Both the position numbers and the translations under genes were made by a program. Below are positions 1-64,000 of a stretch of 64,000 nt of DNA, piece by piece. The notes under the pieces were generated by a model. That model saw only the letters and a program-made list of their open reading frames with translations. It was not told where the DNA came from and made no database searches. Each line of letters starts with the position of its first letter. Position 1 is the first letter of the stretch. Origin of the DNA: Candidatus Marinacidobacterales bacterium (GTDB lineage Bacteria > Acidobacteriota > Vicinamibacteria > Marinacidobacterales > SMYC01); assembly GCA_965237955.1 (NCBI GenBank), contig OZ250169.1, forward strand, positions 2,080,001 to 2,144,000, read 5' to 3'.

Positions 1-180
1 GGGGTCGGCGTTCACGGCATCAATGGCGCTGATGCGGCCGCTCATGCCGGAGGGGCCGATGCTCCGAGCTTTCAAAACGAAAATCTCGGTGATGTCCGTC
101 TGGGACCGCGCCGTTGACGCCGCGGCAAGGATGGTCATGAGGAAAATCGCCAAAAGGCGGGGGGAAAGACCCGCGTGCAT
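1..180 (-). CDS. 5' part of secreted BNR/VPS10-like beta-propeller (glycosyl hydrolase-like) protein, runs off window
   Basis: Manual translation: MHAGLSPRLLAIFLMTILAAASTARSQ...LKARSIGPSGMSGRISAIDAVNADP; signal peptide plus the R-x-IGP-x-x-MSGRI motif; GGAG RBS upstream. Confidence 0.75.
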   Translation of the reverse strand, partial: MHAGLSPRLLAIFLMTILAAASTARSQTDITEIFVLKARSIGPSGMSGRISAIDAVNADP

Positions 181-400
181 CGTGGCTGACTCCCTGTATT
201 GAATTTTGGTAAATTTCGTGCGTCCCCCGGGCGTTGCCGCACGGAATACTACACCATCACCGCGAGGGTCACATCACCTTGCTTGTGGCGTTCAAAAAAA
301 TCGCCGGTTAAATGTCGCCGGTTAACCATGATTCCGACTATTTGGGTCAAAAATCCAATCTCCCGAAGGCGCCGATCCATCGTTCTGAACGACGGATTCG

Positions 401-850
401 TCAGTACACGGTCTCGCCGTTGATATGGAACGACATGTCGTCGCCGTAAGTAACGAGCGGCGGATCTTGGTCGTAACCGGCCTTGGCCATCTGCGCCCGG
501 ACGTTGTCGTGACCGAAGATGAGCGTTCCCATTTTTCCAAAATTCTCATTGCCGCCGGTGTGATCCGGATGCATGTGAGTGTTGACGAGAAAGCGAATCG
601 GTTTGTCGGAAACGGTTCGCACTGCGGCAACAATCTTGTCAGTCAACGGAGCATATTGATCATCGATCAAGAACACGCCGTCCTCACCGACGAAGAGCCC
701 GATGTTCCCGCCGGCGCCTTCGATGTAGGACACCTGGCCCACGACCGGATACACCGTCATTTCCACGGCGTCGAAGTCCGGCTGGGCGGCCGCGAGACCA
801 GTCACGACCCACGTTGCTGCTGAAACCAAAAACACGGTCTTTTTCATCAT
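401..850 (-). pseudogene. Secreted MBL-fold metallo-hydrolase (cyclase-like), C-terminally truncated
   Basis: Signal peptide, GAGGNIG, LIDDQY and THMHPDHTGGN (HxHxDH); stops at 149 aa before the second-half metal ligands (HT..D, GD). Confidence 0.7.
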
Positions 851-958
851 CCGTGCCTTTCCCGAGCCAGAATCGAGGCGTTGAGCGCCCGAACCCGCTA
901 ATTCTACCGTAAAATTCCTCGTCCTTTTTCGCGCTGGCGGCGTTGCTCCTCGTGGGGA

Positions 959-1570
959 TTAGTTGTCGAGGAGTTTGAGAATGGTGTCTTCTATCTCGCG
1001 GTATTCCCGATGGCAGCTTTCGTGGTTCCGCCAGTGGAGTCCAGCTTCTCCCAGATGGTACTCGCCGCCGGGGTGGACGTAGCGGACGACACCCTGCTTG
1101 TCGACGAGGAAGGAAACGGAGGTCCACGCCTGTACCTCGTGGTCGAGCCACCAGCGGTGGAGCGCTATCCAATCCGCGTCGAGGGCCACCGGGAAGGTGA
1201 AGCCGAAGCGCTCGGTCGCCCGCCGCAGCCGTTCGACGCTCCTATCGCCGGGCGGCTTGGGGTGAAAGATGCCGATGACCCGGAGGCCCCGACCTCGGTA
1301 CTTGCGGTTGAGCTCCCGCAGCACGGGCGCCGTCGTGGAGCAAAAGGGACAAGTGTCCGTCCACCAACGGACGAGTAGTACATTTCCCTTCAAGTCGGCC
1401 GGCTCGAGCGGATCCGCGTTCAACCACGCTTTTAGCTCGAAGGGGGGTGCCGCTTGGCCGATGCGGCCTTCGCCACCGATACGGCCGGGAAAATTCTCGC
1501 GTCCGGCGACAGACTGGGAGAGCGCGACGAGAAGACCGGGCAGTAATAGAGAATGGCTTGGGAGTTTCAC
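959..1570 (-). CDS. TlpA/peroxiredoxin-like thioredoxin-fold protein
   Basis: Signal peptide, WWTDTCPFC (CxxC), FLVDKQGVVRY. Confidence 0.85.
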   Translation of the reverse strand: MKLPSHSLLLPGLLVALSQSVAGRENFPGRIGGEGRIGQAAPPFELKAWLNADPLEPADLKGNVLLVRWWTDTCPFCSTTAPVLRELNRKYRGRGLRVIGIFHPKPPGDRSVERLRRATERFGFTFPVALDADWIALHRWWLDHEVQAWTSVSFLVDKQGVVRYVHPGGEYHLGEAGLHWRNHESCHREYREIEDTILKLLDN

Positions 1571-1886
1571 AAGCTAAACCCGCTCCACTTCGACACGGGT
1601 GCTTCTGAAATCAAGTGTTGGTGGCCGCCGCGTAACCCGCTCACGTGCTGGAGTTTGAGCCTTATTTCGAAGGGACACAGTTCTTTCGGCGATGCAGACT
1701 GAGCTGACCAGGCGGTGCCTGACGTTCAGCAACATCTTCGTGTGCACGCCGACATCATTATTACATGCGATGGCGTCCTGTGCCGAAACTTGATCCACTG
1801 GCAACGTTACAAGCGAGCAATCGATGCGGCGTGGACGGAGGGACCCGCGACAACCATTGAGCAGAGCTACCCTTTGGGCGGGCCGT

Positions 1887-2973
1887 TGCCTTGGTGCACA
1901 ACTCGCGATCTCGGTCCACAATTGTCCTGTACTCGCGGATACGAGGTTCCCCATGAGCATTTTCAAACGCACTCAGCGGAAGTATGTGAAGAAGGCCTAT
2001 CGCGTGAGGAATTGGCGTGAATATGAGGCGGGTCTACGCAACCGCGGGAGCCTGACCGTCTGGATCTCGCTCACCGCCGGCAAGCTTGTGAACTGGGACG
2101 CGCCCCGGCCAAGGAGGAGGAAACCGGGCCGTCAACGCAAGTACTCGAACCACGCCATCGAGACGGCTGTCACCCTGGGCATGGTGTTTCATCTGTCATC
2201 TAGGCAGAGCGAGGGATTGCTGCGGTCGTTGTTCGCTCTGATGAAGCTAGACAATGATGTGCCCGATCACACCACGATCTCGAGGCGCAAGGCGAAGCTG
2301 GGTAAGGTCCCCTTCTACCAAGACAAGCAGAAGACGCCGTTGCACATCTTGATCGACAGCAGCGGTCTCGCTGTCCACGCCGGCCAGCTGCGCAGAGCAC
2401 CAAAGAGCAGGGACTATCGCAAGCTCCATCTGTGTGTCGACGAGCAGACTGGCGAAGTCGTCGCCGGCGAGCTGACGAGCAAAAGAGCCCGCGATTCATC
2501 GCGGGTTGCATCGCTTGTCGGACAGATCGACAGTCCCATCTCATCGGCCAGAGCTGACACCGCATACGACGCCGGCGGTGTCTATGAGGCAATCGAGAAT
2601 CACAGCGCTCATCGCTCGCCGAGGGTGTTGATACCGCCGCGCAAGGGCGCCCAGCTCGCATCGGGGCCGGCGAGCAGCCGACAGCGCAATCGCAACATTG
2701 CAGCACAAGCTCGGCTCGGCAAACGAAAGTGGCACACAGAATCGGGCTACAGCAAACGGAGCAAAGTCGAGACAACGTTCCATCGCTACAAGGCTATCGT
2801 GGGCTCAGCGATGCGAGCGAGAGGGTTGGCGGCACAGAGAGTCGAGGCAAGGATCGGGTGCAAGATTCTCAACACGATGACGGCGCTCGGGATGCCTGAT
2901 AGCGAGATGATCGGATGATGGGAGTCGGGGCCAAGCGAGCTCTCGGCCTCTATCGGAGTTGTGCACCAAGGCA
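1887..2973 (+). mobile_element. IS5-family (IS903-like) insertion sequence
   Basis: Perfect 18-bp terminal inverted repeats TGCCTTGGTGCACAACTC at 1887-1904 and 2956-2973 around a DDE transposase; no exact target duplication. Confidence 0.92.
1953..2918 (+). CDS. IS5-family DDE transposase (321 aa)
   Basis: YRVRNWREYEAGLRNRGSLTVW N-terminus, PDHTTISRR, ILIDSSG, ADTAYD, RSKVETTF. Confidence 0.92.
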   Translation: MSIFKRTQRKYVKKAYRVRNWREYEAGLRNRGSLTVWISLTAGKLVNWDAPRPRRRKPGRQRKYSNHAIETAVTLGMVFHLSSRQSEGLLRSLFALMKLDNDVPDHTTISRRKAKLGKVPFYQDKQKTPLHILIDSSGLAVHAGQLRRAPKSRDYRKLHLCVDEQTGEVVAGELTSKRARDSSRVASLVGQIDSPISSARADTAYDAGGVYEAIENHSAHRSPRVLIPPRKGAQLASGPASSRQRNRNIAAQARLGKRKWHTESGYSKRSKVETTFHRYKAIVGSAMRARGLAAQRVEARIGCKILNTMTALGMPDSEMIG

Positions 2974-4275
2974 GCGAGCCCGCGGGAAGCTCCGAAAGGG
3001 CGACACCCGTCTGAGACAAGATGTCGGCCATGAGAGGCTCCACCGCGCGCGCAATCCCTTTCGCGAGGAGCTCGAGCCCTTCGACTCTTTCGAAGCGGAG
3101 ATATTCGCCACGCTCGGCTTCCGACTGCTCGTGATCCACGGTGAGCTTCGCGTTCTCCTCTTTGAGCTCTTCGATCTCGCCTTGCAGACGCTGATGCACC
3201 TCGAGCTCGGCCACGCGCTGCTGGTCGATCCGGGCCGTCGCGTCACGAGCTTGCCGTAGTTGGGTCTCGCGACGATCGGTCACGTCGCGAAAAATGCCTA
3301 CCCCGCCAAGGATCTCGCCGCGATCCTCCGTCAGCGGTGAGTAGTACCCGTCGAAGTAGACTTGGCGACCGGTCTCGCCATGGGTGAACGGGCGATTGCG
3401 GGACGTCGACGTCGTGCCCGCGAGCGCATCGCGAAAATACCGGTCCTCGCCGAGCTCTTTGAGCTGGGGAAGAGCTTGAAATGCGTTCTTGCCGAGAAGT
3501 TTGTTCTTGCGAATGCCGAGAATGCGCTCCATCGCCGGATTCCAATACGTGACGTTGAAGCTGCGGTCGAAGGCCATGATGCCGTCGACGCTCTTGTGAA
3601 CGAGACGGCTGAAGAATCCCCACTGTCGCCGGAGACGGTTCTCCAAACGCTTGCGCGCGGTGATGTCGCGAGTCACGAACAGCAAGAGCTCTTCGTTATC
3701 GACGGTGGCGAACCCGATCGAAGCTTCCACGGGGAACCGGGATCCGTCGCGACGGCGGTGGACGCCTTCGAGGTACATCACATCGTGGCTTTTGCGGACA
3801 CCCTCGACCCAGTCGTGCCACGCGCTCGCCGGGGTCAGCGGCAAGCCGACTTCGATGTGGTTGAGCGACAACTCGAGGAGCTCTTCCCGGGAGTAGCCGA
3901 GCACCCGGCTCGCGGTCTGATTCACGTCGAGACACCGCCCCGTGTAAGGTTCCACCACGAGGATCGACTCCCCCGACTGGTCCAAAAGCTTGCGGAACCG
4001 CTCACGCTCGAGATCGCGGCGTTTCTTCGTCGTGATCTCGTGGAAGACCGCCATGATGTCCTGTTCGTAGTGCTCCAGGTCTCCAGGGTCCGGGTGGCCT
4101 CCACGGTGGCCCGGATGGAGCGTTCGAGGCGGTCGGCGTTGAGCTGGGATTCGTCCCGATCGAGCTTCTGAGAAAGGGCGACAATCGTCTCTCGGTTCAG
4201 CGGATGAGCGGCCTGACCCTCCAGATTCTGGAGAATCCGCCTAAACTCCCGCAGATGTCCGAGATAATCATCCAA
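2974..4275 (-). pseudogene. PAS-PAS sensor histidine kinase, frameshifted near 4075 and truncated by the IS
   Basis: Two PAS/PAC domains (RRDGSRFPVE, RDITARKRLE, RDVTDRR), coiled coil, then ERVEGLELLAKGIA just before the IS; upstream part in another frame. Confidence 0.75.
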
Positions 4276-4536
4276 AACCCACCCCCTGACGAGCGACGAC
4301 CCCGCTCGCGAGGACCCCACCGAACTCGACCGCCAGCGGATTCGACGTGTACCGCAATGACGCGCCGAGGTCGAGCCCGGATTCTGTCACCAAGCATGCA
4401 CCGCCCCGGTCGGCCGCGCGCCCCGAGCCCGTCCCCCCCAACGGAAACGGGCCGGCGAGAATGTACCTCGACCGCCCCCCCGGAATCAACTTGCGGTCGG
4501 GCGGCGCTGACCGATAGTCTGCACCTAGGACATCCA

Positions 4537-5406
4537 ATGCTTTCGCGATCCAAATTTGCGATGTGGCTCATCTGCGGGTTCTCCGTGCTGGCGAGCTCGG
4601 CTCGAGCAGAACAACCGGCGACAAAGCTCGCTTCCTGGTACGAAGCGCTCGGGGAGCCGAGACCTTAGGAGTCGTTTGGCCGCTACCTCGCGAGGACCGC
4701 TCGGATACAACACGGAGTAAAATACACAGAAGTTTCGCAACCGCCCGGCGCCGAGACCCTGGATGTCAACGTGGACGCGTTCGAGTGCGTCTCGTTCATC
4801 GAGTCCACGCTCGCGGTCGCGCGTTGCGCGTGGGAATCCGAGCCGACCGAGGGCTGTTTCGTCCGAGAGCTAGAGGCGACGCGGTACCGTAGCGGTCGGA
4901 TGGGCGACTACACGAGCAGGCTCCACTACTTCATCGATTGGATCGGTGACAACGAGAGCCGCGGGCGCCTCTTGAATATGACAGCCTCGCTCGGCGGCGA
5001 ACCGGTCCAGAGGGATTTCTTCTACATTACCGAGCGCGTCCTGAAGCGTTTGGATGTGAAAGAAGATGAGCTGGCGTCCCTGACGTCAATGACCCGTGAG
5101 ATGCAAACCACCGAGGCGCGTTTGAGCGCGACGACACATTCGGTGCTGACTCGAGAGAGCGCTCCCCCGGTTCTGAGCGATCTCCAGGACGGGGATCTCG
5201 TCGCTTTTGTGAGGGAGCGGCCTGGACTTCTCGTGCGCCACGCCGGCTTCGTATATTGGGCGAACGGAACGCCCCGCCTGCTCCACGCCTCGAGCTACCA
5301 CGGTCGTGTGGTCATCACCGTCCGGGACTTGACGAACTACCTGCTGCGTCGCCCCGAGCGGCGAGGCGTCATCGTGGCCCGCCCCATCGTTCCGCGAAAA
5401 CGCTGA
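4537..5406 (+). pseudogene. DUF1460 / N-acetylmuramoyl-L-alanine amidase-like (NlpC/P60 fold) with in-frame TAG at 4666-4668
   Basis: Signal peptide, then FECVSFIE, RLHYF, LVRHAG, LLHASS; reading through one TAG joins ORFs 4204..4668 and 4771..5406 in frame. Confidence 0.75.
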
Positions 5407-5486
5407 TTTCCGGTACATAATGGCGGTTTGACCGCAGAATCGAACACAATCTTATCCTTCACCGTATACAGTTTCATTCAAGGAGG

Positions 5487-6152
5487 ATGTTCTTGATGTG
5501 GCGCGCGCTCGCGTTCTCGCTCACGCTGATAGCGGTTTTGGCCCCGACTGCTTTCGCTCAGCACAAGTTCGAAATCTCACCCTACGGGGGTATTCGTACC
5601 GCGGGAAGCTTCCGCGGCGAAGATCAGCTGGTCTTATACAACGTCTCGAGTGCCCCGACCTTCGGCGTGTTCGCGGACTTCATGGTGACACACCAACTCG
5701 CGATCGAGTTCCTCTGGGGACACGAAGGCTCCACCGTCAACAAGAAGACCACCGTTCTCGGTGGAGACGTGCCCACGCCGCCTGTCGAACCTGAAGCGCC
5801 CGACGGGGAGCTATTCGATCTGGGGATCGACTACTTCCACGGCGGCGTCCGCTTCGACGGCGGCAACGAGAAGTACACGCCCTACATCGCCGCAGGCGCC
5901 GGCGCGACTCGATTCAGTCCCGACGCCGCCATGGCCTCGAGCGTGACCAAGTTCTCGTTCTCCATCGGCGCCGGGATCAACGCCTACCTTACCGAGCGCA
6001 TCGGAGTCCGCTTCGACGCCCGCGCCTTCGGCACCCGGACCGGCGATCGCCAAGAAGACTTCGCCTGCGGCGTCTTCGGCTGCGTAACCTTCGAACGCCT
6101 ATCCACTTTCTGGCAAAGCCATTTTGTGGGGGCATTAATAATTCGCTTCTGA
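5487..6152 (+). CDS. Outer-membrane beta-barrel protein
   Basis: Signal peptide, amphipathic beta strands, PYIAAGAG, C-terminal Phe; AGGAGG RBS. Confidence 0.8.
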   Translation: MFLMWRALAFSLTLIAVLAPTAFAQHKFEISPYGGIRTAGSFRGEDQLVLYNVSSAPTFGVFADFMVTHQLAIEFLWGHEGSTVNKKTTVLGGDVPTPPVEPEAPDGELFDLGIDYFHGGVRFDGGNEKYTPYIAAGAGATRFSPDAAMASSVTKFSFSIGAGINAYLTERIGVRFDARAFGTRTGDRQEDFACGVFGCVTFERLSTFWQSHFVGALIIRF

Positions 6153-7004
6153 TTCCAGAAAAAATCCGCGCAACAAATTCCTCGAGACCTCGAGCCGGTA
6201 AAACCGCGTCGATCTTAAATCATCAATCGGCGACACGTCCTCCTCCAAAAGCGCCACCGCTTCCTCCACAACCTCCCGCGTCGGCGTCTTCCCCGCCACA
6301 AACGCCTCGACCGCCCGAAGCCTCCTTACCGTCGGCGCCATGCTCCCGAGCGCGAACCGCAGCTCACGGATAGTACCGTCCCTGCGCAACCACAAAAGCC
6401 CGGCCGCTACCGTCTTCGAGATCGCCGAAGCCGCCCGCGTGCCCACTTTGCGAAACAGCTGCCGCGCGGGTTTCTTGGGATAGTCGATATCGATGGATTC
6501 GATCAGCTCACCCCGGCCGAGTACCGTTTTCTTCACACCCTCGAACACGTCGACGAACGGCAGGGTTCGCCGACCCGAAGCCGAGAGCACGCGAACGCGC
6601 GCGTCATAAACAGCGAGCGGCGGAAATGTATCGCCCGCGGGCGACGCGTTCGCGATGTTCCCCCCTAAAGTCCCTCGCGTTTGGATCTGCCATCCACCGA
6701 TGGTCGCGCACGCTTCGGTAAGAAGTGGAAACCGTTTCGCCACCCGCGGATCATGCTGCAGCTGCCAGTGTGTGGTGAGCGCCCCGAGCCGCAACCCATC
6801 GCCGCTCTCGCGAACACGTCTCCACGGCGTGATGGCACCGAGATCGAGTATCAGGCGGCCGTTCTCGCTCCCGGCGTTCCAAGCGACCATGAAGTCCGTG
6901 CCCCCGGCGAGTGGCAGCGCGTCCGCGTGACGCGCGTACGCGTCCATGGCTTCTCGAATCGTGCGCGGCCGGAGGACGCGCATGCTCGCCGCATCGCCTC
7001 TCAT
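6135..7004 (-). CDS. Xanthine dehydrogenase/CoxM family FAD-binding subunit
   Basis: LAGGTD, IGGWQIQTRGTLGGNIANASPAGD, PIDDLRST; ATGA overlap with the Fe-S subunit stop. Confidence 0.92.
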   Translation of the reverse strand: MRGDAASMRVLRPRTIREAMDAYARHADALPLAGGTDFMVAWNAGSENGRLILDLGAITPWRRVRESGDGLRLGALTTHWQLQHDPRVAKRFPLLTEACATIGGWQIQTRGTLGGNIANASPAGDTFPPLAVYDARVRVLSASGRRTLPFVDVFEGVKKTVLGRGELIESIDIDYPKKPARQLFRKVGTRAASAISKTVAAGLLWLRRDGTIRELRFALGSMAPTVRRLRAVEAFVAGKTPTREVVEEAVALLEEDVSPIDDLRSTRFYRLEVSRNLLRGFFLESEANY

Positions 7005-7489
7005 TTCTTCTTGGTCCCCTTGCTCCTCTTGCCGCGCGCGTTGCGTACAGTCGAGACGACCGAGTCGACGATGTGCTGGTAGCCGGTGCAACGGCAGAGA
7101 TTTCCGGCAAGTGCGGTGCGGATCGCATCGGGATCGTCACGCCCCCCGTCGCGCAGAAAAGCCCACGCGCTCATCACCATTCCCGGCGTACAAATACCGC
7201 ACTGTGCTCCACCCTCGGTGAGAAAGGCCGCTTGCAGCGGCGCAAGATCTTCAGGCTTGCCCAGAGCTTCGATCGTCTCGACGCGGGAACCGTCCGCCTG
7301 GTACACCGGAATCAAGCACGAATTCACGAGCTCGCCGTCGAGAAACACGGTGCACGCGCCGCACTCGCCCTCGCCGCAACCTTCTTTAGTGCCGGTCAGC
7401 CCGAAGTCGCCCCGCAAGACGTCGATGAGACGGGTGAACTCCGGGCCTTGAAACGCGCGCTTCTTGCCGTTAACTCTGAGCTCGATCAT
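7001..7489 (-). CDS. (2Fe-2S) subunit, CoxS/XdhC-like
   Basis: GCGEGECGACTV, QCGICTPG, NLCRCTGY. Confidence 0.95.
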   Translation of the reverse strand: MIELRVNGKKRAFQGPEFTRLIDVLRGDFGLTGTKEGCGEGECGACTVFLDGELVNSCLIPVYQADGSRVETIEALGKPEDLAPLQAAFLTEGGAQCGICTPGMVMSAWAFLRDGGRDDPDAIRTALAGNLCRCTGYQHIVDSVVSTVRNARGKRSKGTKKK

Positions 7490-9695
7490 GAAACGCCTTA
7501 CAAAGCCGCTCGGGCAGGATAGGTAGCTCGGTCATGAACAGACCCGTCGCGTCATGGATCGCGGCAGCGACCGCGGGCGCGGGCACGTCCATCGGAAGCT
7601 CGCCCACACCTTTCGCGCCGAACGGACCTTTCGAATAGGGCGCTTCGACGATGGTGACGTCCATGTTCGGTGTGTCCAACGTCGTGGGAATGATGTAGTT
7701 GGTGAACTGAGCGTTTTGCATGACACCGCGATCGTCGAGAACCGTGTTCTCGAGAAGCGCGTAACCGAGCGCCTGAGCGGTCCCGCCGATGATCTGGCCT
7801 TCGACGAGGAGTGGATTGATGGCTTTACCGACGTCCTGCGCGGTGACGACATCACGAATCGTGATCTCGTACGTCGTCTTGTCGACTTCGAGATCGACGA
7901 CCATAGCGGCGTAGCTGAAGACACCGTAGGCATCGCCGCGATAAGACTCTTCGTCCCAGGTAAACTCGCCCGGTTTTTCGTACTGCTCGACGAAATCGAT
8001 CGAATCTTTCGATCCACACACGCGTGCCGCAGACGCGGCCAGTCCATCACGCGTGAGTGGCCAATGCGCACCTGCTTGCACAAGCTCCTTCTCGAGCTTC
8101 TTCGCAGCGCGGTGCAAAAGTCCACCGACGATCATGCACGTACGACTCGCCACGGTTGGCCCGGAGTTCGGGACTTTGCTCGTGTCAGGGGTCTCGACCT
8201 CGATCCAATCGTAGGGAACGTCGAGCGCATCGGCGACGATCTGCGCGAGGATCGTCGTCGTGCCTTGACCGATCTCCGTCGACGCCGCGTCGATGCGAAT
8301 CGTGCCGTCCCTGGTCAACTCGACCCCGGCTCGACTCCGCAAAAAAACTTCACCGCTTCCTGTGAACCCAGCGCCATGAAACACGGTGGCAAGGCCGATA
8401 CCCCTCCACGTCGGCTTTTTCTTCGAACGGTTCCATTGTGCGTGTCGCGACTTCTTCTCACGAAACCTGCTGCGAGACAGTACCCGATCGAGCACCATCT
8501 CAGCGCCGACACTCTCATGCAGCGTCTGTCCCGTGGCCGTGACCGAGCCTTCGCGGAGCAAGTTGGTCTGCCGGAGCGCGACCGAATCCATACCGATCCG
8601 AGACGCGATTTTCTCCATGTGGAGCTCGGCGGCGAAAAGCGTTTGCGGCGCGCCGAATCCACGGAACGCACCGTTCGGCGGCGTGTTGGTGGCGACGACT
8701 TGTCCGACGATACGGACGTTCGGGCACTCGTACGGTCCGCTCGCATGAAGAATGCCGCGGGAGAGCACTACGGGCGACAACGTGACGTAGGCGCCGCCGT
8801 CCATGAGAACGTCGATATCCTGGGCGACGATCGTGCCGTCACCCCGAACGCCGGTCCGGTGTCGCACCCGAGCGGGATGGCGTTTCGTCGTCGCCCGCAT
8901 GTCCTCGTGCCGGTCGTAGATCATCTTCACCGGACGTTTCGCTCTGAGCGACAGCAGGGTCGCGTGGCCTGCGAGCATGTTCGGATACTCTTCTTTGCCT
9001 CCGAAACCGCCACCCGTCGTCGTTTGGATGACGCGGACTTTTTCGGGCTCTCGCGGAAAGAGCAGCAACATCGCTTTGTGCACGTAGTAGGGGTACTGCA
9101 TCGATCCCATGAGCACGAGCGTGCCGTCCTCCCACGCGGCCATCCCATTGTTCTCGATGTACGCCTGTTCCTGATGAGGGACGCGATACTCTTCCTCGAC
9201 GATGACGTCCGCGTCGTGGAATCCCCGGCCGATATCGCCCTTCACGATCTCGAAACGCTTGAAGACGTTGTCGTTCCCGTAGAGAAGTCTCTTGCCTTCG
9301 AGTGCTTCTTCCATCGTCAGCACGGGATCCCACTCCTCGTACTCGACGTCGATGTGCTCGAGCGCGTCGTAGGCCTTCGCCCGATCCTCGTGGCCAAGCA
9401 CGAGGATGGGCTCCTCGGCATGATGCACTTCGCGATCGACGAGAAGGGGTTGGTCGACTTCGATGAGATAGACGTAGTTCTCACCGGGAATATCTTGGGC
9501 GGTCACTACGACGGCGTCATCCCAGTTGTACGCCGGATCGAAACGGATCTCTTTGACGACACCACGAGCGATGCTCGAGCGGAGCGTCACGCCATGGAGG
9601 CAATTGGGCAGATGGTAGTCGTCGATGTACTTGGCGGTGCCGGTGAGTTTGTCCGGACCTTCCTTGCGGCGGGAGCTTGCGCCAACACTCGACAT
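7470..9695 (-). CDS. Xanthine dehydrogenase family molybdopterin-binding subunit
   Basis: GGGFGGKEE, AFRGFG, EIGQG, VEGQIIGG, GAKGVGE. Confidence 0.95.
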   Translation of the reverse strand: MSSVGASSRRKEGPDKLTGTAKYIDDYHLPNCLHGVTLRSSIARGVVKEIRFDPAYNWDDAVVVTAQDIPGENYVYLIEVDQPLLVDREVHHAEEPILVLGHEDRAKAYDALEHIDVEYEEWDPVLTMEEALEGKRLLYGNDNVFKRFEIVKGDIGRGFHDADVIVEEEYRVPHQEQAYIENNGMAAWEDGTLVLMGSMQYPYYVHKAMLLLFPREPEKVRVIQTTTGGGFGGKEEYPNMLAGHATLLSLRAKRPVKMIYDRHEDMRATTKRHPARVRHRTGVRGDGTIVAQDIDVLMDGGAYVTLSPVVLSRGILHASGPYECPNVRIVGQVVATNTPPNGAFRGFGAPQTLFAAELHMEKIASRIGMDSVALRQTNLLREGSVTATGQTLHESVGAEMVLDRVLSRSRFREKKSRHAQWNRSKKKPTWRGIGLATVFHGAGFTGSGEVFLRSRAGVELTRDGTIRIDAASTEIGQGTTTILAQIVADALDVPYDWIEVETPDTSKVPNSGPTVASRTCMIVGGLLHRAAKKLEKELVQAGAHWPLTRDGLAASAARVCGSKDSIDFVEQYEKPGEFTWDEESYRGDAYGVFSYAAMVVDLEVDKTTYEITIRDVVTAQDVGKAINPLLVEGQIIGGTAQALGYALLENTVLDDRGVMQNAQFTNYIIPTTLDTPNMDVTIVEAPYSKGPFGAKGVGELPMDVPAPAVAAAIHDATGLFMTELPILPERLCKAFHDRAQS

Positions 9696-9756
9696 GGCTA
9701 CGTATCTTAAAACAAAACGGAAAGGCGCAGAGACGCTTTACTTTCCGCTTCTCTGG

Positions 9757-10095
9757 AGAGGCGCGATCCCCATTGCCGAGGCGCTTTTGATCTTCCGGCA
9801 GATTGCGGAAGGATTGGAAGCGGCCCATGAGAAAGGGATCATTCACCGCGACTTGAAGGCGGCCAACATCAAGATTACGCCGGACGGCAAGGTCAAGATT
9901 CTCGACTTCGGCCTCGCAAAAGCGTTCTCCAGTGAGGACGACGTTTCCGCGGCAACGTCGCAGTCTCCGACGCTCACCAAAGGCACAGCACTCGGCGCTA
10001 TCATGGGCACGGCCGCCTACATGAGCCCCGAGCAAGCGCGCGGAGACGCCGTAGACCGGAAAACGGACGGCTGGGCATCCGGCTGTTGTCTATAG
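9757..10095 (+). pseudogene. Internal fragment of a Hanks-type Ser/Thr protein kinase
   Basis: HRDLKAAN, VKILDFGLAK, GTAAYMSPEQARG; no N-lobe and a stop after subdomain IX. Confidence 0.85.
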
Positions 10096-10143
10096 CAGCA
10101 GGGAAAGGAAATAACTCCGGGTTGGTCCAAGAGCGTTCGCAGC

Positions 10144-10896
10144 TTATCCGCCGCGCTCGTCGTCATCCTCCGCACTCTTACTCGTCTTCAGGAACACCGT
10201 AAACGGCCACCCCCATAGACCCGCCGTGCTCTCAGGAGCGAACATCTGCTTCGACAGCTTCGAGCCCACCACCACCAAACTACCGTAAAAGAGCATCCCG
10301 AACAGCATCAGCGCAATCGACGCCACCGTCTGAAGCGAGGTCAGAGACGCCGCATCCGCTGCATCGAGGGCGATCCAATCCCACAAGAAATGGAGAAGAA
10401 ACGCCGCGACCAGGCAGCGGACGAGCTGCGACCGCCAGCCGGGAACGCGCGTCCGAGCGAGGCCGATGCCGAAGCCTACGATGCCGGCCATGACGAGGTG
10501 GCCGAGAGGCCGCACGAGCTCCACCGGCAGCAACAACACGTCAGGCGCTTCGAGGAGTCCCAGCAAGTAGAACGACTCTTCGAGCGCCATCCCGAGACCG
10601 ACCATCGAACCGTACACGATGCCGTCCATTGGATCGTTGAACTGGCTGCGAAAGACCAAGGCGATGGCGATGACAATCGCGAGTCGAGCCGCCTCTTCGT
10701 GAAGCGCCGCCAGCGCCGCCACGGCGACGTGCGAGTCGACGAGGACGAGCGAGACGAGCGCGATCGCTCCCACGAGTCGCATCCCGAGGGCTCCGAGCAC
10801 GATCATGTACCACGGCTCGCGCTCGTAAAGGTCGTACCGATAGACGAGGAGCGCGGCGAGAAGGGCGCACAAGCCGAGCACGAAGTAGAGGGCCAT
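10144..10896 (-). CDS. PrsW family intramembrane glutamic protease
   Basis: YDLYEREP, HEEAAR, FNDPMDGIVYG, HFLWD; multiple TM segments. Confidence 0.85.
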   Translation of the reverse strand: MALYFVLGLCALLAALLVYRYDLYEREPWYMIVLGALGMRLVGAIALVSLVLVDSHVAVAALAALHEEAARLAIVIAIALVFRSQFNDPMDGIVYGSMVGLGMALEESFYLLGLLEAPDVLLLPVELVRPLGHLVMAGIVGFGIGLARTRVPGWRSQLVRCLVAAFLLHFLWDWIALDAADAASLTSLQTVASIALMLFGMLFYGSLVVVGSKLSKQMFAPESTAGLWGWPFTVFLKTSKSAEDDDERGG

Positions 10897-11002
10897 ACGG
10901 CCTTTCTAGTTTACGGGAAGTAATCCGAGTTGCGTGAAAATCCTATTTTTTTCCGTCTAACAAAGAGAAGCCCCTTTGACAGATTTCCCTCCTGTCAGCG
11001 GT

Positions 11003-11038
11003 GGCCAGGGGAGCCCGCAGCTCCCTTGGCCTTTTTTT
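11003..11038 (+). terminator. Intrinsic terminator with U-tract on the + strand
   Basis: GGCCAGGGGAGC-ccgca-GCTCCCTTGGCC followed by T7. Confidence 0.7.
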
Positions 11039-11066
11039 GTATCCGACCCGCTCCGAGCCTTTCTCC

Positions 11067-14000
11067 TCAGGGGAGCGGGAATTCCACTCCATAGATGACG
11101 CCCTCGTCACTGCCCACGTAGATCATGGAGTTCAGCAAGTCCATCGTGGGCGCGCCCACTGCGGCTGTGCCGTCGCCAAGAGTGACGCTCGTCGTCGGAA
11201 GCGGCGTGATGACATCCATCTGATACAAATTGCCGTCGCCCGAGCCGGCGATCACCATAGTGGAGCCCGGCACATAGAGAGGCGTCGACGGGGACGGCAC
11301 CTCCGCGCTGGTCACAGGCCAACCAGGGTTGACGGCACCACTCCCGCCACTGTCGGCGATGGACCAGATTTTCCCGTTGGTCGACGCGAACAGATTGATG
11401 GAGCCGAACTGCGGAAAGATGAAGCTCTTGATCACACCGTCTGCGAGTGGGAGCGACCAGTTGACATCGCCGGTGGCCGCGTCGAGAGCGTACACGACAC
11501 CGGCGTTCGTGCCCACGTACACGGTCGTGCCGAGTAGAATCGGGCTCCCGTCGATGTTCCCGTAAGCCTTGGCCCAGACGATGCTCGGCAAGCCCGAATC
11601 GAAGTCGATACACCACACCGTATTGGAGCTGCCCCCGGACTTCTCCCTCGACGTAAAGATGACGCGGCGATTCGCGTAGTCCACGGAGGCGCCACCGCTA
11701 ATGATGCCGATGTCCGTGTCGTCGCCTCCGTAGGCGGCAGAGTTGTCGAAGCTCCACACCGGGGTTCCCGACGTGACATCGAGAGCTTCGAGCGTGTTGG
11801 GGGAGGACGCGCTCCGGGTACCAACGAGAATGAGATCCTTGGCGAGTGCGTTGTAGAAGAGGAAGTTCCCCGCTGGCGCAGCTTGTACCATCGAGGCAAT
11901 CGACTGGCTCCACTCTTCCATCCCGCTCACGGCATCGACGGCATACACCACGCCGTTCTGAGCGCCGACGAAGGCCGCTCCACTGGTCGCGCCGCCTACC
12001 GCGAAGGGAACGACCGGGGGACGCGCTTGCGCGGGAGCGCCGAGAGCGAACGGAATCCATCCAGCCGGCCAATCCCCTCCTGTGCCGTCGCCGTTCACGG
12101 AATGGAGAACCCCGTCGTTCGAGACCGCGTAGACGTAAGCGACGCCCGCGAAGAAACGAAGCCCCGGAGGCGCCATCGATGCGGCGCCGGTCGAGTAAGC
12201 CCACTTGACCGGACCGGGAAGACTGTTGAACGGCCTGGCTCGGAGAAACTTCCCCGCGGTGAACATCGCCGCGCCGTACTCGACGAAAATGGCGTAGTGA
12301 TACTTGGTACCGTTCACAGGGCTCCCGTCGATCACGTCTTGCTTCTGGCCTGGCAGGCCAACGCAGGAGCGAACGTCGATGGACAGCCCGTCGAATGGAC
12401 CCGTCGGTTGCACGGTGTTCCTGACGACATGGGTGTTGTCGCAGGCGCCGAAGAAGGGGTTGACCCACTCCAGCTTCACCTGGTTGTTCGTGGCGGTGGC
12501 GGTGAAGAACGGGACGTCGGTGGCATCGGTGATGGTGATGACTTTGTCATCGAAGCCGACGATGGTCCCAAAGTTGTCGACCTCGAGCTCGAGGTTGCCG
12601 ACCCCGGGCGCGGCGAAGTTCACGAACTCGAGACCGGAGACGGAGATGAACTCGCCCGGTGCGAACGGAGCGGTAACGTTGATGACGAGGATCGTCGGGC
12701 TGGCGTAGCTGACCGTCGTCGAGACCTTGGAGGCCGCGTTGCCGCCGATGATCGCCGAGGTGAGGGTCGTATTCCACTCCATGGCCAGAGAGCCGGGAAT
12801 GTGGATGCGAATGTCATCGGTGGCGTTGATGAAGGCGACGGCGCCCTCGCTGATGAACAAGGACTCGGCTGGTGACGGGCCTGGCCCCACGGTGAAGAAC
12901 TGATGGTCGAACGAAGACAAGCTCGGGTTGGCGCTCGGTGCGATGGCGATGGTTTTGTCGTCGAGCGCAGAAGCCAGGCCATCGTTCGCGACCTCGAGCT
13001 CGAGGTTGTCGAGAGGCGATGGCGCGGTGAAGCTGAAGAACTGCAAGAGGTCGATCGTGATGAAATCGCCCGGAGAGAAGTCGGTCACGACGTCGAGGAC
13101 CACGGTCTGATCGAGATCCTCGTAGGCCTTGATCGTCGGGTCGACTTTGGCGAACGCGCTGCCGCCGAGAGCGACGGACGTCACCGAGCTGTCCCACCGC
13201 ATGTTGAAGCCCGCGGGAATGCGGATTCGCAGATCCTTGACCGCGGTAATCGTCGCTGCGCCCGGATCGTCCGTGATCGTGACCAAGGCCGCAGGCGTGT
13301 CGGGATCGCCTACGGTGAAGCTCTGGGCCGTGGCGGAGGAGATTCTCGGCGCACCTCCGGCGAGCACATCATCGGCACCGATGTCCCACGGGCTCGAGCG
13401 GTTGGCGCCATCGATATCGACCAAGAAGAAGCTGCTCAGATCGGTTCCAGCGTCTTCAGCCGCGCTGCCCGCGATGATGTGGAGGTCTTCCGTCCCGGGC
13501 GTCGTCGAGATGAACAAAAAATTGGCCAGCGGCACGTTGTCCATGCCGCCTCCCAAAGGGCTATGGGCTATGCCGGTGGCGTCGCCGGAAAAGTTGTCGC
13601 TGCTGGTGGCCGCGACCGGCGTCACCGCGAAATCGGCCGTGGTGTTGCTGTGAGCGATGTTGTTCCTCAAGAAGGTCGACGCATTGCCCGTTCCTTCGAA
13701 ACCAGGCGCCGCGCAGTTGTACACCGTGTTGTTGAAGAACCTGCCCACGTTCGGCTGCGAGGTCATCCGAACGCCGCTTCGTCCCAACGTGTAAAGGATG
13801 TTGTTGAAGAAATCGATGTTGGTATCAGCGTCACGCAGTTCCAAGCCGTCTCGCGGCATGTCGTGGATGATGTTGTTGCGAATCACGATTTGGTTGGACG
13901 CATTCTGAGAGTTGGTTTCGAACGCGTTGGGACTTCCGCTGGAGCCCGTGATCTCCAGCCACTCCACCGTAACGAAAGCGTCCTCGATCAAGACCGCCTC

Positions 14001-15491
14001 AGCGCCGGTGCTCAAATCGATGACGACCCCGGTACCGGCGACGCCACGGTGGCGGTTGCGGACGGCGGCGGTGAGGATGATGGGATGCGACGCATCCGTC
14101 GTGGCTCCGTCGATGACGAGGGGATCGGTGAAGGGGGCGTCGTTGTAGGCGACGCCGACCTCCATGCGATCGTCGGCGACGAGGTCGGAGCTGGCGACGG
14201 GGAAGTAACTACAGGGTCCGCCGTCGACACAGTCCTCCCACGCCGGCATCGTCGGATACTGCCGCGAGATCGTGTATGGGCCGGAGAAACTGGTGGCCGC
14301 GGGTTGGGTCAGCGTGAGCTGGGCTTCGGAATCGACCGACAGGATGACGTAGTCGGTACCGCCGATGTCGATACGATCACCCCGACCTCGGTTCGCACTT
14401 TGCCAGGCGACGCCGGTGCCGGTGACGATCGCAGAGCCAGCGGTCGCGCTCACGGTTCCGGCCACGTAATCCGGCGCGGTACCGATGGAGCGATACCACA
14501 CCGGGGGATCGAGGCTATAACCGACCAGATAGAGATCCCTCTGTGTATCGCCGACTTTCTGTTCGAAGATATTGGCCGAGTCGACCCCGATCGAGGCGAA
14601 GGCGTGTGTCTGATCCAGATAGAAGTCTTCGGTATCGCCGTTTCGCCGCAGCGCTGTCTGATAAGCCGAGTCGTTCGTGCTGTGGAGCTCGACGAAGGCG
14701 CCGTTGACGCGGTTACCACCAATGTCGGCGGTGATGTCCACATCCTGGTACGCGCCCGCGGAGGATGTCGACTTATCGACTCCGTTCGCGATGAAAACGG
14801 CGCCATGGGTGACGTAGCCGACCAGGTAGAGATCTACCAGGCTCGACTCGATCCGCATCTCCGCTTGGTCGGCTCCGTCAACGCCGATGAGGCCCAGGGT
14901 CGCGGCGTTTTTTTCGAGCGCCGAGTATCGATCGTCTCCCGAGCCTTGCCGTCGCAGCGCAAAGCGCTGAGCGGATCCGCTCCGATTGAGGACAGTGAAC
15001 ACGGCGCCGATCGCGGTATCGACGCCGGTATCGGCGGTGATGTCGACGTCAGTCCACGCGCTGGGTGCGACAGACTTGTCGATGCGGTCGGTCAAGAACT
15101 GGACGCTGTTCATCGTGTACGCGTACAAATAGAACTCGAGCGCAGTGTTCTCCGCGTAGATCTCGAACACCCCGTCCGGGTCGAGCCCCGTCATGAGCCA
15201 GGTCTGTTGGCTGTTGATGAGAGTTGACTCGGATTCCCACGGATCGGTGGAGCCATTTTTCCGGATCCCGTACGCGCGGTCGCCGGCGGTCGGGTTGCGC
15301 ACGAGCACGAGAACGCCGGTTGCGCCAGGCGGGACATAGGTCGACACGTCCACATCCACCCACGCGCCCGCAACGCCGACCGATACATCGGCCGGCGCAG
15401 GCAAGTAGTTGAACGCGGGGGCGGCGCTAAGCGCTTGCGTGCACAAAAGAGTGCCCAGCAGCGCCTTAGTGAGTTGCAGGCGTTTCAGCAT
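11067..15491 (-). CDS. Large secreted mosaic surface protein (3 N-terminal repeats, beta-helix, Ig/FN3-like modules, PQQ-like beta-propeller)
   Basis: Signal peptide MLKRLQLTKALLGTLLCTQALSA; NNII/NNTV beta-helix; DIDG..R..PWDIGAD; repeated VYA[VL]DA.xG...W propeller blades; start set at 15491 because a sigma54 site overlaps the 15536 ATG. Confidence 0.85.
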   Translation of the reverse strand: MLKRLQLTKALLGTLLCTQALSAAPAFNYLPAPADVSVGVAGAWVDVDVSTYVPPGATGVLVLVRNPTAGDRAYGIRKNGSTDPWESESTLINSQQTWLMTGLDPDGVFEIYAENTALEFYLYAYTMNSVQFLTDRIDKSVAPSAWTDVDITADTGVDTAIGAVFTVLNRSGSAQRFALRRQGSGDDRYSALEKNAATLGLIGVDGADQAEMRIESSLVDLYLVGYVTHGAVFIANGVDKSTSSAGAYQDVDITADIGGNRVNGAFVELHSTNDSAYQTALRRNGDTEDFYLDQTHAFASIGVDSANIFEQKVGDTQRDLYLVGYSLDPPVWYRSIGTAPDYVAGTVSATAGSAIVTGTGVAWQSANRGRGDRIDIGGTDYVILSVDSEAQLTLTQPAATSFSGPYTISRQYPTMPAWEDCVDGGPCSYFPVASSDLVADDRMEVGVAYNDAPFTDPLVIDGATTDASHPIILTAAVRNRHRGVAGTGVVIDLSTGAEAVLIEDAFVTVEWLEITGSSGSPNAFETNSQNASNQIVIRNNIIHDMPRDGLELRDADTNIDFFNNILYTLGRSGVRMTSQPNVGRFFNNTVYNCAAPGFEGTGNASTFLRNNIAHSNTTADFAVTPVAATSSDNFSGDATGIAHSPLGGGMDNVPLANFLFISTTPGTEDLHIIAGSAAEDAGTDLSSFFLVDIDGANRSSPWDIGADDVLAGGAPRISSATAQSFTVGDPDTPAALVTITDDPGAATITAVKDLRIRIPAGFNMRWDSSVTSVALGGSAFAKVDPTIKAYEDLDQTVVLDVVTDFSPGDFITIDLLQFFSFTAPSPLDNLELEVANDGLASALDDKTIAIAPSANPSLSSFDHQFFTVGPGPSPAESLFISEGAVAFINATDDIRIHIPGSLAMEWNTTLTSAIIGGNAASKVSTTVSYASPTILVINVTAPFAPGEFISVSGLEFVNFAAPGVGNLELEVDNFGTIVGFDDKVITITDATDVPFFTATATNNQVKLEWVNPFFGACDNTHVVRNTVQPTGPFDGLSIDVRSCVGLPGQKQDVIDGSPVNGTKYHYAIFVEYGAAMFTAGKFLRARPFNSLPGPVKWAYSTGAASMAPPGLRFFAGVAYVYAVSNDGVLHSVNGDGTGGDWPAGWIPFALGAPAQARPPVVPFAVGGATSGAAFVGAQNGVVYAVDAVSGMEEWSQSIASMVQAAPAGNFLFYNALAKDLILVGTRSASSPNTLEALDVTSGTPVWSFDNSAAYGGDDTDIGIISGGASVDYANRRVIFTSREKSGGSSNTVWCIDFDSGLPSIVWAKAYGNIDGSPILLGTTVYVGTNAGVVYALDAATGDVNWSLPLADGVIKSFIFPQFGSINLFASTNGKIWSIADSGGSGAVNPGWPVTSAEVPSPSTPLYVPGSTMVIAGSGDGNLYQMDVITPLPTTSVTLGDGTAAVGAPTMDLLNSMIYVGSDEGVIYGVEFPLP

Positions 15492-15524
15492 GAGAGAACC
15501 CCAGAAAGGCACCAGGCTATGCAC

Positions 15525-15574
15525 TGCAAGCTCCATACCGTCTCGTTACAAAAACGCCTAGTAAGCCACTGATA
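15525..15574 (-). promoter_or_regulatory. Sigma54 -24/-12 promoter plus IHF-like site for the large surface protein
   Basis: CGGTATGGAGCTTGCA (GG-N10-GC) at 15540-15525; TATCAGTGGCTTA (WATCAR-N4-TTR) at 15574-15562. Confidence 0.65.
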
Positions 15575-15707
15575 CAAAGGGGCTTACAAAATCTTGTCGC
15601 GGGCGCCTTCATGATCGGCGGAAAACACCCACCCTCGCGTAGGCAATTCCAACCACATGCACTTCCCCCCAACTGGCGTTCGGGATTCCGAGCAACAAAT
15701 CGGGAAT

Positions 15708-15784
15708 TGGTAGCGGGGGGCGGACTTGAACCGCCGACCTAAGGGTTATGAGTCCTTCGCTCTCACCATCTGAGCTACCCCGCC
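15708..15784 (-). tRNA. tRNA-Met (CAT), probably elongator
   Basis: GGCGGGGTAGCTCAGATGGTGAGAGCGAAGGACTCATAACCCTTAGGTCGGCGGTTCAAGTCCGCCCCCCGCTACCA; cloverleaf with encoded CCA; paired position 1:72 and no 3 G-C anticodon pairs, so not initiator. Confidence 0.93.
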
Positions 15785-15845
15785 ACGGAGGGGCATTTAT
15801 TCTAGCATCAACGAAAAGCCGATTCGGCGTTTTGCGCGCACGCCT

Positions 15846-15861
15846 TGGCACTCGTTTTGCT
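15846..15861 (+). promoter_or_regulatory. Near-consensus sigma54 promoter
   Basis: TGGCACTCGTTTTGCT versus consensus TGGCACRNNNTTGCW. Confidence 0.8.
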
Positions 15862-15871
15862 TTACCCCCCA

Positions 15872-16030
15872 ATTAGCCCTTCATTGTGGCGAACCTGTTC
15901 CGTCATGAAACGGTAGCGCCGGATCGATTGTGTCGAAACGGAACCGGTTGTTTGGGCGAGGCCGAACCTGGATCTTCGGATCCGCGGTTGGGGGAGCGGC
16001 CTCGCCCTTACTCCGTTCAGGAGCCACAAA
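15872..16030 (+). ncRNA. Candidate structured non-coding RNA
   Basis: Closing stem 15884-15890/16023-16029, stem 15892-15903/15938-15949, perfect 11-bp stem 15954-15964/15997-16007 with inner GGATC-TTCG-GATCC; follows a sigma54 promoter. Confidence 0.55.
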
Positions 16031-16139
16031 ATCCAAAAAAGCTCACCGCAGAGGCGCAAAAGACGCAGAGGTTCGCAGAGCGAATCCGAGACCGGCCAAA
16101 ATCTCTTGTGGGCCGTGACAACACCCTTTCCAAGTCCAG

Positions 16140-16412
16140 ATCCAGGAGAAGCGCTTCCGATCCGGCCTGAGCATCGCCGCTGAATCCTCGGGAGAGCGGT
16201 TCCGGGTCATGGATGTGAAGTCCAACTCACCCGCGTACTTCGCCGGACTCCGGCGCGGACACATGATTTCCGAGATCGACACCAAGCCCGCGAGCCACTA
16301 TTCGCTCGACGAAGCGCGGCGAGCGCTTCGCGCCGACGGCACTCACCCACTCACGCTCATCGAGAGCGGTGGGAAAAAGCACAAGATCAATCTCGAGCTT
16401 CCGAGCATGTAG
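16140..16412 (+). pseudogene. Orphan C-terminal PDZ domain fragment
   Basis: SGLSIAAE...VMDVKSNSPAYFAGLRRGHMISEID, a PDZ signature with no N-terminal part. Confidence 0.6.
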
Positions 16413-16503
16413 ATTCCCTCCTGGCGCCCGGGCGGAACGTCTCTCAAAATTGTAGGGTATGCAGCTTCAGTTACGCGGCGACTTCCGTTAAACTCGGCGG
16501 GTC

Positions 16504-17793
16504 ATGCGACGGCGTGAGTTCCTGTTCAGTCTTTGGGCACTTGCGTTTCGTCAACGTCCTCGGCTTCGTGTCGATGGCGCGCGGTTGAACAGCACCCTTA
16601 CGGAACTCTCACAGTTTGGACGGACGCCTGAAGGGGGGATCAGCCGGGTGGCCTATAGCGACGCCGATCTCGACGGGCGGGCTTACGCCATGAGACTCAT
16701 GCGGCAAGCGGGGCTCGATGTGACGATCGATTTTGCCGGCAACATCCTCGGGAGGCGCCGGGGAATTGATCCGGATGTGCCGCCGCTCATGTTCGGGTCC
16801 CACACGGACTCCGTACCTCATGGCGGGAACTATGACGGTCAAGTCGGCTCGATGGCGGCGATCGAAATCGCGCAAACGCTCGAGGACGCCAGGGTCACGA
16901 CGCGGCATCCACTCGAGGTCGTCATCTTCCAGAACGAGGAGAACGGCAAGACCGGAAGCCGCGCGATGGTGGGTGAGCTCACCGACGGCGAGCTCGACCA
17001 GCCGTCCCATACCGACAAGACGCTCGGCGAGGGCATCGCATTCATCGGTGGCGATCCGGGGCGGCTCGACGAGGCCGGGCGCCGGCCGGGCGACATTGCG
17101 GCGTATCTCGAGCTTCACATCGAGCAGGGAGCGATCCTGTACGAGAAGTCCATCGACATCGGGATCGTCGAAGGTATCGTCGGCATCAAACGCTGGAACG
17201 TGACCATCCGAGGCCGCGCGAACCACGCGGGCACCACGCCCATGGGCCAGCGTCACGACGCGATGCTGACCGCCGGCAGGTTCGTCGACGCGGTCCATCG
17301 CGTCGCCACCGAGCTTCCGGGTCGCCAGGTCGCGACGGTCGGCCGCATCGCGGCCCATCCCGGCGCGCCGAACGTGATCCCGGGCGAGGTCACGCTGTCG
17401 CTCGAAATTCGGGATCTCGAGATGACGAAAATCGACGAGGTCTACCGGGGCATCGAGAAACAAGGTCAAGCACTCGCCGCAAGGAATGGCACGAGCATCG
17501 AGCTGCAACAATACTATGTGAGCCGCTCCGCGCCGACGGACGAGCGACTTCGACGACTCGTGGCCGACGCCTCCGAAGCTCTGGGTCTGTCGACGCACTC
17601 GATGCCGTCAGGCGCCGGACACGACGCGCAGAGCATCGCCCTCCTCGCGCCGGTGGGGATGATCTTCATCCCGAGCGTCGATGGCATCAGCCACTCCCCC
17701 GACGAGCTCTCGCGCCCGAGCGACATCGAAGCCGGCACGAACGTTCTCCTGCAAACGCTTCTCGCCACCGACCGCCTCGACCTCCCCGGTTGA
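16504..17793 (+). CDS. M20 Zn-dependent amidohydrolase (allantoate/N-carbamoyl-amino acid hydrolase family)
   Basis: GSHTDSVPHGGNYDG, NEE, ELHIEQG, NHAGTTPM, SGAGHDAQ; RR-containing N-terminus. Confidence 0.92.
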   Translation: MRRREFLFSLWALAFRQRPRLRVDGARLNSTLTELSQFGRTPEGGISRVAYSDADLDGRAYAMRLMRQAGLDVTIDFAGNILGRRRGIDPDVPPLMFGSHTDSVPHGGNYDGQVGSMAAIEIAQTLEDARVTTRHPLEVVIFQNEENGKTGSRAMVGELTDGELDQPSHTDKTLGEGIAFIGGDPGRLDEAGRRPGDIAAYLELHIEQGAILYEKSIDIGIVEGIVGIKRWNVTIRGRANHAGTTPMGQRHDAMLTAGRFVDAVHRVATELPGRQVATVGRIAAHPGAPNVIPGEVTLSLEIRDLEMTKIDEVYRGIEKQGQALAARNGTSIELQQYYVSRSAPTDERLRRLVADASEALGLSTHSMPSGAGHDAQSIALLAPVGMIFIPSVDGISHSPDELSRPSDIEAGTNVLLQTLLATDRLDLPG

Positions 17794-17822
17794 GCTCGTT
17801 GAGCTATACTTTCTGGTTTGCG

Positions 17823-18551
17823 ATGCAGGAACACTTTCGTCAGGCGATGGCCCAGCTCGAGAACGAGCATTGGTGGTACCGTGCCCGCCGGACGATCCTC
17901 GAACAGGCCGTCGATCGCTTCGTCGGTGACACCGCTCGAGCCCTGACGGTCGGCGTAGGCGCGATGCGCGAAGCAGAAATGCTGGCGAAGCGGACACGCC
18001 TCGTTGCCATCGACCGAGCGCCGATCAACCCCGACTGCACCGAGTTTTCGCTCCCGACCCAGGCTGACGCTCTCGCGCTCCCGTTTGCCGACCACGCCTT
18101 CGACGCGGTGTTCATCTTCGACGTGCTCGAGCACGTCGACGGCGACGATCTGGTTTTGAAGGAGATTCATCGAGTGCTGACGCCCGAGGGACGGCTCCTC
18201 ATCACCGTGCCCGCGTTCATGTTCCTGTACGGCCGGCAGGATGTGGTGAGCGAGCACAAGCGGCGCTACCGGCGCGGTCCGCTCGCCCGTCTCCTCGAAG
18301 AAGCAGGATTCGACGTCGAGTACGCGAGCTATTTCAACACCGTGCTGTTTCCACCGATCGCAGCGATGCGGCTTCTCCGCAGAATCTTCCCCGAAAGAAA
18401 CGGCAACCGTGGAGCAAGCGACTTCGATATGCGACTTCCACCGCCTATCGAGAGAACGCTCGAGTCCTTGTTCTCCATCGAGCGCCATGCCGTAGGCCGT
18501 GCCCAGCTCCCCTTCGGCATCTCCATTCTGTGCTCCGCGCGCCGCCACTGA
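17823..18551 (+). CDS. Class I SAM-dependent methyltransferase
   Basis: EHWWYRARR, ADALALPF, DVLEHV, TVPA, H-KRRY. Confidence 0.85.
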   Translation: MQEHFRQAMAQLENEHWWYRARRTILEQAVDRFVGDTARALTVGVGAMREAEMLAKRTRLVAIDRAPINPDCTEFSLPTQADALALPFADHAFDAVFIFDVLEHVDGDDLVLKEIHRVLTPEGRLLITVPAFMFLYGRQDVVSEHKRRYRRGPLARLLEEAGFDVEYASYFNTVLFPPIAAMRLLRRIFPERNGNRGASDFDMRLPPPIERTLESLFSIERHAVGRAQLPFGISILCSARRH

Positions 18552-18564
18552 CCTCGCCACGCCG

Positions 18565-20148
18565 ATGAAGTTCGAAGACGAAGTGCAACGGCGGCGAACG
18601 TTCGCCATCATCTCGCACCCCGACGCCGGGAAAACGACGCTGACGGAGAAGCTCCTCCTCTACGCCAAAGCCATCCATCTCGCGGGCTCGGTCAAAGCCA
18701 AACGCGCGTCGCGGAACACGATTTCCGACTGGATGAAGATCGAGCAAGAGCGCGGCATCTCGGTGACCTCGTCGATCCTTCAGTTCGAATATGAGGGAAG
18801 CGCTTTGAACCTTCTCGACACGCCCGGTCACGCCGACTTCTCGGAAGACACGTTCCGAACGTTGGCGGCCGTCGATTCCGCGGTCATGCTCATGGATCAC
18901 GCCAAAGGCGTCGAGCCACGCACGTTGAAGCTCTTCGAAGTGTGCCGCATGCGCAAGCTCCCCGTGGTCACGTTCATGAACAAGCTCGACCGACACGGGC
19001 TCGGGCCACTCGAGCTCGTCGATCAAGTGCGCGACACCCTCGATCTGGAAGTCGCTCCCGTCAACTGGCCTCTCGGCATGGGCGAAGATTTCAAAGGCGT
19101 TGTGGATTTGGCCAGCCGCGACGTCATCGTCTACGAAGCGCACGGACGCCGCGGCGAAGGCATCGTCGGCTCCCGAAGAATCCCGTTCAACGAGGCCGAG
19201 GCGCTAATAGGCGCCGCAGATTTCGACCGGGTTTCCGAGGAGCTCGAGCTCATCGAGCACGCCGGCGACGATTACTCCCACGAACGTTTTCTCGCGGGCG
19301 AAGTCAGCCCGCTTTTCTGGGGCTCGGCGGTGAGTAACTTCGGCGTCGAAGAGCTCTTGAGCTTTCTCGCCATCAAAACGGCCTCGCCCGCTGCGCGCAC
19401 GACCGAGGACGACGAAGAGGTGCGGCCGGACGATGAGCGCTTCACCGGTTTCGTCTTCAAGATTCAAGCGAACATGAACCCGCGCCATCGCGACGGCATC
19501 GCGTTCATGCGGGTCGTGAGCGGCAAGTTCGAGCGCGGTATGGACGCCATCATCAGCCGCTCGGGCGAAGTCCTGCGGTTGTCGAAACCACACACGTTCA
19601 TGGCACAAGAGCGCTCCCTCGTCGAAGCAGCCTGGCCGGGCGATATCGTCGGCCTCTATAACACCGGCAAGCTCCGCGTCGGTGACACGCTGTCGGCCAA
19701 CGGGGGCATCAAGTTCGCCGGCATCCCCCGGTTCGCACCCGAGCACTTTGGGCAACTCCGGCTGGAAGACCCGATGAAAAGGAAAGCGCTCGACAACGGT
19801 CTCGAGCAACTCTCACAAGAGGGTGTCATCCAACTTTTCCTTACCCCCGGCCAGGGACGCCAAAACCCTTACCTCGGCGCGGTCGGTATCCTGCAGTTCG
19901 AAGTGCTCAAAGAACGGCTCAAAAACGAGTACAAAGTCTCGGTCCAGTTCGTGAAAGCGTCTTTCAGCCGCGCGCGCTGGGTGGGCGGAAAGCCCGAAGC
20001 CCTCGAATGGCTTCGCTCGACGCATGGCTATCTCCTCGTCGAGGATCGCACCGGCCAACCGGTCGTGCTCACGGATTCGAACTGGAACTTGAGCTACGCG
20101 CTCGAAAACGCTCCCGGGATCGAGCTCTACGACGTCGAGCCCATGTAA
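18565..20148 (+). CDS. prfC: Peptide chain release factor 3
   Basis: RRTFAIISHPDAGKTT, ERGISV, DTPGHADFSEDT, FKIQANMNPRHRD. Confidence 0.97.
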   Translation: MKFEDEVQRRRTFAIISHPDAGKTTLTEKLLLYAKAIHLAGSVKAKRASRNTISDWMKIEQERGISVTSSILQFEYEGSALNLLDTPGHADFSEDTFRTLAAVDSAVMLMDHAKGVEPRTLKLFEVCRMRKLPVVTFMNKLDRHGLGPLELVDQVRDTLDLEVAPVNWPLGMGEDFKGVVDLASRDVIVYEAHGRRGEGIVGSRRIPFNEAEALIGAADFDRVSEELELIEHAGDDYSHERFLAGEVSPLFWGSAVSNFGVEELLSFLAIKTASPAARTTEDDEEVRPDDERFTGFVFKIQANMNPRHRDGIAFMRVVSGKFERGMDAIISRSGEVLRLSKPHTFMAQERSLVEAAWPGDIVGLYNTGKLRVGDTLSANGGIKFAGIPRFAPEHFGQLRLEDPMKRKALDNGLEQLSQEGVIQLFLTPGQGRQNPYLGAVGILQFEVLKERLKNEYKVSVQFVKASFSRARWVGGKPEALEWLRSTHGYLLVEDRTGQPVVLTDSNWNLSYALENAPGIELYDVEPM

Positions 20149-20155
20149 CATCCAA

Positions 20156-21529
20156 GTGCTTATCGTCGGCGCTCTCGGACTCGCGATTTCCCTCTGGGGA
20201 CTCTTCCACGATATCGGATTCATCGCGCAGCCCTTTTACGCGTGGGCGTGGTGGAGCTACATCTTCCTTCTCGACGGCTTGGTAGCGCGACGCCGCGGAA
20301 GCTCGCTTCTCACGACGCGAAAAAAGTATCTCCCGAGCATCCTGCTGTGGTCGATCACGTTCTGGTACTTCTTCGAGCTTCTGAACCTACGCTATCAGAA
20401 CTGGTACTACGTCGGCGTTTTCGGAATCGGGTCGGTCGCCGACCTGCTCGGAGGCATGGTGTTCGGCACCGCCGCGTTCGCGACGGTGTTCATGGGATTG
20501 TTCGAGACCTATGAGGCGCTAGCGACCTACGGGCTATTCGGAAAAGTGAAGCTACGGCCACACACTTTTGCAACCTGGGTCACCTACGCGGTCCAAGCGG
20601 CGGGTGCCATTATGGTCACTCTCTCGCTCGCGTTCTCCTACTACCTCGCTCCCCTTGTGTGGGGAAGCTTGAGCTTTCTCGTCGACCCATGGAACTACCG
20701 GCGCGGGGCGCGCTCGATCCTCGCCGACGTGGAACGTGGAAACTTCGGCGTTTTGTTGCGCCTCCTCCTCTCCGGTCTCGCTTGCGGTCTGGTCTGGGAG
20801 AGCTTCAACTTCATGGCGCCGCAGAAGTGGATCTACACGGTGCGAGGCCTCGAAGAGCTCAAGCTCTTCGAGATGCCCGTTCTCGGCTTCGTGGGTTTTC
20901 CCGCGCTCGCACTCGATGCCTTCGCCGCGTACGCAGCGATTGCCTACTTGTTCCACGGTAACCAGACGTGGGAGAACCCGGACGACGTCACCCAACCACT
21001 CGAGCCGCGTCGAGGCCTTTCCATGAAGGCGTTCGTCGCGCTCGTGCCGCTCCACGTGGCGTTCTGGGGCTCTATCGGACTTTTGACCATGACGCGGAAC
21101 ATCGGCTCGATCGAGCTCCAGCTCCATCATCTCGAGAGCCTGCCGTTCGGAGCAGCGGCCGTTCTCGAGAAGGAGGACATCGACCGACCTCGACAGCTCG
21201 TTCGCGCGATCAAGAACCCCGAGCGCGCGCGTCGCGTGCAAACCGGATTGGGCCTGACCGACGCCGGCCTGGTCGAGCTCTACGACGAAGCACACCTCTT
21301 GACGCACAAAGGCATCGGCTACCATCACGCCCAGCTGCTACGCCGGCTCGGCTACCGCCGGGTCGAAGACCTCGCGGGTGCGGACCCTGATGTGTTGTAC
21401 GAGCAGCTCGAGGCTCGTCGCGAGACTCGGTTTCCCGGCCTGCGCCGGGGGATGGTCCGTGTGTGGGTGAACGCTGCGCGTGACGAATCGACCTCTTTCG
21501 GAGACAGCGACCGCCCGGTTAGTCAGTAG
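20156..21529 (+). CDS. Multi-TM membrane protein with C-terminal DUF4332-like HhH domain
   Basis: About 9 TM helices, WESFNF, LFEMPVLGFVGFP, KGIG...LLRRLGY. Confidence 0.7.
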   Translation: MLIVGALGLAISLWGLFHDIGFIAQPFYAWAWWSYIFLLDGLVARRRGSSLLTTRKKYLPSILLWSITFWYFFELLNLRYQNWYYVGVFGIGSVADLLGGMVFGTAAFATVFMGLFETYEALATYGLFGKVKLRPHTFATWVTYAVQAAGAIMVTLSLAFSYYLAPLVWGSLSFLVDPWNYRRGARSILADVERGNFGVLLRLLLSGLACGLVWESFNFMAPQKWIYTVRGLEELKLFEMPVLGFVGFPALALDAFAAYAAIAYLFHGNQTWENPDDVTQPLEPRRGLSMKAFVALVPLHVAFWGSIGLLTMTRNIGSIELQLHHLESLPFGAAAVLEKEDIDRPRQLVRAIKNPERARRVQTGLGLTDAGLVELYDEAHLLTHKGIGYHHAQLLRRLGYRRVEDLAGADPDVLYEQLEARRETRFPGLRRGMVRVWVNAARDESTSFGDSDRPVSQ

Positions 21530-21583
21530 GCTTTTCGATGCCAACATCTTCTATCACAAGCGCATAGAGATATTGCGTCGTGC

Positions 21584-21599
21584 TGGTACTCCCCTTGCA
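21584..21599 (+). promoter_or_regulatory. Sigma54 promoter upstream of the BON gene
   Basis: TGGTACTCCCCTTGCA (GG-N10-GC). Confidence 0.65.
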
Positions 21600-21635
21600 A
21601 TGGTGAGGGCGTAATCCACACTAGGGAGGAACCCG

Positions 21636-22373
21636 ATGAAGATCCAAAAGACAGTTTGTTTTCTCGGCATCCTCTGGCTGGGCATCGCAGGGCTAGCCGG
21701 AGCCGATGTTCTGACCGACGACGCCGCGCGTGTCGCGATCGAGACCAAGCTCGACAAAGCGAACATCATCAACGGTGGTGGACCGCAGGTCGACGTCAAC
21801 GAAGGCGTGGCGACGCTCACCGGAAGCGTCAAGAGCCTGTGGGCGAAGAACAAGGCCATCGAGCTCGCCATGGATGTCGAAGGCGTCGACGTCGTGGAGG
21901 ACGAGCTCGAGATCATGTTCGCGGAAAGCGACAAAGCCGTCGGCGAGGCCGTCGCGAAAATCGTGCTGCGCTACCCGTTTTTCACGATTTACGACGACGT
22001 GAATATCGGGGTCGACGGCGGCAACGTGTTCTTGACCGGCCGGATGACAATGGCGTTCAAGTCCGACGAAATCGAAAGTCGTGTCTCCAGGGTGACGGGC
22101 GTTCAGAGTCTGACGAACGAGATCGAAACGCTGCCGACGAATTTCGGCGACGATAGGATCCGCGCCAACTTGGCCTATCGCCTCTATACCAACACTCTGT
22201 TCCAGCACTACGCGTTTCGCTTCAACCCGCCGATTCACATCATCGTCGAGCGCGGCAACGTGGCGCTCACCGGAGCGGTGAACTCGGAACTCGAAAAGCG
22301 CAAAGCCGAGTCCATCGCACGGTCGACGTTCGGTGTGTTCAAAGTCGAAAACCGCCTGACCGTGGGCGACTAA
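21636..22373 (+). CDS. Triple BON-domain periplasmic protein (OsmY-like)
   Basis: Signal peptide; three GxVxLTG...GV..V.N.[LI] repeats; GGAGG RBS. Confidence 0.88.
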   Translation: MKIQKTVCFLGILWLGIAGLAGADVLTDDAARVAIETKLDKANIINGGGPQVDVNEGVATLTGSVKSLWAKNKAIELAMDVEGVDVVEDELEIMFAESDKAVGEAVAKIVLRYPFFTIYDDVNIGVDGGNVFLTGRMTMAFKSDEIESRVSRVTGVQSLTNEIETLPTNFGDDRIRANLAYRLYTNTLFQHYAFRFNPPIHIIVERGNVALTGAVNSELEKRKAESIARSTFGVFKVENRLTVGD

Positions 22374-22446
22374 GGACAGTGTACTTCTGGCGCGGGGACC
22401 CAACCCCGCGTCAGCCCTCCTCGCTCAAGCCCTCAAAAAAAATCTC

Positions 22447-22693
22447 ATCGCAAAGGCGCCAAGTCGCAAAGGCGCCAAGTCGAGCGCCTTCGGCGCTGTT
22501 TCTCTCTTTAATCTCGCGGCTGGCGTCTTTACGTCCGGCGTCATCTGTGGCGGGCCCTTTCCCGTCCTGATTTCCTAAGATTCCTGCTTTCTGCCGAAAT
22601 GGGATTGTCTAGGCCCAAACAAGCGTCGCAAGGCGCAATGATCTGCATTCGCCGTTCCTTTGCGTCTCCGCGTCTTGGCGTCTTTGCGTTGAG
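22447..22693. repeat. Octamer (CGCAAAGR) palindromic repeat elements, family A
   Basis: CGCAAAGGCGCCAAGTCGCAAAGGCGCCAAG and inverse CTTTGCGTCTCCGCGTCTTGGCGTCTTTGCGTT. Confidence 0.7.
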
Positions 22694-22752
22694 ATTTTGC
22701 TTCCGACTTCGCCACGCTGGGACTCGTTGCTGCAAAAAAGCTACAATCTCAC

Positions 22753-22780
22753 TCATCCGTTTCGCGGCTCCCGACGTACC
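22753..22780 (+). promoter_or_regulatory. Putative autoregulatory ECF promoter
   Basis: TCATCC-N16-CGTACC; same motif and spacing at 24186-24213. Confidence 0.7.
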
Positions 22781-22822
22781 ACCAGAAGGGACGCTTTCTT
22801 GAGCGAGCAGGCTACGCCGCTG

Positions 22823-23386
22823 ATGATGACGACGACGACAAGCTCCGACGGCGATCTGCTCGCCCGACTCGCAGCCGGTGACCCCGACTCGCTCGAAGCG
22901 TTGTACGACCGCTACTCTCCCTACGTGCACGGGCTGGCGCTGCGTATGTTGGGAGCGCGGGAGGAGGCAGACGAGGTCACTCAGGATGTGTTCTGGCTCC
23001 TGTGGAAGCACAAGATGCAATACGACCCCGAGCGGGGCCGATTCAGCACATGGCTGTTCGCGGTAACTCGCAACCGGTGTGTCGACCGCTTGCGCTCGGA
23101 GCGGCGGCGTCCTTTGACGCGCCCGCTCGAGATCGATTCGGATTCGGCTCTCGAGAAAAGTCCCGAAGAGGACGCCTTTCTCGGCGAACGTCGTCGCATC
23201 GTTCTCGAGGCGTTGGCCGGGCTACCGATGGAACAACAGCGAGCCGTCGAGCTCTGTTTCTTCCAAGGAATGACGCATCGAGAAGTCGCATCGCACCTGG
23301 GCGAGCCGCTCGGCACGATCAAGAGCCGCATTCGCATGGGGATGGCCAAGCTGAAGCAAAGCCTATTGGCCCCGGAGAACATTTGA
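22823..23386 (+). CDS. ECF sigma factor (SigK-like)
   Basis: ALYDRY, ADEVTQDVF, FSTWL, THREVA...PLGTIKSRIR. Confidence 0.93.
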   Translation: MMTTTTSSDGDLLARLAAGDPDSLEALYDRYSPYVHGLALRMLGAREEADEVTQDVFWLLWKHKMQYDPERGRFSTWLFAVTRNRCVDRLRSERRRPLTRPLEIDSDSALEKSPEEDAFLGERRRIVLEALAGLPMEQQRAVELCFFQGMTHREVASHLGEPLGTIKSRIRMGMAKLKQSLLAPENI

Positions 23387-23387
23387 G

Positions 23388-24167
23388 ATGAGCGAGCACC
23401 GCGAATTCGAAGAGCTCGTCGCGCTCGACGTCTTCGATGCGCTCGACGCAGCGGACCGGGCTCGTCTCGAAGCGCATCTGGCGTCCGGGTGTGACCGGTG
23501 TCAGGCCGAAAGGCATGGCGCCAGGCGTGTCGCCGACCAGCTTCTGGCTGCCGCCAAGCCGTCGACGCCGAACGAAAGCATCCGTGAAAAGCTGATGGCG
23601 CGCGTCCGTGACGACGCCGCGGGGCAAAAAGGAAGTTCGGTCGGAAATTCGGCTGGAAATTCCACGGGACGCGCTTCCCGCTGGCCGGTGCTCGCCGCGG
23701 CTGCCGGTCTCGTTGTCGCGCTCGCAGCGGGATTCTACGCTCGCTCATTACAAAATTCGCTGGCAGAGGAAACGGCTCGCCGTCAAACCGCGGAAGTGGA
23801 AGCCGAGCGACTCCGGAGCTCCTTGGCTTCGGTAACGTCCCCTCAAAATCGCGCCGTGTCTCTCGATGGACTCGAGGCCGCAGCCTCCGCTCGCGCGACC
23901 GCGTTTCTCGACCGAGAGAACCGGCGCTTGTTCCTGTACGTCGAAAACTTGCCGGCGCTTCCTCCCGATCGGACGTACCAGGTCTGGCTTCTCGTTGACG
24001 GCACTCCGGTCAGCGTCGGCACCTTCGATGTCGACTCCGATGGAGGCGCGCGTCTCGACGGAGAACCGCTCCCCGCTTTCGAAGGCAGGGTGAGCGTTGC
24101 CGTGACGGTCGAGCCGGCGGGAGGCGTTCCCCAACCGACCGGACCGATGGTTCTCCTCGGCTCCTGA
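23388..24167 (+). CDS. Anti-sigma factor (ZAS + TM + RskA domain)
   Basis: HLASGCDRC, TM helix, YQVWL, AVTVEPAGGVPQPTG. Confidence 0.9.
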   Translation: MSEHREFEELVALDVFDALDAADRARLEAHLASGCDRCQAERHGARRVADQLLAAAKPSTPNESIREKLMARVRDDAAGQKGSSVGNSAGNSTGRASRWPVLAAAAGLVVALAAGFYARSLQNSLAEETARRQTAEVEAERLRSSLASVTSPQNRAVSLDGLEAAASARATAFLDRENRRLFLYVENLPALPPDRTYQVWLLVDGTPVSVGTFDVDSDGGARLDGEPLPAFEGRVSVAVTVEPAGGVPQPTGPMVLLGS

Positions 24168-24185
24168 AAAAAGTTCCCACGCGAG

Positions 24186-24213
24186 TCATCCAACGACGCG
24201 ACGCGCGCGTACC
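24186..24213 (+). promoter_or_regulatory. Putative ECF-dependent promoter of the DUF4331-TPR genes
   Basis: TCATCC-N16-CGTACC, matching 22753-22780. Confidence 0.7.
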
Positions 24214-24265
24214 AAGAGCGAACAAACAATCTAACGTCGCTCTTCGGAGCATTCAGGAGATATCG

Positions 24266-25810
24266 ATGAGATTCCCCACTACCCTTGTCGTTTGCGTCGT
24301 CCTCGTTAACCTAGGTTTCGGCGTCGCGGTGGCGTCGAACCATCGCGAGGCACCCATCACCGCCCTCGATCACAAAGCCGACATCACCGACATCTACGCG
24401 TTCGTCAGCTACGGGCCGGATCAGACCGCGGGCGAAACGCCGACTCACGTCACGTTGATCCTGTCGGTCGACCCGCTGCTCAAGCCGGCGAACGGGCCGA
24501 CTTTGTTTCCGTTCGACCCCAACATCCGCTACGAGATCCATATCGACAACGATCAAGATGCTCGCGCCAACGTCAGCTTCCGTTTCCAGTTCGAAACAGA
24601 GTTTCGACTCCCAGGCGTCTACACCGCTCTCGCCGGTATCGGTGACGCGGGCGCTTTCGCCCCCGGAACCGGCGAGCTCGTCGTCCCACCTCAGATACGC
24701 GATTTTGCCAATCCGGGCCTCAACCTTCGACAGACCTATACCGTGACGCTGGTCCGGGGCAGACGAAAGATGCGGTTGAAGGACCCGGATGGCTCGCCGT
24801 TTTTTGCCGTGCCTGGTAACGCGGGTCCACGCACCATGGACTATGAAGCTCTTTTCGACGCGGCGACCTACGAGCTCGCGAGCGGAGCTTCGGTCTTCGC
24901 GGGGACGACGGACGACGCCTTCTGGATCGACTTGGGTGCGACGTTCGACACCGCGAACTTTCGAACCCTCGGAAGCGGTGTCCCCGGTGTGCTCACCGCC
25001 GAGGAGGACACCGCCATGATGAACTTCGCGAGCGACACCGTCTCCGGCTTCGCGGTGAACTCGATCGCCGTGGAAGTTCCCATCGGATGGCTGACACGAA
25101 CCGGCGAGATCGAGCCGGCATCCTCGCCCGACGCCACCATCGGGGTCTGGGCCACGACGTCCCGCCGGCGAGTGACGATCCGTCGTGCAACCCGGCCGGC
25201 CAAGAACATCGGATCCTGGCGTCAAGTGCAGCGTATGGGAAACCCGCTCATCAATGAGCTTTTGATTGGTATCGGATCGAAAGATCGCTTCAGCATGGAG
25301 CACCCGCGGCGTGACAGCCAGTTTGCAGATTTTTTTCTCGACCCACCGATCGTGCGCATCGTCGAAGCGCTCTATGGCGGAGCTCTCGCCGTCCCCGATG
25401 CGCCGCGCACGGATCTGTTGCCCCTCGTCACCTACGCCGCTCCGATTGCAGCACCGGGGACACCTACAGGCCCGATCGCCGATTTGCTTCGGCTGAACAC
25501 CGGTGTGTCGGCAACGCCCCTCGCCGACACGAGTCGGCTCGGTCTTCTCGCTGGAGACGCTGCCGGCTTTCCGAACGGACGCCGGGTGTTCGACGACGTC
25601 GTGGACATCACGCTGCGCATCGCCGTGGGTGGCGTCCTCGATCCGACGTTTCCCGGTTTCGACCTGGACGTGAATGCGCGCTTGGGTGATGGCGTCAATG
25701 TCAACGATGCTGCTTACCGACAAGCGTTCCCGTATCTCGCTTCGTCGCCCGACGGAAGAAACCATCGGCACGTCGATCCGGGTGAGATGGGTGGAGGGCC
25801 GATCGAATGA
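24266..25810 (+). CDS. DUF4331 domain secreted protein
   Basis: ASNHREAP, ADITDIYAF, QVQRMGNPLINE, GFPNGRR..DDVVD, FPYLA. Confidence 0.88.
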   Translation: MRFPTTLVVCVVLVNLGFGVAVASNHREAPITALDHKADITDIYAFVSYGPDQTAGETPTHVTLILSVDPLLKPANGPTLFPFDPNIRYEIHIDNDQDARANVSFRFQFETEFRLPGVYTALAGIGDAGAFAPGTGELVVPPQIRDFANPGLNLRQTYTVTLVRGRRKMRLKDPDGSPFFAVPGNAGPRTMDYEALFDAATYELASGASVFAGTTDDAFWIDLGATFDTANFRTLGSGVPGVLTAEEDTAMMNFASDTVSGFAVNSIAVEVPIGWLTRTGEIEPASSPDATIGVWATTSRRRVTIRRATRPAKNIGSWRQVQRMGNPLINELLIGIGSKDRFSMEHPRRDSQFADFFLDPPIVRIVEALYGGALAVPDAPRTDLLPLVTYAAPIAAPGTPTGPIADLLRLNTGVSATPLADTSRLGLLAGDAAGFPNGRRVFDDVVDITLRIAVGGVLDPTFPGFDLDVNARLGDGVNVNDAAYRQAFPYLASSPDGRNHRHVDPGEMGGGPIE

Positions 25811-27090
25811 TGGCAGTCGGCAGCCTCTTTCTCGCGGCTTTCACGATGGCCGGCACGATGGCCGGGCCCACCCCCGCGGAAGAGAAAATCATCGCGGCCA
25901 AACACGCCATCGACAAGACTCCGGAGCACTACCAAGCCTACAACCAGCTCGCATTGGCCCTGACGCGGCGTGCCCGCGAAACCGGGGATCCCACACACTA
26001 CGTCCGCGCGCTCGAGGCGCTCGAAACTTCGTTCCAACTCGCACCCGACAACTACGGCGGACTTCGTATCCGTACCTGGGTGCTTCTGGGACGACACGAG
26101 TTCTCGGAGGCGCTGCAGTTAGCCGAAGATCTCAACCGACAGGCGCCGGACGATATCTTGATCTATGCGTTTCTGACCGACGCGCATGTCGAGCTCGGCA
26201 ACTATGAAAAGGCTGAGCAAGCCGCCCAGTGGATGCTGGACCTCAGGCCAGGCAACGTCGCCGGGATGACCCGAGGGGCCTACCTTCGTGAGATCTTCGG
26301 CGACGTCGTAGGCGCAATCGAATGGATGTGGGCGGCCTATGAGCAAACGCCGTTCCACGAAGTCGAAGACCGCGCGTGGGTGCTGACCGAGCTCGCCCAC
26401 CTCGAGCTGTCCCGCGGCGAGCTCGAGGGAGCCGAGGCGGCGGCGAGCGAAGCACTCGCCCTCTTCCCCGACTACCACTACGCACTCGCGGAGCTCGCGA
26501 AAGTGAGGCTCGCCCAGAATCGAGCCGAGGACGCAGCCACCCTTCTTCGGAAACGATACGATGTCGCGCCCCATCCCGAGAATCTGTTCGAGCTCGCGGT
26601 GGCGCTTTCCCGAGCGGGCCGAGAGGACGAGGCGCGCGAGCTCTTCGCATCGTTCGAAGAACAGGCGCGCGTCGAGATCGCCTCGTGGGACAATGCGAAC
26701 CGCGAGCTCGTCTTCTACTACACCGACGTTTCGGGAGAGCCCGAAAAGGCACTCGCAGTCGCGCGACGAGACATAGAGCGGCGCCGCGACGTGTTCACCC
26801 TCGATGCCTATGCCTGGGCACTCTACGCGAGCGGATGCCACGATGCGGCGTGGGAGCAGATCCAATGGGCGCTCGAGCCGGGAATCCGCGATGCTCGCTT
26901 GCTCTACCACGCTGGACGGATCGCAACTGCTCGCGGCGATGAGACCGAAGCGGAGCGATTGCTCCGCCTCTCGCTGGCGTCGAACCCGCACGCGGACGTC
27001 GCCAACGACGCGCGCAAGGCGTTGAACGGACTAGCCGAGCGCTATTCGTATCTCAGCGCGGTGACGGGCTCCACCCGCGTCAGACGGTAG
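25807..27090 (+). CDS. Tetratricopeptide repeat protein
   Basis: Signal peptide, ARETGD, many TPR helices; 4-nt overlap with the DUF4331 gene. Confidence 0.85.
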   Translation: MMAVGSLFLAAFTMAGTMAGPTPAEEKIIAAKHAIDKTPEHYQAYNQLALALTRRARETGDPTHYVRALEALETSFQLAPDNYGGLRIRTWVLLGRHEFSEALQLAEDLNRQAPDDILIYAFLTDAHVELGNYEKAEQAAQWMLDLRPGNVAGMTRGAYLREIFGDVVGAIEWMWAAYEQTPFHEVEDRAWVLTELAHLELSRGELEGAEAAASEALALFPDYHYALAELAKVRLAQNRAEDAATLLRKRYDVAPHPENLFELAVALSRAGREDEARELFASFEEQARVEIASWDNANRELVFYYTDVSGEPEKALAVARRDIERRRDVFTLDAYAWALYASGCHDAAWEQIQWALEPGIRDARLLYHAGRIATARGDETEAERLLRLSLASNPHADVANDARKALNGLAERYSYLSAVTGSTRVRR

Positions 27091-27451
27091 GCGGGCCCGG
27101 CAGGCGGGAACGACACAGGCGAAGAGCGCCACGGTGAGCAACTCGACGGGTACGGTCACGAACGTTGCGAGATCCGTGGCGCTTACGCCTTCCGGTGGCG
27201 AGCTCGAACGCAACACGAGGTTCATGCTCCGGGGCGCGAATCCCGTTGCTGCGAGAACCGGATAGTAGAAGTAGCATTCGGTTCCGGTCTCCTCTTCGAG
27301 TCCTGCCTGTTTCACGTCCTTCGCGATACCTGAAGATCGCACGGTTTGGCGCCGATCGCGAGGCCGAGCGTCACGATCGCAACGAAGGCGTCGCCGGGGC
27401 TCTTCGCAAGACTCCGCAACGCGTAACGAAAATCCGAAATCAGCTACCCAT
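27042..27451 (-). pseudogene. Collapsed ADOP/MacB-type ABC permease relic
   Basis: N-term LISDFRYALRSLAKSPG..VTLGLAIGA, middle GIAKDVKQAGL..MNLVLRS and C-term GVSATD..ACVVPA..RVEPVTALRYE, all within 410 bp with frameshifts. Confidence 0.75.
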
Positions 27452-27592
27452 GGACACACCTCGCCATTCTCTGTGGCGGACTGATTCCCGTCAGACGACA
27501 ACGCCATGCCAAAAGTAGCACCCGAGGAGCATGCCCTAAGCCCGGCTAGAAGCTGTGCTAACCTCGATGGAATCCATGAGCTTTTCAAATAC

Positions 27593-28918
27593 ATGACGGC
27601 AACGTCACCGCGTATCCGTTATCGTTTCGCCGAGTTCACGGTGTCGCCATCCACGCGGTTGCTCTTGAAAGGCGACGTCGAGATTCCGCTCATCCCACGC
27701 TATTTCGACTTGCTCGTTCTTCTCATCGAACGAAGGTACGAAGCCGTCACCCGCGACGAGATCTTCGACAAAGTCTGGCACGACGTGATCGTCTCGGACG
27801 GCGCGTTGACGCAGGCGATCCGCATCCTTCGAAGAAGTCTCCGAGATCGCGCCAAAGAGCCGCAATTCATCCGCACGGTTTCGCGTCATGGTTACCGCTT
27901 CGTCTACGAAGATGTCGTAGAGGAGGTGATACCCGACAACGGGGACACGCTGCAGGCAGCCCTCGCGCTTCTCGTGGACGCCGAACCCCCGTCGAACGAG
28001 GACGAGGAGATGCGACTGCGGGAGGCCGCGGAAACGGTTCTGCGCTCGAGTCCAGGCGAAGACCTGTCTCAGTTCAACGACGTCGCGCGCGCGCTTCTGC
28101 GAGATGCTCGTTGGGATCTTCCCGACGTTGACCGCGCACCGCTCGTCGGTTTTCCCGGCCCCTTTGCCGCCATCCGCATTCTTCTCGGCCTTCGGATGTG
28201 CCGCGCGTGGAGGCTTGTTCGAAAGCGATGGTTGGGTGCGACCATGGGAGGCGTGGTTGCGGGCATCGTGGGCGGCCTCCTGGGCGCGCTGGTGCTGCTG
28301 TACGGTCCGGGCTCCCGAGCCACGGGAAGCGTGCTCGTAGCACTTCCGATCGTGGGCGCCGCCGTTGGTGGTTTGGGTGCGCTCGGCGTCGGCGGGGGAC
28401 TCGCGTGGGCGGAAGCGCTCGTGCGCTCGTATCGGCGTGCGGCCTTGATCGTGCTCGGCAGCGCCGGGGGTGGACTCGTAGGAGGCCTCACCCACTTCGT
28501 CGGTCGCTACACCTTCGAAGGACTCTTCGGGCGCGATTTGTCGCCCGTGGGCGGCGGCTTCGAAGGCCTCATCCTAGGTGCAGCCGTGGGGGCGGGCTAC
28601 GCCCTCGCGACGCCGATCGAATCCGGAGGGATGGCCACTCCCCGGGGCGCCGCGCGATGGCGAGTAGCGCTCATCGCTGGGCTCGTCGGCGCCGGCGCCA
28701 GCATCGTGTTGGGGTGGAGCGGTCATCACCTCGGAGCGATGAGCCTCGATTTCATGGCTCAGAGCTTTCCCGGCTCGCAGGTGAGTTTGGACCCGCTCGC
28801 GCGTCTCCTCGGTGAAAACTCGCCGGGTTTGGCGACGAAGTGCGGCATCAGTGGTTTCGAGGGTCTTCTGTTCGGCTTCGGACTCGTCGCGGGGCTCACG
28901 AGGCGCCCACGCCGCTAA
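27593..28918 (+). CDS. Membrane-anchored winged-helix (CadC/ToxR-like) transcriptional regulator
   Basis: YRFAEF...LTQAIRILRRSL...FIRTVSRHGYRF followed by Gly-rich TM helices. Confidence 0.85.
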   Translation: MTATSPRIRYRFAEFTVSPSTRLLLKGDVEIPLIPRYFDLLVLLIERRYEAVTRDEIFDKVWHDVIVSDGALTQAIRILRRSLRDRAKEPQFIRTVSRHGYRFVYEDVVEEVIPDNGDTLQAALALLVDAEPPSNEDEEMRLREAAETVLRSSPGEDLSQFNDVARALLRDARWDLPDVDRAPLVGFPGPFAAIRILLGLRMCRAWRLVRKRWLGATMGGVVAGIVGGLLGALVLLYGPGSRATGSVLVALPIVGAAVGGLGALGVGGGLAWAEALVRSYRRAALIVLGSAGGGLVGGLTHFVGRYTFEGLFGRDLSPVGGGFEGLILGAAVGAGYALATPIESGGMATPRGAARWRVALIAGLVGAGASIVLGWSGHHLGAMSLDFMAQSFPGSQVSLDPLARLLGENSPGLATKCGISGFEGLLFGFGLVAGLTRRPRR

Positions 28919-29060
28919 TGTCGGTAAGACTTACAACTCACGACTTCACCTTCAAGTGTCTCGCGCTGTTGAGTTAAGGGAGATGGCGCTTCGGCGCGAC
29001 TGTCGGCTTTTCTGACAGTAACGCGTTTGGTGGCTCCGGCACATCCTTTCCAAGGCGCTC

Positions 29061-29118
29061 TAAGTAGCTGATAGCATATCGTCTATTATTTTCACAGATT
29101 GATGGCGCGCGTATTGCA
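29061..29118 (+). promoter_or_regulatory. Sigma54 promoter with upstream IHF-like site
   Basis: TGGCGCGCGTATTGCA at 29103-29118; TATCAGCTACTTA on the minus strand at 29073-29061. Confidence 0.7.
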
Positions 29119-29219
29119 TTGTCGTGTATGCTCGGCGATCACACGAGCACGGCAATGGCGCTAGTCGTATTGGGTTCGACACCGCCGTTGCAGGGGTTTT
29201 TGGTTGTCCCCGACGTAAA

Positions 29220-30101
29220 ATGGCGAGCCGGACGCTTCTAATCGTCGAAAGTCCCGGTACCGAGTCCGGGCGATTTCGCAAGCTTGCCCGCCGCGCTGGA
29301 TTCAAAGTCCTCACCACGAACTCTGGCACGATGGCCCGATCGGTGGTGAGGCGGACGCAGCCGGCGCTGGTGCTCTTGTCGCCGCACACGAATGCCCCCG
29401 GGCCATCCGAGATCGCTCGCAGCATCAAAGAGGACCCGACCACCGGCGATGTTCCTATCCTCACGCTCCTCCTGAGCGAGCGTGCCCGCGCCAAGGCCTA
29501 TCCGACCGAGGCTTGGGCCACGCTGGACGCAAGCGACGATGAGCTACTAAGAACAATGCAGCTTCTGGCAGCCAATAGCCGACGCCTTCGCTACGAGCCC
29601 AAACCGATGGGCCCGCTCGAGGGACATCTCGACGACGACTCGTTGCCCGACGTGCTCCAATTCTTGTTCGCGGCCCGAAAAACGGGACGGGTCACCATTC
29701 GAAACGGTGCCCGGCGCCCCGGGCGCATCTACATCGAATCGGGAAACGTCGTCCACGCCGAGCACGCCGACCGCTACGGTCTCGAGGCTTTCAAACGGCT
29801 GTGCTTCGCGACCCATGGACGTTTCAAGTTCGAGCCCGACGAGCGTACCCCGCACCGCACGATGCTCGAAGGTGGCATCGAGCTGCTGCTGGAATCGGCG
29901 CGCGCGAAGGACCACGAAGACCGGAACGCCCGCATTCAGTCGAAGAGCCCACGCGACATCCGGCGCCGCGCCTACGCGAAAGCCAGTGGCAGCTCCCTGC
30001 CGTCGCTCTCGCGCCTCGCGACCGAATCCGAACCTGCGAAGAAAACGAAGCCCTTCTCCAGTTTAATATCCCGAATCAGCAGGGCTTTAAGAAGCTCCTA
30101 A
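29220..30101 (+). CDS. Pseudo-receiver plus DUF4388 (PatA-N-like) protein
   Basis: Receiver-like N-terminus lacking acidic residues; LEGHLDDDSLPDVLQFL..RKTG..GRIYIESGNVVHAE. Confidence 0.75.
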   Translation: MASRTLLIVESPGTESGRFRKLARRAGFKVLTTNSGTMARSVVRRTQPALVLLSPHTNAPGPSEIARSIKEDPTTGDVPILTLLLSERARAKAYPTEAWATLDASDDELLRTMQLLAANSRRLRYEPKPMGPLEGHLDDDSLPDVLQFLFAARKTGRVTIRNGARRPGRIYIESGNVVHAEHADRYGLEAFKRLCFATHGRFKFEPDERTPHRTMLEGGIELLLESARAKDHEDRNARIQSKSPRDIRRRAYAKASGSSLPSLSRLATESEPAKKTKPFSSLISRISRALRSS

Positions 30102-30174
30102 TAAGCCCCCGATCCTTATTCCCCTCTCCCGCACGCGGGAGAGGGGGTATAAGGAAGAAGAGCTTATTAGGAGC
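30093..30174. repeat. Nested inverted repeat containing a CCCTCTCCC-type palindrome (family D)
   Basis: GCTCCTAATAAGC...CCCCTCTCCCGC-ac-GCGGGAGAGGGG...GCTTATTAGGAGC. Confidence 0.75.
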
Positions 30175-30263
30175 ATTATTAACTCACCCCAATCTCACAT
30201 TTCTCTCATTTCCCTTCGCGACCCAGCGCCTATCTTGTGGACAAGGAAAGGAGACGAACACCC

Positions 30264-30761
30264 ATGGCCCTACCCGTATTCACCGACGAGCACGAGCGCA
30301 CCGATTTCAAAATTTGTCACGACCGCGTAGAGCTCCGCACCCAAAAGCGCGTGCAGTTCATCGACATCACCGAGCTCGTCCTCGAGCGCGTTCGACGCGC
30401 CAGTATTAGCCATGGCGTCGTCAACATTCAGACCAAGCACACCACGACGGCGGTCGTGGTCAACGAGAATGAACCGAACCTCCTGCGCGACTTCGAAGAG
30501 CGTCTCGAAGCGTGGGCGCCGCAAGAGGAACGCTATCGCCATAATAATCTCGAAGCGCGACGATTCCAGCGGATCTCACCGGACGAGAAACCGAACGGCG
30601 ACGCGCACGCGCGCGCACTGATTCTCGGCGCCTCTGAAACGATGAACGTCATCGCCTCGCGCGTGGAGCTCGGCGAATGGCAACGGCTCTTTTTCGTCGA
30701 GCTCGACGGACCACGTCCGCGAAAGGTTTCGATCCTCGCCATGGGAACATCTGTGATTTAA
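30264..30761 (+). CDS. yjbQ: YjbQ/UPF0047 family protein
   Basis: [42 protein letters not shown]. Confidence 0.9.
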
Positions 30762-30770
30762 TCCCTGCCC

Positions 30771-31508
30771 GTGCAGATTCTGGGCATCGACATCGGCGGG
30801 ACCGGTGTCAAGGGCGCGCCCGTGGACACGACTAGGGGCGTTCTTCTCGCCGAAAGGTTGCGGCTCCCGACTCCGAAGCCGTCCACGCCGCGTGCCGTGG
30901 CTGACGTCGTCGCGGAAATCACGCGCCACTTCGATTGGAAAGGTCGCGGCGGCTGCGGCTTCCCGGGTGTCGTGCACAATGGTGTGGTTCACACCGCCGC
31001 CAACGTGTCGAAAAAATGGATCGGGGTCGCCGCGGACTCACTGTTGAAAAAGACCACCGGGTGCGATTTCGTACCCATGAACGACGCCGACGCCGCCGGC
31101 GTTGCCGAGATGCGATTCGGCGCGGGCAAAGGGAAAAAAGGCGTCGTGCTCGTTTTGACCCTCGGCACGGGGATCGGCAGCGCGCTCTGCCTCGACGGGA
31201 AACTCGTTCCCAACGTCGAGCTCGGCCAACTCGAAATCGACGGACGTAACGCCGAGAAGTGGGCGTCGGCGATAGTGCGAGACGACGACGGGCTCAGCTG
31301 GAAACAATGGGCGGCCCGGTTGGATACATATCTCGAACGGGTGCACTCTCACTTTTGGCCGGAGCTCATTATTCTCGGCGGCGGCGGGAGCAAGAAGTTC
31401 GAGAAATTCGCCACTTATCTCACCGTTGATTGCCCGATCTTGCCCGCGACGCTCCGAAACCGAGCCGGTATCATCGGCGCGGCCCTACACGCAGCAGAAA
31501 CATCGTAG
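30771..31508 (+). CDS. ppgK: Polyphosphate glucokinase (ROK family)
   Basis: [44 protein letters not shown]. Confidence 0.9.
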
Positions 31509-31535
31509 CTGCGAGATACAAAACGCTCCCCACCA

Positions 31536-31943
31536 TCACGCTTCGAGCACGATGGTAGGCTTTCGCTCTCCACGAAGATAGCGTACGACATCGACGGTAT
31601 CGATCACGAGTGAGAGCCCGCATAGCGCGATCACGGCAACGACCCAGTTATAGAACAATCCCTCGCCTCGAATCGAGGCGAGGCGATTCACGAGCCACGC
31701 GATCATCACAAACCAATGAAAGTGACCGAGGCCGAGCAAGCGCACGAACCCGAATCGCGCAAAAATTACCATCTGGAGCAAGGCTCCGACGAAAAGCCCT
31801 GCGAGCACGAGCGACGCCTCTACGCGCGGCAGGAAGAACACCGCCGCCATGTTCGCCAGAAACAACAACGCGATCCAGAGCTGCCAATGAATCGGCATCT
31901 CGAGAATGTGTCGAGTGAAGCGCAACATCACCTTCATAGCCAA
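31536..31943 (-). CDS. Hypothetical 4-TM membrane protein
   Basis: Hydrophobic ORF with GFVRLLGLGH and IDTVDVVRYLRGER. Confidence 0.7.
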   Translation of the reverse strand: MAMKVMLRFTRHILEMPIHWQLWIALLFLANMAAVFFLPRVEASLVLAGLFVGALLQMVIFARFGFVRLLGLGHFHWFVMIAWLVNRLASIRGEGLFYNWVVAVIALCGLSLVIDTVDVVRYLRGERKPTIVLEA

Positions 31944-31982
31944 CTCGTGCCACCCAGATAATAGCGCGGCGTGGCCGGTGCG

Positions 31983-32291
31983 CTACTCCGCTTGCAACGC
32001 TCGCACCGGGTGGACTCGTGAGGCACGGAGAGCCGGAAGGAAGGTCGCGAAGAAGGCGACCGCGACCAACGTCGCGGTCACGGCGACAATGAACCTGGGA
32101 TCGATCGCGTCGTCACCGCTGTTCTCGTACGGGAAGGATTTGAACAGGAACCCGTTAGCGACACTGAAGGTCACGGTGTTGGCCGAGATGCCGAAGGCCA
32201 ACGAGATAGCCGCCACCGCCATAACCATGGGCGCTTTTCCCATCATCCGTAGACCGTAGCGGAGATCATGGATGATGTCGAAGTCTGACAT
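31983..32291 (-). pseudogene. In-frame collapsed ADOP permease (N-terminus fused to C-terminus, 102 aa)
   Basis: HDLRYGLRMMGKAP..LAFGISANTVTFSVAN..FPY joined to DP..FATFLPALRASRVHPVRALQAE; GGAGAG RBS. Confidence 0.8.
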
Positions 32292-32415
32292 GTACTCTCC
32301 CGGTGAAACGAGACCCTGACAGGCAACACGTTTCCAAGGCCGAGAAGGTTCAGCGCCTTTGACGGCCCGCGCGCCACGCGGTAAGTATACAAGGGCATTT
32401 CAAAGGAGACTGCCG

Positions 32416-33732
32416 ATGTTTATCCTAACCGCCGCCTTCCCGCTCCTGCTCCTCTGCCTCGCGTGTGCCGGCGAATCACCGGATCCGGAGCCCGAAACCG
32501 TCTCGAGTGAGCTCGTGCCGGGCGCCGCTCGCGCGCCGAGCTGCGATCCCGCCAGTGACGATCTCACGCTGCCGGAGGGTTTCTGCGCCACCGTGTTCGC
32601 GGAAGACCTCGGCCGCGGCCGCCACCTCGCGGTGACGGACGACGGTATCGTCTACGTCGCGCTTCGGGAGGGCGAGAACGGAGGTGTCGTCGCGCTCCGC
32701 GACAATGACGGCGATGGTCGAGCCGACGATCAGGCTCAGTTCGGCGATCACTATGGAACCGGTGTCGAGGTCCACGAGGGCCATCTCTATTTCGGCACCA
32801 ACATTGCGATCGTGCGCTATACGTTGACGCCCGGCCAGCTCGAGCCCGAAGGCGACTACGTTCCCTGGATCGACGGATTTCCCGAGCAGAGTCAACACGC
32901 GGTCAAGCCGATGACGTTCGACGACGAGGGCAACATTTACGTGAACGTGGGCGGCCCCTCCAATGCATGCATGGAGGAGACGCGCACCGAAGGCTCTCCG
33001 GGTCAAAACCCCTGCCCTCATCGCGACTGGCAAGCTTCGATCTGGCGTTTCAAGAACGATCGTGGCGGGCAAAATCAGCGCTCCGATGGATACCGCTACG
33101 CGAGCGGCATTCGGAACTCCGTGGCCATCGCGTGGGATCCTGCGTCGAAGAGCGTTTTCGTGTCCCAGCACGGACGTGACTCGCTCGACACGCTCTGGCC
33201 CGATCTCTTTACCGCCGAGCAGAGCCGGGACAATCCCGCGGAGGAGTTCTTCAAACTCACCGACGGCGACGACTACATGTGGCCCTATTGCTATTGGGAC
33301 ACCGCGCTCGACAAGAAAATCCTCACGCCCGAATACGGTGGTGACGGCTCGAAAGTCGGTGACTGCGATATGGCTCCCGACACCTTGGTGGCCTTCCCCG
33401 CGCATTGGGGGCCGAACGATTTACTGTTCTACACCGGAGAGCAGTTTCCCGAGCGCTATCGCGGCGGCGCGTTCATCGCATTCCATGGATCATGGAACCG
33501 GGCGCCGTTTCCGCAAGGCGGCTACAACGTCGTGTTCGTTCCCATGCGTGACGGCGCGGTCACCGGTGATTGGGAAACGTTCGCGGATGGTTTCAAGGGC
33601 GAAGAGCAGTTGATGAGTCCTCGCGATGCGACCTACCGTCCCACCGGACTCGCGCAAGGTCCGGATGGATCGATGTACATCTCGGACTCGGTGACGGGCC
33701 GAATCTGGCGCGTCGTCTACACGGGGAGTTGA
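32416..33732 (+). CDS. PQQ-dependent sugar/sorbosone dehydrogenase lipoprotein
   Basis: Lipobox LLCLAC, LPEGFCA, GIRN, HGRD, AFHGSWNR, RPTGLAQGPDGS. Confidence 0.9.
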   Translation: MFILTAAFPLLLLCLACAGESPDPEPETVSSELVPGAARAPSCDPASDDLTLPEGFCATVFAEDLGRGRHLAVTDDGIVYVALREGENGGVVALRDNDGDGRADDQAQFGDHYGTGVEVHEGHLYFGTNIAIVRYTLTPGQLEPEGDYVPWIDGFPEQSQHAVKPMTFDDEGNIYVNVGGPSNACMEETRTEGSPGQNPCPHRDWQASIWRFKNDRGGQNQRSDGYRYASGIRNSVAIAWDPASKSVFVSQHGRDSLDTLWPDLFTAEQSRDNPAEEFFKLTDGDDYMWPYCYWDTALDKKILTPEYGGDGSKVGDCDMAPDTLVAFPAHWGPNDLLFYTGEQFPERYRGGAFIAFHGSWNRAPFPQGGYNVVFVPMRDGAVTGDWETFADGFKGEEQLMSPRDATYRPTGLAQGPDGSMYISDSVTGRIWRVVYTGS

Positions 33733-33735
33733 CGC

Positions 33736-34050
33736 ATGACTGATCAAGGCTGGGCTCGGATGTTCGCCCGCGTGATGGTGGGCATTGGGTGATGGAAATG
33801 CTTCGAGCTTACGCCAATGGCACACGCGCGCGATACCGGTCGTCGAGCTCGTTGCCGGAGCGCTCCTCATCGTCGGCTGGCGCACACGCGAAGCGCTCGT
33901 CACCATTGGTTTCGTCTTGCTCATCGTGACCTACGGCCACGCACTAGACGAACCGCTCTACAGCATCCAAGGTCACATGCTGCTGCGCGGAGTCTGATGT
34001 TGATAGCCCTGGTTTTGCATCCGAAGAGGACAAGCTGTCCGTGGATTCCT
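33736..34050 (+). pseudogene. DoxX family membrane protein relic
   Basis: MTDQGWARMFARVMVGIG-stop-WKCFELTP, then another frame IPVVELVAGALLIVGWRTR..TYGH; stops and deletions. Confidence 0.6.
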
Positions 34051-34065
34051 GGCGGTTGCGCAGAG

Positions 34066-34461
34066 CTACTTGATGTAGTAGCCCGACACTCGCCAGCGGC
34101 CGTCGGAATCCATCATCGGTGTGATGGTCTCTATTGCGCTCTTTTTGTTCTCGAACGTCGTGTCGTATTGGATCAGGACGTAGCGCCCGTCGGGTGCTCC
34201 AGGTAGCGTCTCAGCGTACGTACGCGATTTTACGGTGCGCGAAACGAGCTTGCCCAGCGGACTACGTGCAGAGGCGATGCTCCGCCCCCAATCGTCCTTC
34301 GTCACGGCGGTTTTCACGAGCGACGCTGCTTCCTCCCAGCTCTCGTCGTAGCGCCCTTCGTCAACGAGGTCCAGCCACGCCTCCACACTCTTTTGCGCAG
34401 CATCCTCGGCATCTTGAACGGGCGCGGCGCCCACTAACAACACAAGCAACAAATACATCAT
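34066..34461 (-). CDS. DUF4019 domain protein
   Basis: WLDLVDEG.Y..SW, R.PLG, LPGAPDGRY, WRVSGYYI. Confidence 0.88.
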   Translation of the reverse strand: MMYLLLVLLVGAAPVQDAEDAAQKSVEAWLDLVDEGRYDESWEEAASLVKTAVTKDDWGRSIASARSPLGKLVSRTVKSRTYAETLPGAPDGRYVLIQYDTTFENKKSAIETITPMMDSDGRWRVSGYYIK

Positions 34462-34466
34462 CTACT

Positions 34467-35159
34467 TCACCCCACGAACTTATAGCCGAGCCGGTGCACG
34501 GTGACGACGTATTGAGGGCGAGAGGGATTTTCTTCGATCTTTTGACGGAGACCCGACACGTGTACATCGACGGTGCGTGAATACGGCATAGCCTCGTAGC
34601 CCCACACGCGGTTCAATAGCTCGTCGCGACTGAGCGCGGCCCCACGGTGCTCGATGAAATAGCGCAACAGCTTGAACTCGAGCGCGGACAAGTCTACCGA
34701 CTCGCCGTGGCGGGTCACTTCCGCCCTTCGAAAATCGACTTCGATGGCACCGAAACGAAAACGCTCCGGGGCGTCGTCATCGCGAGCCGGCGTACGCCTG
34801 AGGAGCGCGTCCACGCGAGCGGTCAGCTCCAGCATGTCAAACGGCTTCGTCAGATAATCATCACCACCCAGCTTCAAGCCGACCACCTTGTCCGTCAATT
34901 CACCGCGCGCGGTGAGAAACAAAACCGGCACTTCTAATCCATTCTGCCGGAGCTCGCGGCATACGTCGAATCCGTTCTTGCCCGGAAGCATGACGTCCCG
35001 GATCACCAAGTCGAAAGGCTCTTTCAAGGCTTTCACCACGGCAGCGTCGCCGTCCGTAACCGCATCAACGACATAGCCTTCCGCCTTCAGCCGATCGGTG
35101 AGCGTGAGAACGAGACCGGGCTCGTCTTCGACCAGGAGGATACGCTTGGGCGCCGGCAT
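34467..35159 (-). CDS. OmpR-family response regulator
   Basis: LLVEDE, DVMLPG, DDYLTKPF, RTVDVHV. Confidence 0.95.
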   Translation of the reverse strand: MPAPKRILLVEDEPGLVLTLTDRLKAEGYVVDAVTDGDAAVVKALKEPFDLVIRDVMLPGKNGFDVCRELRQNGLEVPVLFLTARGELTDKVVGLKLGGDDYLTKPFDMLELTARVDALLRRTPARDDDAPERFRFGAIEVDFRRAEVTRHGESVDLSALEFKLLRYFIEHRGAALSRDELLNRVWGYEAMPYSRTVDVHVSGLRQKIEENPSRPQYVVTVHRLGYKFVG

Positions 35160-35183
35160 CTCAGTCCTTAATCCCCGGGCATC

Positions 35184-36848
35184 TTAGTCTTGGGCTGGAA
35201 GATATAGTGTAAACTGGCTTCCCTTCCCTGGAGTCGACTCTACCTCGACACTGCCACCGTGCTCTCTCGCGACATGGTCGACGAGACTCAAACCCAGACC
35301 GCTCCCCGGTACTTGCCGATCGTGAGCACGGCTTCCGCGATAGAACGGTTCGAACAGATGGATTCGGTCTTCCTCGGAGATACCGGGACCGCGATCGGTC
35401 ACGACGATGGCAATCTTCGAGCCCCGGGGCTCGGCGAGAATCTCGACGGCGTTTCCATCTCCATCGCCGCCGTGTTTGATCGCGTTCATAATAATGTTAC
35501 TGACGGCGCGCCGCATCGCATCCGGATCGCCGAACAAGGTGGCGCCCTTCGACGGAAAGCTCGTCGTGATAGGGACGCTGCGTTCCTCCCGAAGGCTCTC
35601 GCAATCCGCCAGGGCGTCGGCGACGAGCGAGCTGGCCAACACGGGTTCACGGCGGTAGCGCCGTTTCTGCGATTGGATACCGGCGAGCGCGAGTACTTGG
35701 TCCACGAGCTCGTTGAGCCGTCGACCTTCCGAGTCGATGAGCGATCCGTATCGTTTGACCTGAGCAGGGTCGCTCACCGATCCGTCCGCTAGATTTTGGC
35801 CCGCCGAGCGCAACACCGCGACCGGCGTGCGTAGCTCGTGCGACACACCGGCGACGAACTCCATCTTGCGATCGTTGAGCTCGGTAGCGCGCCGCGTGGA
35901 CACCGCGACGAGACCGATGCTCGCCGCGAGAAGCCCGAGAATTCCAAAGCTCACCATGAGGTTGCGCGTGCGGGCGCTCGCGACAAAAGCCTCGAGTGAG
36001 CCCGCGCGGTGTCGGACGAAAACTTCCCAAGAACCCACTCCGAGCCGTTCGCGGGCTTCGACGAGCTCGGGCGGGAGACGTCGTCGCTCCCTACGTCGCG
36101 GAGGCCTTCCGATGAAACGCCCGAGCGAGAACAGCTCTCCGCGCGCATCCGCCCGTGCATCCAGACCCATGGTCGCGTCACCGTCCGCGGTCGCGAAAAA
36201 GACATACCCGTGACCATCGACGACGGCAACGTCGTAGTCGGATCCAAAATGACGCTCTGCGAGCTCGGGGAAGATCGTTTCGCGGAGCGTTGCCGAGTCG
36301 AGCGTTGCGAGGATATAGCCCGAAACGGAGAACCCGGCCCAGCGCGCTTCGCGTGACGCGATCGGAATCGCAACGACGGGCGGCTCACCCGACAGAACCG
36401 GAAACGGGAACGGCGGTCCGCCGCGTCGTCCTCGCTCGACTCCGCGGCCCCAACCAATCAACTGTTCGCGCACTCGTTCGAACGCTTGGGGCCACTCGAT
36501 GGGGACGAGCTTATGGGGCGCACCCACACTATCGAGCTTCGAGAGCGCCCCGTCCGCGTCGCAGAAATAGATGGCGCTCACGAGCTCGGGATAGCGCGCC
36601 TCGTCGCGATAGCGCTCGAGCCGAGAGCCAAGCTCATCCACTCGCTCGGCGCGGAAGAACTGGAAGAGAAGCAAGGCCTCGTCGTCGACGTCGCCCGCAA
36701 AACGGCGCACCGACGATTGGAGGCTCGCTTGCATCCGCTCTTGCTCGGCAACGCTGACTTGTCCCGTCCACCGAAACTGGAGCCATGCCAGGACCGCGAG
36801 GAGCACCAGCAATAGAACCGGCCAGAGCATCCCGCGGAAGCGCGTCAT
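35184..36848 (-). CDS. Membrane sensor histidine kinase
   Basis: Two TM helices, VSHELRTP, NAIKH, DRGPGI, GSGLGL. Confidence 0.95.
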   Translation of the reverse strand: MTRFRGMLWPVLLLVLLAVLAWLQFRWTGQVSVAEQERMQASLQSSVRRFAGDVDDEALLLFQFFRAERVDELGSRLERYRDEARYPELVSAIYFCDADGALSKLDSVGAPHKLVPIEWPQAFERVREQLIGWGRGVERGRRGGPPFPFPVLSGEPPVVAIPIASREARWAGFSVSGYILATLDSATLRETIFPELAERHFGSDYDVAVVDGHGYVFFATADGDATMGLDARADARGELFSLGRFIGRPPRRRERRRLPPELVEARERLGVGSWEVFVRHRAGSLEAFVASARTRNLMVSFGILGLLAASIGLVAVSTRRATELNDRKMEFVAGVSHELRTPVAVLRSAGQNLADGSVSDPAQVKRYGSLIDSEGRRLNELVDQVLALAGIQSQKRRYRREPVLASSLVADALADCESLREERSVPITTSFPSKGATLFGDPDAMRRAVSNIIMNAIKHGGDGDGNAVEILAEPRGSKIAIVVTDRGPGISEEDRIHLFEPFYRGSRAHDRQVPGSGLGLSLVDHVAREHGGSVEVESTPGKGSQFTLYLPAQD

Positions 36849-36997
36849 GTCTCCATTCTAACGGTACACGGGTCAACGCGTTACGCCGCACCGCGAGCTT
36901 TTACATCCTTTACACAACCTTTTCACCGGCTTGATAACTCCCAAGACTCGGTTCGCTAATATAGGTCTGTGGAAAGCACCTGATTAGGAGGACGACA

Positions 36998-37519
36998 ATG
37001 ACAATGCCAAGACAGAACATCACGACCAAACTGCTATGGACCGCGCTCGTTGACAGCATGCTCGTGGTTCCCCTGACGCTTTCCGCAAGCATTCAGCCCG
37101 AAGGGCGCCGAGGCTTCCGCGGGGATCGCGGAGGAAGCGGGCGCGCGATCTTTCACGAGTTGGACCTCAGTAAAGATCAGCGCGAGCAGATGCGCGCGCT
37201 CCGCCAAGGCCAGCACGGGATGCCGCGCGACATTTTCGAGCGTTTGACCGAGCGGCGTAACGCGCTCAACGAAGCGGTCGACAACGGCGCGGACGAGGCC
37301 GCCATCCGTCAGCTCGCGTACGAATGTGGAGAGGCGGAAGGCGATGCTGCTGTCGAGCGTGCTCGGATGCACGCGCAGATGATGGAGATCCTCACCGAGG
37401 AGCAGCGAGAGCAGTACCTAGCGTTCAAGGAAGAGCAGAAGCAAAAGAGGGAACAGCGCCGCAAGCGCAAGCAAGAGCGCATGGAAAATCGTCGCAACCG
37501 AAATCCCGACTCCTTCTGA
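36998..37519 (+). CDS. Spy/CpxP family periplasmic chaperone
   Basis: Signal peptide; LDLSKDQ and ILTEEQ (LTxxQ) motifs; divergent from the two-component system. Confidence 0.85.
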   Translation: MTMPRQNITTKLLWTALVDSMLVVPLTLSASIQPEGRRGFRGDRGGSGRAIFHELDLSKDQREQMRALRQGQHGMPRDIFERLTERRNALNEAVDNGADEAAIRQLAYECGEAEGDAAVERARMHAQMMEILTEEQREQYLAFKEEQKQKREQRRKRKQERMENRRNRNPDSF

Positions 37520-37596
37520 GTGGCGGCGAAGGAGATGCCGTACCGCCTCGCTTTCCCGACGTACACCTACCGTGGGGCGGTACGGTTTCTCTGAAT

Positions 37597-37617
37597 CAGC
37601 ATTCAGCATCCAGCATT
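37597..37617. repeat. Heptamer CAGCATY tandem repeat, family B
   Basis: CAGCATT CAGCATC CAGCATT. Confidence 0.6.
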
Positions 37618-37653
37618 CGGTTGCTGACGACTTGGGACAAGGAGAGGTTTGAG

Positions 37654-38259
37654 ATGAGTTTAGCGTTGAGCTTCGTTTGTTGCGCTGTATGGGCGATGAT
37701 GCCGGGGCAGGACGGTGTCGGGTTCAGCGGGGTTTGGGAGAGGAACATCGAGCAGAGCGACGACCCTCAGGAGAAGATGCAGGAGGCGATGGAGCAGATG
37801 CGGGAACGGATGGGCCGTCGGGGTGGTGGTGGCTCCGGCGGTGGTGGACGTCCACCCGGAGGAGGCGGACGGCCTGGAGGCATGGGCGATGGTCGTGGCG
37901 GCCGGGGAGAAGGCGGGGCTCGGCCGGATCTCGGCAACGTCCCCGACGAGCTCACCGTGGAGCTTTTGAACGACGAGCTTCGAATCGACGACGGAGAGCG
38001 ACTGCGGATTTACTACCTGGACGGTGAAAAGCACAAGCGAGAAATGGCGAACGGCATGAAGCTCGAGACCGTGGCCGAGCTCAAAGGAAACGCCGTCTTC
38101 ATCGAAGAAAAAATGGAGCGCGGGAAGCTAGACCGCAAATTCGAGCTCTCGCCCGACGGCGGAACGATGGTTGTGACCTTGACCGTCAAGTTTGGCCGGA
38201 TGAAGGATCCGGTCATCATCAAAACGGTTTACGAAAGGGCTTCGGAAATCTCGTACTAG
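37654..38259 (+). CDS. Secreted protein with Gly/Arg-rich low-complexity insert
   Basis: Signal peptide, FSGVW...SDDP, GGRPGG tract, C-terminal VYER; GGAGAGG RBS. Confidence 0.75.
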   Translation: MSLALSFVCCAVWAMMPGQDGVGFSGVWERNIEQSDDPQEKMQEAMEQMRERMGRRGGGGSGGGGRPPGGGGRPGGMGDGRGGRGEGGARPDLGNVPDELTVELLNDELRIDDGERLRIYYLDGEKHKREMANGMKLETVAELKGNAVFIEEKMERGKLDRKFELSPDGGTMVVTLTVKFGRMKDPVIIKTVYERASEISY

Positions 38260-38271
38260 CGGGGCGGGGTG

Positions 38272-38553
38272 TCAAGCTCCTGCGGCTTCTTTTTCGGCTT
38301 TCTTTTTCTCTTCTTCTTCGGCCTCTTCGATGGCCAGCTTCTCGTCGTCGGTGAGAACGTCCATCAGCTCCCACGCCTGCTTCTGCGGGCCTGGGACCAT
38401 ACCAGCGATATCCGGGTCTTCTCCGTCCACGCTCTCGACCTTGACACGGTCCGCGCTTTTCTGGACGCGTCGTTCCGCTTTGACGCGTTGTTTTTCCTGA
38501 CGCGCCCGCTCCTTCTGACGTTTGATGAACGTCTGTCGACTACGATTGGCCAA
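38272..38553 (-). CDS. Small charge-segregated protein (93 aa)
   Basis: TTG start after GGAG; MANRSRQTFIKRQKERARQEKQ...EDPDIAGMVPGPQ, acidic tail. Confidence 0.65.
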   Translation of the reverse strand: MANRSRQTFIKRQKERARQEKQRVKAERRVQKSADRVKVESVDGEDPDIAGMVPGPQKQAWELMDVLTDDEKLAIEEAEEEEKKKAEKEAAGA

Positions 38554-38689
38554 AGGCAAATCTCCTGGTTTCAGGGTACTGTGGCAAAACGCCCGGGAAA
38601 CACCATGGTGACAAAGCCCACTGCACGAAGGCGTTAGCCAGAAAACGTATTTTAGTACAGCGGAGAGGCCTCGGCAAGACCGCCGGGAA

Positions 38690-38920
38690 TCAACTTGGAG
38701 AGCCCTCGATAAGGCCTTCGAGGGGCTTCTCCTCGGCGCCATGCTCCGTACAGACACCGTAGACGGTCTCTCCGGACGCGTACATGGCGACGCCGGCGTA
38801 CTCGCCCATTTTATTGAGGATGAAAAAGCGCAAATTGAACGCCGGCAGAGCTCGGTCGTTCAGGAGCCGCTTCTCGACCGTGTTAGCCTGCACACGTCTA
38901 AGTGCTTCCAACGGCTCGAT
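38690..38920 (-). pseudogene. C-terminal fragment of a glycosylasparaginase (Ntn hydrolase)
   Basis: LEALRRVQANTVEKRLLN..FFILNKMGEYAGVAMY; no N-terminal part. Confidence 0.6.
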
Positions 38921-38953
38921 TTGGGCCGATGCGATCTTCACCGACTACTCCGA

Positions 38954-39007
38954 CCAGCCTTCGCGCAAGGCTACGGCTGGCCCGCCGAAGCTACCAGCGA
39001 AGGCGGG
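38954..39007. repeat. GCTACGG-type double hairpin, family C
   Basis: CCAGCCTTCGCGCAAGGCTACGGCTGG + CCCGCCGAAGCTACCAGCGAAGGCGGG; related copy at 59484-59579. Confidence 0.65.
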
Positions 39008-39118
39008 TCGGCTCCTCGAGGTGCTGGGCAACAGGTAAACGGCGGTGAAGGGGTCATCGTAAATCGAGCACGGTTTTTCCGATCAGGCGACACGCCTCTT
39101 GCGGGCACCGGTGCGAAA

Positions 39119-39146
39119 TGAACTGAATGCTGGATGCTGGATGCCG
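39119..39146. repeat. Family B heptamer arm
   Basis: Exact 28-bp reverse complement of 50330-50357. Confidence 0.75.
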
Positions 39147-39194
39147 AGTTGCGCAGCAGCTCCTTCCCACTCTATTCTTCCATCGAGGTAACGC

Positions 39195-39911
39195 TTGGAA
39201 CTTTCTTTCGACACCGTCACGCTTGGGCTCATCTGGTTCGTCGTGTTCTTGTTCTCGACGACGTGCCACGAGGGCGCACACGCTTTCGTCGCCAAGCTGG
39301 GGGGCGACCCGACGGCAAGCGGCCAGATCACGTTCAATCCACTTCCTCACGTGCAGCGAGAACCCTTCGGCATGGTGGCAGTGCCCATCATCTCCTATGT
39401 CCTCGGTGGCTGGATGATGGGTTGGGCGAGCGCACCGTACGATCCCCTCTGGGCCTACCGACATCCCCACCGCGCCGCGCGCATGGCGCTCGCCGGTCCG
39501 GCCGCGAATTTCACCCTGATGTTGATCGGCGCCGCCGCCATCCGTATCGGGATCGCGGTTGGCACGTTTCAGGCGCCGGCAACGGTGACGTTCACACGCA
39601 TCACCGAAGCCACCGATCCGTCGGGTATCGGCTCGCTTCTCGCGATCTTTTTCAGCGTGCTCTTCATGCTGAATTTGATCCTGGGGGCGTTCAATTTGCT
39701 GCCGGTGCCACCCCTGGACGGCAACGTCGGCGTCACCATCATGATGTCCGAAGATCGGGCTCGCAGTTTCCTGGATCTGTTCCGTCAACCCGGTTTCGGG
39801 ATGATGGGTATCGTGATCGCCTGGGTTTTGTTCGGACGCATCTTCAGCGTGATCTGGACCGTTGCGTTGAACGTGCTCTATACGGGCATCACGACCTACG
39901 GGTCGTTCTAG
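39195..39911 (+). CDS. Site-2 protease (M50) family protein
   Basis: HEGAH, ALAGPAAN, FNLLPVPPLDG. Confidence 0.93.
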   Translation: MELSFDTVTLGLIWFVVFLFSTTCHEGAHAFVAKLGGDPTASGQITFNPLPHVQREPFGMVAVPIISYVLGGWMMGWASAPYDPLWAYRHPHRAARMALAGPAANFTLMLIGAAAIRIGIAVGTFQAPATVTFTRITEATDPSGIGSLLAIFFSVLFMLNLILGAFNLLPVPPLDGNVGVTIMMSEDRARSFLDLFRQPGFGMMGIVIAWVLFGRIFSVIWTVALNVLYTGITTYGSF

Positions 39912-39920
39912 CGCTTGCGC

Positions 39921-40799
39921 TTACGCGTGACGCTGGACGAAGTAAGAGCCGATCACCACGAGTAGCGCTCCCAAGTAGAGCTCGGGGCCGATGGGCTCGC
40001 CGAGAACGACGAAGCTGAGCGCCACCCCGAAAAGCGGCTGGGTAAGGTACACCGTCGACACCCGTGAAGGCGGGAAGTGTTTGAGAAGCCACGTCTGCAG
40101 CACGAAGGCAAAGCCGGCGATGAGAACGCCCTGATAGACGAGCGCAATCGCGAGTCTCGAGGTGTATTGCGTGGGCTCGGGCTCGAACAAAACGCTCGCG
40201 ACGACGAAGCTCACGCCCCCGACGACCGCTTGGGACAACAAGAGCTTCTCGATGGCAATCCCTTGCGCCGAGCGCGACAACACGATCTGCCGCGCGCCCA
40301 AAAGGAGTGACGAAACGACGAGAAGGCCGTCACCGAGCAACGTCCCGGACTCGTCGCTTCCCAAGCTCCCACTGAAAACGACGACGACGCCCGCGTAAGC
40401 GACGAGCGCCCCGAGCAACCGCTTCACTGTCAGCGTGTCGCCGGCCACGAAGAAATGGGCGAACACCGCCGTCCACAGCGGATAAGCGCTCATCAGGACC
40501 ACGGCGTGGCCGGAGCTCGTGTGGTCTTGACCGATGTTCATGAACGCAAGCTGAGCGGAGAACAAAAGCCCGAGCCCGAGCAGTGCGCCTCGCTCGTGCC
40601 GTTCGACGCGAAGCGACTGACGACGAAGCAGCGCCGCCGCCAGGACGACGAGGCCACCGAGCGCGAACCGCATCCAACCGAGACGGAGCGGCGGGCAGTC
40701 TCTGAGCCCGGCTTTCAGTGCCACCGGGTTTCCACCCCAAAGGACAGAAAGCGATAGCGCAAGCGCGAGCGCGCCCTTCGTGAGTGTTTGATGTCTCAA
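39921..40799 (-). CDS. DMT/EamA family transporter
   Basis: 10 TM helices, LWGGN, two EamA halves, LGEP. Confidence 0.9.
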   Translation of the reverse strand: MRHQTLTKGALALALSLSVLWGGNPVALKAGLRDCPPLRLGWMRFALGGLVVLAAALLRRQSLRVERHERGALLGLGLLFSAQLAFMNIGQDHTSSGHAVVLMSAYPLWTAVFAHFFVAGDTLTVKRLLGALVAYAGVVVVFSGSLGSDESGTLLGDGLLVVSSLLLGARQIVLSRSAQGIAIEKLLLSQAVVGGVSFVVASVLFEPEPTQYTSRLAIALVYQGVLIAGFAFVLQTWLLKHFPPSRVSTVYLTQPLFGVALSFVVLGEPIGPELYLGALLVVIGSYFVQRHA

Positions 40800-41199
40800 C
40801 CGCGAGACATTTTATAGGATTCGTCCCGACATGCCCGCTTCTGACAGATTTCGCTGGTAATCCGGCGATAGCGGTGCCGAGTCGGGCGCCCTTAGAGTAA
40901 ATTTACGCACAGATGGAGCCGCTACCCAAAGTTGTTCGCCGAGAGATTGACGGTGAAGCCGTTCTCGTTCGCTTCACGGACTAGCGCGCGATTCGTAGGC
41001 GTGAGTGGCTTGTGAGTGTAAGTGGACCCCTCGCTTGCCGCGGTTCGCTTCGACGAGTTTTCGCAGGTCGGTCGCTCGAATCCGGTTTTCCTTCCCTGGT
41101 AGGTCGCCAGCTTGGTTATGACGCCACAGTTGGCCGGCCGGCAGAGATCGAATCGTCTCGAGCGCTTTGTTGGGATCCGTTTGCTTGGCGGTACCTTCG

Positions 41200-42023
41200 G
41201 CAGTTCCTTAAGGGCGGAATCGTCCAGCAGACTGTTCACTACGCCGAGCGGCGTGTTGAGCTCATGAGCGAGGGCAGCGGCGAGGCGGCCCTGGGATGCG
41301 GCCACGCGCGAGACGAGTAGGCGCGATTGCGATTCTTGAAGACTCGAAAGCGCTTGTTGCATGACTTGGTTGGCCCGGAAGGCTCGCCGCCGCTGCGCAT
41401 ACATCAGCGAGCTGACACCGAGCGCGACGAGCGCGCCAAGCCCGGTGGTCATGGCATGACCCGCTCCGGGCTTCGCCGTGATGCCGAGCAAAGTCGGGCC
41501 GACGGTGGCCAGAGCAAAGTGCAGCATGGTCGTAGCCCCGGCGAGGACTAACGTATGCGTTGGCCGGAGGGGAAAGATGGCAACGATCGCGAGCATCACC
41601 AGGCAGAGCGTCCCGGGGAGATGATGGTCTTCTTCTGGGTGAACGGGAAGGTAGTACAAGACCGATACGATACATATCGAAGCCAACAGCAGGCCCAGCG
41701 CGACGGCCACCGGGCGCGCATGTTGCCGCGCTGTTTCTGAATACGACATCGCGTAGGCCAGAACCCCGGTCAGGGCCATGGCAACGTGACCCCATGGTCT
41801 TCCTGCCGTGGGGATTCCGATCACTTGTTCGAGTAGCAACACCCAAGCCACTGCTCCGACCAGCACGAGTCCGGCCACCCGAAACGCCGACTCCGCAAGA
41901 CCGGCGAACTCGGCCTGAAGCTCCGGGTCTTCTTTCGGTGGAAAAAAAACTTTGGGTGAGTTTGTCCCAGAAACTGAGTGGGGGACGCTGAGTCTCGGCG
42001 TAGAGGTATTGCCGCCAGCTCAT
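41200..42023 (-). pseudogene. Multi-TM sensor histidine kinase relic
   Basis: TM region then QGRLAAALAHELNTPLG; no HATPase domain follows; 5' end in a different frame. Confidence 0.65.
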
Positions 42024-42106
42024 CGCGACACTCTAAGTCCGGGACCGGCAAGAGGGCAAGGGTGGAGCTGACTTTCCAACCTATCTTCTGCACCAGACGG
42101 GCGAAT

Positions 42107-44806
42107 CTAATCCAGCAACTCTCCTTCTACGTCGAGCCGCTTCATGCTTCCGAATTCCAGCGCGCTCAACCCGTCCGCGACTTTCTCGCCGTCGCCCACC
42201 ACCAAAAGAATGGCCTCGTCCGTGTTCAGGTATTTTGCGGCCGCAGCTTCGAGCTGATCCTTGGTGATGGACTCGATGCGCTCGGGGTAGCGACCGAGCT
42301 CGTCGGTGGAAAGACCGTACCCCTCGAGCTCGGCTATCTCGCCGGCTACTTGAGACATCGTCTCGAAACGCTGGGCGAAACCACGGACGAGGCTATCCTG
42401 CGCGTGGGCAAGCTCTTCGTCGGTGACGGGCCGACTCCACTTCGAAAGGGTGTCGAACTCGTAAAGTAGCTGTTCAATCGCCTCCTTGGTCACCGAGCTT
42501 TCGACCGGCGCCGAGCCCACGAGGATACTCTGCATCGAGCCGAAGCGAATCGATGAGAACGCCCCGTACGTGTAGCCCTTGTCCTCGCGAAGATTCAAGT
42601 TCAACCTGCCGGAAAATCCACCGCCAAGGATGTGGTTGAGCACCTCGAGGATGTAGTAGTCGTCGGTGTTTCTCGGAGGTGCGAGCTTCGCGAGACGAAG
42701 CTCTGATTGCGGCGAGCCTGGCCGGTCGACGAAATACGTGATCCTGGACGGCGGCGACACCGGCTCTATCGTTGCCTCACCGAAGGCCTCCACGTCCCAA
42801 TCACCGAGAGACCGCTCGGCGAGCGCTTCCGCTTCCGCGAGGTCGACGTCGCCCACCATGATGAGGACAGCGTTGCTGGGTGCGTAATGTGTCAAATAGA
42901 ACTGCGCGAGCTCGGTGCGCTGCATGTTGGTGACGGAATCGCGGCTTCCGACGATAGGCCAGCCGTAAGGATGCTCTCTGCCAAAAAGACATTTGCGCAG
43001 AGACTTGCCCGCGATCGCACCCGGGCTCGCCTGCTCTTGCAACATCGCATCGAGGCGTTGTTTGCGCAGCCGGTCGAGCTCTTCTCCAGGAAAGCTCGGG
43101 TGGAGCAGCACGTCCGTCATTAGCTCGAGCGACGCCGGCAAGTGGCGCTTGAGAGAATCGAGCGATACCGCGCTCCATTCACGACTTCCACCGGTCGCGA
43201 GATGGCTACCGAGCCGGTCGAGCTCGGCTTCGATTTGAAGCGAGGTGCGCGTCGTCGTCCCCTCCTCCATCATCTCCGCGGTCATCGCGGCCAGACCGCT
43301 GCGCTCGAACGACTCCGCCGTCGCCCCGACATGAATCATTAGCGCCGTGGCTACTTTGGGAATCTCACGGCGCTCGACCACGTGTAGCTCGAGACCGTTC
43401 GCGAGGGTGGTCGTCGCGATCTTGGGAACGTGGAACGCGCGGCTCGGCTTCATCGCCGGAGTCAACGAGCGGTCCGGCTCTTCGCGCTCTTCGGCGGTGG
43501 CCGTCTCCTGCAGAAAACTCACCGTGAGGCGCGGCGCCAGCAGGTAGTGTTTGGCCGCCTTGCGCAGATCTTTCGCGGTGGGCGTCTGGTAACGCTCGTA
43601 GTCTTTTTCGATGAAGTCCGGCGAGCCGAGAAACGTCTGGTACATGGCGAGCCTGTCGGCTTTGCCACCGAAGCCACCAATGCGCTCGAGTCCCGAGAGA
43701 AAATCGTACTCCTGACCCGCCTTTATGCGCTCGAGCTCTTCGTCGGTCGGCCCCTCCTTGGCGACGAGCCGAATCTCTTCGTCGATGAGCTCTTCAATGC
43801 GGCCGAGCGTCACACCGGGCCGGGCCGTCGCCACGACGCCGACGAGACCCGCGATCTCGAGACTGTAGTTGAACGCACTCACGTCCGAGGCCACTTGTTC
43901 GTCGTAAACGAGCCGTTTGTAAAAGCGCGAGTTCTTGCTGTCGGCCAGTAACGTCGTCACGAGATCGAGCGCCGCATCGTCCCGGCTGAAATACGCCACA
44001 CCCGGCCACGCCATGTAAACGCGATCCTGCGGCACGCGGTCGTAGACGGTAATTCGTTTGTTAGCGTCGAGAGTGATCTCGTAGCGCTCGGGGCGCTCGA
44101 GAGGCGGTGCGGGTTTCAACGAAGCGAAATACTTTTCCACGAGCTCCTTGGTCGTCACCGGATCGAAATCTCCCGCAACCGTCAAAACGCAATTGTTGCT
44201 CGCGTAGAAACGCCGGAAAAAGTCGTGCACGTCTTCGAGCGACGCGGCTTCGATATCTTCCATGCTGCCGATGATGTGCCACGAGTAGGGATGGCCTTGC
44301 GGAAACAGATTACGGAACAGGATCTCCACCGCGGTGCCGTAGGGCACGTTGTCCATACTTTGGCGCCGCTCGTTCTTGACGACGTCCCGCTGGTTGTCGA
44401 GGTTCTCTTGGGTGACGGCGTCGAGCAAATACCCCATGCGATCCGACTCGGCCCACAGTACGAGCTCGATCGAGCCCGACGGCACCGTCTCGAAGTAGTT
44501 GGTGCGATCGAAATTCGTCGTGCCGTTGATCCCGCCTTGCGAGGTATTGGCACCGGCACGCTCCATCAGGGAGATGTACTCCCCTTTCACGTTGCGGGAG
44601 CCTTCGAACATCATGTGCTCGAACAAGTGCGCAAAGCCCGTCTTTCCCGGCTGCTCGTTCTTGGATCCAACGTGGTACCAGAGGTTCACGTGGACAACGG
44701 GAAGTTTGTGGTCCTCGTGGAAGATGACCTGAAGACCGTTCGGGAGGCGGTAGGTCTCGAAATCGATGCGGGGTACGCTGCCAGCAAGCTTTTTTTCCTG
44801 CCTCAA
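42107..44806 (-). CDS. M16 family (pitrilysin-like) zinc peptidase
   Basis: GFAHLFEH (HxxEH), NGTTNFDRTNY, LREDKGYTYG; TTG start after AAGGAG. Confidence 0.93.
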   Translation of the reverse strand: MRQEKKLAGSVPRIDFETYRLPNGLQVIFHEDHKLPVVHVNLWYHVGSKNEQPGKTGFAHLFEHMMFEGSRNVKGEYISLMERAGANTSQGGINGTTNFDRTNYFETVPSGSIELVLWAESDRMGYLLDAVTQENLDNQRDVVKNERRQSMDNVPYGTAVEILFRNLFPQGHPYSWHIIGSMEDIEAASLEDVHDFFRRFYASNNCVLTVAGDFDPVTTKELVEKYFASLKPAPPLERPERYEITLDANKRITVYDRVPQDRVYMAWPGVAYFSRDDAALDLVTTLLADSKNSRFYKRLVYDEQVASDVSAFNYSLEIAGLVGVVATARPGVTLGRIEELIDEEIRLVAKEGPTDEELERIKAGQEYDFLSGLERIGGFGGKADRLAMYQTFLGSPDFIEKDYERYQTPTAKDLRKAAKHYLLAPRLTVSFLQETATAEEREEPDRSLTPAMKPSRAFHVPKIATTTLANGLELHVVERREIPKVATALMIHVGATAESFERSGLAAMTAEMMEEGTTTRTSLQIEAELDRLGSHLATGGSREWSAVSLDSLKRHLPASLELMTDVLLHPSFPGEELDRLRKQRLDAMLQEQASPGAIAGKSLRKCLFGREHPYGWPIVGSRDSVTNMQRTELAQFYLTHYAPSNAVLIMVGDVDLAEAEALAERSLGDWDVEAFGEATIEPVSPPSRITYFVDRPGSPQSELRLAKLAPPRNTDDYYILEVLNHILGGGFSGRLNLNLREDKGYTYGAFSSIRFGSMQSILVGSAPVESSVTKEAIEQLLYEFDTLSKWSRPVTDEELAHAQDSLVRGFAQRFETMSQVAGEIAELEGYGLSTDELGRYPERIESITKDQLEAAAAKYLNTDEAILLVVGDGEKVADGLSALEFGSMKRLDVEGELLD

Positions 44807-44879
44807 CGAAGCTCCTTTCTCGGAATGGTGTAACGAAGGGTATCTACCTGTCCTATATAATACCGCCTCGGGAGACCTT

Positions 44880-45971
44880 ATGAACGCCTTGTTGCTCGTG
44901 GCAGTGATGACACAGGAGCTCTTCACGACTCCCTTGTCGCTCGAGCAAATGCAGGGGAAGCAGGCCGTTTTCGAAACGACGAGGGGCGAATTCGTCATCG
45001 AGTTTCTACCCGAAAAGGCGCCGAACCACGTCGGCTACTTCATGAAGCTCATCCAAGAGGGCGCCTTCGACAACACGGCGTTCCACCGCCTCATCAAATA
45101 CGGCATCGTGCAAGGCGGTGACCCCAAGACCAAAGATCCAGCGGCCACGGCAGAGTACGGGACCGGCGGCCTCGGCTTCTTGGCCCGCGAGCTCAACGAC
45201 GAAAAGCACACCCGGGGGGCCATCTCCGCAGTGCAAATCCCGGGAAGGCCTGACAGCGCCGGGTCGCAGTTTTTCATCGTCGTCACCGACCAGTCCGCGC
45301 TCGACGGGCAATACACGGTGTTCGCTCGTGTCGTCGAAGGCATCAACTCGATCCAGACGATGTCGGAGATACCTATTGACGAGAACGGTCTCCCGACGGA
45401 GCGCATCGAAGTCACCACCGTTACGCTTCGGGACAAACCGCCACCGGAGATCCCGCCGTTTTCGACCGAGACTGTCGAAGAGCTCGCGAGCTACCGGGCC
45501 GTCCTCGTCACGTCGTTCGGCGAAATCGTCGTCGAGTTTTTTACCGAGAAAGCGCCGCACCATGTGCGCAACTTCTTGCGCCTGGCACAAATCGGCGCCT
45601 ACGAAGGCGTCGCATTCCATCGCATCGTTCCCGGTTTCGTCATCCAAACAGGATTTCTTCAGACCCGGCACCGGCCGGCGTCGGAGCGCATCATGAACTA
45701 TGTCGAAAAGCTCGAGCCGGAGTTCAATGACACCCTCCACATTTCCGGCATCGTGTCCATGGCACGCGGGGATGAGCCCGGGAGCGCCGATACGTCGTTT
45801 TTCATCGTGACCGGCATCGCGAGCTCGCTCGACAACAACTACACTGCCTTCGGTCACGTCGTCGACGGGATGCAAGTCGTCAAAGCCATCGAAGCCATCC
45901 CCACCGACGGCGACAAGCCGCTCGCACGCGTCGACCTCTCTTCCGTCCACATCGAGAAGAAAGAGAATTAA
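44880..45971 (+). CDS. Tandem cyclophilin-type peptidyl-prolyl isomerase
   Basis: Two domains: FHRL..QGGDP..SAGSQFFI..YTVF and FHRI..SMAR..FFI..YTAFG. Confidence 0.92.
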   Translation: MNALLLVAVMTQELFTTPLSLEQMQGKQAVFETTRGEFVIEFLPEKAPNHVGYFMKLIQEGAFDNTAFHRLIKYGIVQGGDPKTKDPAATAEYGTGGLGFLARELNDEKHTRGAISAVQIPGRPDSAGSQFFIVVTDQSALDGQYTVFARVVEGINSIQTMSEIPIDENGLPTERIEVTTVTLRDKPPPEIPPFSTETVEELASYRAVLVTSFGEIVVEFFTEKAPHHVRNFLRLAQIGAYEGVAFHRIVPGFVIQTGFLQTRHRPASERIMNYVEKLEPEFNDTLHISGIVSMARGDEPGSADTSFFIVTGIASSLDNNYTAFGHVVDGMQVVKAIEAIPTDGDKPLARVDLSSVHIEKKEN

Positions 45972-46095
45972 CGCAAAGGCGCAAAGACGCGAAGACGCAA
46001 AGAAGAGCGAATCCCGCGAGATATTATCGATCCATGATAGACATCGCATTTTCTCTCCAACACTTTGCGCCTTTGCGCCTTCGCGCCTTTGCGTT
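45970..46095. repeat. Family A octamer palindromic element
   Basis: AACGCAAAGGCGCAAAGACGCGAAGACGCAAAG...CTTTGCGCCTTTGCGCCTTCGCGCCTTTGCGTT. Confidence 0.85.
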
Positions 46096-46124
46096 GAAAA
46101 GATCCAACTGGAGTCATCACCTAG

Positions 46125-47111
46125 ATGCCTGATGTCGACGTCGCTATCATCGGAGGAGGACCCAGCGGGCTGGCGGCGGCCATCGAGTGCACGACAAAAG
46201 GCCTGTCGTACGTCGTCGTCGAGAAGGGCTCGCTCGTCGACGCCATCAGGCGATTCCCGATGAACATGGTGTTCTTCACCACACCGGATCTTCTCGAGAT
46301 CGGCGAGCTTCCGCTCGTGTGCGCGCGCGAGAAACCGTCGCGGCTCGAGGCTCTGAAGTACTACCGGCGTGTGACCGAGTATTACCGTCTTCAGGTAAAG
46401 CTCTACGAAAGAGTCGATGGCGTCCGTCCGGTCAACGGTCACTTCGAGCTTTCGAGCTCGTACCAACGCGGGCAAGTCGGCTCGCCCGAGTCGATGACGG
46501 CACGAAAGCTCGTCGTCGCCACCGGCTACTACGACAACCCCAACTTCCTCGGGATTCCCGGCGAAGATCTTCCCAAAGTCTCGCACTACTACACCGAGGC
46601 GCATCCCTACTTCGGCCTGGACGTCGCCGTCATCGGCGGCGCCAACTCAGCTGCGGAGACGGTTCTCAACCTGTACCGCTCGGGCGTCAAAGTGCGCCTC
46701 ATCCACCGCGACAGCGATTTGTCGACGCACATCAAATACTGGGTACGTCCCGACATCAAAAACCGCATCACTCGTGGAGAAGTCGAGGCGCACCTCGAGA
46801 CCCAAGTCGTCGAGATACGTCAGGGCGAGCTCGTGCTCGAGAAGAAAGGGGGCGAGCGCTTCACGATACCGAACGACGCCGTGCTCGCGCTGACGGGCTA
46901 CCAGCCGGACTACACGTTCCTAGAGTCCATGGGTATTGCCATCGATCACGACACCGGGAAGCCGCAGACCGACGCGGAAACGTGCGAGACGAACGTCTCG
47001 GGCATCTATCTCGCCGGCGGTATCGTCGCCGGACGGCAGACCAACAAGATCTTCATCGAGAACGGCCGCTTCCACGGACAGAAGATCATCAAACATCTAA
47101 CCGGCCACTAA
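46125..47111 (+). CDS. ypdA: YpdA family putative bacillithiol disulfide reductase
   Basis: GGGPSG, FFTTPDLLEIG, TGYYDNP, KYWVRPDIKNRI, FIENGRFHG. Confidence 0.9.
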   Translation: MPDVDVAIIGGGPSGLAAAIECTTKGLSYVVVEKGSLVDAIRRFPMNMVFFTTPDLLEIGELPLVCAREKPSRLEALKYYRRVTEYYRLQVKLYERVDGVRPVNGHFELSSSYQRGQVGSPESMTARKLVVATGYYDNPNFLGIPGEDLPKVSHYYTEAHPYFGLDVAVIGGANSAAETVLNLYRSGVKVRLIHRDSDLSTHIKYWVRPDIKNRITRGEVEAHLETQVVEIRQGELVLEKKGGERFTIPNDAVLALTGYQPDYTFLESMGIAIDHDTGKPQTDAETCETNVSGIYLAGGIVAGRQTNKIFIENGRFHGQKIIKHLTGH

Positions 47112-47113
47112 AC

Positions 47114-47176
47114 TTCCCCCGTGGGGGAGAGCGTTTCACGGAGGCGCGCTCGGGCACTTCGAGCCGGGTGAGGGGG
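47114..47176. repeat. Family D palindromic element (reverse orientation)
   Basis: TTCCCCCGTGGGGGAGAG...GGGTGAGGGGG. Confidence 0.6.
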
Positions 47177-47181
47177 AACCT

Positions 47182-48834
47182 CTGCGAGTAGACATCGCCA
47201 TCCGCAACGGTCGCGTGATCGATGGCACCGGTGCCCCTGAGCGACACGCCGACGTTGCGATCCTCGACGGGCGCGTCGTCAGCATCGATGAGCCTGAGCG
47301 TGTAGACGCCCACACCGTCATCGACGCGTCTGGCAAAGTCGTAGCACCCGGCTTCGTGGACATCCACTCGCACGGTGACGTCGTCCTCGCGTGGCCGTCG
47401 GACGATCGTCTGTCCCTGATCGAAGGCCGCATCGGGCAAGGGATCACGACAGAAATCCTCGGAAACTGTGGGCTCGGCGCATCACCTCTTTTCGGTCACG
47501 GGGCCGAGCTTCTGCCGCAAATCAACGGGTGGATGACGCCGGCGTCGTTCGATTGGAGCTGGCGCGACCTCGCTGGCTATTTCGATCATCTCGAAGCGCT
47601 CGGCCTTCCGCTCAACGTGGGGACTCTCGTTCCGCACGGCGCGTTGCGGCTCGGCGCCGCCCATCTCGCACCCGGCGAGACCGACGACACCGCGCGACGG
47701 CAGATGACGGCGGAGCTCGATCGAGCGCTCGAGCAAGGTGGCTTCGGTCTTTCCGCCGGGCTCATCTACCCGCCCGGGATGTACACATCGACCAACGAGC
47801 TCATAGCACTCGCACGTCGTCTCGTGGCTCACGACGCCGTCTTCACGTCCCACGTTCGCGGCTCGAGTGAGACGCTTCTCGATTCTGTCGGCGAGCTCAT
47901 CGACATCGGCCGCAAAGCGAACGTGCACGTGCACCACTCGCACGTTGAGGCCGTCGGCCGAGCCCATTGGCCGAAGCTGGAGCGTTTTTTGGACATGGAG
48001 AGCAAAGCACGGAGCGAGGGGATTCATCTCAGCGCCGACATGTTCCCCTACCCCGTGGCTGCCACGATGATGCTCGCCATCTACCCGCCGTGGTCTCTCG
48101 AAGGCGGGCTTCCCCGCCTCCTCGAACGCCTGCAAGACGATGACACCCGGGAGCGCATTCGTCGTGACATCGATAACGTTCGTCCCCAATGGCCTCCGTG
48201 GGAAGAGGGTGGCTGGCCGCACAACCTCGTCATGGCGGTCGGCTGGGATCGGATCTGCATCTCCAGCATCTCCACCGGGGGCTCCGATGCAAACAAGCCT
48301 GTCGAGGGACTGTCGCTCGCCGAGCTCGGTAAGCGACGACGCTCCTCGCCTTTCGATGCGATCTCGGATCTCATGATCGAAGAAGACGGCAACGTCGGAC
48401 AATTCGTCCTCGACATCACTGGCGAAGACGGGCTCCGAGAGCTCGTGCGCCGGCCCGATATCGCGTTCATCACCGACGCCAACGACTACGGCAAGGGAAA
48501 GCCCCATCCCGCCGCCTATGGAAGCTTCCCGCGCGTGCTCGGCCGCTACGTCAGGGACGAATCGCTCCTGAGCTTGCCGGAAGCCATCCGCCGGATGACG
48601 TCGTTACCGGCCGACACGATAGGTCTCGAAGGGCGCGGTCGTCTGCAAAAAGGAGCGTGGGCCGATATCGTAGTGTTCGACCCGGACGTTGTTCGCGACG
48701 AGGCCACTCTCGACGAACCGCGGAGACACGCCCGAGGCATCGACGCCGTGTTCGTGAACGGCACCCTGACCTATGAGCGTGGCCAGCTGACCGGAGAGCT
48801 GGCCGGCTCGATACTCCGGCGCGGTGGGTCTTGA
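47182..48834 (+). CDS. N-acyl-D-amino-acid deacylase (amidohydrolase)
   Basis: IRNGRVIDGTG, PGFVDIHSH, GITTEILGNCG, HPAAYGSFPRVLG; start uncertain (CTG 47182 or GTG 47215). Confidence 0.9.
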   Translation: MRVDIAIRNGRVIDGTGAPERHADVAILDGRVVSIDEPERVDAHTVIDASGKVVAPGFVDIHSHGDVVLAWPSDDRLSLIEGRIGQGITTEILGNCGLGASPLFGHGAELLPQINGWMTPASFDWSWRDLAGYFDHLEALGLPLNVGTLVPHGALRLGAAHLAPGETDDTARRQMTAELDRALEQGGFGLSAGLIYPPGMYTSTNELIALARRLVAHDAVFTSHVRGSSETLLDSVGELIDIGRKANVHVHHSHVEAVGRAHWPKLERFLDMESKARSEGIHLSADMFPYPVAATMMLAIYPPWSLEGGLPRLLERLQDDDTRERIRRDIDNVRPQWPPWEEGGWPHNLVMAVGWDRICISSISTGGSDANKPVEGLSLAELGKRRRSSPFDAISDLMIEEDGNVGQFVLDITGEDGLRELVRRPDIAFITDANDYGKGKPHPAAYGSFPRVLGRYVRDESLLSLPEAIRRMTSLPADTIGLEGRGRLQKGAWADIVVFDPDVVRDEATLDEPRRHARGIDAVFVNGTLTYERGQLTGELAGSILRRGGS

Positions 48835-48882
48835 AGTGTTCGGTCACGCTTTTGATCAACATGTATACAAGAGGCGATAGGC

Positions 48883-49030
48883 TCATCGCAGCAACCGTTG
48901 CAGTTCTTGGGTACCTCGGTTCAACGGGTAGAACCACTCCACGCCGCGCTCGGTGACGATGGCGTCGTCTTCGAGCGGGATGCGCACCTTCTTGCCGCCG
49001 AACTCCTCGGTCTTTGTAGGCATCGTATAG
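48883..49030 (-). pseudogene. Possible C-terminal fragment of an M24 peptidase
   Basis: EFGGKKVRIPLEDDAIVTERGVEWFYP. Confidence 0.45.
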
Positions 49031-49102
49031 CAGCGGCGAGTTGCTTGGAACGCCGCCACCTGACAGAATCGCCGCGTCAGTCTTATCAGGGGGACGAAGT
49101 CA

Positions 49103-49720
49103 GTGACCAAGAGCGCACCGGAGACGAAAAAGGCGGGTCGACCCTCACGCTTGAACGAGCGACGCGGTCAGATTCTCGAGAAAGCCGCACATCTGTTCTG
49201 CCTCAAAGGCTACGATTCGACATCGATGAGCGACATCGCCGACGAAGTCGGCATCACTAAGGCGGGCCTCTACTACTTCGTCGAAGGCAAGGAGCACCTG
49301 CTGTACCTGATTACGGACTATGGCCTGGACCTTCTCGAAGAGACGGTCATCGAGCCGCTGAAATCCATCGAAGAGCCCAAGGCATTATTGAACGAGCTCA
49401 TCAAGTTGCACACCCACATGGTGCTGAACCGCCCGCGCGAAGTCACCATCATCCTCCACGAGAGAACGGCTCTGACCGGTGTTTATCGCGAGAAGATCCT
49501 GCAGAGGAAAAAGGAGTACATCAACTACGTGAGGAACTTGCTGATCCGACTGCAGGAACGAGGTGAGGCGAGGCGCGACCTCGACGCGACCGCCGCGACC
49601 TTCTTCCTGCTGGGTTCGTTGAACTGGATCTACCAGTGGTACAAGGTCGACGGCCCGCTGACCGAAGAACAGCTCGCCCGCGAACTGACCGAACACTTTA
49701 CGAGAGGCTTCTTAAGATGA
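49103..49720 (+). CDS. TetR/AcrR regulator (KstR2-like C-terminus)
   Basis: KGYDSTSMSDIADEVGITKAGLYYF, LNWIYQWY. Confidence 0.93.
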   Translation: MTKSAPETKKAGRPSRLNERRGQILEKAAHLFCLKGYDSTSMSDIADEVGITKAGLYYFVEGKEHLLYLITDYGLDLLEETVIEPLKSIEEPKALLNELIKLHTHMVLNRPREVTIILHERTALTGVYREKILQRKKEYINYVRNLLIRLQERGEARRDLDATAATFFLLGSLNWIYQWYKVDGPLTEEQLARELTEHFTRGFLR

Positions 49721-49780
49721 ACGACGAGCGTTACATTCGGCGTACGAGAGACTTCGAGTCACAGTGAGTCGTGCGGTCGC

Positions 49781-49832
49781 ACCCTCACCCCCCTCGTATC
49801 GGCAGAACTCGGGACCCTCTCCCGCATAGGGA
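49781..49832. repeat. Family D palindromic element
   Basis: CCCTCACCCCCC...CCCTCTCCCGCATAGGGA. Confidence 0.6.
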
Positions 49833-49847
49833 AGAAAACCCGAATTC

Positions 49848-50192
49848 TTAACGCGTTGGTTTGCCGACGCCGGCGGCGGAAAGCTCGATGACTTCCAGGA
49901 GCTGATCCTGCAAGTCGGGGTTTCCGACTTTGCGCCAGTGGCTCAAGAGCTTCTCTTCCTCCTTGTTCTCCGCAAGCGGCTTTCTGGTGCGGCTCTCGGG
50001 AATCAGGTCGGAAACGCTCACGCCGAGCGAGTTGCTGATCTTCTTGAGCCAGTCGAGCGACGTGCGCCGCCGACCCTGCTCGAAATTCGAAAGCGCCGAC
50101 GGCGATAGCCCGGCTTTTCGCGCCAGTTCTTCCTGGAGCATCCCCTGCTTCTGGCGAAGCTCGCGAATACGCTGTCCAACTTGTGCGTGCAT
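49848..50192 (-). CDS. XRE-family HTH regulator
   Basis: IRELRQKQGMLQEELARKAGLSPSALSNFEQG. Confidence 0.9.
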   Translation of the reverse strand: MHAQVGQRIRELRQKQGMLQEELARKAGLSPSALSNFEQGRRRTSLDWLKKISNSLGVSVSDLIPESRTRKPLAENKEEEKLLSHWRKVGNPDLQDQLLEVIELSAAGVGKPTR

Positions 50193-50315
50193 CAAATTCT
50201 CCCCCGTCCTTCTTTCGAAGGGTTCATTTCAAATAAAAAGAAATCCAGCCGCCACAATAGCACAGCGCCCACGCTCAAAAAACCTGCGGGAAACACGGGT
50301 GTAAGTTAGGTAGGG

Positions 50316-50458
50316 CAACATCCAGCATCCGGCATCCAGCATCCAGCATTCAGTTCACATCACGCCGTGCCGCTCGAAGGCGACGGTGCCGTCCCCGCAA
50401 GGCCGAGACTCCGAGGAGCTCGGTCCGAGTTGCACTGAATGCTGAATGCTGGACGCCG
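50316..50458. repeat. Family B heptamer palindromic element (both arms)
   Basis: Five CAGCATY-like units, spacer, then inverse ACTGAATGCTGAATGCTGGACGCCG. Confidence 0.8.
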
Positions 50459-50514
50459 AATCGCGTCCGGATCTTGTGCTACAATAAAGAGTTTCCATTG
50501 AGGAGGATCATACG

Positions 50515-50745
50515 TTGGATATCGAAGAGGCCGCATTGTTCGTGAGAATCAACATCGCCGCCCAGCGCGCGAGGCAGATCATGCAGGGCGCGGCGCCGAA
50601 GATCCACAGCCGCTCCCGCAAGCCAGCCGCCATCGCCGTCCAGGAGCTCGACGATGGTCTCATTGAAGCGTTCACGTCTGCAGAGCTCCCCGATCCACCC
50701 GAAGATGCCCTTCTCGACGATGAGGGAGAAGAGGCGAATTTCTAG
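50515..50745 (+). CDS. rpoZ: RNA polymerase omega subunit-like protein
   Basis: IAAQRARQIMQGA...RKPAAIAVQEL..G; extended -10 TGCTACAAT and GAGGAGG RBS. Confidence 0.75.
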   Translation: MDIEEAALFVRINIAAQRARQIMQGAAPKIHSRSRKPAAIAVQELDDGLIEAFTSAELPDPPEDALLDDEGEEANF

Positions 50746-50768
50746 GCGGGGCCTCTACACCTTTCGGT

Positions 50769-51971
50769 TCAGCTGACGATCCCCTCCACCCGTTCTTTCT
50801 TCAAGAACGTCTTGAGCGCGTCCGCCGTCGCGGTGACCCTGTCGAGATGGTACTTGGATAGCACGTCCTTCATGTAAGGATGGTGCCGCACGAGCTCCCG
50901 CAGCTCGTCCTCTTCGATTTTGAGAAGCTCGGTGTCCTCGAGCGCATGCACGGTGGCGGTTCGCGGTACGCCGGTGAGAAACGCGACCTCTCCGAAAAAC
51001 TGATGCCAGCCGAGGGTCGCAAGCTCGACGAGCTCGCCTTGAATCGTAGCTTTCACCGTCAGCGAACCTTCCTTGATCACGAAGAGTGCCCCGCCGTGCT
51101 CACCTTCCTGAAAAGCGTCCTGCCCCTTCGATATTGTCACCAGCTTGAAGCGCGGCGCGAGCCGGGCGCGGTCCTTCGACGGTAGCATTTCGAACAGAGG
51201 TGACTGCGACAGCACGTTCACCAGCGCTCGATCGCGGAACATGGTGAACAGGACTTCTGCCAGCCGCGGCTGGTTCTGGACGACCCCACGCATCTTGTCG
51301 GCAGACAGCTCGAGAAGCTCGGAGCGCTCGATGGCGCGCACGGTCGCGGTCCGCGGTGTGCGCATGAGAAACGAAAACTCGCCGAAACACTGTCCCGAAG
51401 ATATCAGCCCGAGCTTCGATCCGGCCGCTTTGGCTTCGAGGAGCCCTTCGTTCACGAAGTAGAGCGATTCGCCCGCATCCCCTTCCTGAAACAGTATCTG
51501 TTCTTCGGAAAGTTCGTGGCGTCTCATGGTCGCGGCGACGTCGGATAGCTCTTCCGGCGTCAAATCCGACAGAAGCGGAATGTCGTCGAGGGGCGTGATC
51601 GGTCGGACGGCCACGGTTTGCGCGGCTTTGGCTTTCTGCTCGTCGCGAAGGCTCTCGACTTTCACTTTTGCTACGTAGGCCAGTGGGTTGTCGAACTTGG
51701 GGTCGATTTCGACGACTTTGAGGCCCGCGGTGATGGCACCAAGAACGTCGCCGTCCACGACGAGCTGCTCCTGGATCTTGACGTATTGGGAGATTGCCGC
51801 ATCTCGATTTCCCATCTCGAGCTGCACATCAGCGAGCTTTCGCCTGACGTCCGCGTCTGACGGGAACTTCGCAACGGGGCTCTGGAGAGCATCAGCCGCC
51901 TTCTCGAGCTTGCCGGACCGGCGAAGCCTTTCGGCCGCGCGAAGCTCGGCTGCGCTCGTGACATTGCTCAT
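50769..51971 (-). CDS. TPR plus tandem cyclic-nucleotide-binding domain protein
   Basis: N-terminal TPR helices; FGEFSFL..PRTATV and FGEVAFL..PRTATV. Confidence 0.88.
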   Translation of the reverse strand: MSNVTSAAELRAAERLRRSGKLEKAADALQSPVAKFPSDADVRRKLADVQLEMGNRDAAISQYVKIQEQLVVDGDVLGAITAGLKVVEIDPKFDNPLAYVAKVKVESLRDEQKAKAAQTVAVRPITPLDDIPLLSDLTPEELSDVAATMRRHELSEEQILFQEGDAGESLYFVNEGLLEAKAAGSKLGLISSGQCFGEFSFLMRTPRTATVRAIERSELLELSADKMRGVVQNQPRLAEVLFTMFRDRALVNVLSQSPLFEMLPSKDRARLAPRFKLVTISKGQDAFQEGEHGGALFVIKEGSLTVKATIQGELVELATLGWHQFFGEVAFLTGVPRTATVHALEDTELLKIEEDELRELVRHHPYMKDVLSKYHLDRVTATADALKTFLKKERVEGIVS

Positions 51972-51978
51972 TGTCTCG

Positions 51979-52562
51979 TCACCGTGCGTCCCCATTGATC
52001 TCGTCGAGCTGGTCGAGCCTTTCGTGGATGCGCGCTCCCTCAGCCCGCCGAGGCCGGAGCCCTCGAGGAGGGGGCTCACCTCGGCGACGAGCTCGGTCCA
52101 CGCCATCCAGCGAGCCGATTCAATCTCGTCGCGATCGTGTGGGGCGATCTCAGTCTCCGTGTCGCCGTCGAGCAGGCTTGCGAGCATGACGTGCGTCGTC
52201 CATTTCGCATTATCCCCGTTGAAGGTGAAGCTCGCGTGGATCTGCAAGAGGTAGTCTTCCATCTTGACGGAGAGGCCCTTCTCCTCGTCGGCCTCGCGCA
52301 CCGCTCCGTCGACGAAAGACTCCTCGGGATGGATGCCGCCCGACGGAATCCGAAACGCGCCGGCCGGATAGCCGGGCTTGCGGATGACCGCGGCTTGATC
52401 CGCTCTCATAATCAGGAGACTGACGTCGTGAGCGCGTCCTCGCTCTCGATGCCGCTCTACTTCACGAAACTCTTTCTCGGTGAGGGGGACGTCCCATCGC
52501 TCTATTGTCGGTTCACCGAACTCTAGGACGAGCTCTTGAACGATGTGCCGTCCAATATGCAT
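51979..52562 (-). CDS. NUDIX hydrolase, apparently fused to the downstream gene by a frameshift near 52035
   Basis: PSGGIHPEESFVDGAVREADEEKGL Nudix box; alternative frame RIHERLDQLDEINGDAR-stop at 51979. Confidence 0.7.
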
Positions 52563-52581
52563 GGCAAGGCCGCTCCCGGGC

Positions 52582-53106
52582 TCAGCTCTCCCCCGAACGC
52601 TCGTTCACAAGCGCCACCAGGTCACGTATCACCGAGGGCGCAACCCAATCGCGCTCTCCAACGACTTTGGACTTCACGCGGCCGTCGCGACCGATGATGT
52701 ATGTCTCCGGATACTTGAACGTTTGATACAAACGGGACGTTCTCATCCCTTCGTCGTGCAGGATGGTGAACGTCAGCTCGAAGGTCTCGACGAACCTCCC
52801 GATGTCCTCGAAACGCTCGTCGACCGACACCGCGACCACCGACAGACCCTTAGCGCCGAGCGCCTCGTGAAGCTTTTGAAGCGACGGCATTTCGTCGACG
52901 CACGGCCGACACCAGGTCGCCCAGTAGTTGAGAACGACGACACGGCCGCTCAGATCGGCGAGCTCGTGCAGCTGCCCTTCGAGATCTGGAAGGGTGAAGC
53001 CGGGTGCGAGATCGCCCACTTGCGGGCCGGGGTCCTTCCTGCACGAAAACGACCCGAGAACGAAGATTGCTGCAAAGAGTGAAACGGATCTGCATTTAAG
53101 ACGCAT
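52582..53106 (-). CDS. TlpA/ResA disulfide reductase lipoprotein
   Basis: LNYWATWCRPCVDEMP, YPETYII. Confidence 0.92.
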   Translation of the reverse strand: MRLKCRSVSLFAAIFVLGSFSCRKDPGPQVGDLAPGFTLPDLEGQLHELADLSGRVVVLNYWATWCRPCVDEMPSLQKLHEALGAKGLSVVAVSVDERFEDIGRFVETFELTFTILHDEGMRTSRLYQTFKYPETYIIGRDGRVKSKVVGERDWVAPSVIRDLVALVNERSGES

Positions 53107-53935
53107 GCGTCGAGTCTCGGAGCTCAGCCGAGTTCTTGAGAGCAGAGACGTTCGCGAACGCGCGTGCCGGGTCATCGGTCATGATACCGTCGACGCCCCA
53201 ATCCAAAAGTCGCGCAATGTGGACGGGCTCGTTGACCGTCCACACGTGCACTTCGACGCCGAAGCCGTGGACCGCTTCGATGACGGGCTTCGACACGACC
53301 CGCCGGAGGCCCTTGTACTCCGGCACCTGAAACGCGACGCCAGGCGCACGGTAACCGGCGAGCTCCCCGCCGCGGAGTCGCATGAGAAAGTCGCGCACCT
53401 CGTCCTTACTGAAGCTGGTCGCGACCGTCGGAGCAACTTCGCGAAAGCGGGCGAGAATGTCGTGCTCGTGTGATGCCACGATAACGCGATCCTCTGCGCC
53501 ATGCCGGGCGAGCATGTTGGCGACGGCTCTCTTGACCCCGTCCCGCGTTCGTTTGATCTCGAGGGTGACGCCGGTGTCGGCGAACGTGGTGAGCACTTCA
53601 TCGAGGGTGGGAATCGTGAGCCCCTTCTCGCGATACGGAAACGTGCGCTCGTAGTCGGTCGAGAACTTATAACCGGCGTCGAGCTGGCGGAGCTCCGCTA
53701 ATGTCATGTTCTCCACGCGGCCTCGCCGGCCGGTGGTTCTCGAAACCGAGTTGTCGTGGATGATGACGGGCTCGCCGTCGGCGCTAAGATGGATGTCCAT
53801 CTCCAGGTAGGGAGCACCTTGCTCGCGAGCGAGACGGAACGACTCGAGCGTGTTCTCGGGCGCGGATGCGCTCGCGCCTCTGTGCGCGAACACGCGGGGC
53901 CCGGGACCCGAGAAGAAACCGTTGATTGACGACAC
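53096..53935 (-). CDS. Glycerophosphodiester phosphodiesterase
   Basis: AHRGAS..PENT, EMDIH, IHD, HVWTVN, GIMTD. Confidence 0.93.
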   Translation of the reverse strand: MSSINGFFSGPGPRVFAHRGASASAPENTLESFRLAREQGAPYLEMDIHLSADGEPVIIHDNSVSRTTGRRGRVENMTLAELRQLDAGYKFSTDYERTFPYREKGLTIPTLDEVLTTFADTGVTLEIKRTRDGVKRAVANMLARHGAEDRVIVASHEHDILARFREVAPTVATSFSKDEVRDFLMRLRGGELAGYRAPGVAFQVPEYKGLRRVVSKPVIEAVHGFGVEVHVWTVNEPVHIARLLDWGVDGIMTDDPARAFANVSALKNSAELRDSTHAS

Positions 53936-54071
53936 CTTGATCCAGTTAGCTTTCAGCTTTCATTGATTCGATGTCTCGATGTCACGAACATTACGCGCCC
54001 TCGCGGGGAGGCGGAGGCGCTGAGCTACCCTGTTGCGGGAACGATTGTCTATATCTCTATTATCCGGAACG

Positions 54072-56591
54072 TTACCGCTCCAAGTCAAAAGCGGGGGGTG
54101 CACCCACGCGAACTCCCAGATCCCGGTGATCGGTGGCCTCGGCGTCGAGCTCCGACGGACGAAATCCACCCTCGCTTTCGACACTGAAAACCGAAGCCCC
54201 GTCTTCCCGCGGCACGAAAAACGTCGCCTGTGCCCACGGGGCGAGATCGAACCGCTCGGTACCGGACGCGGTGTGGACGAGGACGGTATTGTCACGACCA
54301 CCGTTCGAGAGCCCGAGCTCGGCATCGGACTCGAGAGGGGACTCGAGAGCGAACACGGCGCGTGCCGCCCGCTTCACCCAAAAGCCCTTTGGATCGAGGT
54401 AGGCTTCGTCATCAAAGCTGTGGAGACGACGTCGGCCGGACACCGGCAGGCTTCTCTGAGCCACGGGGACGGCTCCGCGAACGCTTTCGAAATGGAGCTG
54501 GGGCGGCGGATCCTCGAGGCGGTTCGCGCGGACACGGAACCTCAAAAACGCCACCGCGGACTCGAAGCGAGTACTTTCGACTTCGAAACAATTGCGGTCG
54601 TTGCAAGGCGCCCACCCTTTGAGAGCGATTCCGCTCACGCGATACCGGCCCGACGGGATCGAATACGGAAGACTCCACCAGCGGCGTGGGTCTCCGTCGG
54701 GCCGGAGCGGCATCAAACGAAGCGCGACCCGATCCATCACTGCATCGGTGTCGAGACGCTCGAACGATGGCAGCGCAAGAAACCGATCCGGTTGCCGGTC
54801 GGCAAGTTGTCGCATGAACCCCGAGACCCAGCGTCCCGACTGCGTGCGCGGTTGGGTGACGCCGGTCAGATCCTGAGCCCATGCCGCAGCGAGCAAGAGC
54901 ACAGCGAACGCCGGCAGTCGCACGGCTTGGCGGCGATACTGAAGCAAACACGCAACTACGACGACCCCGAGCCCCACCAACGCCCAAACGAGCGAGCGAG
55001 GATCGTTCCTGACGATGGACGGAAGATAGGGTGTGAGGTCCCAGGAGCTCGACAGGACTTCCCACAACCGCCCGGTGCCGTCGCGCGCGTTCAAGTACAG
55101 CGGCTGACCTGGCAAGAATACCGTGAACGCGGCGATGGAGAGACTGATGATCAGGAGCGCGGGCAGCCAGGGAGCGATCCCCCACTTCCTCTCCCACGAC
55201 CAAAGACAACCGGCAGCGAGCGCCACCAGCGGCAGCGCGGGGAAAAGAAACCTCGCGGGCGGCGAATTGCCTCCCGACCACAGCGGGTGGGCCGCGCCGG
55301 GAAGGGCGACCGCGGCGAGAACGCAAACGGCGGCCACCCCGAAAAACGGGTGCCGCCGCACCAGTGCCACGAGACCGACGAGACCAACGAGATAAACCGG
55401 CGCGAATAGCCCTAGGCCGTACTCCTGATCGAAGAGGAGTCCGAGCACTCCAATCGGAATTCCACTGATGAAGATTCGTTGGCGTCCGTAGGAGGACGTG
55501 GGATCGAAGCTTCCAATGGTGTAGTAGAAAAACACCAGGAAAGCGATCGCACCGACCGACGCTCCCACACCGATGGCGATGCGCGCGCCCTTGGACCGAG
55601 CTCGGACCAGGAGCGAAAACCATAGAACGAGCGCGAGCGGCACGAACTTCATATGCAAGAACGGGAGCGTGCCGACGAGGATCGAGAACCCGAGTGAGAC
55701 GTAAGGACGTTCAGGTGCCGACCTTAGGAGCCGCACGAAAACGACCATCACCACGACCGCAGCGGGAAGCTCGGGATACGCCGAGACACAGAGAAAAAGC
55801 GCGGGAGATGTCAGAGCGAACGCAAACGCCGCCAACGTCGCGGCCTCGTCGCTCACACCGAGGTGGCAGCCGACTCGAAAAATGCTACCGACGAGCAGCG
55901 TGCCGAGAAACGCCAACGTCACCAGAACACCGCTCATGCCCGCCACGGCATAACCTGGGACGAGGAGCAGCGGCAACCCAATCCCGTGAACGGAGTACGG
56001 AGTGCCAGCGGCGAGGTGCGGTCCTATTTTCCCATTATAGAAATGCTGATAGTCCGCTCGGTTGTAATTGTTCTGGACTCTGAGGTCACCATCTTCGAGG
56101 ATGCTGTACGTGATGAGCAGATAGTGCGGTTCGTCTCCCGACAGACCGACGTCGTTCGACATCTTGAACCCGACCGCTACGAAAACACAGAACGCCACGG
56201 CGCTCACGCGATTCGCGGTCATGCCTCCAGGCATTCGGCCGAATCGCCAGACGAGCGACAGAGCGCATCCCACTAGAACGAAATCGAGAAAACGACCCGA
56301 GAACGCGGCGAGAAAGGGCGCCACGTCAAACGCTTTCGGCACGAAGATCGCGGACGCGGTGAGCCCCGCTATTAGAAAAGGCCCCGCGGCCCGACGCGGC
56401 AAGAAAACCCCGAGCCCGGCACCGAGACCCACCGTCGCGAAGATCCACGAAAACGAAGGGAGCGACGTCAAAAGCCAGGGCGCACTCGTCTCCGACGTCA
56501 CGTCGAAAACCGGGATGCGGTATGCGGATCGCAACGCGAGCGCAAGGCCGAGCGACGCGCCCGCCGCGACGGACACGATTCGGTTTTTCAC
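54072..56591 (-). CDS. Large multi-TM GT-C-like glycosyltransferase
   Basis: SGDEPHYL..SILEDGDL, YPE, LLFDQEYGL, PARF; more than 12 TM helices. Confidence 0.7.
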   Translation of the reverse strand: MKNRIVSVAAGASLGLALALRSAYRIPVFDVTSETSAPWLLTSLPSFSWIFATVGLGAGLGVFLPRRAAGPFLIAGLTASAIFVPKAFDVAPFLAAFSGRFLDFVLVGCALSLVWRFGRMPGGMTANRVSAVAFCVFVAVGFKMSNDVGLSGDEPHYLLITYSILEDGDLRVQNNYNRADYQHFYNGKIGPHLAAGTPYSVHGIGLPLLLVPGYAVAGMSGVLVTLAFLGTLLVGSIFRVGCHLGVSDEAATLAAFAFALTSPALFLCVSAYPELPAAVVVMVVFVRLLRSAPERPYVSLGFSILVGTLPFLHMKFVPLALVLWFSLLVRARSKGARIAIGVGASVGAIAFLVFFYYTIGSFDPTSSYGRQRIFISGIPIGVLGLLFDQEYGLGLFAPVYLVGLVGLVALVRRHPFFGVAAVCVLAAVALPGAAHPLWSGGNSPPARFLFPALPLVALAAGCLWSWERKWGIAPWLPALLIISLSIAAFTVFLPGQPLYLNARDGTGRLWEVLSSSWDLTPYLPSIVRNDPRSLVWALVGLGVVVVACLLQYRRQAVRLPAFAVLLLAAAWAQDLTGVTQPRTQSGRWVSGFMRQLADRQPDRFLALPSFERLDTDAVMDRVALRLMPLRPDGDPRRWWSLPYSIPSGRYRVSGIALKGWAPCNDRNCFEVESTRFESAVAFLRFRVRANRLEDPPPQLHFESVRGAVPVAQRSLPVSGRRRLHSFDDEAYLDPKGFWVKRAARAVFALESPLESDAELGLSNGGRDNTVLVHTASGTERFDLAPWAQATFFVPREDGASVFSVESEGGFRPSELDAEATDHRDLGVRVGAPPAFDLER

Positions 56592-57133
56592 GTGAAGAGA
56601 GGATGCGTCCGTAGATAAGACAGGGCGATGATCGTTTTCGCGTCCCGAACGTCTTTGCCGATCTCGAGAGAGAGCGCCTCGTTCAAAGAAAGTTCGACGG
56701 GCTCGAGGCTTTCGTCGTCGTCGAGCGAGCCTTCACGCCGCTCGAGCTCGGTCGCGACGAACAGATGCATGAGCTCCTCGAGCACTCCGGGCGACGGAAA
56801 GAACTCGGTCAGCTTTTCGAGCCGGTTCGGGTAGTAGCCCGTCTCTTCGACGAGCTCGCGACGCGCCGTCTCCTCGGGCCGCTCCCCCGGATCGATGGTC
56901 CCGGCGGGCGCCTCGAGAAGGAACTCTCCGGCGGCGTAGCGATACTGCCGGACCAGCACGACTTTGCGATCGTCGGTGACGGGAAGGAGCACGGATGCGC
57001 CGGGATGCCGCAGCACTTCACGCTCGACTTCCATGCCCGAGGGCTCGATGATGCGGTCGACGTCGAGGGTGACGATCCGACCCTCGAAGATACGGCGCCG
57101 CTCGAGAAGTCGGGCTTTGCCGTCACCACCCAC
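56588..57133 (-). CDS. ADP-ribose pyrophosphatase-like NUDIX hydrolase
   Basis: HPGAS, VRQYRY, PAG..DPGE...ARRELVEETG, SPG, DAKT. Confidence 0.9.
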   Translation of the reverse strand: MGGDGKARLLERRRIFEGRIVTLDVDRIIEPSGMEVEREVLRHPGASVLLPVTDDRKVVLVRQYRYAAGEFLLEAPAGTIDPGERPEETARRELVEETGYYPNRLEKLTEFFPSPGVLEELMHLFVATELERREGSLDDDESLEPVELSLNEALSLEIGKDVRDAKTIIALSYLRTHPLFT

Positions 57134-57190
57134 GCCGCCGATTCTAACATGCCGCGAAGTCGGGTACTTAGTGGCTGTTTCCGAAAAACA

Positions 57191-57275
57191 AACGCAAAGG
57201 CGCCAGGACGCAAAGACGCAAGGAGACCGATCTGCGCCGAAGGCGCTTCACTTTGCGCCTTTGCGCCTTTACGTT
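57191..57275. repeat. Family A octamer palindromic element
   Basis: AACGCAAAGGCGCCAGGACGCAAAGACGCAAG...CTTTGCGCCTTTGCGCCTTTACGTT. Confidence 0.8.
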
Positions 57276-57305
57276 GAGTTTTTCTAGTCGGAAGACCGCG
57301 GCTAG

Positions 57306-58280
57306 TTACATCGTGGGTTGATCGGGGAAGGCGTAATACCCCTGGCGGGTTCTCACGACCAGGTCATCACGGTTCTTGATCCGCACCGAGATCGTGTGCC
57401 ACTCGCCGGTCTGCTCTTTGTTGGAGGGCACATAGGCGAGCCGATACTGGCTGTGCAGCTCGTCCTGAATCTGTTCGAAGTCGCGGTTGAGGTCGCCGAT
57501 CCCTTTCGGGAAGAACGCGGCTCCTCCGGTCTCCTCGGCCAGCTTCTTCAGGAATCCTTTGTTCACGCCGCGCGAGCCCGCGCCGCGTTGACCTCGGAAC
57601 CCGACGCTGTAAATCGTGACCTCGGAGAACTTCGCCCCTTCGATCGCATCTTTTTTAGTCGCCTCGCTCCCCTGTCCTATCGACCGGGAATCGTCACCGT
57701 CGGTGAAGACCAGAAGGGCTTTGCGGCCCTCGGCCTCCGAGACCTTGTCGAGAGAATACAAGATCGAGTCGTACAAGGCCGTCCATCCAGCGGGATACAG
57801 CGATTGGATCGTCTGTACGAGACGGTCGATATCGTCCGAAAAATGCGAGCTGAACCGGATGTGCTCGTTGAAATCGGCGATGATCGCTTTGTCACCGTCC
57901 CAGAGTTTGCCGACGAAGTTCGATGCTGCCTCTTTGATGCCGTCGACACTCCCACGCACGCTCGTGGAGGCATCGAGCAAGAGCAACAGCGTCACGGGAG
58001 TCACCTCAGACGTGAAAAAGTCGACCTCCTGGCGGGCGTTGTCTTCATAGACCTCGAAGTCCTCGACACTCAGGTCCGGAATGAAACGACCCTTCTTATC
58101 GGTAACGACGACGCTCAAGTTGACGGCTTGGACAGTCGCCCGGAACTGAAACCGGCCGTCCTCAGCTTGTGGCTGGTTTTCCTGGGCAGGGGCCGATCCC
58201 GCTCCTACTACGAATGACATCGACAGGACGACGGTAACGAGCGGCAGGGACAGGAGATAGGATCGAGTGCGCTTGGCCAT
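57306..58280 (-). CDS. VWA domain protein (acidobacterial type)
   Basis: VTDKKG..DFEVYED, DASTS, TALYD, FTDGDD, ETGG, QYRLAY, RTRQGY. Confidence 0.9.
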   Translation of the reverse strand: MAKRTRSYLLSLPLVTVVLSMSFVVGAGSAPAQENQPQAEDGRFQFRATVQAVNLSVVVTDKKGRFIPDLSVEDFEVYEDNARQEVDFFTSEVTPVTLLLLLDASTSVRGSVDGIKEAASNFVGKLWDGDKAIIADFNEHIRFSSHFSDDIDRLVQTIQSLYPAGWTALYDSILYSLDKVSEAEGRKALLVFTDGDDSRSIGQGSEATKKDAIEGAKFSEVTIYSVGFRGQRGAGSRGVNKGFLKKLAEETGGAAFFPKGIGDLNRDFEQIQDELHSQYRLAYVPSNKEQTGEWHTISVRIKNRDDLVVRTRQGYYAFPDQPTM

Positions 58281-58452
58281 GATTCGTGTTTCGCCTCTCC
58301 GTGTCGGCGTGAATGGGGGCTCGGCGTCGACGCTGTTTATAGCCGCAGTCTAGCACACGGCCCGCCGCCGCCGCGGCTGGCACCGGACGCTGAATATTTG
58401 TCCCGTTGGCCTATTTTAGCTACACTGCCAAAATAGCGATGCCAAAATAGCG

Positions 58453-58845
58453 ATGAACGACAAACGCCTGTTCACCGTTCAGGAAGCGAACGAGCTCATT
58501 CCATTCCTCAGCAACAAGTTGCAGGAGCTCCGTCTCGCACATGGGAAGCTCGAAGTGTGGTCGCAAGACATGCCGTCGCCGCACGAAGTTTCGCTCGCGG
58601 GCGGCATGTTGGCCGATCCTCAATACGTGTCGCTCTTGACACGCTTCCAGGCACTCATCGAGGAGATCTGCTCCGAAGGTTGTTACCTCACAGACCTGGA
58701 CTCCGGCCTCATCGACTTTCCTACGGTTTGGGAAGGCCGGGAGGTCTACCTTTGTTGGAAGCTCGGTGAGTCCGAGGTCGAGCATTGGCACGAGATCGAG
58801 GCGGGTTTCGCCGGCCGCCGCTCACTCAAAGCCGACCCCGCTTAA
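58453..58845 (+). CDS. DUF2203 family protein
   Basis: FTVQEAN, GLIDFP, YLCWKLGE, WHEIEAGFAGR. Confidence 0.9.
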   Translation: MNDKRLFTVQEANELIPFLSNKLQELRLAHGKLEVWSQDMPSPHEVSLAGGMLADPQYVSLLTRFQALIEEICSEGCYLTDLDSGLIDFPTVWEGREVYLCWKLGESEVEHWHEIEAGFAGRRSLKADPA

Positions 58846-59412
58846 GTGCCGTTCTCCTACTACCAGTGCCTCAACAAAACCCAGAAGAGAATCTACGACG
58901 AAAGTGACCGGATTGGGTCGGTTGAGCTCTACCGTCCGGTTGCGCATCGAGAGCGGGTTCTGGCGCTGGCCTCAGCGCTCGCGAGCGGGGAGCGAACCGC
59001 GACCGAGCGCGCCGCTCGAGCACTCGCTGATAGCCTCACCGAAGCGCTGGGCGTGCCCGGGCTTCGCATCCGGGTTCAAGAGCGCAGGCCTTCATGGCAA
59101 ACAGGCGAGCTCCACGGGCTCTACGAAGTCGACGAGAACGGGCGCTACAAAATCTCGCTGTGGATGCGGACGGCCAGGCGGGTGCAGGTCGTGAAATTCA
59201 AGACCTTCCTGCGCACGCTGCTCCACGAGCTCTGCCACCATTTGGATTATCAACGGTTTCGGCTCAAAGATTCTTTTCATACCGAAGGGTTCTATCGACG
59301 GGAATCGAGCCTCCTGCGCCAGCTGTACCCGGCGGAGCTCGACGCAGCCGAGGGCGCGAAGAAACGAGCCGGCGGGTCATCTCGCTTGCGCCGGCCCACC
59401 GCAGATGTGTAG
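58846..59412 (+). CDS. SprT-like HExxH zinc metalloprotein
   Basis: ELHGLY, TLLHELCHHLD, HTEGFY. Confidence 0.75.
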   Translation: MPFSYYQCLNKTQKRIYDESDRIGSVELYRPVAHRERVLALASALASGERTATERAARALADSLTEALGVPGLRIRVQERRPSWQTGELHGLYEVDENGRYKISLWMRTARRVQVVKFKTFLRTLLHELCHHLDYQRFRLKDSFHTEGFYRRESSLLRQLYPAELDAAEGAKKRAGGSSRLRRPTADV

Positions 59413-59483
59413 ACTTGCTGGTTTGAGCGCCGCGCTGCGGTCGTTGGAGAACGTTGCCGGGGACCTTGTGAAATTTCTTCAAG

Positions 59484-59579
59484 GTCCGCCTCCGCGCGAG
59501 GCTACGGCGGACAATCACGGTGGGCGGCCCGCCTTCGCGAATGCTAGGTTGGGGCTCGCCGGAGCTTCAGCAAAGGCGG
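59484..59579. repeat. Family C GCTACGG-type hairpin cluster
   Basis: GTCCGCCTCCGCGCGAGGCTACGGCGGAC ... CGCCGGAGCTTCAGCAAAGGCG. Confidence 0.6.
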
Positions 59580-59615
59580 CTCCCAGTGACTCATTTCAAA
59601 ATCGGAGGAAACTGA

Positions 59616-60389
59616 ATGAAGAAGTTAATGCTGTTTGCGTCGATCGCGATGGTCGCGCTCCTTTTCGCGTGTGGCGGTGGCGGTGAAGAAACGTCCTCGG
59701 CTCCTGCGGCAACAGCCGCTCCGGCGTTCGACCCCGCTACCGCGGGTGTTCTGACAGGCACCATCACTCTCGATGGCGAGGCACCGGAGATGAAGGTCAT
59801 CCAGATGGCTGCCGACCCGAATTGCGCTCGCCTGCACACCTCGGAGGTGATGAACGAGTTCGTCATCACAGGTGACGGCGGAACGCTCGCCAACGTTTTC
59901 GTCTACATCAAGAGCGGTCTCGAGGGTGACTTCCCTCCGCCGAGTGAGCCCGTGGTGCTCGACCAGAACGGTTGCAACTACGTTCCCCACGTCATGGGCA
60001 TTCAGGTTGGCCAGACGTTGACCGTACGCAACAGCGACGAGACCCTTCACAACATCCACGCGATGCCGAAGAACAATAAAGAGTTCAACATCGGTCAGCC
60101 CATCAAGGGACTCGAGACGGAGAAGGTCTTCGACAACGTCGAGGTCATGGTTCCGTTCAAATGCGACGTCCACAAGTGGATGAACAGCTACGCCGGCGTC
60201 CTCGATCACCCGTACTTCGCGGTGACCGGCGTGGATGGCTCGTTCTCGATTCCCGACGTGCCCCCGAGCGACTATGTCGTCGAGGTGTGGCACGAGCGGT
60301 TTGGAACGCAGGAGATGAACGTGACCGTCGGCGAGAAAGAGACCGCCGACGCTAGCTTCACCTTTACTGCTAGTCCCCTGGATCTTTGA
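59616..60389 (+). CDS. Lipoprotein with cupredoxin-like and carboxypeptidase-regulatory-like domains
   Basis: Lipobox LFAC, HNIH, KCDVHKWM (C-x2-H-x2-M), HPYFAVT. Confidence 0.82.
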   Translation: MKKLMLFASIAMVALLFACGGGGEETSSAPAATAAPAFDPATAGVLTGTITLDGEAPEMKVIQMAADPNCARLHTSEVMNEFVITGDGGTLANVFVYIKSGLEGDFPPPSEPVVLDQNGCNYVPHVMGIQVGQTLTVRNSDETLHNIHAMPKNNKEFNIGQPIKGLETEKVFDNVEVMVPFKCDVHKWMNSYAGVLDHPYFAVTGVDGSFSIPDVPPSDYVVEVWHERFGTQEMNVTVGEKETADASFTFTASPLDL

Positions 60390-60493
60390 TTACTATACAA
60401 AGTTAGGCTTTTCGCCAGCCCATAAGATTCATGCACTTAGAAGTGTTTCGGCAAGCTCTGCTTTATCTAGTTTGTTCTGATACAGGGGACTAG
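60370..60493. mobile_element. Putative MITE (116 bp) with CTAG target duplication
   Basis: CTAG-TCCCCTGGATC ... GATACAGGGGA-CTAG; AT-rich interior. Confidence 0.6.
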
Positions 60494-60512
60494 CGAGTAG
60501 TTTGCATTAACC

Positions 60513-60550
60513 AAAAAAGCCCTTTTCCCTCACGGGGAAAGGGCTTTTTT
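60513..60550. terminator. Bidirectional intrinsic terminator
   Basis: AAAAAAGCCCTTTTCCC-tcac-GGGGAAAGGGCTTTTTT between convergent genes. Confidence 0.85.
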
Positions 60551-60584
60551 GGGGTCGCAGCCGGCAGCCGGCAGCCGGCAGCCT

Positions 60585-61463
60585 TCAGTGGGAATCGCAC
60601 TGAGGATCGTTCATCGTTGCCGCAAACAGCACCAGCAGTATCCAAATGACGTCAGCGACCGCCAGGTGGACTAGCTGCATCCATACCGGTGCCTCCAGGT
60701 AGACGTTGAGGGCGCCCAAGGCGAGTTGCACGAGATAGGCGATCGTGAGTGGCCGGCCGTACGTTCTGTTCTTCAACCCCACGAAGCCGACGAGAACAAG
60801 AACCGCGATAGCGACCGTCGGGTGGTAGAACCGCGACGCGACCAGGCGCGCGACGACGGGTGAATCCTCCGGTTGAACACCCTCGGTTAGCACGAGCGTG
60901 TCCCCGAGTGCGGTCACCGCGCCGCTCGTGCCCACCACCATGACCCCGAGCAAAGCAGCCATCACGGGCGCGACCATGCTCGGACGGCCGCGGAGCCTAA
61001 GGGGAGCGCCTCCGTTTGCGAACCACGCGGTCAGCGTCATCACCGCCAGGAGCAAGAACGTGTTGACGAGATGGAACGCCATGACGTACACGCGCTCTTC
61101 CGAGTCGTTCGCGGCAACCCACTCGAACGTGACCAGACCTGCGCCGAGAAGCGATTCGGTGACGACGAAGAAAAGTGTCCACATCGCCCCTTTGCGAACC
61201 CGGTGGCCACGCGGGTAGGCGCGAAACGCCACGACAACGAGCGCGAGCACAAGGATGCCGAGAAGCCCGCTCGAGAGACGATGACCGAACTCGATGAGGG
61301 TCTCGACCCCCGGCGAGCGTGGGATGACCTCGCCGTTACAGAGGGGCCAATGACTGCCACACCCAGCGCCCGAGCCCGTCGCGCGCACGAACGCGCCCCA
61401 TAGGATGACGACGACCGTGTAGCCCGTAAGCCAGAACGTGAAGGACCCTAGCGAGCGCTTCAC
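60585..61463 (-). CDS. ctaA: Heme A synthase (COX15/CtaA)
   Basis: GSGAGCGSHWPLCNG, EFGHR, conserved His residues in TM helices. Confidence 0.9.
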   Translation of the reverse strand: MKRSLGSFTFWLTGYTVVVILWGAFVRATGSGAGCGSHWPLCNGEVIPRSPGVETLIEFGHRLSSGLLGILVLALVVVAFRAYPRGHRVRKGAMWTLFFVVTESLLGAGLVTFEWVAANDSEERVYVMAFHLVNTFLLLAVMTLTAWFANGGAPLRLRGRPSMVAPVMAALLGVMVVGTSGAVTALGDTLVLTEGVQPEDSPVVARLVASRFYHPTVAIAVLVLVGFVGLKNRTYGRPLTIAYLVQLALGALNVYLEAPVWMQLVHLAVADVIWILLVLFAATMNDPQCDSH

Positions 61464-61506
61464 GAACGCCGAGCCGGGCCTCTAGTGCCTCTGATTCCCA
61501 AAAACA

Positions 61507-61607
61507 AACGCAAAGGCGCGAAGACGCGAAGGCGCAAAGAAAGCAAGTCGCGTGAAGCGAAGTGAACCCGAACCCTTCGCGTCTTTGCGCCCTTGCGACT
61601 TTGCGTT
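61507..61607. repeat. Family A octamer palindromic element inside the cox operon
   Basis: AACGCAAAGGCGCGAAGACGCGAAGGCGCAAAG...CTTCGCGTCTTTGCGCCCTTGCGACTTTGCGTT. Confidence 0.82.
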
Positions 61608-61624
61608 ATTCTTTTCCTGCGTCA

Positions 61625-61864
61625 TCACCCTGATTCGAGCACCCGGTTGCGTCTCCGCTTCGAGTACCAAGACGCGCCAATGGCGGTGAACACCAGATAC
61701 GGCATTCCGAGCAGGAACAAAATCCCTCGGTTGAACCCCGCCGCCATCGCGCCGCCGTTCTGCTCGAGGGCGGTTACGCACATGGCACACTGAGCGCTCG
61801 CCGCGTTGGCCATGCAAAGCGAAGCGGCCAGTATGGCAATAGCGGTGATGATACGCGTACTCAT
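61625..61864 (-). CDS. Small CxxC membrane protein of the oxidase operon
   Basis: Signal peptide, AQCAMC, FNRGILFLLGMPY. Confidence 0.75.
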   Translation of the reverse strand: MSTRIITAIAILAASLCMANAASAQCAMCVTALEQNGGAMAAGFNRGILFLLGMPYLVFTAIGASWYSKRRRNRVLESG

Positions 61865-62175
61865 TTGTTCAGGCTCTTCAGTAGGACTTGGCCGCCGTCG
61901 TAGGCGGGAACGACGAACATCAAGATGCTCGTCACGAAAATCCCGACGAGCACGATCATGATCAAACCCATCTTCTCGAACTTGAGATGCATGAAGAAGA
62001 AGATGATGAGCGTGGCCTTGATCGACGAGCCCAAGAGCAGAAGGCCAGCTTTGGGCGCTTGTGCCAAGCCCGACTCACTGATGAAAATCATCGACAGGGT
62101 CAAGACCCCGAGCACGCCGAGGATCTTCGCGTACTGCAGATAGACTTTCTTGCCCGATTCTGCGTGTTCCGCCAT
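61861..62175 (-). CDS. Cytochrome c oxidase subunit IV family
   Basis: KATLIIFFFMHLKFE; 3 TM helices. Confidence 0.88.
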   Translation of the reverse strand: MAEHAESGKKVYLQYAKILGVLGVLTLSMIFISESGLAQAPKAGLLLLGSSIKATLIIFFFMHLKFEKMGLIMIVLVGIFVTSILMFVVPAYDGGQVLLKSLNK

Positions 62176-62206
62176 AGTCGTAATCCCTTTGCCCGCTTAT
62201 ACTTGC

Positions 62207-62818
62207 CTATACTAAATAGAAAAGAGCAAAAACGAAGACCCACACGAGGTCGACGAAGTGCCAATACAGTCCGGCGTTCTCGACGCCCATCGCCGAGGAC
62301 TTACCCAAGGCCGTGCGGATGGCCACGACCAGGAGAATAATCACGCCGGTGGTCACGTGCATCCCGTGGAAACCGGTGATGACGAAAAAGCAAGTGCTGA
62401 ACTGCTGCACGCCCCAGGGGTTTTCCGTGAGTCGCGCCCCTTCGTGGATGAAGTGGCTCCACTCGTAGACCTGCATCCCCAGGAAAGATAGTCCGCCGAC
62501 AATCGTCATCCACAGAAAGATCGTGAGGTGCTTCTTGTTGGCCGCCGAGGCTGCCGACACCGCACACGCCATCGACCAACTGCTCGCAATGAGCGTGAAC
62601 GTCATCAGGGTGATGTAGTTCATGTCGAAGGCCGCGCTTTGCTCCGGCCAACTCGCGCTCGCGACACGAACGAACCCATAGGACACGAGCAAGCCGGCGA
62701 AGAGTAGGGCATCGGTGATGATGAAAATCCACATCATCAGCTTCTGCCAGCCGACGTTGAAGGGACTCGTGCCCCCACCCCAAGATGCGTCGAGGGCCGC
62801 GGCCCCGGTATCGGTCAT
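62207..62818 (-). CDS. Cytochrome c oxidase subunit III
   Basis: KLMMWIF, TGFHGMHV, GLYWHFVDLVW. Confidence 0.93.
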   Translation of the reverse strand: MTDTGAAALDASWGGGTSPFNVGWQKLMMWIFIITDALLFAGLLVSYGFVRVASASWPEQSAAFDMNYITLMTFTLIASSWSMACAVSAASAANKKHLTIFLWMTIVGGLSFLGMQVYEWSHFIHEGARLTENPWGVQQFSTCFFVITGFHGMHVTTGVIILLVVAIRTALGKSSAMGVENAGLYWHFVDLVWVFVFALFYLV

Positions 62819-62867
62819 CGTTACTCCTCTCCGCTTTGCTCAGACGTGGCCCAAAAAGTGGCGCCGA

Positions 62868-63521
62868 TCAGACATAGAACAAAACCACCAATAGATAGAG
62901 CCAGACAGCACTCACGAAGTGCCAATACGTCGCGCAAATGATGGGAGAGCTCGACTCCCCCGGCGTCAAGCGGTACCGTAGCGCCAGCGCGAGAACATAG
63001 AGAAGCGCAAGAACCCCCGCGAGCAAGTGCACCGCATGCACGCCTGTCAGCACATAGAAGAACGAGCTATGCGGGTGGCTCTGGAGATAGATACCCTGCT
63101 CGGCGAGCTGACCCCACGCCGCCACCTGACCGGTGAGAAACAGGACACCCAGGACAGCGGTCGCAAGCAGCCACTTCCTGAAAGCTACGGGTCGCCACGC
63201 AAGGAACGCCCGACGCGCTATCTCCATCACGACGCTCGATAGCAAGATGACCGCAGTATTGAGCCAGAGGAGCGGCGGCACCGCGAGTGGAATCCAATCG
63301 CTACCCGCGCTGCGAACAATGTACGCGCTGGTAAACGCCGCGAACAGCATGGTGATGGATCCGAGCGCAATCCAGATACCCAGCTTGGCGGTCTCGATAC
63401 GTTTGGCGGCCTCGCCGCCGGAGCCGTAATCGCCGAAGCCCTTGTCGATGAAATCGGATCCTCTCCCGCCGTCATCAGACGTCTTGGGGGTTTTGGGAAC
63501 ACTCAGCGTGCCGGCCATCAT
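62868..63521 (-). CDS. Cytochrome c oxidase subunit III paralog
   Basis: MLFAAFTSAY, TGVHAVH, YWHFV. Confidence 0.9.
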   Translation of the reverse strand: MMAGTLSVPKTPKTSDDGGRGSDFIDKGFGDYGSGGEAAKRIETAKLGIWIALGSITMLFAAFTSAYIVRSAGSDWIPLAVPPLLWLNTAVILLSSVVMEIARRAFLAWRPVAFRKWLLATAVLGVLFLTGQVAAWGQLAEQGIYLQSHPHSSFFYVLTGVHAVHLLAGVLALLYVLALALRYRLTPGESSSPIICATYWHFVSAVWLYLLVVLFYV

Positions 63522-64000
63522 TAGGCCGCCTTTCCATCGAGGGCGAGAAGCGCCAGGACGAGCGGCAAGTAGAAGAGCGATGCGGCCATAAGCTGCACGG
63601 CTCTAGGCTTGAGCGTGCCATCGTCGAAACGCGCGGCCGCCACGAGCACGAACCCCCCGAGGATCAGCGCACCGAAGAGGTAGAGAGTCCCCGCGAGTCC
63701 GAGCACCGCGGGCATGAGGCTCGCGGCCACGAGCGCGACGGTTGCTACGATCGTTCTCAGGCGCGCCCCCTCGACCGGCATCGCACGATAACCTATTCGT
63801 GCGTAGTCGTCCCGGTAGGTCGATGCGATCGCCCAGGTGTGAGGAAATTGCCAGAAGAAGAGAATGCCGAACATGCACCACGCGAGCGGGCTCAGAGAGC
63901 CGGAAGCCGCGCTGACGCCCATGAGCGGCGGTATCGCGCCCGCGACAGCCCCCGGCACCGTCGAGAACGCCGTCTGTGATTTCATCGGCGTATAGACCAA
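63521..64000 (-). CDS. ctaB: Protoheme IX farnesyltransferase, 3' part (5' end beyond window)
   Basis: YTPMK, GAVAGAIPPLMG, WQFPH, YRDDY. Confidence 0.92.
   Translation of the reverse strand: MVYTPMKSQTAFSTVPGAVAGAIPPLMGVSAASGSLSPLAWCMFGILFFWQFPHTWAIASTYRDDYARIGYRAMPVEGARLRTIVATVALVAASLMPAVLGLAGTLYLFGALILGGFVLVAAARFDDGTLKPRAVQLMAASLFYLPLVLALLALDGKAA

Follow-up and report, generated by a model that had tools for sequence, protein, structure and literature searches.

The CsrB/RsmY/RsmZ and CrcZ RNAs comprise paralogs of different size that have only a short displayed motif in common, and CrcZ is driven by sigma54. GlmY is likewise described as sigma54-driven (PMC6075780). In GlmY and GlmZ, the protein RapZ is reported to bind chiefly at a lateral bulge, close to the base of a stem-loop (PMC4737144; structure in PMC9841335), with G132, G137 and G139 mattering for processing (PMC4737144). 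The Qrr RNAs are reported to be under sigma54 control (PMC10162802). Accounts of Pxr in Myxococcus describe an RNA of ~108 nt with a sigma54 promoter and three stem-loops, in which SL1, SL2 and the SL3 stem are conserved and the SL1 loop is functional; its paralogs have their own promoters, and its site is fixed downstream of pxrR (PMC5684412, PMC5568312). RosA and RsaI (Bacillus, Staphylococcus) are presented as G-rich sRNA sponges with unpaired G-rich tracts (PMC8216469), and Acido-1 (RF01686) and Acido-Lenti-1 (RF01687) as stand-alone noncoding motifs of Acidobacteria (PMC2864571).

Here we compare with these RNAs an element in the window, the whole 64,000-nt stretch of DNA that was analysed, which a sequence-only reading had put forward as a structured noncoding RNA. 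That account was borne out in part; the invariant GGUUGGG bulge of the RNA, and the paralogs that make it one member of a family of three types (A, B and C), had been missed.

The RNA gene and its surroundings

A sigma54 promoter with a start near 15872 had been proposed from the letters. The motif TGGCACTCGTTTTGCT proved to be the sole sigma54 match in the window (0.04 expected by shuffling; seen in 4 of 100 shuffles), and its position predicts +1 at 15872, as proposed; the divergent tRNA-Met neighbour is likewise present. The features of the locus are as follows.

11067-15536, minus strand: surface protein of 1489 aa, beta-helix plus PQQ propeller, between tRNA-Met and prsW
15708..15784, minus strand: tRNA-Met(CAT), divergent; one orthologous group retains it as a neighbour of the RNA, most paralogs lack it there
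15846..15861, plus strand: sigma54 -24/-12 promoter motif TGGCAC-N5-TTGCT, kept before homologs
15872..16012, plus strand: predicted type A sRNA; 3' end approximate, the U tail of the window copy being weak
15876..15890, plus strand: SL1, a small 5' hairpin that competes with the outer stem and is missing in some paralogs
15892..15949, plus strand: SL2, a long hairpin with two near-palindromic 14-mers, consensus CCGTTTCGAAACGG
15895-15908 and 15928-15941, plus strand: the SL2 14-mers
15954..16007, plus strand: SL3, with an 11-bp lower helix, a variable upper hairpin and a 3'-side bulge
15986..15992, plus strand: the GGUUGGG motif of the bulge, identical in all 23 aligned copies and likely the functional site
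16023..16029, plus strand: GCCACAA, the 3' half of the lineage-specific outer stem, which is no general trait of the family
16035..16084, plus strand: dispersed short repeat (CACCGCAGAG...CGCAGAG), unrelated to the RNA, with 13 other genomic copies
16209..16412, plus strand: PDZ-domain remnant, Pfam PDZ_6 over cut-off
from 16504: first intact downstream CDS, an M20 peptidase

The promoter travels with the RNA. Using a model of the RNA without its promoter (R1, eight training sequences), we found the sigma54 motif before all eight training copies and all 16 independent ones; in eight sequences it stands at a constant distance from the onset of conservation. Directly upstream of each of the 16 non-training R1 hits (E<=1e-6) lies TGGC-N7-TTGC, a pattern that occurs 402 times in the genome (16 Mb, both strands), so that its chance of appearing there by accident is about 1e-3 per hit. 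Seven weaker R1 hits lack the motif; one of these is the 3' part of a copy into which an IS has inserted. The host has rpoN together with about 20 enhancer-binding proteins, and rpoN was found in 52 of 55 genomes. Two RNA-labelled runs gave reads only over the tRNA and the dispersed repeat, and these came from other organisms. Judged from sequence, the element is very probably a real transcribed noncoding RNA, apparently transcribed from about 15872 by sigma54 polymerase.

The stems of both arms in the earlier fold are present, with 11 of 12 pairs in arm 1 and an 11-bp helix in arm 2 (15954-64/15997-16007). Folding is stronger than in shuffles (z = -3.5 for 15872-16035 and -3.3 for 15872-16012); the reverse strand does about equally well (z = -3.8), and the strand cannot be told from folding alone. 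The closed multibranch form, although its stems exist in the window, is held together by a lineage-specific outer stem: among seven sequences compared, TTGTGGC/GCCACAA is favoured only in the window copy and one close relative (p~1), is weak in two further relatives (0.13-0.26) and is absent from three more distant homologs, in which these bases are taken up by a 5' hairpin or by pairing inside the RNA body. The cUUCGg tetraloop was also correctly located in the window (15974-79), but only 6 of 23 type A copies have it. In the window copy, GGUU of the bulge may pair weakly with AACC. Two GAAACGG copies, taken earlier as a hint of a switch, belong instead to the two conserved near-palindromic 14-mers of SL2, which can be read as DNA sites too.

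Type A copies measure ~130-180 nt. They have a long, variable hairpin in the middle and another at the 3' end, and some also have one at the 5' end. Their helices show compensatory changes. Across 23 copies, 25 of 37 pairs change on both sides and pairing holds in 89.8% of cells, against 78.1% in shuffled and 34-47% in slid controls, in an alignment fitted to the model and with kin copies that are not independent; in a MAFFT alignment, 13 of 18 pairs covary. The lower helix of SL3, located by regex, has paired bases in 229 of 230 cells, and A-U/G-C, G-C/A-U and C-G/U-A swaps occur among them. Its sequence is largely kept, G-C being the commonest pair (27-29 of 30 at five positions), whereas all six pairs of the upper helix vary on both sides.

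Conservation might instead reside in the DNA, with the 14-bp palindromes of SL2 acting as a downstream enhancer or operator pair and the RNA arising as a by-product. The spacing of the sites suits such a role: site 1 begins at +14/15 or at +24 to +26, ~11 bp separating the two settings, and the sites stand 31-35 bp apart in 12 of the 20 copies listed. Moreover, type A is without the upstream enhancer pair that type B has. An enhancer common to type A copies was sought upstream and not found, the upstream enhancer score of the window copy (6.1) is below the 95th percentile of random windows (7.8), and none of the 53 flanking ORFs scanned is an enhancer-binding gene. As a full account this is improbable: it leaves SL3, the bulge, the U tails and the helix covariation unexplained, the palindrome pair is not present in strong form at the other sigma54 promoters of the genome, and a regulon for the SL2 palindrome was sought in the genome and not found. 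Because the window copy lacks a clear upstream enhancer, however, the palindromes may serve as DNA sites alongside an RNA function.

We also weighed two other readings, a cis-acting leader or attenuator of the downstream gene and a gene for a small protein (ORF 15886-16170). For the first, the next gene points the same way as the RNA at 10 of 22 loci, the window included; for the second, three close relatives keep the ORF start. At the other 12 loci, however, the next gene is convergent, and neighbours differ from locus to locus, so that the constant co-directional gene class typical of a riboswitch or attenuator is missing. No called ORF overlaps the RNA at any of the 22 loci. The ORF itself has no Pfam match, its length varies over four close relatives (94, 44, 69 and >97 codons), and three more distant ones lack such a start; it is not conserved. 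In a related strain, 602 other bases replace 16033-16144, a variable region with the CGCAGAG repeat. The cis or coding reading is therefore very improbable and largely refuted. Since the next gene is convergent at more than half of the loci (12 of 22), action in trans is the most likely mode.

Downstream, the sequence-only reading had seen no credible gene for over 600 bp. The first intact CDS does begin only at 16504, but the PDZ fragment lies in between. In three relatives the RNA is followed by an ATPase gene whose C-terminal PDZ shares 72% identity with this fragment, which looks like a remnant. On the other side, tRNA-Met adjoins the RNA at four of the 24 loci from genomes, each with a PrsW gene directly beyond the tRNA, and in 18 of the 33 metagenome members. 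By gene order, the window copy belongs to this PrsW - tRNA-Met - RNA - ATPase/PDZ ortholog group. The suggested co-regulation with the surface protein found no support: tblastn gave no match to that protein in 24 homolog loci (+-1.5 to 2.5 kb), and since PrsW directly follows tRNA-Met in four loci, the surface gene looks like a local insertion. Partial paralogs of the surface protein occur elsewhere in the genome.

Family members, types and range

A DNA search of 40 relatives matched 12, seven of them with the RNA body; the other five matched the dispersed repeat or are chance matches without promoter. R1 recovered genuine copies in 14 of 18 same-family genomes, two further copies in the genome of the window and, in a second family, one copy in one of seven genomes. 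Further RNAs carrying the module came from R2, a model of SL3 alone. Model R3 detects members in two families, in 14 of 16 genomes of one and 7 of 8 of the other, and in none of 16 genomes of a third; a few of the weakest rows in these counts are plain terminators. Positive genomes have 1-8 matches each. Applied to 150 other Acidobacteriota genomes, R3 gave nothing convincing, with two weak matches. Dropped from the counts were L050, L057, L058, L061 and L063 (weak and without promoter) and L117, L119, L120, L122, L124-L130 and L152 (plain terminators). The family was thus found in two of the three families of one order (Vicinamibacteria, Marinacidobacterales).

With the 3' strand of the last helix left out of the pattern, a scan over 185,579 species yielded 31 loci. 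The helix is completed (9-10 of 10 pairs) in fifteen of them, placed by their titles in Acidobacteriota, Vicinamibacteria or Marinacidobacterales. The remaining 16, from non-acidobacterial records, look like chance matches: 14 have <=8 of 10 pairs, and the two that reach 9-10 are without the family fold. In metagenomes, 33 of 58 pattern matches complete the helix; viral contigs gave three pattern matches, none with the promoter motif, and E. coli genomes gave no match. The type B 24-mer is noisy outside the order when three mismatches are allowed, while its exact matches fall in the two carrier families only, among the matches listed.

Searching Rfam 15, including 6S, SRP, RNase P, tmRNA, the two Acido motifs, Pxr, Qrr, GlmY/GlmZ and CrcZ, gave no match over the element at gathering score or at E<=10 (tRNA only), and no family matches on 11 family loci (E<=5); 6S, tmRNA, SRP-like and RNase P-like motifs lie elsewhere in the genome. 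A full-text literature search, with most subscription journals and motif-survey supplements outside its scope, found no such RNA named, nothing on 'Marinacidobacter' and no account of a regulatory RNA in these Acidobacteria of marine, sediment and soil origin. In aggregate, promoter spacing, covariation, intergenic position and the lack of an Rfam or literature match support the initial proposal of an undescribed sigma54-driven regulatory RNA.

The genome of the window carries six family members:

C1:2095872, plus strand: type A (the window copy)
C1:6036543, minus strand: type A
C1:6037731, minus strand: type A
C1:2707599-2707825, plus strand: type B (L097), ~225 nt, sigma54
C1:4537292-4537462, plus strand: type C, TTGAC-type promoter
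C1:~5761997-5762150, minus strand: type C, TTGAC-type promoter

Type B RNAs (~185-230 nt) are sigma54-led, have a nearly invariant 3' domain and are convergent to a DUF2090 gene in 13 of 13 loci. Paired enhancer-like sites stand at -118 to -177 in 11 of 12 loci; the twelfth has a single site, and a score for the same site is also seen at four further sigma54 motifs of the genome. At one locus (L141 1964-2252, one genome), the type B 3' module is duplicated in tandem. Type C RNAs lie behind TTGAC-type (sigma70-type) promoters, and three copies end in a stem plus UCCA. The type C members of this genome and L121, L147, L149 and L153 have a common 5' motif, AAGGCGAU...GGCCACGGCUG, whose pairing with AGCCGUG(CGCC) of the 3' hairpin is a possible pseudoknot or switch.

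Other observations concern single loci. One type A copy is cut inside SL3 by an IS with a DUF772 transposase (L044 1501-1616 / L055 ~1570-1622), and metagenome contig L199 holds a near-identical intact form. Downstream of a metG-like gene, a hairpin region (C1:~5709300-5709420, minus strand) has two GGUUGGGG copies, is without a sigma54 motif and is possibly a further relative of the family. In genus g5, and not in other genera, one paralog lies ~2.3 kb from an RRM gene (G004:C71, G011:C24).

The GUUGGG bulge and its candidate partners

The core common to types A, B and C is GUUGGG. In type A, GGUUGGG sits in a bulge on the 3' side of SL3 and is identical in 23 of 23 copies. In a set of 65 members, which includes near-duplicates and was selected on the motif, the mean unpaired probability of the bulge motif exceeds 0.5 in 56, and 48 have G in the last place of GUUGGG-N-G. 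A U-rich tail (>=5 T in 8 nt) follows the module in 41 of 65 sigma54-led members and is weak in the window copy. The geometry of the module is fixed on RNAs whose 5' halves are otherwise unrelated, and 0 of 52 simple terminators of this genome begin with GGCGRG.

We tentatively favour a reading, somewhat short of probable, in which the GUUGGG bulge is a decoy that titrates an RNA-binding protein. Sigma54 polymerase would produce a ~140-nt stand-alone RNA from about 15872, presumably terminating at SL3, where the displayed bulge would bind and titrate the protein as GlmY or the Csr/Rsm decoys do. The RNA would work in trans, and paralogs with different 5' parts and promoters (sigma54 for types A and B, sigma70-type for C) would feed their signals into one protein pool. 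We lean this way because the geometry is fixed on unrelated 5' halves, because the upper helix varies freely whereas the lower one, which is not the usual terminator sequence (0 of 52), is conserved in sequence, because the module is tandem-duplicated in one genome, and because no complementary target emerged. Against a decoy, CsrB-type decoys usually carry many motif copies, whereas there is normally one GUUGGG motif per RNA in this family.

Searching the host for protein partners, we found two Hfq homologs, five RRM proteins and RapZ, and no match to CsrA, ProQ or Ro60. RapZ is the lead candidate because the bulge resembles that of GlmZ, with the small RRM proteins and the two Hfq homologs as alternatives. 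The likeness is short, 6-7 nt only; R3 scores the GlmY/GlmZ regions at <=4 bits, and where AAC precedes the GlmY/GlmZ bulge the bases here are variable. RapZ was not found in five of five tested genomes of the RNA-less family, and Hfq occurs in every genome of the two carrier families (26 of 26) and was found in none of the third (0 of 28). This third family (f3, small genomes) has rpoN in 27 of 28 genomes, RRM proteins in 0 of 28 and RapZ in 0 of 5, an apparent wholesale loss of post-transcriptional regulators. The co-absence of RNA, Hfq, RRM proteins and RapZ thus counts as one event and picks no partner. The second, divergent Hfq-like gene (C1:7684527-7684853, minus strand, L096) lies beside a gene that we take to be smpB-like, and a second Hfq match is found in most genomes of the two larger families. 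A combined version, in which up to six or more modular decoys per genome titrate RapZ through GUUGGG and the type A palindromes act as the RNA's own downstream sigma54 enhancer, is doubtful as a whole; if true, a RapZ homolog outside Enterobacteria would have its natural RNA ligands in them.

Base-pairing is nearly as likely as a protein decoy. The RNA would then be an sRNA, probably Hfq-assisted, with the bulge as a seed for CCCAAC(C) in mRNAs or C-rich sRNAs, working either as Qrr-like redundant paralogs on mRNAs or as a RosA/RsaI-like sponge of C-rich sRNAs. A short, invariant and mostly unpaired motif (>0.5 in 56 of 65) agrees with this, as do the U tails in 41 of 65, fitting Hfq dependence, and the presence of Hfq throughout the carrier families (26 of 26) and its absence from the third (0 of 28); G-rich sponges (PMC8216469) and redundant paralogs, Qrr1-4 (PMC2632942), are described precedents. 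However, targets were sought by counting in start regions, by permutation, by ranking duplexes and by a family-wide pattern with a control, and no signal emerged. CCCAACC occurs in 27 start regions versus 21 antisense, with no enrichment against permutations; the complement before ribosome-binding sites, at 346 versus 325 in the control (19 genomes), is not enriched; and CCCAAC occurs in 0 of 23 leaders of enhancer-binding proteins, rpoN and hfq, although such tests are weak for a 6-7-nt seed. As a single target, leuA was rejected, its leader site being present in only 1 of 11 same-family genomes. Among 14 intergenic hairpin-loop candidates, hand-listed and inspected by eye, none was a convincing C-rich partner sRNA.

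Two further patterns were noted during these searches. Several CCCCAACC matches fall in promoter spacers. The leuA leaders (L297-L312) have a conserved TTAC(T/C)(T/G)A(T/C)CGGTCGGTAAG just downstream of the leuA promoter, a motif kept in most genomes of the two larger families and resembling a repressor operator.

The bulged helix could also be the core of an RNP or a nuclease substrate, giving the RNA a structural or processing role of a housekeeping kind. The almost invariant type B 3' domain, with one neighbour gene in 13 of 13 loci, and the stem plus UCCA that ends three type C copies point in this direction. Against it stand a copy number that varies from 1 to 8 matches per positive genome, the copy split by an IS, a family that was not found outside two families of one order, and a host in which Ro60 was not found. 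We consider this role unlikely.

A well-supported family with three architectures and one small shared 3' module would form a post-transcriptional hub downstream of sigma54. A short invariant motif and few candidate partners (RapZ, the five RRM proteins and the two Hfq homologs) make the mechanism testable in vitro with purified proteins, for organisms known from metagenome assemblies. Should RapZ be the partner, the result would bear on which RNAs RapZ homologs bind outside Enterobacteria.

Comparison with described RNAs

GlmY and GlmZ resemble the family in having three stem-loops, sigma54 control (GlmY) and a lateral 3'-side bulge near the stem base, where GlmZ 132-139 reads GUUGAGUG and the family GUUGGG-N-G. 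The bulge lies in the terminal hairpin here, in contrast to the central one in GlmY/GlmZ, and the family, with up to six members per genome, is without a single-stranded pairing region before the terminator. There is no Rfam match, R3 gives <=4 bits, and SL1/SL2 homology was not seen. The glmS upstream region holds no CCCAAC site; CCAAC alone occurs, inside an upstream ORF.

The Vibrio RNAs Qrr1-5 also comprise several sigma54 paralogs per genome in Hfq-containing hosts. In contrast, this family has no Rfam match, its types have only the 3' module in common, no enhancer-binding gene stands beside the RNA (53 ORFs) and no target was found. With Pxr the family has in common a sigma54 promoter, three stem-loops, paralogs with their own promoters and a conserved SL3 stem. 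Here, however, SL1 and SL2 vary, the invariant site is in SL3, the context is free and there is no Rfam match.

Like CsrB, RsmY, RsmZ and CrcZ, the family has paralogs of different size with one short displayed motif in common; unlike CsrB and RsmYZ, it lives in a genome where CsrA was not found, has no repeated GGA or CA motifs and displays one motif per RNA. RosA and RsaI match it in their G-rich unpaired tract, and differ in that no C-rich partner was found among the 14 loop candidates. Acido-1 and Acido-Lenti-1 give no score on the element (E<=10) or on 11 family loci (E<=5), and Y RNA is set apart by its Ro60/TROVE partner, which was not found in the host. A T-box, T-loop/D-loop mimicry, a likeness to 23S H92 and anti-SD pairing were weighed by eye and set aside.

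Sequence comparison thus suggests a family that works like the known sigma54 sRNAs GlmY, Qrr, Pxr and CrcZ while failing membership of each. What appears new is the 3' bulged-helix module, absent from Rfam and shared by three RNA architectures.
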